DNA of 64,000 nt from Mytilus trossulus (GCF_036588685.1 NC_086373.1:91574001-91638000); one strand, 5' to 3'. Counted from the stretch's first letter, positions 1 to 64,000 are shown. Notes: a model not told the origin generated them from the sequence alone. Numbers and translations are program-made.

Positions 1-2983
1 CCTAGGTTTATTTTACCCAATATATCAATTCTCGGTTATTTTTTTGACACCTTTGTTTTGACATTTCTTACCAAAACTAATAAATATAAAAAAATCAATT
101 GTTAAACTATATTTCTGTAAAGGTTGGAAGTCTTGTATGTTTATATTTTTATTTAAAAAGGTGTCATCTTATCATATGCTAAAAATGGCTGTGACATATA
201 TACACTGAAGATCAAAATTGGCTTCCACCTTGTTATTTTAATTTATTTGTTTAAAAACAATAGCATGAATGTTCTATGTCTCCCTATGTTCAATTGTCAG
301 TATATGGTGTTTCATTGAGCCAATGTGAGCAATCTCTTAAACACAACTACTCGGTCAAACAAAAACAAACTTCAAAACATCTGAATATAATTCTATAATA
401 ATAAAAAAAGATATATAAAGATATTTATATTCAGTAAATGAATAAGGAGATGTGGTAAGGACCAGATAACGGAGGACGTAAACAGTTATAGGTCATCGTA
501 CGACTTTCAATAATGAGCAAAACCAATAAAGTAAAGTGAAAATTATATAAAAACCATTGCAGATACCCATGACAACCACTGATTCCCAACTTAGGGCAAG
601 CACATACAAATGTGGCGGTATTAGATATGTTTTAAAGCGATTAACCCTCTCCTACATGCACGGGAACTGCGGTGTTACAACAAAATGAATATCAATGGAA
701 AGGGCTTGGCACATTAGATTCACACAAAACATAAATATATATATATATATATAAATAGAAAAAAAATAACCAAAGTACCTATCTTAAAGTAGTCTTATGC
801 AGTTAATATGTGAAAGCTATTTTAATGGCTTTCCCAGTTTTATTTGGCCTAATATAGATCAGAGACATATATCTATATAGATCCATTCTAATACTGTCTT
901 TTCACTGTTATCTTCTTGACATTTTTTTTGACATTTCCTACCAAACCAATAAATATCAACAAAAACTCGTTAATATTTTACTGTAAAGGTTGAAAGTTTT
1001 AAATTCAGAAATTACTTATTAAAATGTGTCATCTTATGGCATAGTATTACTGTAGTTTGTTCAATATCGCTGTGACATACATAGAAGATTGCCATTTTTT
1101 CATGTCTGAATATGATTTTACATATTTTATTGTATCTCTATGATCAGAAATACAACGATTTAGATTCTTATTCAATGAAATAGTATAAAAGAATACAGTC
1201 CAACAATCGATAATTAACCGACAACGGTATCCGACCTTACTGCCCTATTATTAAACCTTTTGGCATTACTCAAAGAAATCTATGCGTAATAGAAAGATGA
1301 TGCAGTTTACCTGGTGACTATGTATGAAGTGAATCATTTGTTTATATTGAGGTTCTGAAGTATTTCTGTTAATTAGATGATTAAAAAGAAACAGCAACTA
1401 CGTAACAAATAGGCGCAGTATCCTAATATATTGGATTACTACGTAAAAAGCACCTGTTTACATACAACTATTTCTAACACAATATCCCGTCGATTACGAA
1501 ATGTATCTATAAGAGATGTTGAAATAAGGTTTCTCAAAAGTTAAAATACGAGTTTTGCTTGCTAGAACGAATATAATCATAATTAAATCTTTTACTCTTA
1601 CAATAATTGAAAAGTCGGAGTATAATTTCTAACTAGATCGGTGTTAACCAGATTAAACAAATCGCAGTTAATAAATATGTTCTCCTGTTTACATGAAAAT
1701 AAGGATCATTTTTTAAAAAAGATGTTAAAATGATAGCTTTTCTGTGTAATGTCCCGCTCAAGATTCTAGATCAGCTGTATTGGATCCGAGTCTCGAGGGC
1801 CAGTGCAGCTAGCATATCTCGGATCTATGCAGAAACAGAAAACAGCCCGGTTTGTTACATATATAAAACAAAAACCTATGTTATTTGATCAAAATGAAGG
1901 TTTAAAAACTATGTATGTAGTTTTCTGTTTCATTAATTTGTTTTTGCATTTAAGACTTTCCTATACTAAATATGTGATTTTCCACATATTTTATAGTGAA
2001 TAAATACATTTATTATTTCCCTGCTAACGGATAGTCGTGTGGTTGTGTCTATATGACGCTACATATAGTTCACGTGTCGTTGACCGATAGAAAGTCCGAA
2101 GGAGTAGTTGTTGTCTTCCTGATTTCAAGCTGATATTTCCTGAAATAGCCCCGAGTCTTCCGCTATATCAATAAACCAGTATCAATGAATTGTCTGGTGA
2201 TTTTATAACACAAATGGTTCCATTGGGAACATATATCTACAATTAGCTTAATACAGAATCAATACATTGTGATATATATAACTCCATTCTGTCACATCAA
2301 AGACCGTTGGAATGCTAATCCTCTGTTTGCCTCTTCTCTCTGTTTAATAGTCTTAAATTTCATGAGTTTCTATATCAAAGTACAATGAACATAACAAAAG
2401 ATTATATTTATATATATTTAACATCAAGGCCGTAGCGCATGTCCTTTTAAAGTGAGGCATTCCGCCGAGCGGAGCGAGGCGAAAAATTTTTGGGCCCTTT
2501 TTTTTTAGGGGGGTTCGGATGCATGAAACGGAAGAAGCTTATTTCAGCATTACTATCTATAATAAAAAAAAACAAAAAAATATAACAGAAATGCGGATTT
2601 TTTTTATTAGCTAGCCTAGTAAGTAACAAAACGAGTTTCAATATTAAAGTTAATCTCTGTTGGTCAACCAAAACTTTACGATTCTCCTGTGATTTGTACT
2701 ATTAAAAAGCTTCAACACACCTTCTGATGTATATACATATATACATGTATTTATCTCCAACAGCAAGTTATAAGCTTCTAAAAGACGAGAACATATTATA
2801 AGCATCAATTAGGATACATTTATTATACATAATCATTAACCATAAGAATAGGTACAGAGAAGACTAGACCAACATTGTTACTTAACCAGATGTTTGACGT
2901 TCTAATGTCACAAGTGATCACAAGTTATCTGTAAAAATGTAAACATTCCGCTGGAAGACATGTCAACCTACCTGGACACATTA

Positions 2984-3225
2984 GGCCATAATAAATAATA
3001 GGTTTGTTTGCCCAAACGCTACCTACCCAGAAAAAAGCTGCCTACTCAAATTCTTTTATTGTCCTGATTTGAAGAAGTTTTTTTTAATCAAATAGGCATG
3101 AAGACTAATGAACATCTGATACTTCAATTTCTTTTTTTGAAAAAAAATAAAATGCCTACCTACCTACCCACTGTCTCAACCTTTGTGTAGGGTTTGGGCA
3201 AATCAAAATATTTTTAAGTGTGGCC
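2984..3225. mobile_element. MITE, PIF/Harbinger-like (TTA TSD), nested in the 2425-3976 element
   Basis: Imperfect TIRs GGCCATAATAAA...TTTGCCCAAAC and GTTTGGGCAAA...GTGTGGCC; TTA immediately on both sides; internal CCTAC subrepeats. Confidence 0.75.
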
Positions 3226-3247
3226 TTATTCTACCAATTTTTAAGTC

Positions 3248-3330
3248 ATTGGTCTGACCTACCGTTTCGGGGTTCGAACCCACGGCCTACCACAATAGAA
3301 TCAATGGAACACGCTAGCATACAACCAGAC
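3248..3330 (-). mobile_element. tRNA-derived SINE head fragment
   Basis: Minus strand reads GCTAGCGTGTTCC...CGTGGGTTCGAACCCCG...GGTCAGACCAA, i.e. a Pol III B-box (GGTTCGAACC) in a decayed tRNA-like context. Confidence 0.5.
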
Positions 3331-6300
3331 AATGTTAATAATAATAATAGAAAAAAAGAAACACGAAAAAAATATTTTCAAACAATACCAAAAATATATT
3401 TCATACTTTTATTAAAGATAAATAAAAATCATGAATTGCCTTATACATTAAAGACTTCCATATTTATGAAAATGGCGCTTCATGATTTTGTTCAGTAAAT
3501 CAATTATAAATAATCATTATATTTTTTGGTCAATGAATTATTTTATCGATTTGCATTTGCAGCATGTTTGTTGTTCAGTGTGTAAACATTGGTAGATTCA
3601 AAAATAAACCAAGAAAGTTATAAGCCAGCATACTCATGAGTTTCCCTTTTCATCTTTTTTCTCTTTAAAGAACCCGTCTTCAACCAGTCTTGTAACGACA
3701 TACATAAGATTTGTTTCAATTTTTGTATTTTGATTTGTAATCGGGACACTTATTTTTTTTTACCGTCACCGTTATGGTAAAATAATTATATTCAAAATCG
3801 CTGCTGCAGATTGGAAACACTGTATGAAGTGTGCCGGTAGATAGTTTGAAACTCGAAACTCGCATATTGATAATGTAAAATACATGAAATTAAAAAAAAA
3901 TGACACTTCTAAAGTTTGATCGTTGTTTCAAAAGTGAGGCATTTGCCTCATTTGCCTCCATTACGCTACGGCCCTGAACATTTTTTTATAAAAACTATAA
4001 CGCTTTTAGTTAATATCTTAAGCAAAAACACATAGTTAAGAAGTGATTAAAGAATCAAGTGATTACAACATTTTGCGTCGTTTCTGCATGTGTTCAGAAA
4101 GTGACGTCGGCGTAATCACTGCTGACGTAAAATCTACAATAATCAACCCTTCCCCGCATTTCATCTGTTGCGTTCTCTTATAATTGATTTCAATTGAGGT
4201 CACGAGTATTGATACTGGGATAGGAATCAATATTGTAGTAGCTAAATATATCCCCGCATCAATTAGACTGCCATCAAATCCTACACACAGGCGCATTTGT
4301 CAATAGATGGTCTGCTTTAGCAGAATGACATAGATAATACCATATATGGATATCTAGATGCATCTTCTAAATTAGTGACGGTATTGCATTATCCATATTG
4401 AATTTTGCGTAATCTGTCTAGAAATGGTATGTTAAAAATAGTAAGGCATGAAACGTCCCTTTTCACCCTCGCAATTGAAGTTATCATGCATTCATTAAGA
4501 TCTAAGTAAAATATATAAGTTGTAGAATATAAGTAAAATAGTATATAATGAAATATCAATAATGATATTGTTCTTACATATGAATTTTATAAGTTATAAA
4601 ACAGTTCCTTCAGGAAAAATTCTTGCCCCTTAAATTATGCAGAATATGACAGATCAGTCAACTATGAAACAGACGTTACTGCATGTATATATAATATAGT
4701 TATTGAAAGTGAAAGAATGTTACGGCTCATTGTATGCTTTTTCCTTTTACATCTCTGAAATACAATTTTATATAATGATATAATATGTATTGTTGCAATT
4801 GTTTAGCGACTTTTCTATGAAATAAGCCAAAGTTTTTGACATATATTTATTGTATATTTTCATTTAATTGCAACTATACCAATGGTAATGCTGTCATAAA
4901 CCGATCTGGATTGTTCTGTCTTTGTCCCAATGATTTTTATTTTGACGCCCTTGAACGTTCTGCTTCGAAAATATGCTTTGTAAAAGTGGTCAATGTTGTT
5001 CCAGGAACACGGGTCTATCAGACTGAAACATACATCGTATTTATATCGCTATCTATAGCTTCAAATCATGGGTACGTTCACTTTTTCTAAGGTATTCAGA
5101 CATGTAACGACCTTTAGTATGTTCACCTGTGCTTTTAACATTCCGGAAGAAAAGTAGACATATTAATGTTAAATTATCATAAATTTACCTTTTATTGTTC
5201 ATAAAATCTTTGATATATTTTTTTTAAATAACGTATAATGTAGTTATAAAAGAGACATTAGAGGAGAGAGTCTTGTTAACATAATCATCCTCTAATCGGT
5301 ATAACGAAGAGCCATCGGATTATTCTGCCAACAGACAAATTAAGAGAACATCAATATCATCCGACTCAGAAGACAGAAAAACTTCTGTATAGTGTGTGAT
5401 TGTTCGTTGTATAACGTCAAGTCCAATTATTTTACACATAGCCATGACAACTGCAGTGCAGCTTATATTTTCAATCAGCTCTGAACAGTATGTTAAGTCT
5501 TTTCCAAATTTTCAACCGTTTAAATTGTTAGATTTTTAATGGTATATAGAAACTATTGAAAATAAATTATTAATGCTAATTGAATATATTCAAGACTATG
5601 ATTGTAGAAAGTTTTAGACTGCTGCATGTGTTTAAATTCCAGAATGCATTTGGTCAACGTCAAAGCACCATTACGGATATTTAAAACTATACCCTAGCAG
5701 TCACTTAAGGACCCTCAATGACAGATAATATTCGATGCAATTTGTCAAGCTCTAGATCGCCTCGAGTGTTAATTCGATTGAAGTTATAAAGGAAGAGTTA
5801 TTCCTAAATTGAGAAAAACTATGACAACCATTGATGGTGATCTAGATTTGAGACAGACACATTACCACGCGGTCGGGTTATATTTTTCAGATTATGAAAC
5901 CAAACATATAAAACGACATTCTGTAGAAAAATAAAATGACCGAGAAGATGACAATTTATTCCTGAGAGTAGTGGGAATAAGAGAATTTTTTGCTCACGAA
6001 ATTTTTATTTTTACTTGTTGCTGGCTCCCTTTATTTAGCGAAATTACATGGTCCTACGTTAAGTAAGAATTTTATCTCTCAATTTTATTAATACAGAAGC
6101 CGTTAAAGGGATAAACTTATTGCTGGTATACGTGTATGAGAACAATTTATTTACTGTTAATGCATTGTTTTTAAAGCAGAATCTATATTAGTTTTGATAA
6201 AATGTCAAAAGTCTCAAAATAATCGTTACAAATGTTAAACAAGGTATAAATTATTTTGAGCATTCCGTGCACCAGCACCTGTGATCGAAACCATGGGAAG

Positions 6301-8547
6301 TATATGACATATTATATATGAAGCTCCGAGCCAAATAGAGGGTTCTTACAGGTTCATATAAACTTTGTTCTAATAAATAATATAAGAAAATTTTGAAGTG
6401 ATATTAATTTCTTACTTAACACACACGGAATATTTATGCCAACTATGTCCATCTAAATCATATAAAAGCGACATAAAACTGACAGTACACATTCTTCGAA
6501 TGATATTTTTATATGGTCGCCTAAACAGTACAATTACTAATGATATGTTTTCTTTCTGCGAGGTTTGGAAACTTTTATTTTTATCTAATCTGATATTGAA
6601 TTTCCTTTTTGGCTGGATGGTTGACCTTATATATAGGTAATAGAGGCTGGTCTTATATGGATTAATAACAGCAATGGCATAGGTAAAATGATATGTGAAT
6701 CTCCCCCAATTGCACATATAAACAGTTGTTTCTTTAAAATTTAGAAGATTTACTTTAACTTAAACTTTCTGTTAACTACACTTGGAGTTTATATTCATTA
6801 TTTAATCAAACATGGTATATATGTAAGCGAGGAATTTCCCCCCTTAGGGGAATAGTTCCAAATTAGGTTTAGCCTATATTTCTGATTTACACCTCTCATC
6901 AATCAGAGAGAATCGTGTCGATATCTGAAACCTTTCGGATGTGTATTGACAAGCGAGACATATTAAAACGTCACAACATTGAGATTTTTTTGCTGTGAAA
7001 ACATCTGACAGTGTTGTTGATTTTAACACGGAAATACCAATTACTTTTACCGTCACAATAAAAACAGAGACATTCCAATTCAGTACTTTGTTGACATGGA
7101 TTAATAGAGACTGTGTTTCAGAGACACAAAAGAAAATAGAAAATCCCCGTTATATTTGTGATATATACACTCTAGTGATTCATCAGCCTGAACAAGACAT
7201 GTATGCAAAAACTACATTAATTGTGGTTATATGATTTCACCAAAATGTTAAACGTTATGAAGTACAAACAATGTCTTTGACATAACATCTTTTGGTGTAC
7301 AGAGACTCTTTTGTTTCCTATGACGGTTTCTTTCGCAATATAAATTAACCTTATTGTTTTGGTTTATTTTCAAAATAAAAAGTCAATAGCCTTAAATATG
7401 CTAATACTAAAATAAAATAAGCACACACACATACACCTTTGTGTGCACAACTCCACGTGAGTTTTTAGAGCTACTTCTTTCTACATTTTGGCGCGAAAGA
7501 ATTGCTCTAATTCCCAGACGGTAATAACGTAAATACTTCGTTGTATAACCCAGTCAGTAGGTCACAAGGAATTTAAATTTAGCGATAAAGTGATATTTTC
7601 TAAAGAGCAAACAAAAGTTTAAATAAACTGTAATGCATATTCACGGCTTTATGGATTATTAAGTTTGTAGTTTACGTCAGGAACAAATATTGTGCAAATA
7701 CAATTCACAAACATTCAGTACCAAGGAACAAATAGATCTGCATTTTCAAAAGATTTTATTGATTGAATATCGAACTAACATTTTTGTTCTTAATAAATGT
7801 CCTTTGAATAGTGAAAAGTTTAATATTCCCAGTGATATAGTACGATTAAATGTGCCAGATAAAGAAATAGCCATGCTTTGTTATGACTTCTCACGGCTTG
7901 TGGTGGTAACCTCAGGACAAACAAAACATCGAAAGACAATTGTCCTTGTTATACTTTTTTACTGTGTCATATAGTATAGACAGTTTGATCTTTTTTTAAA
8001 TTTCAAAGTAACAATTGAAAGGCATCATTGTTCAAGTTTTTAGACTTTATTACTAAGATTTATTTTTTGAGATATTAAAAGTTTTGGGTTAACATCTGTT
8101 GACCTTTATCCATTTGTTTTTTCTACTTATGATTTTTCATTTTGAAACAAACTAACATGACGGAACAATTATCATGATACATCGTGTCCTCGGACAACAA
8201 TCTTCCGACACAAACTGTTACATTCAGCCTTTGGCACCAAGAAAGGGTTGTTATTCAGGTCGATCAGGACAATCTTGACAGCTGTTGTCCTTATTCAAAT
8301 AATGCCAGTCACTTCAGTCTACCATTCCCTTGACAAAAGCGGTTTCAGAATGAACGGAATATAACAAGTCATTAACGCTGAGATCAAAATGGCTTCATTG
8401 GTGCTAATTTCTGTGACCCGAAAACTTTTTTTTAATTTTCATTTATCAGAACACTGAATTTTATAGGATATTATATGATGTTAAGGAATTGGCGTCTTAT
8501 AGAGCTTCGTACTATATTTACGAAATAAAGCATTCTTATTTCAAAAT

Positions 8548-8700
8548 AAATAAAATTGAGAATGGAAATGGGGAATGTGTCAAAGAGACAACAACCCGAC
8601 CATAGAACAGACAACAGCAGAAGGTCGCCAACAGGTCTTCAATGTAGCGAGAAATACCCACAACCGGAGGCGTCCTTCAGCTGACCCATAAAACAAATAT
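8548..8700 (-). repeat. Dispersed SINE-like repeat (copies in opposite orientation at ~25655-25793 and ~49352-49461)
   Basis: Shared block GTTGTTGTCTCTTTGACACATTCCCCATTTCCATTCTCAATTTT recognisable in three places in the window. Confidence 0.65.
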
Positions 8701-11700
8701 ATACTAGTATAGGCCTTAGATACCATTTTATACGAATACGAAAGTTTTATTTTTATATGTGAACCGAATCAAAATAAAAATTTCGTATTCGTATTGTCAA
8801 TTTTCAAACAAAACAAATAGTTTGCTTATTTTCTTCTGTATAGGCTAGATTGTTGGACTCGTACACAATTCATTTGTAATTTATGTATATATAATCTTTA
8901 CTTCTATCATTTTTGGTGTGTAAATGAAAGCCAGATTAAAGCGGGTTTTTTCTTGTACCAATATATACATGTACCAGATAAAACAAATTTTCCCCATTAT
9001 TGATTAACAATAAAGATCGAAGTGTCCTTCCTATTGAACTTTTGAATTAATTGTTGCTAGTCTGAAATTTGCAATGTCATATTTGAAATATATATACTTT
9101 ACGTGCATGATTGGAGCTAAATAATACAAACTAAAAACAAAAACAAATTACGAATTTCATATTAATCAGACGTTTACATTTACATATATATATATAAGTA
9201 AAAGACATGTCCTGTGACGAAAAAAGAAACAAAATATCTATTTTTGTTTAGTAAACTAATTGCCGTTAATTGTTTTGCCTTATTTAGAATGTAAAACACG
9301 TTACACGAAGACGTTTATACCTGTAAGTAGCGACCACAAATATTTGTATGATACATATTGCTGGAAGGTTAATTAGTCTGCGAGAAACACTATGTGACAT
9401 ATTTATGAATGCTTTTAGTGACACAGACAAATGTTACTGATCTAGGGTATGAGGTTACATTGTTTCCTTGTTCTTAAAACATACCCAAATGTACAACAAT
9501 GCGTGCAGTAAAGAGATGTGGTATGATTGCCAACGAGACAACTATCGCCTTCAGCAATGAGTAAAACACACAGTATAGTAGACTCTAAAATGACTCGATT
9601 TAAGAAATGTGAAGCAGTTCAAACAATTCAAACGAGAAAACTAACGGTCTGATTTATAACAAAATAATTTACAAATACATGTGGAACTATAACGAAAACA
9701 ATAACGGGCTCCTGGGTTGGGACAGGCACATATAGAATGAGACGGGTTGTATATTAAATACTTTCAATTCTATTGTATGCATGTACCTTTTAGGGCATTC
9801 ACAGCGCGTAAATTCAGAAAATAGTGAGTTGAGAGAGACTTGAACGTTGAAATGCTAAATGTGCACATTTAATTTCCAGTGTGTTCTGTGGTCGGGTGAC
9901 CGAATAATGCATCATTAACTTATCAGTATATATACTTGTACTTAGTACTTGTTAATCGAATTTTAGATTACTTGAAATACAATAATATGCAGAGCGTGGT
10001 AACACATTGCAACAGATAAAGCCACACTAGACTACATCAAAAGCAGATTGTGCATACCTAGTGCGTGTCTGCTTTTTAGGCAAATAATTAGCATACACGA
10101 TATTGGATACATTGCAACAGGACATGCATCCAAGACGTGTCTTGGGTAAACAAAGTAACGACAGATCTATCACCCTTTTATAACATATCCTAATGATTTA
10201 TTGTATAATTGATTCTCTTCAGAAGTTTTTAAGAAAGGTTTACGATGCAGATTAAAGTACACTGAAACGAGTTATAGAAAATGAATAAAAATAGATTGCA
10301 ACACTACATCCAGTTTGATACGATATGTATCCACTCAAGACAGTTAAATTTTCAAATTTTTAACGCAAAGACTGCCGGGCTTTTAAAATATTGAAATTAT
10401 AACTGTCGAGTGGAGATATGTCGTATAGCACTCGATTCTGTGGAATCTGGTGTTTTTTTACGGTTTTTAGTCGATATTGTAGACATTTTTATCGTTCCCT
10501 TTTCAATGAACTGCAAAACAATATGTTCTTTATATATATGACGTCTTCATTTATTGTTGCCTTTTTTTTTTTACGACACAGCACGCTTTTTAGAGGACAG
10601 CTAGAATTTTTGACGTCATAATTGAGTCTTGACTTGACCAATAAAGAACTGAGATCAAACGAACCATTAAATAAAAATTATTAAGCGGTCAGAAAATACA
10701 TACTGAACGTATAAGAATGAGAGAAAAATTATATTATTTTCATTCGTCGTGTTATAAAATCACTTCAGCCCTTGATCTTTTCATAACTATAGCGATTGTC
10801 TATATACATAATAATCATAGCTATGTCTGTCTTGTTCTGCCGTGGATGGTAATCACGATTTGGATTTATATTATCAAAAAAATATCTTCATCATTGTACT
10901 TTTCAACCTGAAAAAACAACATTGCCCTTGAACATATTAATAAATATTCCAACCAATATGACCTTCAGATTTCATAGAATTCAAATAATATAAATACTGT
11001 CAACAGTAATTATAATTTATTCATATCCCATAATCGACAGAATGATAAACTATTCATAACTCTTAAACTTCCGCTTTGCACGGCTCCATGATTACTGATT
11101 TTAAGTCGCCAGCTTTTATCAATGCCAATTACGAAATTTAATTTCTGGTCATTAGGAAACTGAAAGTTATCCATATGCTTCCATAAGGCTGAACTCATGA
11201 TAAATCTATTGAGATTTAATTTGCTTCCCATCATGTGACCTTAAGGTGTCTGGAAACTGTTTAGAGATGACCTCCATTTAGAGATGACCTGTCAATGCTA
11301 CCGTCTGCATCGAATACGCTCTCATAATTAATCTCTAAAGTCTGCTAAGAAAATTGGTCAGACAAATCTGGGGACACAATCTTTATAGGATTTAAATCGA
11401 AAATAACTTGAAAGCACTAATATTTGAGATGTATGGAAACTGACTAATGACATTCTGTCATTTGCGTTGGAATAAACTAAGTCAATAGTGATTTATGATT
11501 TTTGTTACCTGATTTCACCAACCAACTTTCTGTACCCTGAAGATTACTGTATGTCACGAAATAGTGGTAATATTCGAATTAATGATCATCCTTTCCCTTG
11601 TGTAAAGATGTAGGGAAATCGTCATAGTGTACTGCTGTGTACTCTTCATTGCAATTATGTAAAAGCTTTACGTGGGAAGATCTAGCGATGTTTCCATCGA

Positions 11701-13692
11701 CCGATATATCGTGTTTTGTTCTAGTTCCAAGACAAACGTTTGCGTAATTTGTTGAGTTGTGATTGCATGGAGTAATAGAACTGGTAATCTTCCTAACGAC
11801 ATCTTAATATAGATATTATTGATAAATTTACTCCGGTGATGGGTCAGACAGAGTTTATGAAATCTTAAAATTACAGAATTACTAAAGATTTCTCATTACT
11901 GTTTAATCCATTTGGGAGAAAAGATGTTATATCGAGCCATAGAGAAAGAACACGATAAATATCTGAAGAATGACAAAGAATATTGGCGAGACACCCTTAT
12001 ACTTATAATACAAAGTAGAAGTTTATTCTAAACATATATTTTAGAAAGTGCAAACTCAATTACTACATGACCATAGGGTGCTCTGAAAAATTACAGAATA
12101 AATCATTAATGCCGAATCTTGATAAGAATACATCTCAAATTCCAGCGAAAATAAAGGCCAAATCCCAAATTCCCGCAAACAAAAAGGCCTACTCCCGACG
12201 TGCCATAATAGGTCTGCATATCCTCCTTTTACAATCTTTAAATGCACTTTTTTTATTCCGCTTTACATGATAGAATAAGAAAAGTAAAATTGTTTGACAA
12301 ATTCATACTGTATTTTACAATATGATCCTCGGTATAATCAGAATTTTACATATTTGAAGCTTTATAATTCTATTATGATACGCCGTTCTTTGATGAGAGT
12401 ATTTATTGTATAGAACCAGCATCAAATTAGATTTTCAAGCAGCTATTAACCTTTAATGAACCCAACAAGGAAGTGACAGCGAGATCCATAAACTAAACAA
12501 CTTCTGTGGCATTGGTTTAAATAGGTTCTTTTTAGCTTTGACAGTTGACATTAATAACTGACCATAGATTGAATTATCATAGGAATTTAAACGATGATTT
12601 TATTAATTTATGTGTTATTGTGAACCCTTGGGATATTACGACAATCAACATATTGGACAAATGGTCCACCATTACTAATCAACCGAACATATGGTTATCA
12701 TTCATTTATATTTAATACTAAAGGTTGGTCATTCAGGGTATCATCATAAAGGGAAGCCACATGGTTTTCTGTTCATGATAAGTTGAATTCTCTTTTTTTT
12801 TGCTTAATTCTGTTCATATGCTATTTTCATGTTTAATTGGAATAAGGACATTTCAGAATATTCCAAAATTGAGATTTTTCAATTTTGCCTGGCCTTCAAG
12901 TAATAAAACATTCGAGTCAGATTTTTGTACTCATACACCAAAATCAACCGATCAAAATGCTAGTTTCATGTTTCGAGCATGATTTTTGTGCTTTTAGCAC
13001 TGAACAAAGTTTTATGACGGTTTTACTATATAACCTCTGTTATAATCTTTAAAGGATAAATACTATTTAACGTTGTTTTCTATATTAATTTTATATAAAG
13101 TACAAATTAGCCTTGTTTACTGTCTGCATTGTGATCTTCTAATAGCTTCAATCACATGTACTTTTGCTGCATATCTTCTGAATATTTCTCCTCTACCACT
13201 TGATGTTATTTAATCACACTATGTCACACTGTTATAGATTTGTTTGTCTTGTAATAGAAACACTAATATTCATCATCGCTCTTAAGACTGAAGAGCAAAA
13301 AGCCATCCAAACTGTCTACTCATGGAGACATACACATGTCTGACATTATTTTTTTTGTGATTTGTAAAGTGTTCTGTTTACATAAATTTAGCGAGATTTT
13401 TTATTTGATCTTGTCTTTTTTACTGGTTGTTATGAACATCTTAAAGAACAGTGATGTCTGTATATTAAAAAAAAAAGATATAAAGACATACCTTTGAAAA
13501 TTTTACTTCTATGACAACTTTATGTGAAAGAGGCCTGATACCATTTTAAGAATTGTGACTTTTTATAAATGCTGTATCAAAATCTCATACATAAAGTCGA
13601 TTCAATAAAAGTAGTGAAGGTTACTACGTTATCATTTGTTTTTTACAAAACAGCTCTTGAATTTTGAGACTTACGTTCCTATGATTGAGCAC

Positions 13693-13878
13693 GTGTGAGC
13701 ACTGCATATACTGTTGGGAACACCGCATATAATTTTGTGAACACTGCATATAAAGTTGTTACCGCTGCATATAATGGTGTGACCACTCCATATAATGCTT
13801 TGATCACTGCGTATAATGTTGTGAGCACTGCATATAATGGTGTGAGCACTGCGTATAATGTTGTGAGCACTGCATATA
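13693..13878. repeat. 21-bp minisatellite, ~9 copies
   Basis: Unit approximately TGTGAGCACTGCATATAATGT, period 21; accounts for the overlapping repetitive ORFs at 13671-13985. Confidence 0.9.
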
Positions 13879-14763
13879 ACAGGAAAAAACAACAGCCTTA
13901 TCTTTATAAAAACGAGAAATGAGAAACAAGGTTCCTGACTTAGGGCAGGTGCAAACAAATACATCGGGTTTGAACGTTTCATCATGCGCCAACCTTCACC
14001 CTAACTTGAGATAGTGGTGTGATACATGTATTTGCAGTTTGACGTTTATTAAACACCACTACGGCCATCCATCGACCCCATTCATGTTTTTGTTCTAATA
14101 GCACCCGGCTTGAACAATCCCTATAAATGATCTGCTTCTTTCAAATAAAGGTTATTTGAAACTATATATAGACAGGTTTATATTGTAACTTGCAACAATC
14201 GTTCACCTGATAACTTTAACTTGAGTTTGACGTGTCTTTTTTCCTCACAATAAGTATGGAATTCTATAGCTCGCGTACATATCTATTATTAATTTAAGTT
14301 TTATTATAGCAATATCACGAAGTTATATACGATATGGTTTATGACAGTCATCAATCGTACAGAAATAGATGTCTACAGACTTAAGAATTTTATTATACTC
14401 CATTGTAAAGTCTATATACTATTAGATGCTGGATAAGAATGGTATCAATTCACACAACATAACTCAAATATTTTCTGCAGTATGATTTATACTTAGTGCA
14501 TTAGATGTAAACGTAAGATAACATATTCAACATTCTTTTTTTAATTCTTTTTTTGGATACAATGTTATATCATTTGAAGCTTGTGTAAGCGAATTCCGGT
14601 TAATTCAAAGTGTATAGGATTGTATTACATATTCTATATATATCAAGTACGTGGAGTTCAACTTCAACAGAATATCATGATAACGATTTCTAATTGATAT
14701 AAAATGTTTTATGTTGTATTAAGAAGCTGTCTCTTTCAAAATATCAAATGATATATCGCCTTA

Positions 14764-15030
14764 CAGCACATTTCAGTGAGTATGTAGCTAATGGTAATAT
14801 CTTTGGTTAGCTTGCTTGTTAGCTGAACCGTGAAGTCGTTGTTAGGTTAGGTAAACTAACCTCCTTTAATAGTAGACTAGCCCAACAGATAACCAATCTA
14901 TCTCTCTGTAGGACTAAACTACTTTAAAAGGAGGGTGGTTTACCTTACCTAACAATGACTTCACGGTTCAGCTAACAAGCAAGCTAACCAAAGATATTAC
15001 CATTAGCTACATACTCACTGAAATGTGCTG
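14764..15030. mobile_element. Palindromic MITE, Tc1/mariner-like (TA TSD)
   Basis: CAGCACATTTCAGTGAG... and ...CTCACTGAAATGTGCTG form near-perfect inverted repeats for >70 bp and imperfect ones almost to the centre; TA on both flanks. Confidence 0.85.
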
Positions 15031-18000
15031 TAAAGGTCCACTCTGGTTAATGAAAATAGATATGCTTCTAGTCTAAGTTCCATTTTTGGATATAAAAATG
15101 TTATGTCTACGTCAGTGTAGATATTTTCGGATGACGTTTCTGTACTTTGAATATACTGCACTTTTATTATACACTAAAACAATCAATTCATTAGTTACTT
15201 TGGCATGGATAATACATAACATTGCCAATCTAAATAGATGTCTATACAAGTATTACTTTCATCACGCTTAATCTTGACTACAGTATTTGTTATAACGATG
15301 AAAAAGGCCTTCATTGATAGTATTGTAGTAACTTCCTTTTAACAATAAAACATTATTATAATAACAACAATCGCTAGTTTTCAAAATGTTTGAAATATAA
15401 TATTTCCTTTAATTCATACTGCACTCAATCATCTCACTGACATAATAAAAGTAATTCGGTTACCACCAAGCACAAAGGGACACTTACCACGTGTGTTATA
15501 AAGAATGTGCAAAATGTAACCAAGACATTGGTGACTCACAAAGAGACTTCTAACTGAAAAGACCGCTCCTTCACCGACACAGTCTGATTTCAGTTGTTTT
15601 TTCTTCTTCATATAGTTTACATCTTATATATAGTGGTACTGTTCGAGGCACGTTAAATAATCTTGATAAAACATGCCGAAGCACTTCAATATACCAACAT
15701 ATTTGGTTGCAGTCTGGTATTGATGTAACTTTGAATGGATGAAGTGAAGTAACTATAACGTATGAAATACTATTTATTTGGGGTTTGTTCACACATGTGC
15801 ATGTTTATACATAAATATGTGTAAATTAATTTTACATTTTCTCTGTAAATATGAAATGTATATTATGACAATAAAGTTCATTCATTTATTTGATTCATAT
15901 TTTGACATTGATCTGCATCATTTAATTCAATCGCCGAGTGTATTATGCTTTTGCCATAACAATATGACTATACCTTGTCTTACACAAATCCCCTAGTTAT
16001 TTTTTTTCACTCAATCATTATGGATTTTTTAAGTCTGCTTCTCTTATCCTTCAATTTTACTGCAATATTTTGTTTTAAAAGAATTGTTCCTTTTACATAT
16101 AAAAAAAGTCAAACAAACCATGACATCTTTCACAAAAATGTTGAATTTCATCGTTCAGTCGATTTTACATTATATGATAAAAGCATATAAATTTATAAAT
16201 GCTATATATAGATTTCCATAAAGACAAGATGTGGTATATGATTGACAACAAGACACCTTTCTATATATACCTAACACTCAATGACGAAGACCTTATCATA
16301 TTTGACGAAGCTAAGATTGGGTTCTGTAAAGTCAGTGTTTCTGTACTGAAACAATTTATAACAGACTTGTCTTACATAATTTTGTCTATTGATAAATTTA
16401 GAAGCTTTAGAAGAAATAATGGTTTCAACTCCCTTAAGAAAATTTTAATTTTATATTGCTTTGAGTTTGAGTTTAGCTGGAAAGTATATCAATGCTGAAA
16501 CGTGTTAAGACGCACTAAAGTTATAGTGAGTTATTTCAATATGTAATAATACTTCAACCATAGCTTAATCTGAAAGGCTAAGTGGAAGATGTAATAGCAG
16601 ATATAACAGGACTAATTTACCTAGAAGATAAGAAAATATGATAAAAATATTACGTTTAATCTGTTTGACACTGTCTGCAGGAGCATGATACATTGTTGGA
16701 ACCCACAGATGCTCCAATTTTTAAATATTGAATTCAACCTGCTGACATTTTCAAATGGTTTGAACTTGATCAATCCAGTAAGGATATACAGCAAAAAAAG
16801 CAGAATATATATTAAAGAAAGTTTGATAAAAATGAAAGTAGGGCGTGTATAATAAAAAGTGTAAACCGAAAGTTTTCTGAGCTTTTACCTTTCTTATTTT
16901 TTTTGTTATGTTTTTGCCTTGAAAACATTTATATGATTGTTTGGATTTAATTCAAACTTTATGTGGTAATATGGTTACACTATATGAGAAAAAAGTAGTC
17001 CTTTTATTAGATATTTCTTAATATTATGTACATAAACAAGTAACAGCTGTATTAAGAAATGGAAAGTCACTGCCCTATTGATTTAAATGTATTTTTCATT
17101 AAGAGAACATAGCGATTAAAATGCTATTGTGAATCCTACGGTTCAAGAAAGGAAGATTTATCCTTTTTTTTTGCTAGAGATGCAATTAACACCCAGCCGT
17201 TACAATTTATATGTAATATATTGTATAGTAAGGGTTACATTTTATTCCAAGTCAAATGACGGTCAAATTCTTAAGGAATACAAATGTAGTTTCGTACAAT
17301 TAAGTTGGGTTTTTTAAAATTTATTTTTGAAAATAAAAAATAAAAAACAAATGACGAAAACATTGTATTCATTAAAGAGAACGACAAAAAAGGACTCGAA
17401 CGAAAATTGTCTGGTAACAACTGTGAATGATATAAGTGTTAATGTCTGGCAACGATTTGTCGTAACCTTCGCACAAATGATCCCAAAAGGGTCGTATTGA
17501 CGAGACACGAAGGAGAAAAAAGATATATAGACATATAAAAAAAAACTTTATTTATCAGACATATTACGAACAACTGTAGTACTTTTAAAGAAAAAAAAAA
17601 TAACTGATTAATCTATATGATGTAAAACTGTAATTTTATAAATTGTGGGTGCTACGCTTTGTTCTGGATTTACCTTCTGTTAGGATCTTTAAAACCAAAA
17701 CATTTAAAAACCCACCCATGGATGTATAAAACATACATAGAAACGAAAGAGCTAAAAAGTCATGACCACATGCAGCTAAGGTCAACTTGACCTGAGGGAG
17801 TTGCATGCGACGTTTTCTTTAGTGATTTTTTAAAACTTTATTAACATAATATTTCCGTAATAGTATACCCATGGAAGTAATATGACAGCTGCCAACAGTC
17901 CTTGTGATCTTGAGATAGTACCATACGTTTGAACGTATTTACATATCCCTGGATTTCAAACGTATTATGAATGTAAAGTGTGTATTTCATTTACTATAGC

Positions 18001-20377
18001 GCTAGGTGGTATTGCTGCTGTTGGACTATGTATGAGTTTATCATGGAATAATCGGCGCAGAAGCCAGTGCTTAAGTTCGGATATGATTTATAATACATGT
18101 ATGTTCATATTTTAAAGTCACTGTTTATATATAGAACAAGAAATTATTAAGAAGCTTAGGTTCAAGCTCCCTCAGGCAAAGTTTGCATTATAGATGAGTT
18201 TTGATTATTCTATTTATAGGTCTTTCATGTCATTGCTTTAATAAATCGTTGAAAATACAGCTAAGGACTAATGATGTTGGGAAGCGGAAGTTACGAAGAC
18301 TACACGTACCAAAGGATTTTTCCACATCACCATTTTTAAACTGTCATATTATTCGTGTTTCAACTGGATCAGACAAAACACATATAACCTTGAACAATTT
18401 ATAGCTAATTATACGGAGCCATATCTATATTAAAAACAATTTACAATATCTCTATTCCCTGTGGTGATTGTATAGTTTAATTTATTTTTTAATAATAGCT
18501 CAATACTACAATAATCAGTCTGTTTAACCTTGAATAGTAACGATGTACTAAGAGTACAGTCTGTGATGTTGTGTCATTGAACTTATTAAAAACTTGTAAA
18601 ACATACTGCATAAAGATGACGTATCGTTATACTCAGACAGATAATAAGCCCAATCCATGCAGAAAGAAGTAATATAGTCTTTATGAATATATTAAATAGA
18701 TATACATATACAATGTATGTATCTTTGTGTGTATGTTAAAATTAAGATTTTACTATATGCATCGATCACATTCATTGGTAAATCTACATCTTACTTCATT
18801 AAACAATCAGGTTCGTTGGTCAAGTATGATATATCTAACATTTCCAAACAACGCGAGGTTTGGCTAGCCACAAAACCAAAGTTTAACACAACTTATTTTC
18901 TTAAGTTTAAAATGTCCTGTACAAAGTCAGGAATATGGCAGTTGTTGTTTTCTAATAGTTCGATTCTATGTATGTTGCACTTCAGTGTTTATGTTGTTTC
19001 GTTGTTTTCCTCTCGTAGTTGGTGTGTTTTCCCCGGTTTCGGTTTGTAACCCGGATTTGTTTTCTCCAATCGATTTATATCTTTTTGAACAGCGGTATCA
19101 CACTGTTTCTTTTATGCAATGCATATTCAATCATCAGAAGAAATTATAAACTTGAACTTCTAATTAAAGACACTATATATAAATACTTAATTTTCAGCTC
19201 CTATATTTCATTTAGAAACTTGGAGCTTTGACAGGTGTGTTTCAATTTGATATTTTTTAAAAGAGATCAAGTTTTGATTTAAAACTCAAAATTTTAAAAC
19301 GTTTTGCATATATATTTATGAGTTAATAACTTTTTGAATACAAAAATCTTGAATATGCATGAAATATCAGCTACTTGAGTCAAGCATTAAAAACCTAAAA
19401 GGTATAGACAGGTTGACCTTTTTTTTTATATCTCTATTGACATGATCCCTGATAGAAAGTTGTCTCGCTTGAAATCAAATAACATCATTTCGTATGTAAA
19501 AGTATCACCTTGCGCATTGTATGTTGATATTATGCTCATTCCTTTCATGCTTCGTTGATATTTAGGCAATTTATTTAAGAGATTTAAGACAGAAATACAT
19601 TTTTGTAGAAATAGACTCTGGTGTGAAGTAAACAAAATTTGGAAAATTAGGAAACCCTTCCACTTTGATCAATATGTTTGGTATGTGTTGAAGCCGATGG
19701 AAAATAACCATTTTTGGAAAATTATACTTAATATGTGTATGCACGAAACATTGTTGTTGTTTAGATATGATATTGTTATGCGCACACGTGACCGTGATAA
19801 AGTTGTTAAAGATAAGATATCGTTAAGCGCACACATGAACGTGATCCACTACGAACTTCCTGGTTTATAGCCTTTTAAAAATTTAATAATGGATAATATA
19901 AGTAAATGAATACATTTAAAATCACAAGATATCCTACTTTATCCGAACTTTACGGTCACAATTCGAGACAAACGTCATACTTATAGATGTTTGTAATAAA
20001 CACATCAACTTATCATTTATTCAGTAACATATAAAATAAAACTGGTTAAAGAAAAAGAGTAACATATTTCATTTTAAATTTGTACAATTTATTCATTGTT
20101 ATTTAATATTAAATAATGCTTGTAGAATTGAACTAAACATAATGTAACGACGACCTAAGGCATCTTACTTTTATCAGACACGAATCCTAAGTGCGAAGAG
20201 TGAAACCATTCATTATCTTTGAATGCATTTTTTAACATTTGCGAACTAAACGCAAAATGACTAATATGGTTTATTGATACCATTTACCGTCTAATGTAAT
20301 ATAAGTTCGTAATATATAGGACAAATGAAAATATGCATTCAGGCACATCTTCGTAGTTAATAATGCAATCATTTTTA

Positions 20378-20757
20378 AGCTTTGTGTAAACTGGTGAACA
20401 TATTGCAGAACATCAATAATGATGCAATATTAACCGTTTTAGTCTTTGTGCAATTAATGAACATGCTTAGAACATCATTAATGATGCAACCTTTTTCCGT
20501 GTTTGTGTATAATAATGAACATGCTTAGAACAGCATTAATGATGCAATATTAACCGTATTAGTCTTTGTGTAAAATTATGAATATTTATTCGGAAGAACA
20601 TCATTAATGATGCAATATTAACTGCTTTTTTTTTTAGTCCTTGTGTAAACTGGTGAACATTCGGTAGAACAACATTAATGATGCACTATTAACCGATTTA
20701 GTCTTTAAGCTAAATAATGAACATGCTCCAGAACACCATTAGTGATACACTAGTTAC
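20378..20757. repeat. Degenerate ~60-bp tandem repeat, ~6 copies
   Basis: Recurring CTTTGTGTAAA..TGAACAT..AGAACATCATTAATGATGCAATATTAACCG. Confidence 0.85.
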
Positions 20758-22922
20758 CATTGTCTTATTTTGATTAAGTGCTGTATATACTATAGCAAAT
20801 AACGTAAATTAACGTTCAATGTAATTTGATAAAACGAGTACACCGTGCACTGAGTTTTAGTTATGTACATGACTACGTGATGTAATCTAGCCTTATGCAT
20901 AACACCAAAACAAAGCGTATAAATGGAAACATTGAGATATTTTAGGTATAAGATAACTATAAATAGAATCGTTAACTCATTCGGTCGTTTTCGTATATTG
21001 CTTAATACCTACTGATAGATGTAAGGTTGAAAGTTTATGCGAATTTATGAATTTACCACCAAGCTGATTAATAATTAAAAGAGGAATTTATATTGCTCAT
21101 TGAAAAAAAGGTGCTTGTCAAAATGCTGATACCCTATACAAAATGCCTCCAAACTCTATGTCCGACTCTTAGTACGACATTTACCAGTTTATTCTATCAT
21201 GCTGATTTGTCACTGTGTTTCTGATTGCCATTACAATACAATTGATTTTTCAAACGCGTACACCATATTTTGATCTTTGTTACCTTTGGCACCTGCCGTA
21301 CCGATAGCCGTTAATATTGTGTGGTCTACAAAGTTATACAATGTGTTCAAAACATACAAATCCATAAATAACCTATATATTATGTAGTTATGATGGAAAG
21401 GTGTATGGTTCAGGGTAGTAATACGCATCGGAGGATGTTAAGTGAACATGACAGAATGAAGCCAATAATTGTCGTGACAATCAAATACACAGGGCGCTGA
21501 AGTCGAGGCGACTAACAAGGCCAGCTCATATTTCGGCGATTCGATTCAGTTTCAACTCGGCACCTTTTAATCGCCGTTCTCTTCCATATTTTAACGGGTT
21601 ATAAGTATCAGAAATAACATATTCGCCTGGTTTAAAAAGTGGCCACATGATATGGCAGAGAAAACAACACACCACATTGTTATAGATTCAGCACATACAA
21701 TAAAATTTCATTAATATGGCGCTAACATAAAAATGTGAATTCAAAGATATTAAAACTCTACACAATATTAGGTATCAACAACTTTTCTATAGCTGTATTT
21801 GATTATCGTACAATTGATGTAGGTTCTAATCGATATTGGTTGATTGGATGTCGAGACAATGGAAAACGTAAAAACAGATCTAAAAAGCATTGTGGGTGAA
21901 TAACCGATGGATGCAAAAATCAATATTGGTCTTTTAATTTCTCACAGGGTTATAAAGTGTGATTTAACTTTTCCCACGCAACAAAATATAATAGCGTAAA
22001 AAATAAAGAAAAGAAATTAAAAATTAATGTAAATGAACTATGTCAATTGTTGGTATAATTGGTTGAATGTTGTTAAAAATATAATTAGCTCAAAACAAGT
22101 ACTAGCAAAGAGGTAGAAACATAGAACACAATATGTTGTTAAACCTACTTGACCCAAATAAGGCAGCTATGTTCAATATACGTTATGTAATTCATATACT
22201 CACACATATTCAATATTTATTATATATTGTTTCTATGGTACCCAAACGATCACATATTTATATACATATATATATATAAACAATATTACTTAGCGTTATG
22301 GTTAGTGTATAAATGTTAAATGGTCACTTTGGGGTCATACATAACTTATTGTTTGTTATGTAGTAACTTAGTATTAAGGGATTAGTATTGAAAGGTCATA
22401 CTAAGGGCTACTTGTATTGAAGCGATTAGACAAATGCCAGTGATGGAATTCTTACTTGTACTAGTCCATAGAGGTCATATTGATTATTACCAGGTGTCTA
22501 ATTGTGATTGCCAAGGTCTCTTGTCTAAAACTTGTGCACTTAGTCTGATACCTTGAATGATTTTCAGACTATTTGATTGTGCCAATAATAATATTTTATA
22601 ATTGAAATGTATAAATGCATCATCTTACGACTTTTTGTTAAACAGCGATGAGCAAGGTAGTACACCAACACAAAATAAAATTAAAATAAAAACAAACAAA
22701 TTTTAATAACAATCTAAACCAAAGTCTAGTGTCAACGTATATTTGTTCCGCCTAACAGATGTTTCACTGGACACTATTTTTTAAAAAATGACATAAAATT
22801 TGTTCCTGTTGGAAAAAAATATTCTTTACCATTTATTCAGTAAGAAACATATACTGTAATATTTGTTCCATGGGGAAATAAGATACCAATAGTTATCAAA
22901 GGTACCAGGATTATAATTTAAA

Positions 22923-22966
22923 ACGCCAGACGCGCGTTTCGTCTACATAAGACTCATCAGTGACGC
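22923..22966 (-). ncRNA. Type I hammerhead ribozyme (unit 1)
   Basis: Minus strand: GCGUCA CUGAUGA GUCU uaugu AGAC GAAA CGCGCG UC^ UGGCGU. Intact core, stems I and II, palindromic stem III (ACGCGCGU), GUC cleavage triplet. Confidence 0.92.
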
Positions 22967-23280
22967 TCAGACCAAAAACAGTTAAAATGCCAAACAAATA
23001 CAAAGTTGAAGAGCATTGAGGATCCAAAAATTCCTAAAAGTTGTGCCAAATACGGCTAAGGTAATCTACTCCTGGGCGTAAGAAAATCCTTAGTTTTTCG
23101 AAAAATTCAAAGTTTTGTAAACAGAAAATTTATAGAAATGACCATATAATTGATATTCATGTCAACACCGAAGTGCTGACTACTGGGCTGGTGATACCCT
23201 CGGGGACGAAACGTCCACCAGCAGTGGCATCGACCCAGTGGTGTAAATAGTTATCAAAGGTACCAGGATTATAATTTAAA

Positions 23281-23324
23281 ACGCCAGACGCGCGTTTCGT
23301 CTACATAAGACTCATCAGTGACGC
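23281..23324 (-). ncRNA. Type I hammerhead ribozyme (unit 2)
   Basis: Identical to the unit 1 motif. Confidence 0.92.
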
Positions 23325-23637
23325 TCAGATTAAAACAGTTAAAATGCCAAACAAATACAAAGTTGAAGAGCATTGAGAATCCAAAAATTCCTAAAAGTTG
23401 TGCCAAATACGGCTAAGGTAATCTACTCCTGGGCGTAAGAAAATCCTTAGTTTTTCGAAAAATTCAAAGTTTTGTAAACAGAAAATTTATAGAAATGACC
23501 ATATAATTGATATTCATGTCAACACCGAAGTGCTGACTACTGGGCTGGTGATACCCTCGGGGACGAAACGTCCACCAGCAGTGGCATCGACCCAGTGGTG
23601 TAAATAGTTATCAAAGGTACCAGGATTATAATTTAAA

Positions 23638-23681
23638 ACGCCAGACGCGCGTTTCGTCTACATAAGACTCATCAGTGACGC
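23638..23681 (-). ncRNA. Type I hammerhead ribozyme (unit 3)
   Basis: Identical to the unit 1 motif. Confidence 0.92.
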
Positions 23682-23994
23682 TCAGATCAAAACAGTTAAA
23701 ATGCCAAACAAATACAAAGTTGAAGAGCATTGAGGATCCAAAAATTCCTAAAAGTTGTGCCAAATACGGCTAAGGTAATCTACTCCTGTGCGTAAGAAAA
23801 TCCTTAGTTTTTCGAAAAATTCAAAGTTTTGTAAACAGAAAATTTATAGAAATGACCATATAATTGATATTCATGTCAACACCGAAGTGCTGACTACTGG
23901 GCTGGTGATACCCTCGGGGACGAAACGTCCACCAGCAGTGGCATTGACCCAGTGGTGTAAATAGTTATCAAAAGTACCAGGATTATAATTTAAA

Positions 23995-24038
23995 ACGCCA
24001 GACGCGCGTTTCGTCTACATAAGACTCATCAGTGACGC
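23995..24038 (-). ncRNA. Type I hammerhead ribozyme (unit 4)
   Basis: Identical to the unit 1 motif. Confidence 0.92.
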
Positions 24039-25434
24039 TCAGATCAAAACAGTGAAATGCCAAACAAATACAAAGTTGAAGAGCATTGAGGATCCAAAAA
24101 TTCCTAAAAGTTGTGCCAAATACGGCTAAGGTAATCTACTCCTGGGCGTAAGAAAATCCTTAGTTTTTCGAAAAATTCAAAGTTTTGTAAACAGAAAATT
24201 TATAGAAATGACCATATAATTGATATTCATGTCAACACCGAAGTGCTGACTACTGGGCTGGTGATACCCTCGGGGACGAAACGTCCACCAGCAGTGGCAT
24301 CGACCCAGTGGTGTAAAACCAAAACACTTTTTCCATTTGGAACTTATATTATGAAGGAACTTCTATTTCGTGACACCAGCTACCTAAACTATAATAGTTT
24401 AACCAACAGTGTTAAGTTTTTACTAAACAAACTGCTAACACTGTCTTGTTTAACGGTGTCAAAGTTGCCAGGAATTTGAAACGTGTTAGAATGACTCTTC
24501 CTTGCTCAAATTAATAGGGGTTCAATGATTATTTGACAGATATATTTAAGAAATATTGATAATAACAATTTTGAAAGTTATAAGCTTGATATTCGTTTTA
24601 TTGCTTATCAAAACCAGGACATCTCATGTCAATTAAGGACATTTTCCCACCGATCGATCTCTCGACATGTCCCTTCATAGTTTTGCGGCTTGTAAGGATT
24701 GTACGTGCAAAGTTCTTATTTACCAAATCAATTAACATTGAGTGAACTTAACCTGGTTTTACCAGGTGAAATATTTGTGTTATCTCGGGTATACATACAC
24801 ACTCTCCCAGGTAGATTAAGGTAGACATAGTCCAGGGAACAGAGTTCAAACAAATAAAAATACAAGGTGTGACATACAAATCCCTGATAAGTGGATAGAA
24901 ATATACAAGCACGAGGTATTCAAATGAAACCTTAACTTATACACATGTACGTAACACATGATCTATTTCTGGAATATCATTAATCATGGCAACTGCTTTG
25001 AGATGGTATTTAACAAACCCAATTACTGATTACATAAAACTCTAGGTGCATTAGAGACAAGTTTCCACACGATAAAGCCGGTTTGAAGAAAACAACGTGA
25101 CAGAAAAACGTAGGCGACAAATTAAATAATTAATTTCTTTGTAAGACTTTTATTTGGTAACTAAGTTGATGTTAAGACGAACCACATGGACAAACATGCA
25201 CCAAAGTGTATAACTTTAATTGTGTATAGTCTTTCTGCTCTTTCCATAAGGGCGCGAAACTGATCAATGGATTTCCCAAGCGGATTTTAACCTACTTTTT
25301 GAATGAAAACAGGTTATAGAAATTTAAATTTCATATTATGAATGAAAACCAATAAAATTTGCAAATCATAGGAGTGTCATTAACCATAACGTGTATTTAA
25401 AATTCCGTCTTGGTGCATTTGTACATATAAACAT

Positions 25435-25530
25435 CATAACATGGGTAACACGATTGGGGAATGTTCGACACAAGGATAACACATAACATGGGTAACACGA
25501 TTGGGGAATGTTCGACACAAGGACAACACA
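25435..25530. repeat. 47-bp tandem duplication
   Basis: CATAACATGGGTAACACGATTGGGGAATGTTCGACACAAGGA occurs at 25435 and 25482. Confidence 0.9.
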
Positions 25531-28500
25531 ACTGTTTCGATTATACAACTCATTATCTTTGTATAAATCCTAAATGAGTTGCATTCCAAGATTGAAATTG
25601 ATCAAAGCATTTCAGAAGAGTTACATCTTCACTGAACTACTACACATTTTTATTTAGGGACCAGGTGAGGCTCAATACAAGTGCAGGTTTTCACTCGAAT
25701 GTGTTAAATACACATTGGTGGCCTTCGTCTGTTATCTGCTCTTTGGTGGAGTTGTTGTCTCTTTGACATATTCCCCATTTCCATTCTCAGTTTTACACGT
25801 ATGATCAGACAGCTATTCTTAACAGACTGAATTATTTTGTACAGCAGTATTTGTGAACCACATATTTTCCCCACTATAAATGATCATTGTCTAAAAGAAA
25901 AAGAATTCCTCTTTGATCAAAATCATTTCTGCTAGAATGTGAATGACAAATTGTAAGAAAAGATTAATATGTGTCTGACAATGTCCGTCGTATTTTATAT
26001 ATATAATATGTATTTATAGCAAAATGTCAATAATTAGAATACAATAATTTTAGTTTTGTACAGTATGTGTTATTCGTGTATAAATATTCTAAATATAATC
26101 GTCCGAGACACATTTTGTGAGGTGGGCGTTAGATGTCCACGACGATGTACTGCAAATCTTTCTAATTCTATAATATGACATTACTACCTCCTTGTGGGTG
26201 ATGGTATCATTTATTTTAATATATCTTGCATATTATTAGGATGTCTAGTGTGTTATCATAGGTCATTTTGAAATACTGAAAACGTACACAATCTCATTCA
26301 ACCATATATTACCCGAATAACACTCCCTTCCCCTAAATATTTATATACAACTTGCCTATTTATGATATGTGGGCAGATGCAGTCGGTGTCACAGAGTCAA
26401 GGGTTCGAATCCTGCCGTGGGAAGGATAAATGAAATGTACGACCCGATTTATAAATATATTTTATAATTGACAATGTTAAGATTTGTGCAACGCCAATGT
26501 CATAAAATAGTATTATTACGAACAAGATGTAATTAAACATTATAGACAAATATTTCGACACAACAAGATGGCCTTTTTCAGTGCCAATGTTTTTAATCGA
26601 ATACATTCATAGTCCTGGTAAAAACTAATGATATTTCCCGGACAACAAATTCATACTAATTATAAACTATTCCTAAATTGTTTGTTATTGTATCCACGTT
26701 TCCCCCTGCTGTATTAACAATAAACATTCAATAATAGAGGAAGATGATCAATGCATTCCAAGAGACAACTATATCCGTCGGAACATATGGATGCAATTTC
26801 AAGATATAGATAAAGTAAATTAGTTTCATCATGTCTTTCTACAGCATGTCAGCGTAACGTAAATGTTTGTAAATGCTTTTCATATTTCTTTGGTTCCAAT
26901 GATAGAATATGACAAGTAAATTTATATATAATTGGATCTTAATCAATCATATTTTGGTAATGTTTGGATGACCGACAGATGTCCTCTTTCTCTTACAACA
27001 TTTGTTAGGTTCTTGAACGAACATTTTGACATCAAGTGCTGTCTGGTCAAAAACTTATCTTCCTCTTTTAAAACGACTGAGGTATTTGAATAGAACACTC
27101 AACTAAGAATATCAAAATTCCATTTAAAAGCTGCACACACAATTATTTTCAATTTTCACAACTTTTGGTGACCCACTTAAATCTGGCATGTTACAGAGGT
27201 TTGCTAAAGTACATCTAATTTTCAGGATGTGCTATATTTTTTAATTGATTTTGAGTAATTACACGTGGTTTGTGACAAACTTCAAACAAGTAATGAAGGA
27301 TAATGTATCTATTCCATCCAATTTTCTGGATGTGATAATTGTAAAAATTCATATTTATTACAACTACGCACAAGTGTAAAGTTATATAATTACTTTGTTA
27401 ATAATTAATTGCTGCACGCCATCATTGTGTACCTGCATTACCAGCGTGATGTGGTATGACGTCAACTGAACATTGAATTCAATTTCAGACAGTCAGTAAA
27501 AAAACAACAAAGGACTCAATTTAAGACAACAACAACAAAAAAATGAATCCAATTCAAGACAACATAGACTAAACAAAATCAGTAAAACATTTGGTTTACT
27601 AACAAACCAAGCTGTTAATTTCTATGTCATTTTGGTCTCGTGTGGAAGGTTGTGTCACTGGCAGTCATACCACATCTTAATTCTTATTTATATATATATA
27701 TATATATATAAAGCAAAAAAATATGAAGATGTCTAAATCTTGAATACAAGGTTTAAGCCAGCCAACATGTTCATGTAATTGCCCAAGTAAATACAACATC
27801 GTGCCAATCACAGTGTTTTTTGTCACATCTTTTAAAGGTTTTGTTGCCAATGAAAAGTCTTCATTTTATTTTAGATTATTCCACTTTTAACCTTTTAAAG
27901 TTATAGTCTTTAATTTTTTCTTAGAAAATTGTGATATTCAGATAATGAATTGTATGCATGGTATTATGAAGGAAATTGCTTTCTGTTTCTGATCGATTTT
28001 GATTGTATCGTTACATAATGATCACCTTTGAATAATGATAAAAAAGAATTTACTAATATGCTGTCATTTTAATTCACAATGCGATATAGTGAATGTTCAA
28101 TTTTAGTCAGCCTCACTGTTATCGATTCAAATTTATGACTTATTTCTATCAAAAAATGAAAAAAATGCGGTTTCTAGACGACATAGAAAGCTACACAACC
28201 CACCATTATATCAAAACAATCTCCATTTCCATTGTGTAATTGAATGAAAATAACGCAGTGGGTTGAAACCACAAATAAAAAGGGCACAATGTCTTCAAAC
28301 ATCTAAAATAAAAACTATATGATTATATAGTTTCATATCAAAATAAAATTGTGTATCATCATTGAGTAGAAATATTAGATCAAAAGATTGCAAATTTATT
28401 ATAACAGTTGAAATGTCGGGAACACCTTTGAGCACGAAATCAAGTGAGAAGGTTTTATTTTTCAATTATTTTCAAAATATATTATTCAATGTTAAAATAA

Positions 28501-29287
28501 CAGCTGTTTCATGCTAGATTTTGAAAATTTATTTAGGTTTTGGGCTTAAAAGACTAATACTATCCCTTTCCCTTTGTCTGAATACCAGCTGATGCACAAA
28601 AAAGATTTGTCAAAAAATAATTATTAGCAATCATTACATAAAGGAAAGAGGTTTACTGCATGTATTTCATGGGTAACAACTGTTAACAGTTCCAGTCAAC
28701 GAGTAGGCTGTCTTCCTGTGTGTTTGAAACCTCAAATGGATTATTCCCAGTCTTTCATTCTTGCATGAGCATGCTATTAATCCCGACAGCTTGTAGTGAT
28801 TTAATCAGTCTTTTAATAATTTAAACCTAGCGACAGACATCTGCACTCTTAAGAACTTATTTAACTAATGAACATACAAATAAAGGATTATATATGTTAT
28901 TGTAATCCATTTCTGCAGTCCTTGCACACTGAAATCGGGTGCAAACATAACATATTTGTGGTGTCGAGTAAGAAATTTAATAGCTCAAGCTAATGTATAA
29001 TACACCTACGACAAAACAGGTTTTATTAATTCTAGCGTCTTTCTTTTAAATGCGAATATGAAATATTTGTGGTTAAACGGGATTTAAATTGAAGCTTATC
29101 AAAACATTTTTCGTTCTTCAATGCATGGTTGAGACAAGTTGCGTCATGATAAATATTTTTTTTGTAAAATATACGTATGTACAATGTTGAATTGAGTTAA
29201 TAGGCAGATAAAAATATTAACATATAGTTGCACAGTTATTCATTAGAAAGAAAACCGAGAAGTTCGTTTCTTTTCACTTGTTTGCTT

Positions 29288-29548
29288 TTAGTGTGAATTC
29301 ACATTACTATAAGACGTGTCACGGTACTTTTCTATCTCAAATTCATGTATTTGGTTTTGATGTTATATTTGTTATTCTCATCGGATTTTGTCTAGTGCTT
29401 AGTCCGTTTCTGTGTGTGTTACATTTTAATGTTGTGTCGTTGTTCTCTTATATTTAATGCGTTTCCCTCAGTGTTAGTTTGTTACCCCGATTTTTTTTCT
29501 ATAGATTTACGAGTTTTGAACAGCGGTATACTACTGTTGCCTTTATTT
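29288..29548 (+). repeat. Dispersed repeat (other copies ~51358-51625 and partial ~18960-19115)
   Basis: Colinear ~260-bp similarity from TTAGTGTGAATTCACATT...AAGACGTGTCACGGTACTT to GAACAGCGGTATACTACTGTTGCCTTTATTT. Confidence 0.85.
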
Positions 29549-29851
29549 ATCCTATTCATACTGAGAATATTACAAATTGAAAAACTCATATTTTTCTTAT
29601 TGCAATTGTCCCAGGATTTAGCTGTTGGGTTTTGTTGGTTGTCTTAATTTTGTTTCATTATCTGAAGTGTTCTGAAGGCTATTGCTATATTTTAAATTTT
29701 AATTGTGTATGACTTAAATTTCAGATAGTAAAACAATATGGAGAGACATCTTCGTCTCAGAACGCTATTGAAAAGTCTGTTTTCTTTTGTATGTTAGGAA
29801 AAAAGCAAACCAGCCCTGTATACACATGGTAGCAGTACATTTTAGTCGTTA

Positions 29852-30130
29852 GGGAGCTACCATTTGATTTTTATGGGGGGCTAGGATGAAAAATTTTGTC
29901 CTGCATTTTTTTTTAGCTGTAATCTCTGTCCTGCCTTTTTTATTTTTCACTCTGTTCGGTCCTGCCTTTTTTTTTAAAGTTTATCCTGACTACTTTTTAC
30001 CTAAATTGTCCTGACTTTTTTTTTCTAAGTGTCTCATCCGGCCTTTTTTTTTTACTCAAAACTCCTGTCCTGCCTATTTTTTTCAAATTTCATCCTATAG
30101 CCCCCCCATAAAAATCAAATGGTAGCTCCC
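29852..30130. mobile_element. MITE, PIF/Harbinger-like (TTA TSD)
   Basis: TIRs GGGAGCTACCATTTGATTTTTATGGGGG and CCCCCATAAAAATCAAATGGTAGCTCCC; TTA on both flanks; internal GTCCTG(C/A)CTTTT subrepeats. Confidence 0.9.
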
Positions 30131-31044
30131 TTACTTTATTTGTTTTATAGCTGTGGGACTGTTTCATTAAAATTGCTTCTATTGCAATGTTTCCTTTTAT
30201 GTGAAATCATTATTAGAAAAAGAGAAGAAGAAACGAAGCTGACAGTAGAAAACCATAATTTGAGGAAAGACAAACAACACAATTACCAAACATAAAAATC
30301 TTCACAAATATAATCAAACAAGTGGACAAAACACACGTTTAACGGAAGGATCGGAACCTCTCGTGTTCCAATCGCATTATGTCATTTTGAATTACTCATA
30401 GACATAATCAAATTTATAAACCATTGAAATTTGTCTATCTACTTCCTCACAATAGGTGAAAGTTAAAAATTAAAGCAATTTTTCACTAAACTATAATAGA
30501 TACCACATTGTACATACCGAAATAGTATACAGACATTAAACATGCAGTACAACCTACAGACGAGGCTGGACCAGGGTGCCATGATATAGAAAACTGTACA
30601 ATATTAATGTTTCAGTGAAATAAAATGTATAATCTGATAATCAGTTCAATATAAATATTTATCAACGAATAAGTTCATATAAAGCATTATTCTTAGTGAC
30701 ACATTCAAGAACACTTAAATTTTCTGTTAGATATTACAGCAGCCATCAGATGTCTTTTTTCTTTTGATGATAATTACGACGACTTTGAAGTCAGATTTAT
30801 TTGGACATTTGAACTGTCAAGTTTCCTGGCATAAGTCAATACAGATACATCATATGAAAAGGCAAAGCCATTTGTAAAGTTTTGCCACTCGAAATTGCTT
30901 TGAGTGAAATAAAATCTAAGGTGATTTTGATATAAATTTACGGCATGAATTAAAATTTATTAAGCATTGAAAAAAGGAATAATGTCTTGGTATATTTTAT
31001 TTTTTATTTATTTTTATCATCAATAACCATGATTTCTTTTTCAG

Positions 31045-31171
31045 TTGAAAAAGATACACCCGGTTCCATCCGTTCGAATGGCGCTCGAATTTGAACAGAC
31101 GCAACCTGTCCGGAACACAACAACCCGACGCACCATATCAACTGACAGAACAGAACGTAAAATCGGGACAT
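31045..31171 (+). other. Candidate isolated exon (host gene or pseudogene, product unknown)
   Basis: GC-elevated 127 bp bounded by TTTCTTTTTCAG and GTAAGT; one open frame (LKKIHPVPSVRMALEFEQTQPVRNTTTRRTISTDRTERKIGT); no partner exons identified. Confidence 0.3.
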
Positions 31172-33261
31172 GTAAGTGCGTGGAGACCTGTATGCCAGCA
31201 TGGACACATAAGCTGTTTTCAGAACACTGAAATCGAAACTTGGAGACATGATCAATGTTTCTAGACCCTTTAAGAGAATCTTAGACATATGGTGATCTAT
31301 GTGTTAAATCCAATTAATTTGATTATTAATATAAAGATTTGAATTGAGCTACAAGCAGGACCTTCTTTGTATTAATGTCCAAGGACGTCTTTATTTAATA
31401 AACGACCTTTCACATTGTTTTTCCCCTTCGAAGTCAGTGACTCTTTGCGTGGTAAATGTAACAAGAATATAAAAGGAGATTTGATTGACTGTGTAAAGAA
31501 AAAGATGGTTCACCGTTGACAATTGATGACAAAGTCATGAATAAATCTACATGTGTAATATATTCATTTGTTGAAAATCTTATGATGGATAACAGCCAGG
31601 TATATATCATTTTGTTTTGTAAATAATTGAAGACAAGGTTGAAAGAAAGGCATTCCATAGACAAAATACATAAAAAGTGTAACATCTTGCACAGCGATTC
31701 AATAAGCTATTGTACAAGACAAATTAGATAACCATGGATCGAAATCCTTGATCCAAGATCACACGTGGTGTGAAAGTTGAGTGACTGAATGACATAACCT
31801 TGAAAGTTGTATACAAATATGTTTATCCCTTCATCTCTTTGTGCATGATCATGCAGAAATAGACGACCTCCCTAGTTTCTGTACAAAGATTTCATCATCT
31901 GACATTGTCTTGATGAGCATACAGAAAATTTTGGAGTTTACCTTAAGAAAATAGTGATTAGAGCCTAAAATTGTTGTATTGTCTGCGTCCTCTAGAAATG
32001 CTTCGTTTGTGCTTTTATGAGTTTTTAAACGGTTTTCATTTGCGTTGTCGTATTTGACCTACTGAGGCAATCAACGCCGTTTCGTCGTTTCGAGTGTTAT
32101 AATTGTCTATCATGTTTTATATCACGATCTGTTCTGTCTCCGATTTAAGTCTCCTGGGTCTTTGTAATGTGGTTAAAATATATATGAGCACATGCTTAAA
32201 ACCTTAGAACATCATTTGTTTGCTTTCGTCTAGCTGTCTGATTTTCTATGTCTGTTCTTTACATATAGTTAATAAATTAGTTAAACCTGGTACGACCCTC
32301 TTTTTAAATCTAAGCTCATAAACATCGTATTAACTATCAGAGTTGATATCGACTAGTTTTTTCCACTCCTTTAATTTATTTGGGTTATTTGTCACATAAA
32401 ATACCAAAAGCTGCTTGCATCTATGCATAATATTAACAAAATGTATGTCAAATTAACAAAAAAATATGTGTATCTATATAGTACTTGTAAACAAAGTAAA
32501 CGGTCCCCAATAATGCGGAATAATATTCATTTTGAATCTCATTCAAAAGAAGAAAAAATGATTTCAACACATCAACCAGAATAATTCAGTCGCTGCTCTA
32601 CGACTAGATTGCTCCGATTCTCTCATACAGGAGAGATCCATTACGACTAGAGACTGAATTATTCGGGTTATCAGCACACCAGCTTAATCTGGTATTCACT
32701 GTATAAAACGTCTGAAACAATTCTATTGTATGCAAATTTATAATATTTGATACCAGTTTATATCTTATTGTATCTATGCAAATCACTTTTTTTAATTATT
32801 GTGCCGATTTACTGACTGAATGACATTCATCAATGACAAACGGATCGTACTACAATTAGGTCAAACTTATGTCACATGAAATGGAATAAAAGATTATCTC
32901 AAGGTTTATCTGCATCAAACTTTTTACACTTAAAGTCAACTTGAAAAATTAAAAAAAAAGAGCATAAAATTATAATTAGGAAGAATTATTCATAAACATT
33001 CTCAACCCGGGATTAAATGATAAATGATATTCTAATTTTAACGTAACATTTTAAAGTTTTAAAATGACATAAGTAGTCTCCCTTGTATTTGTTAACGTCA
33101 ATCAATTGTTTTATTAATATACAAGTCCCATTACCTGAAGATCTGCGGAAGCAGTGAAAGTACTAGTAAAAAAGTGATGCATTGAAACCGTTATTATCTT
33201 TTAATAATTTTCTTATATGTTACCAGCATACGGACTTTACTTAACTTTTTCTTATATATAT

Positions 33262-33287
33262 CAAGGATTTGTATAGTTAAATCCTTG
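33262..33287. mobile_element. Probable P-superfamily transposon excision footprint (17+9 bp of TIR)
   Basis: CAAGGATTTGTATAGTT + AAATCCTTG flanked by TATATAT on both sides (low-complexity TSD). Confidence 0.5.
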
Positions 33288-33295
33288 TATATATA

Positions 33296-33557
33296 CAACT
33301 CGTCTAAACATCAACCCAACAATGTTAGATCTGTAAATTTGCTTTCGCAAATTTTTGGTTCTTCCCTCGCCGGGATTCGAACCCATGCTACTGTGATATC
33401 GTGACACCAAATCGCCTGCACTGCAGCCGTCCCGCTAGACCACACCACCACCTGGGCTCTCAAAAAAAAGAGCTTTCGGTGGGGATGTGTTACCTTTCCA
33501 CGTCAGTTTTAATCTAGCGGCGTACTACAGTACATGATATATAAGGCATGAAGATGT
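33296..33557 (-). mobile_element. tRNA-related (SINE-like) element inserted in a (TA)n run
   Basis: Minus strand GCCCAGGTGGTGGTGTGGTCTAGCG...CATGGGTTCGAATCCCGG gives A-box-like and B-box motifs with a long variable region (Leu/Ser-tRNA-like); no proper acceptor stem; TATATA on both sides; decayed relative near 26370-26430. Confidence 0.6.
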
Positions 33558-33656
33558 ATATATAGAAGCGGTGAGAAGCTAAGGTTTGTTTTTATTTGAA
33601 ACTGGACATCCTAAGAATGAAAAGGAATATTTGGATATAATTCGTCCTAGTGGATT

Positions 33657-33692
33657 CAAGGATTTGTATAGTTAGAACTATACAAATCCTTG
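33657..33692. mobile_element. Probable P-superfamily transposon excision footprint (17+2+17 bp)
   Basis: Perfect inverted repeat CAAGGATTTGTATAGTT-AG-AACTATACAAATCCTTG flanked by 7-bp direct repeat GTGGATT (33650-33656, 33693-33699). Confidence 0.7.
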
Positions 33693-35341
33693 GTGGATTC
33701 AAAACAATATTTGAAGATTTTTTTTTGTGTGGTAGACAACAACGCCGAACGGATTCTGGCCGAGCGCAATGACTGATATCAATAGCTCAGAAATCAGATC
33801 TAAAAGGTATTATAGAAAGTCGATGAATTTACATTGAACGATATTTTATCATATTTCCATTGATAATATTTCATTCTGTTACGCCATAGGCTTATTGAAT
33901 ATTTTCTACTTGTTTACCATATATATTCATCAACTTATTTACTTTATAGTTTGAAGAACCGTATATGGGTAGCGTGGGATTTCTATCATTCATTAACAAA
34001 AACAGATCGATTCTTTAATCAGGCATCGACAAGACACAAAATTGATAAAATGATCAACTGATCTTTTAACCAATTCATTAATGATTAATTTACTCTTTCA
34101 GAATATTAATTCAATGCCATGATTCCATGACGACTGTACCGACTTACACGACATTTGTTTCTGCATGACTGGAGATGCGTGAAAGAAATGTTAGGCCGAT
34201 CATTCACCTTGGAATCAAGTTGTTACAAGGAATGGCAAGGTCATTTCCAAGTACTTACTAATAAAACGTTAGCAGAAACCCGAACTACTTTTTTGAAATG
34301 ATGTTAGTATTACAGTATTATAGACATCTTGTAGGCGAGGCTTTTAAAAGGAGTTTTCAAACCTATTTTTTGTGACATACCAAACCGGAAACTGTTCAGA
34401 GTAACGTTTCTAACAGACCATGCAGGATTGTGTGGCTGCAACTGTTTGCATTATTGACGATATGATTGTTGCAATCAGGATGGAGAGATTGATGCAATAT
34501 TATAGTTTAAAACGCCCTCTTGCATATCAAATAAAGGAAATATGGTACGAATGACAGCGAAACAACGAAAGGATGCAGATACCAAAAGCCAAAGATGCAA
34601 ACACATATAGACCACTGTACAATAGCATTTACAATGAGCGAGATCCATAACTACTAGTAACTTAAAAATGCTTTAAAATTCGGCTTCTTAAAAAGATAAA
34701 CCAGTAGAAAAGTCTGTTTAAAGGTTTTGTAAGCTTTTGAGGTGAATACTGACATTTTTGTGCTTTGTAAAGATTATTACCATAAAAGATTCGATGTGAA
34801 TTACCTGAACGTATAAGATGTCTGCATGTTGAGTTATATTTACAAATTATTTCCTTATACCGATGATAAAATTTAGTAAATGTTTTGACTAGTTTGCGAT
34901 ATCGAAAACCCTGGTGTAATAACTTTAAAGTAATAAATAAATTTCTCTCGCTTTAATCTAATACGTTGTTACATACACGAGCGAATCGTACAAGTTGAGA
35001 TATATATATAAACACCATAAGATGGGAAAGAGGGAACTAGTTCGTCTGTTGATTCTAAGTCTGTTAAAGTATTACTATTGTATAACATGCATAACTTGTT
35101 CGTCTGTTGATTGTCAGACTGTTAGTGTATTACTATTGTATAAGCTGGAAATACAATAATCTTGTATAAGTTGTGGGACTAATGTTTAATTACTATCCAG
35201 TGCTCTAGATCCAGTGAATATATTATAATCTTTTTGTTGGATTTTAAACATTCTTCTAGAGTCAAACAAAGTGGGACATACCGAGAATGATATGTTTCAA
35301 GTACAGCAGTCTTAATTTCTCCTCATATACGCAATTGTGCA

Positions 35342-35932
35342 TGTAAAGGCCAATTTCTTGTTTTGAATCGAACAAATTTCGTTTTGCAAATTTATTGTTT
35401 TTGATGAAACTAACCTAGGTACTTTGGTTACTTTCCCCATCATATTTTTCCCTGAAAATTGAGAAACGTGTCACGACAATTTTGAACCCTTTAATTTTGA
35501 ATTATATAGAAATATCAGAGTCAACAAATAAGGTATGTTGATTTTTACATTTATTCTATGCATTTTGTGATAATATGAAAGTAAATTTAGCTATTTCTAT
35601 GCCGTTAATGTGAACTTGAGACAATGATAAATATCGCCAATCTGATAATTGTTTATTTTCGAAAATACGAACTTTATTCATTGCTTGTGTAAATCCTAGA
35701 TGTTACAATGACTGTTTACTATATTTTCACACCTATGTTTATATTTTTGTGAATGTTTTGAACATTGTTTTTGGTACAAAATCTTATGATGATTGCATTT
35801 TCTTTGTAGTCAATCTCATCTTACTGTTTATACTTTGGATCCAGTCACTTCACTGTAACTTGGAATATTTTGGAATAAACTTGAGGTGTGAATTGTGTTA
35901 TATTCATTTACGACTGATATTAGTGGGAAATA
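35342..35932 (+). repeat. 5' LTR of BEL element 1 (TG...TA)
   Basis: Direct repeat of 42148-42738; AATAAA at 35874-35879. Confidence 0.95.
35533..35809 (+). other. Predicted spliceosomal intron inside the LTR (copy at 42339-42615)
   Basis: Donor AAG|GTATGT, acceptor TTTTCTTTGTAG|TCAAT; AT-rich 277 bp. Confidence 0.65.
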
Positions 35933-35935
35933 TTC

Positions 35936-35948
35936 ATTGACTTATTTG
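35936..35948 (+). promoter_or_regulatory. Non-tRNA primer-binding-site candidate (complementary to the spliced LTR junction)
   Basis: ATTGACTTATTTG is the exact reverse complement of CAAATAAG|TCAAT (35525-35532 joined to 35810-35814); no TGG/tRNA match after the LTR. Confidence 0.6.
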
Positions 35949-35954
35949 ACGAAT

Positions 35955-38900
35955 ATGAGCACGTCACAGAAGGAAGAACCCAGTCTATTAATAGAATTTG
36001 AAAGTGTGGACACAGATAAGGTTGGCAGCAAAATAGATCAAAATGTAATTTTGAAAAGTGTGGACACAGAGTTAGGAGATTTTGTACAAACAGAATCAAA
36101 TATGGATAAGAACTTTGAAACAAATAAAACGGATGAACAGGAAGCACAGAAGACATCAGAGGCGACAGGCGGAGCTAGGCCAAGAAAGTATACCGATAAA
36201 GGTAAAGAATTTAGTGAAGAACAAATAACCAAATCCTATGATGGATTAAAAAGATTAAGTGAAAAAATAATAAGACTGATTTCTGATAACGAAACATTCG
36301 AGACAATAAGATTGCGCTATGGAAATTGGATGCAGGAATATGAACAATTTCATATCCAACATAGAATTCATTTTGATAAACTTAATGCCCTTGAGCAGGA
36401 AGATTATATGAAAATTCATACTACAAGAGATACTTTTCTAATGAACAGTCAATTCAAGATTCAAGAATATCTCAATGCAAATCCAGTGAAAGTGCAGGCA
36501 AGTGTTCATGGGAGATCAGTAAGAAGCGCGGGTAGCTCGTCCGTATCTTCAAAACGACTTGAAGTCGAGGAAAAAAGGATTGAGCTTGAGGCAAAACGAC
36601 AAGCAATGAAACGTAAGCGAGAACTTGAAATGGCAAAAGTGGCATTACAGTTAGATGAAGATGAACTGCAGATGCAAACTGAAATAGCTGTAGCTGATGC
36701 AAAAGCTAAGATATACGACAAGTTTGAAAAGGGTGAAATTGACCATGTTGAAACTCCGAAAGTAAAACTTGAAAATGTTGAATTGAAATCAAAACCTTTG
36801 CAAAGTACAGTACAGCCAGCTATCGAAACAGCAATTTTAGATCCGATGGCAAAAATATTTCAACCAGTTAAAACGAAATCAGACATTTTAAAGGAAACAA
36901 GTAAGTTAGATTTCGTTAATCTACCGTCCGTCAACATGATCAAAAACACTTCTAAACTTCCGAAACAAAATGTTCATGAATCATACGGACCAACTCAAAG
37001 TGACGATATAACATCTGCGCCAATTCAAAATTCGGCTATAAATACTAACAGTAGTGTAGAAACAGCCTTTCAAAGTATGGTGCAGCATTTGAGAAAACCG
37101 ACACCGGAAATAAGGAAATTTAGCGGAAATCCATTGGAATATAGGAAGTTTTTAAGACAATTTGAATCAAAGGTTGTTTTGAACTGTGAACAAGATGATG
37201 AGAAGATGAATTACCTCGAGCAGCTGACATTTGGAGAAGCACATAAGGTAGTATCTAGTTACAGTCACCTGCCAGGCGATAGAGCATATAAGGCATCAAT
37301 GCGTCATCTTGAAGAGCGATATGGTGATACAGACGTGATGGCCTCAGCCTTTATTAAAAAAGCTTTGGATTGGCCTAATATTAAATCAGGAGATATTCAA
37401 TCCTTGGACGAATTTGCATTGTTTTTGGTTGAATGTCAGTATGGCACGGAGAGTATGGAAGCCGGAAGTGTTTTAGAGTATTCTGAAAATATCAAACGTC
37501 TGATGTCAAAATTGCCCTTCCATATGCATGATCGCTGGAGAAATGTTGTTTTTCGTGTAAAGGATTCACATAGAACAGTTAAGTTTAATGACTTTGTGAA
37601 CTTTGTAAAAGCAGAAGCCAAGAAAGCTACAGATCCGACATATGGCAACATTGCCATGAATTATTCAAATTCTAGAAATACGAATCAACAGCGACAACAT
37701 GGACAAAAGGTTTCAAATGTATGTGATGTGGCAAAAAGGGCACCTAGTACTGAGATGCGCTGTTCCTATTGTGAAGGTACACATGCTTTAGACAAATGTA
37801 AACGACTTACAGCTCGTCCACGTGAAGACCGAATCGCTTACTTGAAATCTAAGGGATATTGTTTTGGTTGTCTTAAGAAAGGCCACATGAGTAATAAATG
37901 CAATAGGAGACTCAAATGCTCAATATGTGCGCGACTTCATCCAACTATACTTCATATTGACAATCAAATTAACAAACAATCATCGTCACAGCAAGAGCCA
38001 TCTGTTAAAAAGGATGATCCTCAAATACCCACAAATCATGAAGGCACACAGCCAGTTGTAGTTAGCTCCATTAGTAGTGATAAAGGGGCTGGTGATGTGA
38101 ATTGTGCTATGGCAATTATCCCTGTGCGAGTTAAATTGAACAATAGATCCCAGAGTGTCGAGACTTATGCTTTCTTCGACTCAGGCAGTAGCATAACATT
38201 TTGTAGCCAGAAGTTAATGCGTCAACTTGGAGCTAATGGAAAGAAAACTCAGATAACTATAAGTACAATGGGAAACACACAAACTATTAATACATGTGCA
38301 ATTAATGGCCTTCAAGTGTCTAGTCTGTCAATGGAACACATGGTGGATTTGCCTAAAGTATATACTAAGGAAAACCTGCCCGTATCAAAGGAACATATTC
38401 CTACTCAAAGAGAAATCAAGAAATGGACTCATTTGGAATCAGTGGATATCCCAGAGATTGATGCGGATATAGGAATTATGATAGGTAACAACGTACCTGA
38501 TGCTTATACACCGTTTAACGTATGCACGGGACCGAGCGGCTCCCCACACGCCACAAAAACGAGACTTGGGTGGATATTATGGAACGTTATAAGAGACAGT
38601 TCAAGCTTTGAAGTGAATAGAGTTCATATGCAAAATGAAGGATGTGATGAAACACAGTTGAATTTATTAATGCAGAGCATTAACTTAGACTTTCCAGAAC
38701 GAATGAACGAAGACAAAAGAGAGAATTCTATTGATGATAAAATATTCATGCAGCAAGTTGAGAGCTCTATACATTTAGAAAATCAGCACTACTGCATAGC
38801 ACTTCCGTTTCGAGACCAGCATGTTGTTTTTCCGAATAATTCAGTACAAGGCATAAAAAGGCTAAACGGACTCCGACACAAGTTTGCCAAGAACGATAAC

Positions 38901-41900
38901 TTCAAACAACAATACTGTGATTTCATGTCAAAGATAATTGAGAAAGGCTATGCAGAACCTGTACCTACTGAAGATGTAGATAGAAATGATGGCAAAGTTT
39001 GGTACCTACCGCACCATGGAGTTTACCATGCGAAAAAACAGGACAAAATACGAGTTGTTTTCGATTGTTCTGTAAAATACATGGGCATTTCTTTGAATAG
39101 TCAGCTATTACAGGGTCCAAACCTTGCTAACAATCTTTTAGGCGTACTTATCAGATTCCGACAGGATAAAATAGCAGTCTTAGGTGACATCGAATCAATG
39201 TTTTACCAGGTGAAGGTTCCAGTTGAGGACAGAGACTTCTTACGTTTCTACTGGTGGGAAAACGGAAATGTTGATACTGAACCTAAAGAATACAGGATGA
39301 CAGTACATTTGTTTGGGGCTACTTCTTCACCGAGTTGTAGTAATTACGCTCTACAAAATACGGCAAAAGAAAACAAGGATAGATTTGATTCTTTGGTGAT
39401 TGATACACTGACAAAGAACATGTATGTAGATGATTGTTTGAGTTCTACCGATACAGATGAAAGTGCTATATCGCTTATTAAGAATGTAACTGAATTGTGC
39501 AAAGAAGGCGGATTCAATATGACTAAATGGACAAGTAACAGTCAAAATGTTGTGCAATCCATACCTGAAAAGGATTGCGCAAGAAATATAGAGGAATGGA
39601 ATTGTGGAGATGATAGTCTCACCGACCGTGCACTTGGAGTGTATTGGTATATAAAAGATGACAAACTTGGATTTCACATAAACATTAAAGAAAAACCGTC
39701 AACAAGACGCGGAATTCTCAGCATAGTCAGCTCAATCTATGACCCTATTGGTATCGTTTCTCCGTTTGTATTGACAGCCAAATCTATACTACAAGGATTG
39801 TGTAAGAAAGAAATTGGATGGGATGAAGAAATTCCCAACAGCGAACTTTCGTCATGGAACAAATGGCTCAGTCAGCTTAAGGGATTGGAAAACATTAAAA
39901 TAGATAGATGCTACAAGCCTCAACACTTCAAGTCTATTGTTTCATGCCAACTACATTGTTTTGCAGACGCAAGTGACAAAGGTTATGGTTGTGTATTTTA
40001 CATACGGTTAGTCGATGAAGAAGGTAGTATACAGTGTTCCTTTTTGTTAGGAAAATCGAGAGTAGCACCGCTTAAATCGATGACTATTCCGAGGATGGAA
40101 CTGACAGCTGCTACTAGTGCCGTTAGGCTTGGAAACATGATTATAAGAGAGATAGAATACTCATTTGATGACATTTATTACTATTCAGACAGTATGTCAG
40201 TACTTCGATATATAGCAAACTCAAAGACACGTTTTCACACTTTTGTAGCCAATCGTTTGGCTGTTATTCATGAATCAACTAAAGTTAATCAATGGCACTA
40301 CGTAGGCACAAAAGAGAACCCGGCTGATTTAGCTTCGAGGGGAGCGACTATTGAACAATTTAACAGAAATCCACAATGGCTTCGTGGGCCAGATTTCTTA
40401 TGGGATAAAGACATTAAATTCCCACAGTGTACCGAGGACACTAGTTTTATCGGCAATGATCCAGAAGTTAAGAAACCAGTGGCTGTTTGCACTGTAGAAT
40501 CATTTGAAGGAATGGAACGTCTTATTTCTTACTTTTCGAATTGGGAACGCTTAGTCACCATAGCTGCACGGTTCGTACTTGCAGCCAATCACTTTAGAAG
40601 TGTTAAAGACAGTATTGAAATCGATGGAAACGGAAAAACGACTATGAAGATGTCTGATACGCTTACGACAAGTATAGTTGAGTGTGCAGAGAGGTCCTTG
40701 ATTAGTTATGTGCAACATAAACACTTTAATGATGATATACAGACTCTTGAAAAGAAATGTCCTCTCAAAATTTCTTCTAAACTGAGCAATCTGGATCCAT
40801 TTGTCGACAAAGATGGATTGCTTAGAGTTGGAGGACGATTGGAGCGATCGGATATTTCGTACGAATCAAAACACCCTATCGTCTTGCCTAAGGACTCACC
40901 GATATCAAGACTTATTATTGAGAACATTCATCGTTCAATTGGACATTTAGGAAAGAATTCAATCTTAGCCGTTCTTAGACAAAAATATTGGATTTTAGGA
41001 GCCAATTCTATTATTAAAGGCTTAGTGTCTAGATGCGTCAGATGTAAGAAATATCAAGGAACATGCGCAAAACAGAAAATGGCAAATCTTCCGAAAGAAA
41101 GACTTCAGGCTGATGATCCGCCTTTCACAAGAATTGGAATAGATTTCTTTGGACCCTTTGAGGTAAAGCAAGGAAGGAGTGTAGTTAAAAGATATGGTGT
41201 GATTTTCACATGCCTGACTATTAGGGCAATACACCTCGAATTGGCATATTCATTAGACACTGACTCTTGCATAAATGCTATAAGGAGATTTATTTCGAGA
41301 AGAGGAGTGCCAGTCTTTATAAGGACAGACAATGGAACAAACTTTGTTGGTTCAGAAAGGGAACTAGGAGAAGAAATAAAAAGATGGAACTTAAATCCAA
41401 TACAGGAATTCATGATTCAGAAACGCATTCAGTGGGAATTTAATCCGCCGTCTGCATCACACTTTGGAGGAGTATGGGAACGCCTTATTAGATCAGTGCG
41501 TAAGGTATTCTATTCAGTCATGCACGAACAGAACATTCGACTAACTGATGAAGGACTTATGACTCTATTCTGTGAAGTAGAAAGTATTCTTAATGGACGT
41601 CCGATCACAGAAGCGTCAGATAGTATCACAGACTTAAATGTATTGACTCCGAATCACTTGATACTTCAACGTGCGGGTGAAAGCTTTCCACCTGGTGTGT
41701 TCTCTAAGACAGACAGCTACGTCAGAAGGCGATGGAGACAAATCCAGTATCTCGCTGATTTATTTTGGACTAGATGGCGAAAGGAATACTTACCTCTATT
41801 GCAGCGCAGAACAAAATGGACAAAACCGACAAGAAATATGCAAGTAGGAGACATAGTTCTCATTTCCGACAATGCACCGAGAAATTCGTGGAACATGGCT

Positions 41901-42020
41901 CGTGTGATTGAACTAATCAAAGACAAGGACAATATTGTTAGAATTGTCAAAGTGAAAACCGCAAATTCTGTGTTAACGAGACCAATTGCGAAACTGTGTC
42001 TTCTTGTAGAAAGTGACTAA
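35955..42020 (+). CDS. BEL/Pao Gag-Pol polyprotein (~2021 aa from first ATG after the LTR)
   Basis: Capsid-like region (IRKFSGNPLEY), three Cys/His knuckles (CSYCEGTHALDKC, CFGCLKKGHMSNKC, CSICARLHPTILH), protease FFDSGS, RT YVDD, Pao RNase H (CFADASDKGYG, IPRMEL), integrase HHCC plus DFFGP/DNGTNF/WERLIR; order PR-RT-RH-IN; no stops. Confidence 0.97.
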   Translation: MSTSQKEEPSLLIEFESVDTDKVGSKIDQNVILKSVDTELGDFVQTESNMDKNFETNKTDEQEAQKTSEATGGARPRKYTDKGKEFSEEQITKSYDGLKRLSEKIIRLISDNETFETIRLRYGNWMQEYEQFHIQHRIHFDKLNALEQEDYMKIHTTRDTFLMNSQFKIQEYLNANPVKVQASVHGRSVRSAGSSSVSSKRLEVEEKRIELEAKRQAMKRKRELEMAKVALQLDEDELQMQTEIAVADAKAKIYDKFEKGEIDHVETPKVKLENVELKSKPLQSTVQPAIETAILDPMAKIFQPVKTKSDILKETSKLDFVNLPSVNMIKNTSKLPKQNVHESYGPTQSDDITSAPIQNSAINTNSSVETAFQSMVQHLRKPTPEIRKFSGNPLEYRKFLRQFESKVVLNCEQDDEKMNYLEQLTFGEAHKVVSSYSHLPGDRAYKASMRHLEERYGDTDVMASAFIKKALDWPNIKSGDIQSLDEFALFLVECQYGTESMEAGSVLEYSENIKRLMSKLPFHMHDRWRNVVFRVKDSHRTVKFNDFVNFVKAEAKKATDPTYGNIAMNYSNSRNTNQQRQHGQKVSNVCDVAKRAPSTEMRCSYCEGTHALDKCKRLTARPREDRIAYLKSKGYCFGCLKKGHMSNKCNRRLKCSICARLHPTILHIDNQINKQSSSQQEPSVKKDDPQIPTNHEGTQPVVVSSISSDKGAGDVNCAMAIIPVRVKLNNRSQSVETYAFFDSGSSITFCSQKLMRQLGANGKKTQITISTMGNTQTINTCAINGLQVSSLSMEHMVDLPKVYTKENLPVSKEHIPTQREIKKWTHLESVDIPEIDADIGIMIGNNVPDAYTPFNVCTGPSGSPHATKTRLGWILWNVIRDSSSFEVNRVHMQNEGCDETQLNLLMQSINLDFPERMNEDKRENSIDDKIFMQQVESSIHLENQHYCIALPFRDQHVVFPNNSVQGIKRLNGLRHKFAKNDNFKQQYCDFMSKIIEKGYAEPVPTEDVDRNDGKVWYLPHHGVYHAKKQDKIRVVFDCSVKYMGISLNSQLLQGPNLANNLLGVLIRFRQDKIAVLGDIESMFYQVKVPVEDRDFLRFYWWENGNVDTEPKEYRMTVHLFGATSSPSCSNYALQNTAKENKDRFDSLVIDTLTKNMYVDDCLSSTDTDESAISLIKNVTELCKEGGFNMTKWTSNSQNVVQSIPEKDCARNIEEWNCGDDSLTDRALGVYWYIKDDKLGFHINIKEKPSTRRGILSIVSSIYDPIGIVSPFVLTAKSILQGLCKKEIGWDEEIPNSELSSWNKWLSQLKGLENIKIDRCYKPQHFKSIVSCQLHCFADASDKGYGCVFYIRLVDEEGSIQCSFLLGKSRVAPLKSMTIPRMELTAATSAVRLGNMIIREIEYSFDDIYYYSDSMSVLRYIANSKTRFHTFVANRLAVIHESTKVNQWHYVGTKENPADLASRGATIEQFNRNPQWLRGPDFLWDKDIKFPQCTEDTSFIGNDPEVKKPVAVCTVESFEGMERLISYFSNWERLVTIAARFVLAANHFRSVKDSIEIDGNGKTTMKMSDTLTTSIVECAERSLISYVQHKHFNDDIQTLEKKCPLKISSKLSNLDPFVDKDGLLRVGGRLERSDISYESKHPIVLPKDSPISRLIIENIHRSIGHLGKNSILAVLRQKYWILGANSIIKGLVSRCVRCKKYQGTCAKQKMANLPKERLQADDPPFTRIGIDFFGPFEVKQGRSVVKRYGVIFTCLTIRAIHLELAYSLDTDSCINAIRRFISRRGVPVFIRTDNGTNFVGSERELGEEIKRWNLNPIQEFMIQKRIQWEFNPPSASHFGGVWERLIRSVRKVFYSVMHEQNIRLTDEGLMTLFCEVESILNGRPITEASDSITDLNVLTPNHLILQRAGESFPPGVFSKTDSYVRRRWRQIQYLADLFWTRWRKEYLPLLQRRTKWTKPTRNMQVGDIVLISDNAPRNSWNMARVIELIKDKDNIVRIVKVKTANSVLTRPIAKLCLLVESD

Positions 42021-42147
42021 AAACCCACAGCTGCCACCAAACTCGTGTTGATATGATAAACATTTATTGAACATTATGATATAATTGTCCTTTTGATTTA
42101 TTTTTGATAATTGCGTTCTAGTTAAGAACCCAATTTAGGGGCTGGTA

Positions 42148-42738
42148 TGTAAAGGCCAATTTCTTGTTTTGAATCGAACAAATTTCGTTTTGCAAATTTA
42201 TTGTTTTTGATGAAACTAACCTAGGTACTTTGGTTACTTTCCCCATCATATTTTTCCCTGAAAATTGAGAAACGTGTCACGACAATTTTGAACCCTTTAA
42301 TTTTGAATTATATAGAAATATCAGAGTCAACAAATAAGGTATGTTGATTTTTACATTTATTCTATGCATTTTGTGATAATATGAAAGTAAATTTAGCTAT
42401 TTCTATGCCGTTAATGTGAACTTGAGACAATGATAAATATCGCCAATCTGATAATTGTTTATTTTCGAAAATACGAACTGTATTCATTGCTTGTGTAAAT
42501 CCTAGATGTTACAATGACTGTTTACTATATTTTCACACCTATGTTTATATTTTTGTGAATGTTTTGAACATTGTTTTTGGTACAAAATCTTATGATGATT
42601 GCATTTTCTTTGTAGTCAATCTCATCTTACTGTTTATACTTTGGATCCAGTCACTTCACTGTAACTTGGAATATTTTGGAATAAACTTGAGGTGTGAATT
42701 GTGTTATATTCATTTACGACTGATATTAGTGGGAAATA
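42148..42738 (+). repeat. 3' LTR of BEL element 1
   Basis: Direct repeat of 35342-35932, followed by TSD GTGCA. Confidence 0.95.
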
Positions 42739-42755
42739 GTGCACTCATCATAATT

Positions 42756-45257
42756 GATGCTGACTAGAAAATTATGTACTGAGCCCTGGAATGACAGTCT
42801 TAGACACAAAGTATTATATCATAATAAGGAACTGAATAAACTTATAAGGAAAAAATATAGACAATTTAGACATAAAATGATAAACCAGATTATAGATTCA
42901 AATAATAGCTGTCCAAATGATTTTTGGAAAACAATTAAGAAACTAAAAAAGGAGAACTTCAAGGATCCTAGTTCTAACATACAACCTAAAGAATGGTTTA
43001 AATATTTTAATAAGTTAATGAATATTGATTATGATAAAAATGTATGTAATGACAAGAAAGAGTATACTACTTTTAAAGATTGTAACACATGTACTAAGAT
43101 GTTAAACAGTTCTATTACAACTGAGGAGGTGGTTATTGCAGCAAAATCTTTAAAGAATAATAAAGCAAGTGGTTCAGATTGTATTACGAATGAAATGTTA
43201 CAAATATCTTGTTATATGAATATTGATGTGTATGTAAAATTGTTTAATCTTATTCTTAAGTCTGGTATCTACCCAACTTTATGGAGAAAATTTTTTATTA
43301 AGCCCATTTTCAAGGGTGGGTGTTTTAATGATCCATCTAATTATCGAGGTATAGCCCTTTCAAGTTGTTTGGGAAAATTTTTTCTAAAAGTTTTACATAA
43401 CAGATTAGAAAAGTATCTTGAAGGAAATGAACTTATATGTCGTGAGCAAATTGGATTCAGAAAGGGAAGTCGAACAAGTGATCATGTTTTAACTCTAAAA
43501 ACTATAATTGATAAAGCATTTAAATCATCAAAAAAGATATATGCCTGTTTCATTGATTTCAGGAAGGCATTTGATACTATTAATAGAGATGCCCTCTTTT
43601 ACAAATTGTCTTATTACAACATAGATGGTCCCTTTTTTAGTATAATGAAAGATATGTATAAAGAGGTTTTGTACTCGGTAAAGATCTCGGAAGGTATCAC
43701 TGATTTTTTTAATTCCTCAGTTGGGGTAAAACAAGGGTGTATTTTAAGCCCTACATTATTTTCTTTATATATTAATGATTTACCATCTATTTTTGACTCA
43801 ACATGTGAACCACCCAAGTTAAATGATAATGATATATCATGTCTGTTATATGCTGATGATTTAGTTCTTATTTCTGAATCGGCTAATGGCTTACAAAAAT
43901 GCCTTGACAAGCTTAGTTTATATTGCACTAGTTGGGATTTAACAGTAAATCTTGACAAAACCAAAGTTATGATTTTTAACAAATCAGGTAAAAAACTTAT
44001 AAAAGACAAGTTTGTTTTTAGTGATAATATTTTGGAACACTGTACAGAATATAAATATTTGGGTATACTGTTTAAACCATCTGGTAGTTTTACAGAGGCA
44101 GTGAGACTTCTTTGTAAAAAAGCCTCAAAAGCTATATTTTGTATTAGAAAACTGTTATTTTCTGAAAATATCAATGTATTACCTCACTTAAAGCTTTTTG
44201 ATGCTTGTGTTAAACCTATACTTCTTTATTGTAGCGAAGTTTGGTCTCTGTATATGATAAAAGATATTACAAATCTAGAGTCAAAATATTGGTCATTGGC
44301 TACCATCAAAGTCCAAATTAAATTTGCAAAAACTTTAATTGGAGTAAATAAATCAGCTGTCAATTTAGCAGTACTAGCTGAACTTGGTATGTATCCAGTT
44401 TTTATAGAAGCTTTAAAACTGTCAATTGGCTTCTGGTTGCATGTCATAAAATCTGATAACAATTGTTTACTAAAAGATGTATATTGTTCCAACCTGCAAT
44501 TAACCAATGGATTTGCTAAAAAGATTGAACAGTTACTTGCTACATTAAATTTTTCTCATGTTTGGAAAAATCATGATACTATTTCAAAAACGCGTTTATT
44601 ATATGCAATTCATACCAAACTTAATGATAGATATCTTAATTATTGGAAAGAAAATATATTTTGTGATAATAAATCAGTACATGGTAATAAGCTGAGAACA
44701 TATAGACAGCTTAAAGAAAATTATAAATTGGAAACCTATTTATTGTTAAATATGGACAGAAAAGTAATAGGGAATTTTGCTAAAATTCGTATTAGTAATA
44801 GTGTTCTTAGAATTGAACAAGGGCGTCACACTAAACCCCCTGTAGAAGAAAGAATTTGTCCTTTGTGTCTCTTAGAAGTAGAAGATGAATTTCATTTCAC
44901 TTTAAAATGTACAAAATTAAATATAATTAGAGACCAACTGTTTTCCAGAATTAGGGAAATAGTTCCCTCTTTTTTCAATATGACTAATGAAGCAAGATTT
45001 AAATTTTTGTATACGTGTGTTGAGACTGATATAATTAGAATAATTGTTAAATTTATAAGCGACATGTACATTTCTAGAAATGCTCTATTAAGCACTAAAT
45101 AACTTTGTGGTACCACCTCCTCATATAATGTTTATAAATTTGGTATGATATATATATATGTTTGTATGTTTGTGTATAACAAATTTGTATTGTCTTGGTA
45201 TCAATCCTGTAATTTTGGATTTTAAACCAATAAAAATTACTTACTTACTTACTTACT
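42756..45257 (+). mobile_element. 5'-truncated non-LTR retrotransposon (RTE-X-like LINE)
   Basis: RT ORF open up to the 5' junction; AATAAA then a (TTAC)n tail at ~45237-45257; 8-bp TSD TCATAATT (42748-42755, 45258-45265). Clade assignment is from motif recall, not a search. Confidence 0.88.
42757..45102 (+). pseudogene. LINE ORF2 fragment: reverse transcriptase plus C-terminal CCHC, endonuclease missing
   Basis: Motifs NYRGIAL, QIGFRKG, FIDFRKAFD, GVKQGCILSPTLF, YADD, YKYLG, and C-terminal RIEQGRH...RICPLC..VEDEFHFTLKC; no internal stops. Confidence 0.9.
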
Positions 45258-46634
45258 TCATAATTATTACTGTATATTTAGGTTGGATGCTTCATTATAG
45301 GTTTGGCAGATTTGTCACTTGTGTATTCTTCAACACAATGATATCATGATACAAAGATTTCTATTTTTGAATGTTATCAATATTAATTAAGTTAATTGTC
45401 GTCTATACTTCATTGAATCTATAAGCAACACATACGGAGAAAAATCAGATACATTACCAAACAATCCAAATACTGCTCTTAACTTGTTTTCATGTCGTCC
45501 TAATGCCAGTATTGTCATGTCACGATATAAATAAAGATATGTGCTATGAGTCAAAATTGTTCTAAGACTATTTTAATGTAACCTCTCATGTTGACGAGAT
45601 ATTGACACTGGTTTTCTTGTAACTTTGTGTGTATCATTTCGTTTGAAAAGAACATTAAATTACAAAATATTGAATCATTAATTGGTATTGAAAACCTTCA
45701 ATATGACTATTATACATTTAATTCTGATATAAATGAATAAGACGGCATCACAGCAACATAAATTAAATGTCTTTTATCTTAAAATATTGACAATAAGTCA
45801 CATCGTGTGAACAGTTCAAGTTTTAGTACCAGTGTAGAGTAGATGTGCTGAAAGTAAGAAATATTACACACAATCGACCAAATCAAACTTCTAATAGATT
45901 AACATGATGATACAATCAATAACTGCTGATACATTGTATATATTTCTGTCTTTTAGACACCTACACCTACGTCGAAGAAAACTAAATGTTATTTTTACAA
46001 AATTTCGATGTTTTGCATGATATCATTCTTCGACAATGACCTTTGTCAATTTTTTTTCGACTCTCAATTTAAGCAAGGATTTTTATTATAAATACATCAA
46101 TGATTTAAGTAATAAGCTTAAACTATCTTTTGCAGGAATTTGCATTAAAAATAAATTAAAACCCCGATCTTCTTCAAATGACCTTTATCGTCAAAGTAAG
46201 TATCACCTCATACAAACAAAGGTGACGCGAAACAAAATAACCTATATTACATACACACTTACCTCAAATATGTGAATTTGTTTTGGTTTGTTAAAAAAGC
46301 AATTCATCATTTTAGCCTTTTTTGTGACACTTATTAGCTCAAAATTATGACATTTTAAATGTAATTGTATATGCGCATAATATATAAAAATACTTGGGAA
46401 ATTTCAATAAAAATCACAACATGACCTATAGTATAAAGAATGGTTGAGTGCTAGTCCCCATAGTGTGTTTTAAATCCTGATATCCTTAGTTTTGTAATAA
46501 CATCTATCATTTGTTTATCGGGGAATTTGGTGCAAATTGCAGATCCATAGATCCATAGATCTATGGTTAACTTGGTTATATTTATTCACTATTTTTACCT
46601 TACATAGTCTCACGTACAAACCATGTGTAAACAT

Positions 46635-46805
46635 TAGGAAGCTATACATTGATTTTTAGTTGTAATCTCTGTCCTGCCTTCTTTATTTTTCACTCTATTC
46701 AGTCCAGCCTTTTTGTTTTACTAGTTAATCTTGATTTTTTTTAACATTAATTGTCATCCTGCATATTTTTTTGGGCAAAGTGTCTTATCCTGTCCTTTTT
46801 TTACT
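46635..46805 (+). mobile_element. Decayed partial copy of the 29852-30130 MITE family
   Basis: TAGGAAGCTA..ATTGATTTTTA followed by TGTAATCTCTGTCCTGCCTT..TTTTTCACTCT matches the intact MITE. Confidence 0.7.
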
Positions 46806-47284
46806 AATGGGTGGTCTCACTCATCTGTTATTAATTCCCACACTAGAGAGCAGGAATAAAATGAAGATCTAGGAAAATATTATCAAAATCATAAAACAAA
46901 AGTCATGTATCTTTTGGTGTGTCTTTATACATACCACATTTATAAGTGATTTGTGAGGAAATTCGGTAGACGAAAGAACTATAAATGGATATTTGAAGAA
47001 AATTTATTTTATCATCTTTTAATGAAATTATCCACAACGTTCAAAATCACACTTTAATGTTAATATTCAAGTATTACATGTTCCATTTTATAACAATATG
47101 CATATACATTTATTGTATATATCAATTATGGGTGAACATTTAGTACTTATATTATACCTTGACATTTCTATGACTATATAGCTATAATAATACGGACATG
47201 ATAAACATTATATAAAACGATATAATATTGAGTGAAATTTGTTGTTTTTAAATGATTTATCAATGCTTTATTTAGTGTGAACTA

Positions 47285-48160
47285 GATTCTTTAACCCTGG
47301 GAGAGTTGTAACATCAAAAAATATCTGATCTCGAACGAATTATATATACTTTATAGTACTTAACTGCACATTACTAAAAATGTAGGCTTTTATAGATATC
47401 AAATCTCGTATGAATTGAAGTACATTACCTAACTGTACTGACCTAATCTGTAATAGCCAAACACAAGTAGGCTTTTACTATAAATCCTACCCTTTACTCT
47501 GGAAGAGTAACAACTAATATATGATCTTGTATCAATTATACAGACCACATGTACAGTACTAACTGCACTGACCTAGTCTGTCATTACCGAACATGTAGTC
47601 TTTGTAAAGAGTTGACTTATCCACATCTTCTATTTTCTATATTTTATAAATCTTACCCTTCAACCCTGGAAGAGTTATAACTATAACACATACATCTGAT
47701 CTCGTATACATATCAATTATACAGACTACCCAACTACACTGACCTAAAGTCTGAGCAAAGGCTCCATGTTGAAGACCGTACTTTGACATATAATGGTTTA
47801 CTTAAAAAAAAAAAAAAAATATGACTTGAATGCAAAGTTGTCGCATTGTCACTCATACCACATCTTCTAATATCTACTTTCTGAAATAACAAAAAAGTAG
47901 GCTTTTATAAATATCTGATTTCGTACGACTTGTATGGAGGGACTATGGACTTCTTGTACAGTTCTTGTCTGTACTGACTGATCTGTCATTACCAAAAATG
48001 TAGGCTTTTATAAAAACTACCCATTCAATTCTCGAAGAGTAATAACTAACACAAGTATCTGATCTCGAATCAATTTTAGACTACAAGTACAGGACCTAAC
48101 TGGACGGACATATAATCTGTTATTATAAAAAAAATGTAGGCTTTTATAAATCTGACCCTC
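47285..48160. repeat. Old degenerate tandem array (~100-200-bp period)
   Basis: Recurring TAGGCTTTTATAAA, GGAAGAGT(A/T)A(C/T)AACTA, TCTGATCTCG and ACTGACCTA modules. Confidence 0.65.
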
Positions 48161-50888
48161 AGAGAAGGATTTGAAAAACAAATACTCTAATATTTTAAAC
48201 AGGATTTGTCTGCTGTCCAGAATATATAGTTAAATCTACCGACAAATATCGTTCTTTGTTATTTGATAAAGAAAAACAATCTGTTGTTATATGCTTCCTG
48301 TTTAGACGGAAGACGATTGTCACACGGAATTTAAACAACGAAAAAACGAATTGTATTTCCTTAAATTGTATTTACATATTTAGACCATGTCCTTGGTAAT
48401 TTTTAAATTTCTTGCAGCTATTCCGGCTTATAGTTGATAGGACTGAGAAGTTAAATAGCTGGTATTAGTTTCAGAGATCATGATTTATAGGATTTTATTT
48501 ATCACTGATGGTATAATCATACAGAAACGGGAAGAAGGGGCATGTATTTTTGGTGACATCAAAAATTCTTATACGTACTTGATAAAACAAAATGTTCATG
48601 ATTTGCATTTACGTTAGGATAATAACACTCCAGTTCAGGAAAATTTCGGGAAGTCATATTAATTTTGAAAAGCAATTAATATTTTGAAAGATGTTGAGAT
48701 ATATATGAAGTACAAAATTAAAGATGATGCAGCTAAGAAATATTTCTGTAAGATATGGCAAATCAACTTTATTTGCATGTTTCTAAATGATCATGGGCCC
48801 TTTATAGCTTGTTGTTAGGCGTGAGCCAAGGCTCCGTGTTGAAGGCCGTAAATGAACCTAGAATGGTTTACTTTAATAAATTGTTATTTGAATGGAGAGT
48901 TGTCACATTGGCACTCACACCACATCTTCCTATATCTATATAATTGGAAGAAATATGAACATAATAAAATCCCCATTCCTGTTCTAGAATCAACGTTATA
49001 CATATATACTAAATGTTTGTTCAATACATCATAAAAGCATAAAACATGCTGCTTAAATGTGCCTAAACATTACATATAATGTCTAGTTAAAAAATAAATT
49101 AAAAAACATTGTTGGTTTATATTTCATTGGATCTAAAATAGACCCAGTGATGACGTAACTGCATACCATGGTAAGTATTCATCATCCTGACTGACAAAAA
49201 TGGCGGACATGCAAGGTATTCTATCTAAATGCCACCATAAATCATATACTGTGTTATAAACCTAGATACAACAGACGATGAAAAGCATCACTCGAATAAC
49301 AAAAAGCTATATTTCTATGTAGCCTAGTTGGCTGAGTAGTCTGAGAAATACGGGAATGTCTCGCTGCATTGAAGACCTACTGGTGACCGAACTTCTGCTG
49401 TTGTCTTTCCTATGGTCGGGTTGTTGTCTCTGACACATTCCGCATTTCCATTCTCAATTTTATGTCGTCAGAAATCTGATTAAATAAAGACCTTAATTTC
49501 ATGCTTCGCCTACAAGGGTTTGACTAACAACGCTACTTGTTGCTTTCTGTTAAAATCAAAGACATTTTGGAGAACTCATTTATATATATATATACACACA
49601 CCTTAAAATAGGGTAAGTAGGGCTTCGATTGCCTGGCGTAATATTGACAGGACGCATGCAGGATGAAGTGCTTTCAGGTCACTGTCAGCAAAACATGAAC
49701 ACATAATCTTGTTTTTTACTCATATGCGGTTGATGGAACAAAGGGCAGGCGGATGTCATAGCATATATATAGCAATATTAGTTAAAATCCAATTTAAAAG
49801 TTTTCAAATCCTCCTGGGAATTGAATATACAGTCTACGTAATCTATTTGTTTCCTAATATTATGTATTCATAAAATAAAATAACACAAATACCCTTGCAT
49901 TATGGACATGGCTATAAGATTTCAGGCTTGAAGTATCATTCGTATTTGACACCATTATATCGAAAAATGTTGCATTCTTTTATCGATCGACAATTATCGA
50001 TTATGTATTTGACGTCAATGATGCCAATTTTCAATGCAACCAAAAGGTAAAATTTAAAAATTTAGATATGCAATGCTAAAATATTTATTCTGTTTCCTGG
50101 AAAATTATCCAATGCATTGAATGGAATATTTTTATTAACTACACATAAAAGATTTATAGATAAATATGGCATGCTCAATTTTTTTACTTTTTTTTGTATT
50201 ATATAACGGTCGTTGTCACCACGCATTGTATCGAGACAATACAAAAATTATTAAATATGCATATGTCGTATACAAGCATTCAAATAAACCAACCACCCGT
50301 CCATATTTCCGTTGATGCATAAAATCTAGCGCTCAAAACTTCTGCGACAAAGTACAAGAATAGAAGAAAAAAAATCATCATCTATATCACTAGGGCAGAA
50401 ACTATATGAGGCTTTCACTCACGATTGACCTGGTAATCTGATTTTTTCCACTCCTGTTTATCTTATAATTATAACAGTATGTATGAGCATGGACGTATTA
50501 TATTGTATGAGATATTAATTAGATTTCGGTAAATTCCAAAAGACCATCGGTATTACAATGAGCACTAACAGTGTTTCCATGCATTCTAAATTGGATTACG
50601 ATGTACCTTTCTTTCCTATATAATTTGAAATTTTATATGATTAAAAATTGTTTTTATCAATAAATTCATGAAGAGAAAAAGAAAATCACAGAAGAAAATG
50701 GTTTGTCAACTCCCCCAGGCAAAGACGACCAAAGATGAATTTGTCTATCCACCATGTTCCTTTTGGTCTAATACCTTCTATTGTCTGTGATGACTGCTGT
50801 TCCCATATTTGGACATTTCTTCCTATAATGTCTGTTTTGTTCACGCATCGTTGTAAATATTATGGAATTTGATGCGACTGTCATATAA

Positions 50889-50962
50889 GTGAGGGGTTTA
50901 GCGCTATAAAACCAGGTTCAATCCACATTTTCTACATTTGAAAATGCCTGTACTAAGTCAGG
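50889..50962 (+). ncRNA. Twister-ribozyme-like motif (permuted, degenerate) in a dispersed repeat
   Basis: GAGGGGT...CAA TCC AC [ATTTTC..GAAAAT hairpin] G CCTG TACTAAGT CAGG; same module order as twister. Confidence 0.4.
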
Positions 50963-51017
50963 AATATGATAGTTGTTATCCATTCGTTTGATGTGGCTTT
51001 CAAACTTTTGTATCTGG

Positions 51018-51061
51018 GCGTCACTAGTAGGTCTTGTGTGGACAAAATGCACTTCTGGCGT
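51018..51061 (+). ncRNA. Decayed hammerhead ribozyme, same family as the 22.9-kb retrozyme
   Basis: GCGTCA CTAGTAG GTCT TGTGT GGAC AAAA TGCACT TC TGGCGT aligns without gaps to the intact motif; core positions mutated. Confidence 0.7.
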
Positions 51062-51200
51062 ATTAAAATTTTGAACTTGTTGCCTTTTGTTGGCTGTTGT
51101 TCGTGTGATTCTTTGTCAATTGTGTTCTCCAATTTATTTATATTGTAGTCCTGTGGTGTTGTGTTGTCATCTTGATGTTATATTTTACATGGCCATAAAA

Positions 51201-51277
51201 GTGCGAGGTTTGGCATGCCACAAAACCAGGTTCAGCCCACCATTTTTTCCCTTAAAAATGTCCTGTACCAAGTCAGA
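51201..51277 (+). ncRNA. Twister-ribozyme-like motif (permuted, degenerate)
   Basis: GAGGT...CAG CCC AC C[ATTTTT..AAAAAT]G TCCTG TACCAAGT CAG; loop ACC can pair with GGT (T1-type pseudoknot). Confidence 0.4.
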
Positions 51278-53269
51278 AATATGGCCATTGTTAAATTATA
51301 GTTCGTTTCTGTGTGTGTTACATTTTAACGTTGCGTCGTTTGTTTTCTCTTATTTTTTAGTGTAAATTCACATTGCGATAAGACGTGTCACGGTACTTGT
51401 CTATCCCAAATTCATGTATTTGGTTTTTATGTTATATTTGTTATTCTCGTGGGATTTTGTTTGATGCTCGGTCCGTTTCTGTGTGTGTTACATTTCAGTG
51501 TTATGTCGTTGTTCTCCTCTTATATTTAATGCGTTTCCCTCGGTTTTAGTTTGTTACCCTGATTTTTTTTTTGTCCATGGATTTGTGAGTTTGGAACAGC
51601 GGTATGCTACTGTTGCCTTTATTTATCATTTTATTTTTGCCATTTTATTAAGGACTTTCAATTTTGAATTTTCCTCGGAATTCAGTATTTTTGAGATTTT
51701 ACTTTTTAGTTGAAAAGTTCCTGGTGAAGGTAATCATGAAAAGCTATTCGGACGCACGAAATTTATAAAGTGTTGTTTACGATACATTTGCTTGTAAAGT
51801 GTTAGTTCCTGAGAGAATTATCTGCTCAGTAGACAGTGCTTCGTTACGGACATGTTTTTTAATACAATTTTTCTTTCTTAAACAAAACACCTTTAATGAA
51901 ATAAGAAATTATTAAGCAACTAATGTTCCAACTCCCTCAGAAGAAGTGGATCAGCTATATTTTGTCTACTTTTATTCATAAAGCTTCCGACCTTTTTACG
52001 TATTTATACAACTCTGGATTTCAAATGCTTCGGACGCACGAAATTTAAAAATAAGGTTATTTAGTCTACATCAATTTATCTATTATACATGGTTTTAAAA
52101 CCGGGACGTTAGAAAAACTTTGTCTACACAAAAGGTACAGATGTTGCACTGTATTTTCTAATGTGAATGAAGATTTGGAGCAAATTTACAGAATGAGAAT
52201 CAAACAGAAATCTAAAAACACAAACAAAATAAATAAATTGGATAAACGTTCGGTTTCTAGTGTTTAGTTTGCATTCATATAATATATTTGTATAGTATAA
52301 AGACTAAAAGATAAACAAGTGTAAAAAACACAAAACACACAATCAGACTGAGGGCACTGAAACGTAACGACCTAAAACACGAGGGGATCTCACGTGCTCC
52401 TAAATGAAACAGATAATACTCTACATGTGGAAAGGAGAACAAAGCAATTGGAGACAATCAGAATCTAAAACCCTTAAAAAAATGGCATATTACTCTTCAT
52501 ACTAAAGCTGTCTTCCATTATAAGTCATGAAGACTTTTGTTTGTATGATAGAGTTTGTTCTATCTATTCTCCCATGTGTGAAGCACCTTGAAACGATTTC
52601 CACGACATTTTCATACTTGGTCGGTCTAATGTTTTATCATTGCAAGTTTAAAATTGTTTTCTCAAAATTCACATTGAATATTTAAGTATATGGTAACCAC
52701 TGCTATCTTCTATAGTCGATCTAGTTGTTAAAAAAGTGATGGTGTCATTGTTAATAATATTTGAAAATCTTAGCGTGTAATTTTTATAGAATTATATGTC
52801 ATTTATAAAAAAAACTCAGGTCTGAGCAGTCTGATTGTTTATCTTTTTTGCAAGAAAAAAAAACCACAGCTTTGATCAGCTTTGATTTCGCAACAAAAAA
52901 AAAACATGCGGGAAAAGAGATTACGTTGTCATTAAATTTATTCAATTTAATTGCATTCGTTTTTATATTGAAATTGGGTTTATTACGTCCAAACTACAGA
53001 TGTTCAATTTGGATAGACACACGCACCCGAAGAAAATAAGCTTATGAATAATTACATAAGGACAATGCACGATTAATAAAGATTTTTATAGTTATCAGTA
53101 TCTATTCTGAAAAGACTGGTTATTTTAGAATGAAACACGTAGCCTGATACTTTGAATATTAACTTTACAGAAAACAAAAGGATGACTGTAACTTCATTAA
53201 TTAGGACAGAAACATAAAAAAATCTGTTTCTTTACCTTTGATATATTTAAAAATATGTATATAAAAGAT

Positions 53270-54920
53270 AGAATTGCCAAATCATAGTAGGCTTCATGAT
53301 TCTATAGCAATCATGCACGTGTTATGTATAATGAGTGTGAACTATTTTTGGAGTGTTAATTATTCTTTTGATGGTTCTTTTGATTCTGTTGACAGTTTTG
53401 ATTTCTACTCTTTACACTACACTTCCACACTATCTTATTAAACAAAAGTTTTCCTATTTAATTAAATAGTCGTTTGGTAAAGCTGAATGCAAATATAGTT
53501 GCTGCAACTCATTTAAAGCCTTCTTTACTAATGAGAAAGGTAAAAATACTAGATATACTTACTGGTGGTGTGATGAGATGAGTGAAGCTGTTAATCTTAT
53601 CCTTGATAATATTTATGTACGTTTCGGCAACAATGTTTCTCGACAGTTTGTAGGTACCCCCATGGGCACTAACTGTGCCCCTTTAATAACAGACTTGTTT
53701 TTGTACTGTTACGAATCACAGTTTATGACTAAACTCAGGAAATACCCGTCGAAATTGCATTTAATTGATAAATTCAACAACACTTATCGTTATCTTGATG
53801 ATGTTTTTTTTCGTTAGACAATCAAGAATTTTCTCAATATACTACTGAAATTTACCCAAAGGAACTTACTTTAAATAAATCAAATTTATACATTAATAAT
53901 TGTCTTTTCCTGGATTTAGATATTTCGGTTTTAAACGGGAAACTTCACACTTATTTTTGTTCCTTATTGTTAATTATTCATTTTTGGATGGTGATGTTCC
54001 TTTGCATGGGACCATCTTACGGTGTTTATATTTCACAGCTCGTTCAATTCGCTATGCCAGTGTCTGTTGTGACGTTTTTTGATTTTAACGTACGCAATCC
54101 ATGTATTACGGGTAAATGATTAAACCAGGGATATCGTTACCATAAATTACTTAAAACCTTTACTAAATTTTTCCATAGATATAAAGATTTGGTTTTGTTT
54201 GGTTGTACCTGTAGAAAACTTATTTCAAACGGGATAGCACATCCTCATTTTTACGAAAATGTTGTTAACCATGCCCGGAAATTAAGTAATGATTCTTGTG
54301 AATTTATCGCTCCTTTAATAAACTTATTCTAAAAGGTCACCAATTAACACTGTAATAAGATCATTGAATGATGTTTTTATTGGTATAAATATTGATTTTG
54401 TTATCAGTAAATTATAAGCAAACTAAATATTACTAGTGTGTTTTATACACATTCATGGACCTACAATCTGTCGATACCTGTAACTTGGCATTGCACAAGG
54501 TCATGTTTTTATCTTACTTCATGTTTATGACGTCTTTACACTAAATCCATCGGATGTTGGATGTGTACGGATTGATAGTTTATTCTTCGATGCATGACTT
54601 TTTTTATTAGTTGTACTTTGAACTGTCAGATAACTGCAAGTACTCTCAGATCTGTTCCTATAGTGTCTTTTAGTTAACGGGATGTACAAGTACCCGGCCA
54701 CGTCCACTTGTATTTTTGTCTATCTGATGAGTTCAGCCTTTTTCAATTGATTTTTATAGTTCGTTCTTATGTTGTACTGTTATGCCACTGTCTAAGGTAA
54801 TGGGGAGGGTTGGGAACCCGCTAACATGTTCAACTCCGCCACATTATTTATGTATGTGCCTGTCCCAAGTAAGGAACATGTAATTCAGTGGTTGTCGTTT
54901 GTTTATTTGTTACATATAAA
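53270..54920 (+). pseudogene. Decayed Penelope-like element: RT relic plus downstream non-coding region
   Basis: Frameshifted motifs VNYFWSV, SFDF-TLYTTLPH, RQFVGTPMGTNCAPLITDLFLYCYE, YRYLDD, FLDLDI, DGDVP, YGVYISQL, typical of PLE reverse transcriptases; boundaries approximate. Confidence 0.82.
54802..54874 (+). ncRNA. Twister-ribozyme-like motif (P5-type permutation) downstream of the PLE RT
   Basis: GGG GAGGG ... CAA CTCC GC C[ACAT..ATGT]G CCTG TCCCAAGT AAGG, compared with canonical twister UAA-P2-GC-C..G-CCGG-UCCCAAGC-CCGG and GAGGG. Confidence 0.55.
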
Positions 54921-55828
54921 TTTTCATTTTAAACTTTCACATTCGGACGATATGATTTACATGTTTCGATGATTTAAGAATCGGGCAATGTCTTGAGATC
55001 ACAGCCTTATTTCTTATTTTGAATTACTACATTTTAACATGAGAAAGGCGACAGTTGCCAGAAGTGGTGTAAGCATTGCTTAAACCCTTCCGGATTATTT
55101 GATAAAACCTTACTTTCTTGTTCGTTTCAGTTTGATCAATGATTCAGTTTTCGTGTAGTGCTTTGTAGACGTTGTCCTTTGTGTTTTTTTCCGTTTGACG
55201 ATGGTTTTGCATATGTATTTGCTCGGCTAAGATATCAATTTAATTCTCAGAAGATGTTTAACACTCAATTTACAGTATTTTCATGTGTATAAAAACGGGA
55301 AATGTTTGAAATCTGATCCCCTATTGTTTAGTTTAGTACCTTGAAATAGCAATCTTTACCTATAATTATACCCTAATTAAGTTAATGGTTTTATTTCTGG
55401 CTGATTAGATCCTCGTTATGGAAATATATTTATTAATATGAAAGCTTACATGTCTCTCTTGTATGACCGGCGATTCACCTGCTTGTTCTTTTGAGTAATT
55501 TAATATCCTAATAAAGTTAATAATAATCGTGTTTTACTTTGAAGGAAACGGTGAAAATTGAAGAACTAATTAATGATCTTGTTATTAAAACACCATACGG
55601 CGAATTGGGACCGAACGCGAACTAATAAATATATACACAAAAGGATGCAGTAACCTTTCTTCATCAGTAATAGTAAGATCCAAACGAAAGCTTCATTAAA
55701 CCACAACAATGATGTATATACTATAGGTCAAACTATCAACTGGTTACTAATCCTTATACAAAAATTGGAAGGTTAACTCTTGGCTGCGAAGCGTATGGAC
55801 CAAGTTGCTTGGAATAAACTACCTATTA

Positions 55829-55997
55829 GAGTGTGTTTTTTTATATACATCACTGACCCAAGTGTCCGAGATAAACAACACCTACCCGAGTGTCCTTGAT
55901 ATTCACCACCAACAAGAGTGTCTTGGGTATACACCACCTACCAGAGTAAACGGGATATAAAGGATATACACCACCGAAAAGAGTGTCCTGGATATAC
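55829..55997. repeat. Degenerate 28-bp tandem repeat interrupted by BEL element 2
   Basis: GAGTGTCC..GATATACACCACC units at 55860, 55888, 55916, 55944 and 55981; the last unit resumes after 61054 (TATACATCATCGACCC). Confidence 0.8.
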
Positions 55998-56211
55998 TGT
56001 GACGGATGGGTTAACTAAAGTCTAGACAGGCAGTAAAACAACGTCTGGTTCGTTTGATCGTATAATCTCAACTCAATATAGCAACATGATACATAACAAT
56101 AGTACAACGTTAACAGAAGATAATGATGACGTTAACAATGTGAATGGAAACGGCGTTAAAAGTAGTGTTAACGTTTGACGCGTAAGTTAAACTGTCTCTA
56201 AATCACCGACA
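55998..56211 (-). repeat. 3' LTR of BEL element 2
   Basis: Identical to 60841-61054. Confidence 0.96.
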
Positions 56212-56393
56212 TACTCGGGGCCACCAGATGCAATGTCCATTAGCTGTGATATGTAGTGGCATGCGGAAAGAACAAAAATAGATTGATCTCACAAATAATG
56301 AAAAAAGGATTAAATTATTAAATTACGTAAAAAACTCTTTGAATTTACAGTCTTTTCACAAATAAGAAAAAATAACAAGTCTGTTCACACACG

Positions 56394-59300
56394 TTAGTTT
56401 CTTCGTTCACTTCGTCTCAAATAACAGTCCATGCTGTTGACTTCTAATGGGTAGAGTTTCGTCACGGGTCGATTTGTAATTCCTGATTTGGTACGCACCA
56501 TAGCGACGCGTACTAAGCCGTCCTTGCCTTTAATAGTGTCCTGCACAACTCCAAGTTTCCAATGCACGCGCTTTGATTCGTCGTGTATCTGAACGACATC
56601 GCCTTCTTTGATCTTCCGAACGTCGACTCCAGCTCTTTGGTGATATTCTCGCAATGAAGTAAGGTATTCTCCTTTCCATCTTGTCCAGAAGTTCTCAATC
56701 AATTGTCTCTGTCGTATCGCTTGATTGTTCAAGTTTGTGTGTGTTAATTCACAAACATTTAGATTGTCAATAGCACTATAAGACGATACATAGGGTAAAG
56801 TTGTTATTCTTCGTCCATGTATAAGATGGGATGGTGTAAGCGGCTCCGGATCTCTGATATCTGTTGAAATATACGTCACTGGTCGATCGTTGAGTGTGGC
56901 TTCGATCTCTGTTAATACGGTCCTTAGAGTCTCGTCGTTAACATGTGCACGTCCTAATACTTTCTTAAGTGATGTTTTTGTTAAGCCAATCATTCTTTCC
57001 CACATGCCCCCGAACCATGGAGCTCTATTTGGGATGAATTTCCATTCAATGCCATAATTCTGAATATTTTCTTTAACTTTTTTAGAATTGCAAAGTCGTG
57101 AAATTTCGATTGAAGCAGCTTTAAATGTTAACGCATTATCTGACATCATAATTTTCGGCACTGATCGTCGACTTACAAATCTCCGGAAACACAATAAAAA
57201 AGATTCTTCGCTGAGATCGTAAACTAATTCCAAATGTACTGCTCGAGTGACAGCACATGTAAATAGGCAAATGTAAACCTTCGATTCTTCGTTGTGTCTG
57301 TTTCTTGTCGTTAACGCACCTGTGAAGTCTACACCGGTGATGCTAAAGGGTGTGGCATCTTGAACTCTCTCTTTTGGTAATGGTGGAATTTCTGGTGCGG
57401 GATAAGATTTTCCGATTACTTTTCGGCACGTTACACATTTCGACAATATAGATTTCACGCACTGTCTTAATTTCGGAATCCAAAATGTTTGTTGTATGTA
57501 TGCTAGAGTGATATTTATTCCTGAATGTTGTGTGTTCTCATGTGCTTCTAACACTATCAAATGTGTGAGACGGTCCTTTGCCGGTAACAGATATGGAAAC
57601 TTGACTGTTTCTCCTACTGTCGCATTGTCTATTCGGCGGCCACCACATCGTAAACATTGCTTTTCGTCTAGAAAGAGCTTTAATTGTCGCACAAGTGTTT
57701 TACGTTTTGTAGAATTATCTATACAATTTATTTCGTCACTAAATATTTTACCTTGTGTATATCTTATCCATAGGAATTTTGCATTTTTAATTTCATCACT
57801 ACGTAACAAATCTTTCTTTCGTTCAGTTTCTGTTGCTTTGCAGTTTGTTGCGAATCTCATTACATATGCGGTAATGTGGGTTAGTTTTCTATAAGAATTG
57901 TACCGTTCGATATCTATGATTTCTCCTATACCAATACGTACATTTTGATTATTCTCCATAGTTTCAATTTTGTCATCGTTCTCCGACATAGTTGTACATA
58001 CACTAGACGTTACGTTGTTTCCGTTCCATGTCGGCCAATCTTCTTTGCTGTTTAACCATTTAGGTCCACTAAACCACATTTCATTCTGTTGCAGTTCTTC
58101 AGATGTTATACCACGTGTAAGCAGATCTGCGGGGTTGTCTTTTGTAGGGCAGTATCTCCATACATTATCTCCACACAAACTTTTAATTTCTTCAATTCTA
58201 TTTCTGATAAATTGTCTCTGTGGTTTTACGGATGTAAGCCAACTTAGTACGATTTGACTATCACTCCAAAATTGTATTTCACTGAAAGTTTCTGGAAAGT
58301 TTTTGCAGACATGATCAGCAAGTCTTGCTCCAATTACAGCCCCCATAAGCTCTAGTTTTGGTAAAGTTATAGTCTTGATAGGCGCAACTCGATTCTTTGC
58401 CATTACTATTGTTGGTTTTCTGTCATACAAGATGTACGCGCATGCGCCGTACGCATGAGTTGAAGCATCGGTAAATACATGAAGAGTTGGTAAATTTCTG
58501 TTATTCTCTTTCTGTGTTTGAGTACTTCGATGAATCTCTGTTTCTAAGCTCGTTGCTAGATCTCGTGAAATTAATATCCATTTTGATTGGATATCTTCCG
58601 GTAATATTTCGTCCCACTCCAAGTTTAGCTTCCAAAGTGATTGCATAAAGATTTTCGCTTTTACAGTAACTGGGCTTAATAATCCTAACGGATCGAAAAT
58701 CTTGGATGATTGCCGTAAAATATATCTTTTAGTCAGTTTTCCTTTTTTGTCCATCTCGAACGTGTTACTTTGATAAAACAGCTTGTCCGATTTAGCGTTC
58801 CATTGCATACCAAGAATTTTAGTAAGCTCATCTTTGTCTAAGGTTTTTTCTTTGCTAGCGATTTCTTGTAATTTTGGACTGTTTGAATTCCATGAGCGTA
58901 GGTTGAATCCGCCTTTCGTAAGTAATTCTCTCGATCTCCTGTAATAATCTATTACGTCATTTTCGTTATCAAAGCTAGTTAAAATGTTGTCCACATATAA
59001 CCCATTTTCAAGTGTATCTGAAAGTTTTCCCGGATTTTCTTTAAAGTGCTTGAGAAGTGTGGCGCTCAAAATGAATGGCGAACATGTAGCTCCGAAGAGT
59101 ACGGACTTGAATCGATATGTTATTAGCGGACTTGATGTGTTTGTAGGATCGCTAAGCCATAAGAACCTCGTTGCATCTCGGTCTTTCTCGTCGAGCTGTA
59201 TTTGTAGAAATGCCTTTTCTAAATCTGATGTTGTAGCATATTTCTTAGCGCGAAATCTCATAAGTATTCCCGTAATGTCATTCATAACAGGTGGGTGTGA

Positions 59301-60485
59301 TTCTAAGCATTCATTTAGACTTGGATTATCTCTTCCATCTTTGCAGCTACAATCATAAACAATGCGTATTGGCGTAGTAGATGATTCCTTTGAAACAGGA
59401 TGATGCGGGATATAGTGCACGGGTCGATCGGTAGGAAGTTTTGTTTCCTCAACCTTTTCAATAAAATGTCTTCTCTCCTGCTCCATTATGATATCTCCAT
59501 ATATTTTTAATAAATCAGGTTTGTTTGCTAGACGTCTAATAACGCTTCCTGTCCTCTGTTTAACCAATTCCAAGTTATGCGGCAGCGGAAGGAAATCTGG
59601 TTTCCATGGTAACTTAGCTGTGTACTTTCCATTTTCTAGTATTATAGACTTTTCTCCGTATTCTCGTACAACTTCAGACTGACTTTTAATGGTATCGCTT
59701 CCTGAAACCCCCAACGCTTCTAAGTTCCAAAACTTTTCCAAGTCGCAAACAACGGCTCTGTGATCAGTCAAAATATTCAGCATTGCTGACTGTTTTGAAG
59801 TACTTCCGTTCTTAGTAAGTACGGGTCCCGACAAGAGGTAACCAATTTTCGACTTAACTGCGGTCGGTCCATTTCCTCTTATTATTTCATCTTCAACTAT
59901 TGACCAGTAATAGTCTGCGCCAATCAATAAAGATATGTTAAACTTGTCTTCTGCGCATATCGGATGTGCGAGTCGTAAACCACGTAAGTATGGCAGTGCT
60001 TTGATTTCCTTTTGTGATTTTGTCTGAATAGGAGCGGCAATTTTCGGTACAATTATTACTTCAATTTCTATTCTTTGATTGTCAACTGTTTCAATAGCTA
60101 TGTTTGCTTTATCAAGATGACGAACTTGTCCTTCGTTTCCTCCAAATCCAGATATTTTCAGTGCAATCTTTTCGGTGGACTCAATTTCTAATTTTCTAGC
60201 TAAATCTTCAGTTATGAATGAATTCTGTGCTCCCTCGTCAAGTAAAATATTTGTCATGATAGATCGATTTTCGGACCAAACTGGAGTTACAGCAGTTTTC
60301 AGTAAAACATCTGTATGTGCAGTAACAGTAGAATGCAATGATGTGGTTAGCTCTAGTGGCGTTTCCTCTACGGCGGTATGTGCTACGGTCTTTTGTGTAC
60401 TATACTGGTTTTCGGTCAAGCTCTTTGGTTCTGTGTTATGTACTTGTACATGTATACTCGTGGATAAAAACAAAATCTGCTGCAT
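56394..60485 (-). CDS. BEL/Pao Pol region (protease, RT, RNase H, integrase), out of frame with the gag start
   Basis: LLDEGAQ protease, YVDN RT motif, VFTDASTHAYG RNase H, LPKLEL, HHCC, VDFTG/SDNA/WERMIG integrase; open for 1363 codons. Confidence 0.9.
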   Translation of the reverse strand: MQQILFLSTSIHVQVHNTEPKSLTENQYSTQKTVAHTAVEETPLELTTSLHSTVTAHTDVLLKTAVTPVWSENRSIMTNILLDEGAQNSFITEDLARKLEIESTEKIALKISGFGGNEGQVRHLDKANIAIETVDNQRIEIEVIIVPKIAAPIQTKSQKEIKALPYLRGLRLAHPICAEDKFNISLLIGADYYWSIVEDEIIRGNGPTAVKSKIGYLLSGPVLTKNGSTSKQSAMLNILTDHRAVVCDLEKFWNLEALGVSGSDTIKSQSEVVREYGEKSIILENGKYTAKLPWKPDFLPLPHNLELVKQRTGSVIRRLANKPDLLKIYGDIIMEQERRHFIEKVEETKLPTDRPVHYIPHHPVSKESSTTPIRIVYDCSCKDGRDNPSLNECLESHPPVMNDITGILMRFRAKKYATTSDLEKAFLQIQLDEKDRDATRFLWLSDPTNTSSPLITYRFKSVLFGATCSPFILSATLLKHFKENPGKLSDTLENGLYVDNILTSFDNENDVIDYYRRSRELLTKGGFNLRSWNSNSPKLQEIASKEKTLDKDELTKILGMQWNAKSDKLFYQSNTFEMDKKGKLTKRYILRQSSKIFDPLGLLSPVTVKAKIFMQSLWKLNLEWDEILPEDIQSKWILISRDLATSLETEIHRSTQTQKENNRNLPTLHVFTDASTHAYGACAYILYDRKPTIVMAKNRVAPIKTITLPKLELMGAVIGARLADHVCKNFPETFSEIQFWSDSQIVLSWLTSVKPQRQFIRNRIEEIKSLCGDNVWRYCPTKDNPADLLTRGITSEELQQNEMWFSGPKWLNSKEDWPTWNGNNVTSSVCTTMSENDDKIETMENNQNVRIGIGEIIDIERYNSYRKLTHITAYVMRFATNCKATETERKKDLLRSDEIKNAKFLWIRYTQGKIFSDEINCIDNSTKRKTLVRQLKLFLDEKQCLRCGGRRIDNATVGETVKFPYLLPAKDRLTHLIVLEAHENTQHSGINITLAYIQQTFWIPKLRQCVKSILSKCVTCRKVIGKSYPAPEIPPLPKERVQDATPFSITGVDFTGALTTRNRHNEESKVYICLFTCAVTRAVHLELVYDLSEESFLLCFRRFVSRRSVPKIMMSDNALTFKAASIEISRLCNSKKVKENIQNYGIEWKFIPNRAPWFGGMWERMIGLTKTSLKKVLGRAHVNDETLRTVLTEIEATLNDRPVTYISTDIRDPEPLTPSHLIHGRRITTLPYVSSYSAIDNLNVCELTHTNLNNQAIRQRQLIENFWTRWKGEYLTSLREYHQRAGVDVRKIKEGDVVQIHDESKRVHWKLGVVQDTIKGKDGLVRVAMVRTKSGITNRPVTKLYPLEVNSMDCYLRRSERRN

Positions 60486-60816
60486 TTGGATTTAAGTTCT
60501 GATTAGAGCTAGTTTCATTTGATTTGTTTTTCTGTTTTGAACTTGATGAATTGCGTACTTTTGTCAAAATTCGTTCTATATCTAAAACATACCGATCTGA
60601 GTCTTCTATCTCTGCTTCCATGTTTTCCTCTGAAATTTCCTCTAATATTTCATTATCAAGTTCCGAAAGAATATCCCTCTTTTTCTTCAAGGTTTCACAA
60701 AGGCTTTCTATTTCGTCGCGTTGTGTTGTTTCTTTCTCTAATTCCTCTTCAATCTTTGAAATTAATCTCCTCGCGGCTCCTCGATGGCCCACTCGAATGG
60801 CTTTCTTTTTCGTCAT
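60436..60816 (-). pseudogene. N-terminal gag fragment of BEL element 2
   Basis: ATG 25 nt after the LTR; MTKKKAIRVGHRGAARRL... coiled-coil-like start; terminates soon after the deletion junction. Confidence 0.8.
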
Positions 60817-60819
60817 TAT

Positions 60820-60839
60820 ATCCTCTGGTCACAGCACCA
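60820..60839 (-). promoter_or_regulatory. Primer-binding site, tRNA-His-like
   Basis: TGGTGCTGTGACCAGAGGAT one nt after the 5' LTR; the tRNA-His 3'-end complement is TGGTGCCGTGAC (one G-U wobble). Confidence 0.8.
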
Positions 60840-60840
60840 A

Positions 60841-61054
60841 TGTGACGGATGGGTTAACTAAAGTCTAGACAGGCAGTAAAACAACGTCTGGTTCGTTTGA
60901 TCGTATAATCTCAACTCAATATAGCAACATGATACATAACAATAGTACAACGTTAACAGAAGATAATGATGACGTTAACAATGTGAATGGAAACGGCGTT
61001 AAAAGTAGTGTTAACGTTTGACGCGTAAGTTAAACTGTCTCTAAATCACCGACA
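60841..61054 (-). repeat. 5' LTR of BEL element 2
   Basis: Identical to 55998-56211; adjacent to the PBS. Confidence 0.96.
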
Positions 61055-61316
61055 TATACATCATCGACCCCATTGTTTATGATGCTCAACACTGATCCTA
61101 CATTGTGTAACTTACGACTGGAGGTTGATTACACTAAATATATATGCAAACAATTTAAAAACAATCTTGAGCGAACTTGAATATAAGCTTTATAAATATA
61201 AACGAGTCTAAATTGAAAACTAAAGCTTTATAAATATATATATAGTTAAAGAAATCTATAAGTATAATATTATTTGGAATGAATTATCAGTACCATGTTC
61301 TGTTTTTGATGTTAAA

Positions 61317-61762
61317 GTGGATGTCCGGTGGTGACAATTGAACAGTTAATGTGGATGTCCGGTGGTGACAATTGAACAGTTAATGTGGATGTCCGGTGGT
61401 GACAATTGAACAGTTAATGTGGATGTCCGGTGGTGACAATTGAACAGTTAATGTGGATGTCCGGTGGTGACAATTGAACAGTTAATGTGGATGTCCGGTG
61501 GTGACAATTGAACAGTTAATGTGGATGTCCGGTGGTGACAATTGAACAGTTAATGTGGATGTCCGGTGGTGACAATTGAACAGTTAATGCGGATGTCCGG
61601 TGGTGACAATTGAACAGTTAATGCGAATGTCCGGTGGTGACAATTGAACAGTTAATGTGGATGTCCGGTGGTGACAATTGAACAGTTTATGTGGATGTCC
61701 GGTGGTGACAATTGAACAGTTAATGTGGATGTCCGGTGGTGACAAGTGACCAGTTAAAGTGG
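61317..61762. repeat. 34-bp minisatellite, 13 copies
   Basis: GTGGATGTCCGGTGGTGACAATTGAACAGTTAAT head-to-tail, few substitutions, no spacers. Confidence 0.97.
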
Positions 61763-62591
61763 TGCCAATTCAGTTATCAGCTTGATTGTCTTTGACCGGT
61801 AGTCCACCTTTCACTTCTTCAGATCTATACCTAATATGAACAATAAAGTGTTAATAATAAATATCAATCTATGCGCTTGAAACATCATCTGATTTTATGA
61901 AAGTCATATATTGAATATTGTACAGTTTGATGATCAATATAATTGGATGATTATCATGCACATGTAGCACCATCTATTGGGCGTAGTCCTTACCACGTGA
62001 TAGTTATCATCAATCTGCAAGTACATCCAGTTTAACTTCCAATCACGTGAAAGCCGCTGCTGAATTGAAATCGAATCTGTAGGAAACGTGCTTCTTTTCT
62101 GATCAGCTTTAAATTTGAGTAGCTGGCGCTATTGTATTCTACTACGAAAAAATACCATACTAACATGTTAGACCATGTCTGGTCTAAACAGAATAATTAT
62201 GTTCAGCCTGTTGGTATATTAGGGACATTCCGCGTTTTGAATTTTCCTCTGAGTTCGGTACTTGTGTTATTTTACTTTTTAGATGATTCATTTCAATATT
62301 TGAAAAAAAAATCCGTAGCCAAGAGTAATTATTTTTAAGACCGCATGACAGAAAATAAAATATTTTAACCATTCAAAGAAGTGTGCTTAATATTGTTGGT
62401 GCTTATCGAGTTTAGCAGTTTCAAAATGTTCAACTTATGTTATATATTTTCTATGCTGCTTGCTTGCGTTAATATCACTGATAAAATACCGATCGGACTT
62501 GTATGAAAAGTAGCTATCACTTGCCTAACAGAAATAATTGAACGTAAATGGTGACTAAGGTCCAAAATTCCCTTCCTCAGAGAATCGATAA

Positions 62592-62690
62592 AAAATCTTG
62601 ATCTCCGAACGTAATATTATACAAAAACCTTGATCTCCGAACGTAATATTATACCAAAATCTTGATCTTCGGACGTTATATTATATACAA
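62592..62690. repeat. 32-bp tandem repeat, 3 copies
   Basis: CTTGATCTCCGAACGTAATATTATAC at 62597, 62629 and 62661 (third copy diverged). Confidence 0.9.
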
Positions 62691-63821
62691 AAATCTGTCC
62701 TCGAAAATATATAATTCAAACGTCGATTCAAAAAAATCGATTTTGATTCGTTTGTTATTAAATACTTTCTTTAAAGAAGTCAAGTCTTTGATCCCTGCTG
62801 CCGGTGCTTCTTGGAGCAAAAATAAGAATTCAAGAACGCGTGGTATTTACGATATAACGAATTCATAGTATAAAAATGGCATATCAACGGTTATTACATG
62901 TTTACGTAACTTAACACCACATTATATATAACATGTTTATTTTTGTAACTATCAATGGTAAGTATATGTAACTATGTGTACAATAACAATTTTTTTACAA
63001 TTAGCGCTCCGCTAGATTGAAATAATGAATTAATAGTATAAAACCTAATATTTTCGTAATGACAATGCAAAATTAATGTTTTTTTTCAATTATATGTATA
63101 TGTAACTTAACACCAAACAATACATAACATGTTTATTTTCGTAATATACAACGGTACGTAACGGTATTTTAATTACGATTTTTTTCAATTACCCCTCCAC
63201 TAAATTGAAAAATACAAAATTCTAATCTAGTACCGTCCGATCTTATCTGAATTTTCTGAATGGTGCTTATAATATCAACCGTTTTTAAATTAAAGTACTT
63301 TTATTTTGGGTGTAAAATTTTTAGGTAATATAAGTCGACAAAAAAAAACCTTTTTCTCTAATCATTTTACCAACTACAATAAAAGCGGAATTAGAAAGAA
63401 CTTCAAACAAATTATGAAATTAATAAGAAATTATCATGTACAAATTTAAAACAAAAGAGACACACTTTGTTATTATAGTATAAGTATACTTTATAAATAT
63501 GTCATTATTATTGATACCTGAACACAAGTACAACCAACATAAAACTATATGTGTGTGTGTGTGTCCAATTCTGACAGGATAAAAAAACAAGCTGCTTCAC
63601 AATTTTTTAAAGGCGAAAGGCTACACCAATTTACAGTTTTTCTTTGAAACTTTATTTTTTTTAGTCCGGCGCAGCAGTGAACCCAAACGTTGAAATGCAG
63701 TGGCTGAAAGTAAGACACGTACTCGGGTAATAAATAAAAGATATATTCTTTTGATGCTTAAGAAGATCTTTTCTGGATTAGCCTAACACTTTTCAGTGGT
63801 GCATCCGTAAAATACAATTGA

Positions 63822-63921
63822 ACAGAAAATGCAATGGAAACAATAACAATTACATCAGGAACACACAGAAAATGTGATTGGAAACAATAACAATTACATC
63901 AGGAACACACAGAAAATGTGA
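63822..63921. repeat. 44-bp tandem duplication
   Basis: GGAAACAATAACAATTACATCAGGAACACACAGAAAATGTGA at 63836 and 63880. Confidence 0.9.
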
Positions 63922-64000
63922 CCATGTTCACTCCAAGGCATTGTTTTACACAAATTTATGATTAAGAAAATGACAGATATGTTAGAAATTATTTCATTTC

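Follow-up and report, generated by a model that had tools for sequence, protein, structure and literature searches.

We show here that a young BEL/Pao retrotransposon carries, at the position of the primer-binding site, the exact complement of a sequence that exists only after an intron inside its LTR has been removed. The element most likely starts its own reverse transcription with this spliced leader, although the nuclease that cuts the primer, the source of the primer in the 5' leader and the way in which the intron is retained are inferred at best. The element lies on the plus strand of a 64,000-nt stretch of Mytilus trossulus DNA (GCF_036588685.1 NC_086373.1:91574001-91638000), hereafter called the window. 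The donor site, CAAATAAG at 35525-35532, is followed by GTATGT, and the acceptor site, TTTTCTTTGTAG, is followed by TCAAT at 35810-35814. Joining 35532 to 35810 creates a 13-mer, and its exact reverse complement, ATTGACTTATTTG, is located at 35936-35948, separated from the end of the 5' LTR at 35932 by the 3-nt spacer TTC (35933-35935). The unspliced RNA offers only separate matches of 8 nt and 7 nt. A first-pass annotation had described this arrangement and proposed that splicing of the LTR leader creates the primer. All of its coordinates are correct, and its interpretation is supported by the tests named for its refutation, as far as these could be run. Chance is an unlikely explanation. 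When all GT..AG pairs of the LTR were compared with 2000 random 30-mers of the window, a junction-spanning match of 13 nt or more occurred in 0.2% of them. Furthermore, ATTGACTTATTTG occurs only once in the window, and donor and acceptor are each the top-ranked site of the LTR according to an approximate weight matrix.

The element spans 35342-42738. The 5' LTR (35342-35932, TGT...ATA) and the 3' LTR (42148-42738) are each 591 nt long, differ only at 35674 and are flanked by the target-site duplication GTGCA at 35337-35341 and 42739-42743. A gag-pol ORF of 2021 aa starts with an ATG at 35955 and ends with a stop codon at 42018-42020. Along this ORF, Pfam hits are found in the order DUF1759 (PF03564, aa 389-501, E 1.8e-8), Asp_protease_2 (aa 725-796), RVT_1 (aa 1066-1189), Peptidase_A17 (aa 1250-1413, E 1.4e-49), Integrase_H2C2 (aa 1652-1701) and DUF5641 at the C-terminus, hence the order PR-RT-IN of BEL/Pao elements. 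A polypurine-tract region, TTTAGGGGCTGGTA at 42134-42147 with the PPT-like AGGGGCTGG, abuts the 3' LTR. There is no TGG in 35933-35960, thus a TGG-type primer-binding site is absent. Within the 5' LTR, U3 is inferred to extend from 35342 to 35516 and contains TATATAG at 35503-35509 and an Inr-like TCAGAG at 35515-35520. It is followed by a mini-exon of about 16 nt (exon 1, 35517-35532), the 277-nt intron (35533-35809), the first 5 nt of exon 2 (35810-35814), and the rest of R plus U5 (35815-35932) with AATAAA at 35874-35879. The 3' LTR contains its own copy of the intron (42339-42615) and AATAAA at 42680.

The intron is supported by public sequencing runs. Logan contigs of four runs were aligned to 35242-41241, and the joint 35532|35810 (GT..AG, 277 nt skipped) appears in one contig each of the runs X1, X7 and X9, which come from three organism codes and three studies, while the fourth run, X2, shows only the unspliced form. 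The RNA label of these runs is a guess. However, in X1, where 11 of 15 contigs are at least 99% identical to the window, the joined contig has a depth of 7, and in X1 and X7 the 3' half of the intron has no contig cover, while exon 2-U5-gag is covered. The window's genome (1.3 Gb; the closest protein relative is from Mytilus edulis at 84% identity) holds at least 8 full copies of the element and many solo LTRs. A search with a 22-nt joined junction gave no match within 2 mismatches that belongs to this element, and all aligned LTR copies, down to 82% identity, keep GT, AG and TCAAT, with the splice dinucleotides invariant in 10 LTR copies. DNA of this species could therefore not give the X1 pattern, and the joined form in X1 is best read as RNA. 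Even if some of these runs were DNA, a copy lacking exactly a GT..AG intron could only arise from spliced RNA. Contigs built from 31-mers cannot phase the junction with U5-PBS-gag, hence splicing of the 5' leader itself is not shown. Some joined contigs carry U3 letters upstream of the inferred transcription start (X9 covers 35341-35530 joined to exon 2, and X1 has 28 nt before the joint), indicating that at least some spliced molecules are of the 3' LTR or read-through type. In X7, a 2.6-kb contig at depth 16, compared to 3-5 for the rest of the element, joins an intron-less LTR to gag up to 37891 and then goes back from 37896 to the LTR start (35341-37896), potentially indicating an abundant internally deleted derivative with intron-less LTRs in that organism, or an assembly cycle.

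Two aberrant genomic copies appear to record the priming event, although each is a single occurrence. The copy L002 (contig C14 of the window's genome) is 99% identical to the window copy and has its own target-site duplication, TGCTG. After the 13-mer it reads TTGACTCTGA where other copies read ACGAATATGA, and together with the 13-mer this makes the 23-nt complement of TCAGAGTCAACAAATAAG|TCAAT. This is what is expected if plus-strand strong-stop DNA copied the whole primer RNA to its 5' end. It shows that the primer carries the element's own exon 1 and places the primer's 5' end at 35515-35518, upstream of the donor and inside the Inr-like motif. L002 has thereby lost the ATG at the position of 35955. 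Its 3' LTR (L008) carries an A-to-C change in exon 1 (CAACACATAAG) that also occurs in the old copy L020/L023, while the 5' LTR of L002 has CAAATAAG, which could reflect recurrent mutation or exchange between copies. The second copy, L024/L026 (contig C1, target-site duplication CTGTA), has an aberrant 3' LTR that equals 35480-35532 + 35810-35814 + the reverse complement of 35891-35935 + 35815-35932, with 1 mismatch in 221 nt. Thus, exon 1-TCAAT is followed directly by the first 45 nt of minus-strand DNA, namely GAA, the complement of the spacer, and then the complement of U5. The intron is exactly absent, and the sequence resumes at 35815, the base after the predicted cut. This breakpoint matches the strong-stop end just after 35814 that the first-pass annotation had predicted. 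The spacer and PBS letters occur only next to the 5' LTR, 6.8 kb away, and the joint therefore arose during reverse transcription and not by a local DNA rearrangement. We infer that a complete strong-stop DNA ending at the complement of 35815 jumped onto the 3' end of a second, nascent primer-cDNA chain and copied it back into the primer. The 5' LTR of this copy is truncated (L024:1335-1520, C1:33275155-33275340). Its U3 runs to the equivalent of 35503, followed by GACTTAT and ATATTTC and then the normal ATTGACTTATTTG, so that part of the primer site appears twice, an arrangement that we could not derive from a simple strand-transfer error.

Related BEL/Pao families of the same genome suggest that the design is not restricted to this element. 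Five further families with 41-52% pol identity have the complement of their predicted junction 0-2 nt after the LTR end, with the LTR ends confirmed by solo or 3' LTR hits that stop at the same base. The predicted junctions and post-LTR sites are AATCG|AGAAT and ATTCTCGATT in family L068, AGAG|TTCTTAC and GTAAGAACTCT in L069, GGC|TTTTTTAC and GTAAAAAAGCC in L071, AGT|CTTTTTAC and GTAAAAAGACT in L072, and TTCTAATTTG|TAAAT and ATTTAC(A)AAATTAGAA with one bulged base in the family named C2. L071 and L072 differ at three junction positions, and all three are compensated in the site. In a swap control, each of the six LTRs against its own post-LTR sequence scores 13, 10, 10, 11, 11 and 13, while all 30 swapped pairs score 9 or less. 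The contiguous alternatives in unspliced RNA are, in our reading, shorter in every family (7, 6, 6, 9, 8 and 8). An exact-match scan with a 200-nt target window had a background of 11-12 nt and is not evidence on its own. The donor used is the top-ranked GT in 6 of 6 LTRs, and the acceptors rank 1, 1, 4, 1, 2 and 1. The introns of the five sister families are, however, predictions only. Within the family of the window element, all copies from 82% to 100% identity share the same junction and site, and covariation is therefore uninformative. An old copy (L020/L022) has 2 mismatches, but its two loci share a 96% identical flank and represent a single decayed insertion that was later duplicated. 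On contig C12 this copy has a 940-nt insertion at the exon 1/intron boundary, flanked by the 4-nt repeat ATAA (L020:560-1501, C12:36126898-36127839), and in the duplicate on C11 (L022/L023) a 6.6-kb insert sits in the intron.

RNA folding is in line with a spliced primer. The 13-bp helix is part of the minimum-energy fold of the spliced leader, where it closes a 121-nt stem-loop over R-U5 with pair probabilities of 0.68-0.98, whereas the 8-nt and 7-nt pairings have a probability of 0 in the unspliced leader. The duplex energy is -13.4 kcal/mol compared to -5.2 kcal/mol for the 8-mer. Among the six families, four spliced leaders show the helix in the minimum-energy fold and two do not. Taken together, we favor the following model as probable. 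Transcription is inferred to start about 16 nt before the 5' splice site, and removal of the intron joins CAAATAAG to TCAAT. The junction pairs with the site downstream of the 5' LTR, and the RNA is cut at the end of the duplex after 35814, presumably by the element's RNase H. The resulting 5' fragment of about 21 nt is extended through TTC, U5 and R down to 35815, and this short strong-stop DNA transfers to the 3' R. If that copy is unspliced, the intron is re-copied into both LTRs. Plus-strand strong-stop synthesis copies the primer and so rewrites the primer-binding site in each cycle, which keeps junction and site complementary. The start site suggested by L002 is supported by a similar ATAT..CAGAG motif 13-16 nt before the donor in sister families, however TATATAG at 35503 would place a canonical start near the donor and not at 35517. 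If 3' copies are spliced, intron-less progeny are expected, yet none is seen among more than 20 LTR copies in this genome, and the model needs an extra assumption here. Weaker splicing of the 3' copy, which is not cap-proximal, selection of intron-bearing RNA for packaging, or a trans primer on an unspliced template are possible.

The last of these possibilities leads to an alternative that we regard as unlikely but cannot dismiss, in which the splice junction is still the primer, but is donated by the spliced 3' LTR region of a genomic RNA (U3-exon 1|exon 2-polyA) or by a separate spliced RNA in trans. The template leader would stay unspliced, strong-stop DNA would run through the 5' intron, and the intron would be kept automatically. 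The U3 letters in joined contigs, the absence of intron-less LTRs in this genome and the contiguity of U3-exon 1-TCAAT with the cDNA in L026 are in line with this view. In addition, TATATAG lies 29 nt before the donor, with similar motifs 22-27 nt before it in sister families, which hints at a start near the donor. In contrast, the L026 breakpoint at 35814/35815 needs a U5-bearing leader that ends at 35815, which fits a leader cut in cis. The primer copy in L002 stops at 35515-35518 as expected for run-off at a cap-proximal 5' end, X1 and X7 show no unspliced acceptor-side contig although gag is covered, and the cis helix is the minimum-energy fold.

Self-priming without a role for splicing is quite improbable. 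In this case the end of exon 1 would pair 8 nt with 35941-35948, either in unspliced RNA cut at 35532 or as the free exon-1 splicing intermediate, and indeed L002 and the first junction of L026 are equally produced by a primer that ends at G35532 and copies ATTGA from the template. However, the further 5-nt match begins exactly at the acceptor, with a chance of about 1 in 1000, the 8-mer duplex is weak, and the second breakpoint and exact intron loss in L026 are left unexplained. In four sister families exon 1 contributes only 3-5 nt, while exon 2 contributes 5-8 nt, hence an exon-1-only primer cannot be general. Priming by the unspliced acceptor region (AGTCAAT, 7 nt) is rejected, because read-through fossils would then carry intron letters, and they do not. 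It is also very doubtful that the complementarity serves only packaging, dimerisation or translation control of the spliced leader, with priming by an unidentified host RNA, although the stem-loop could have such roles. Both aberrant copies show DNA synthesis starting from, or copying, exon 1-TCAAT at this site, and no TGG-type site, no tRNA gene in the window and no Rfam match in 35300-36100 were found, although the host tRNA set was not screened. A mere chance match in AT-rich sequence is contradicted by the observed junction, the two aberrant copies and the swap control, even though junction matches of 11-12 nt are common when all GT..AG pairs and a 200-nt target window are allowed.

In function, the element is closest to the self-primed Tf1/Tf2 elements of Schizosaccharomyces pombe and the Tf1/Sushi group (PMC6317226). 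In Tf1, a stretch of the element's own 5' RNA folds back onto the site just downstream of the 5' LTR, a cut at the duplex end releases a short 5' fragment that primes minus-strand synthesis, and the site is renewed by copying the primer. The 11 complementary nt of Tf1 are, however, the first bases of the transcript and contiguous in the DNA, while here the stretch is split by the intron and begins about 8 nt from the inferred 5' end, with at least 7 further exon-1 bases located 5' of it in the primer recorded in L002. Furthermore, Tf1 belongs to the Ty3/gypsy chromoviruses and not to BEL/Pao. Self-priming has also been predicted from LTR/post-LTR complementarity for plant Tcn1 chromoviruses and TAR/Houba/Osr-1 Ty1/copia elements, where the complements are contiguous and no splicing is involved (PMC6317226). 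Retroviruses have a 5' splice site in the LTR or leader region, in deltaretroviruses and foamy viruses inside R, however their acceptor lies far downstream, the intron is not contained in the LTR, and priming uses tRNA. With canonical BEL/Pao elements such as Pao, BEL, Cer and Sinbad the element shares gene content and order, LTR ends, a 5-bp target-site duplication and a PPT next to the 3' LTR. This clade has no tRNA-type PBS. In full-text searches, which did not cover most subscription journals, we found no paper on BEL/Pao self-priming, on an intron inside an LTR or on a spliced primer.

Known ways to start reverse transcription in LTR retroelements are a tRNA 3' end, a tRNA half, or Tf1-type self-priming, and a primer written across an exon-exon junction would be a new solution and the first self-priming reported for BEL/Pao. 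It would directly couple the host spliceosome to retroelement replication, give a reason for an intron to persist inside an LTR, and predict that only cells that splice the leader can prime. It also explains why these elements are scored as lacking a PBS, so that LTR annotation tools would miss or misjudge them. It is tempting, though tentative, to speculate that splicing acts as an obligatory switch in the replication of a whole clade of bivalve BEL/Pao elements. Replication would then need two RNA states, a spliced primer donor and a template that keeps at least one intron copy. The LTR intron would be a selected, self-perpetuating part of the replication machinery, and the host spliceosome a required cofactor for priming in place of the host tRNA.

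Among the sister families, L072 has at least nine full-length 5' ends that are 97-100% identical (C13:14270355 and at least 8 other places), indicating a very recently active family with the same junction/site design, and the L068 family has at least 7 such copies. A tandem of two L069-like elements that share a middle LTR is located at C9:72514153-72528098. Similarity of its LTRs to L069 begins 2 nt before the predicted exon 2 start (q46, with exon 2 starting at q48), and it could represent an intron-less or intron-replaced LTR lineage. Degraded gag relatives on contigs C19, C9 and C10 had no clear LTR pair or ORF, and a search with the PPT pattern recovered only the C2 family, in which a similar motif precedes the 3' LTR, and one more locus (L067). 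In the window itself, an ORF of 782 aa with RVT_1 (E 1.9e-38) at 42754-45102 on the plus strand starts 16 nt after the 3' LTR. The BEL/Pao element therefore seems to have inserted into another retroelement.
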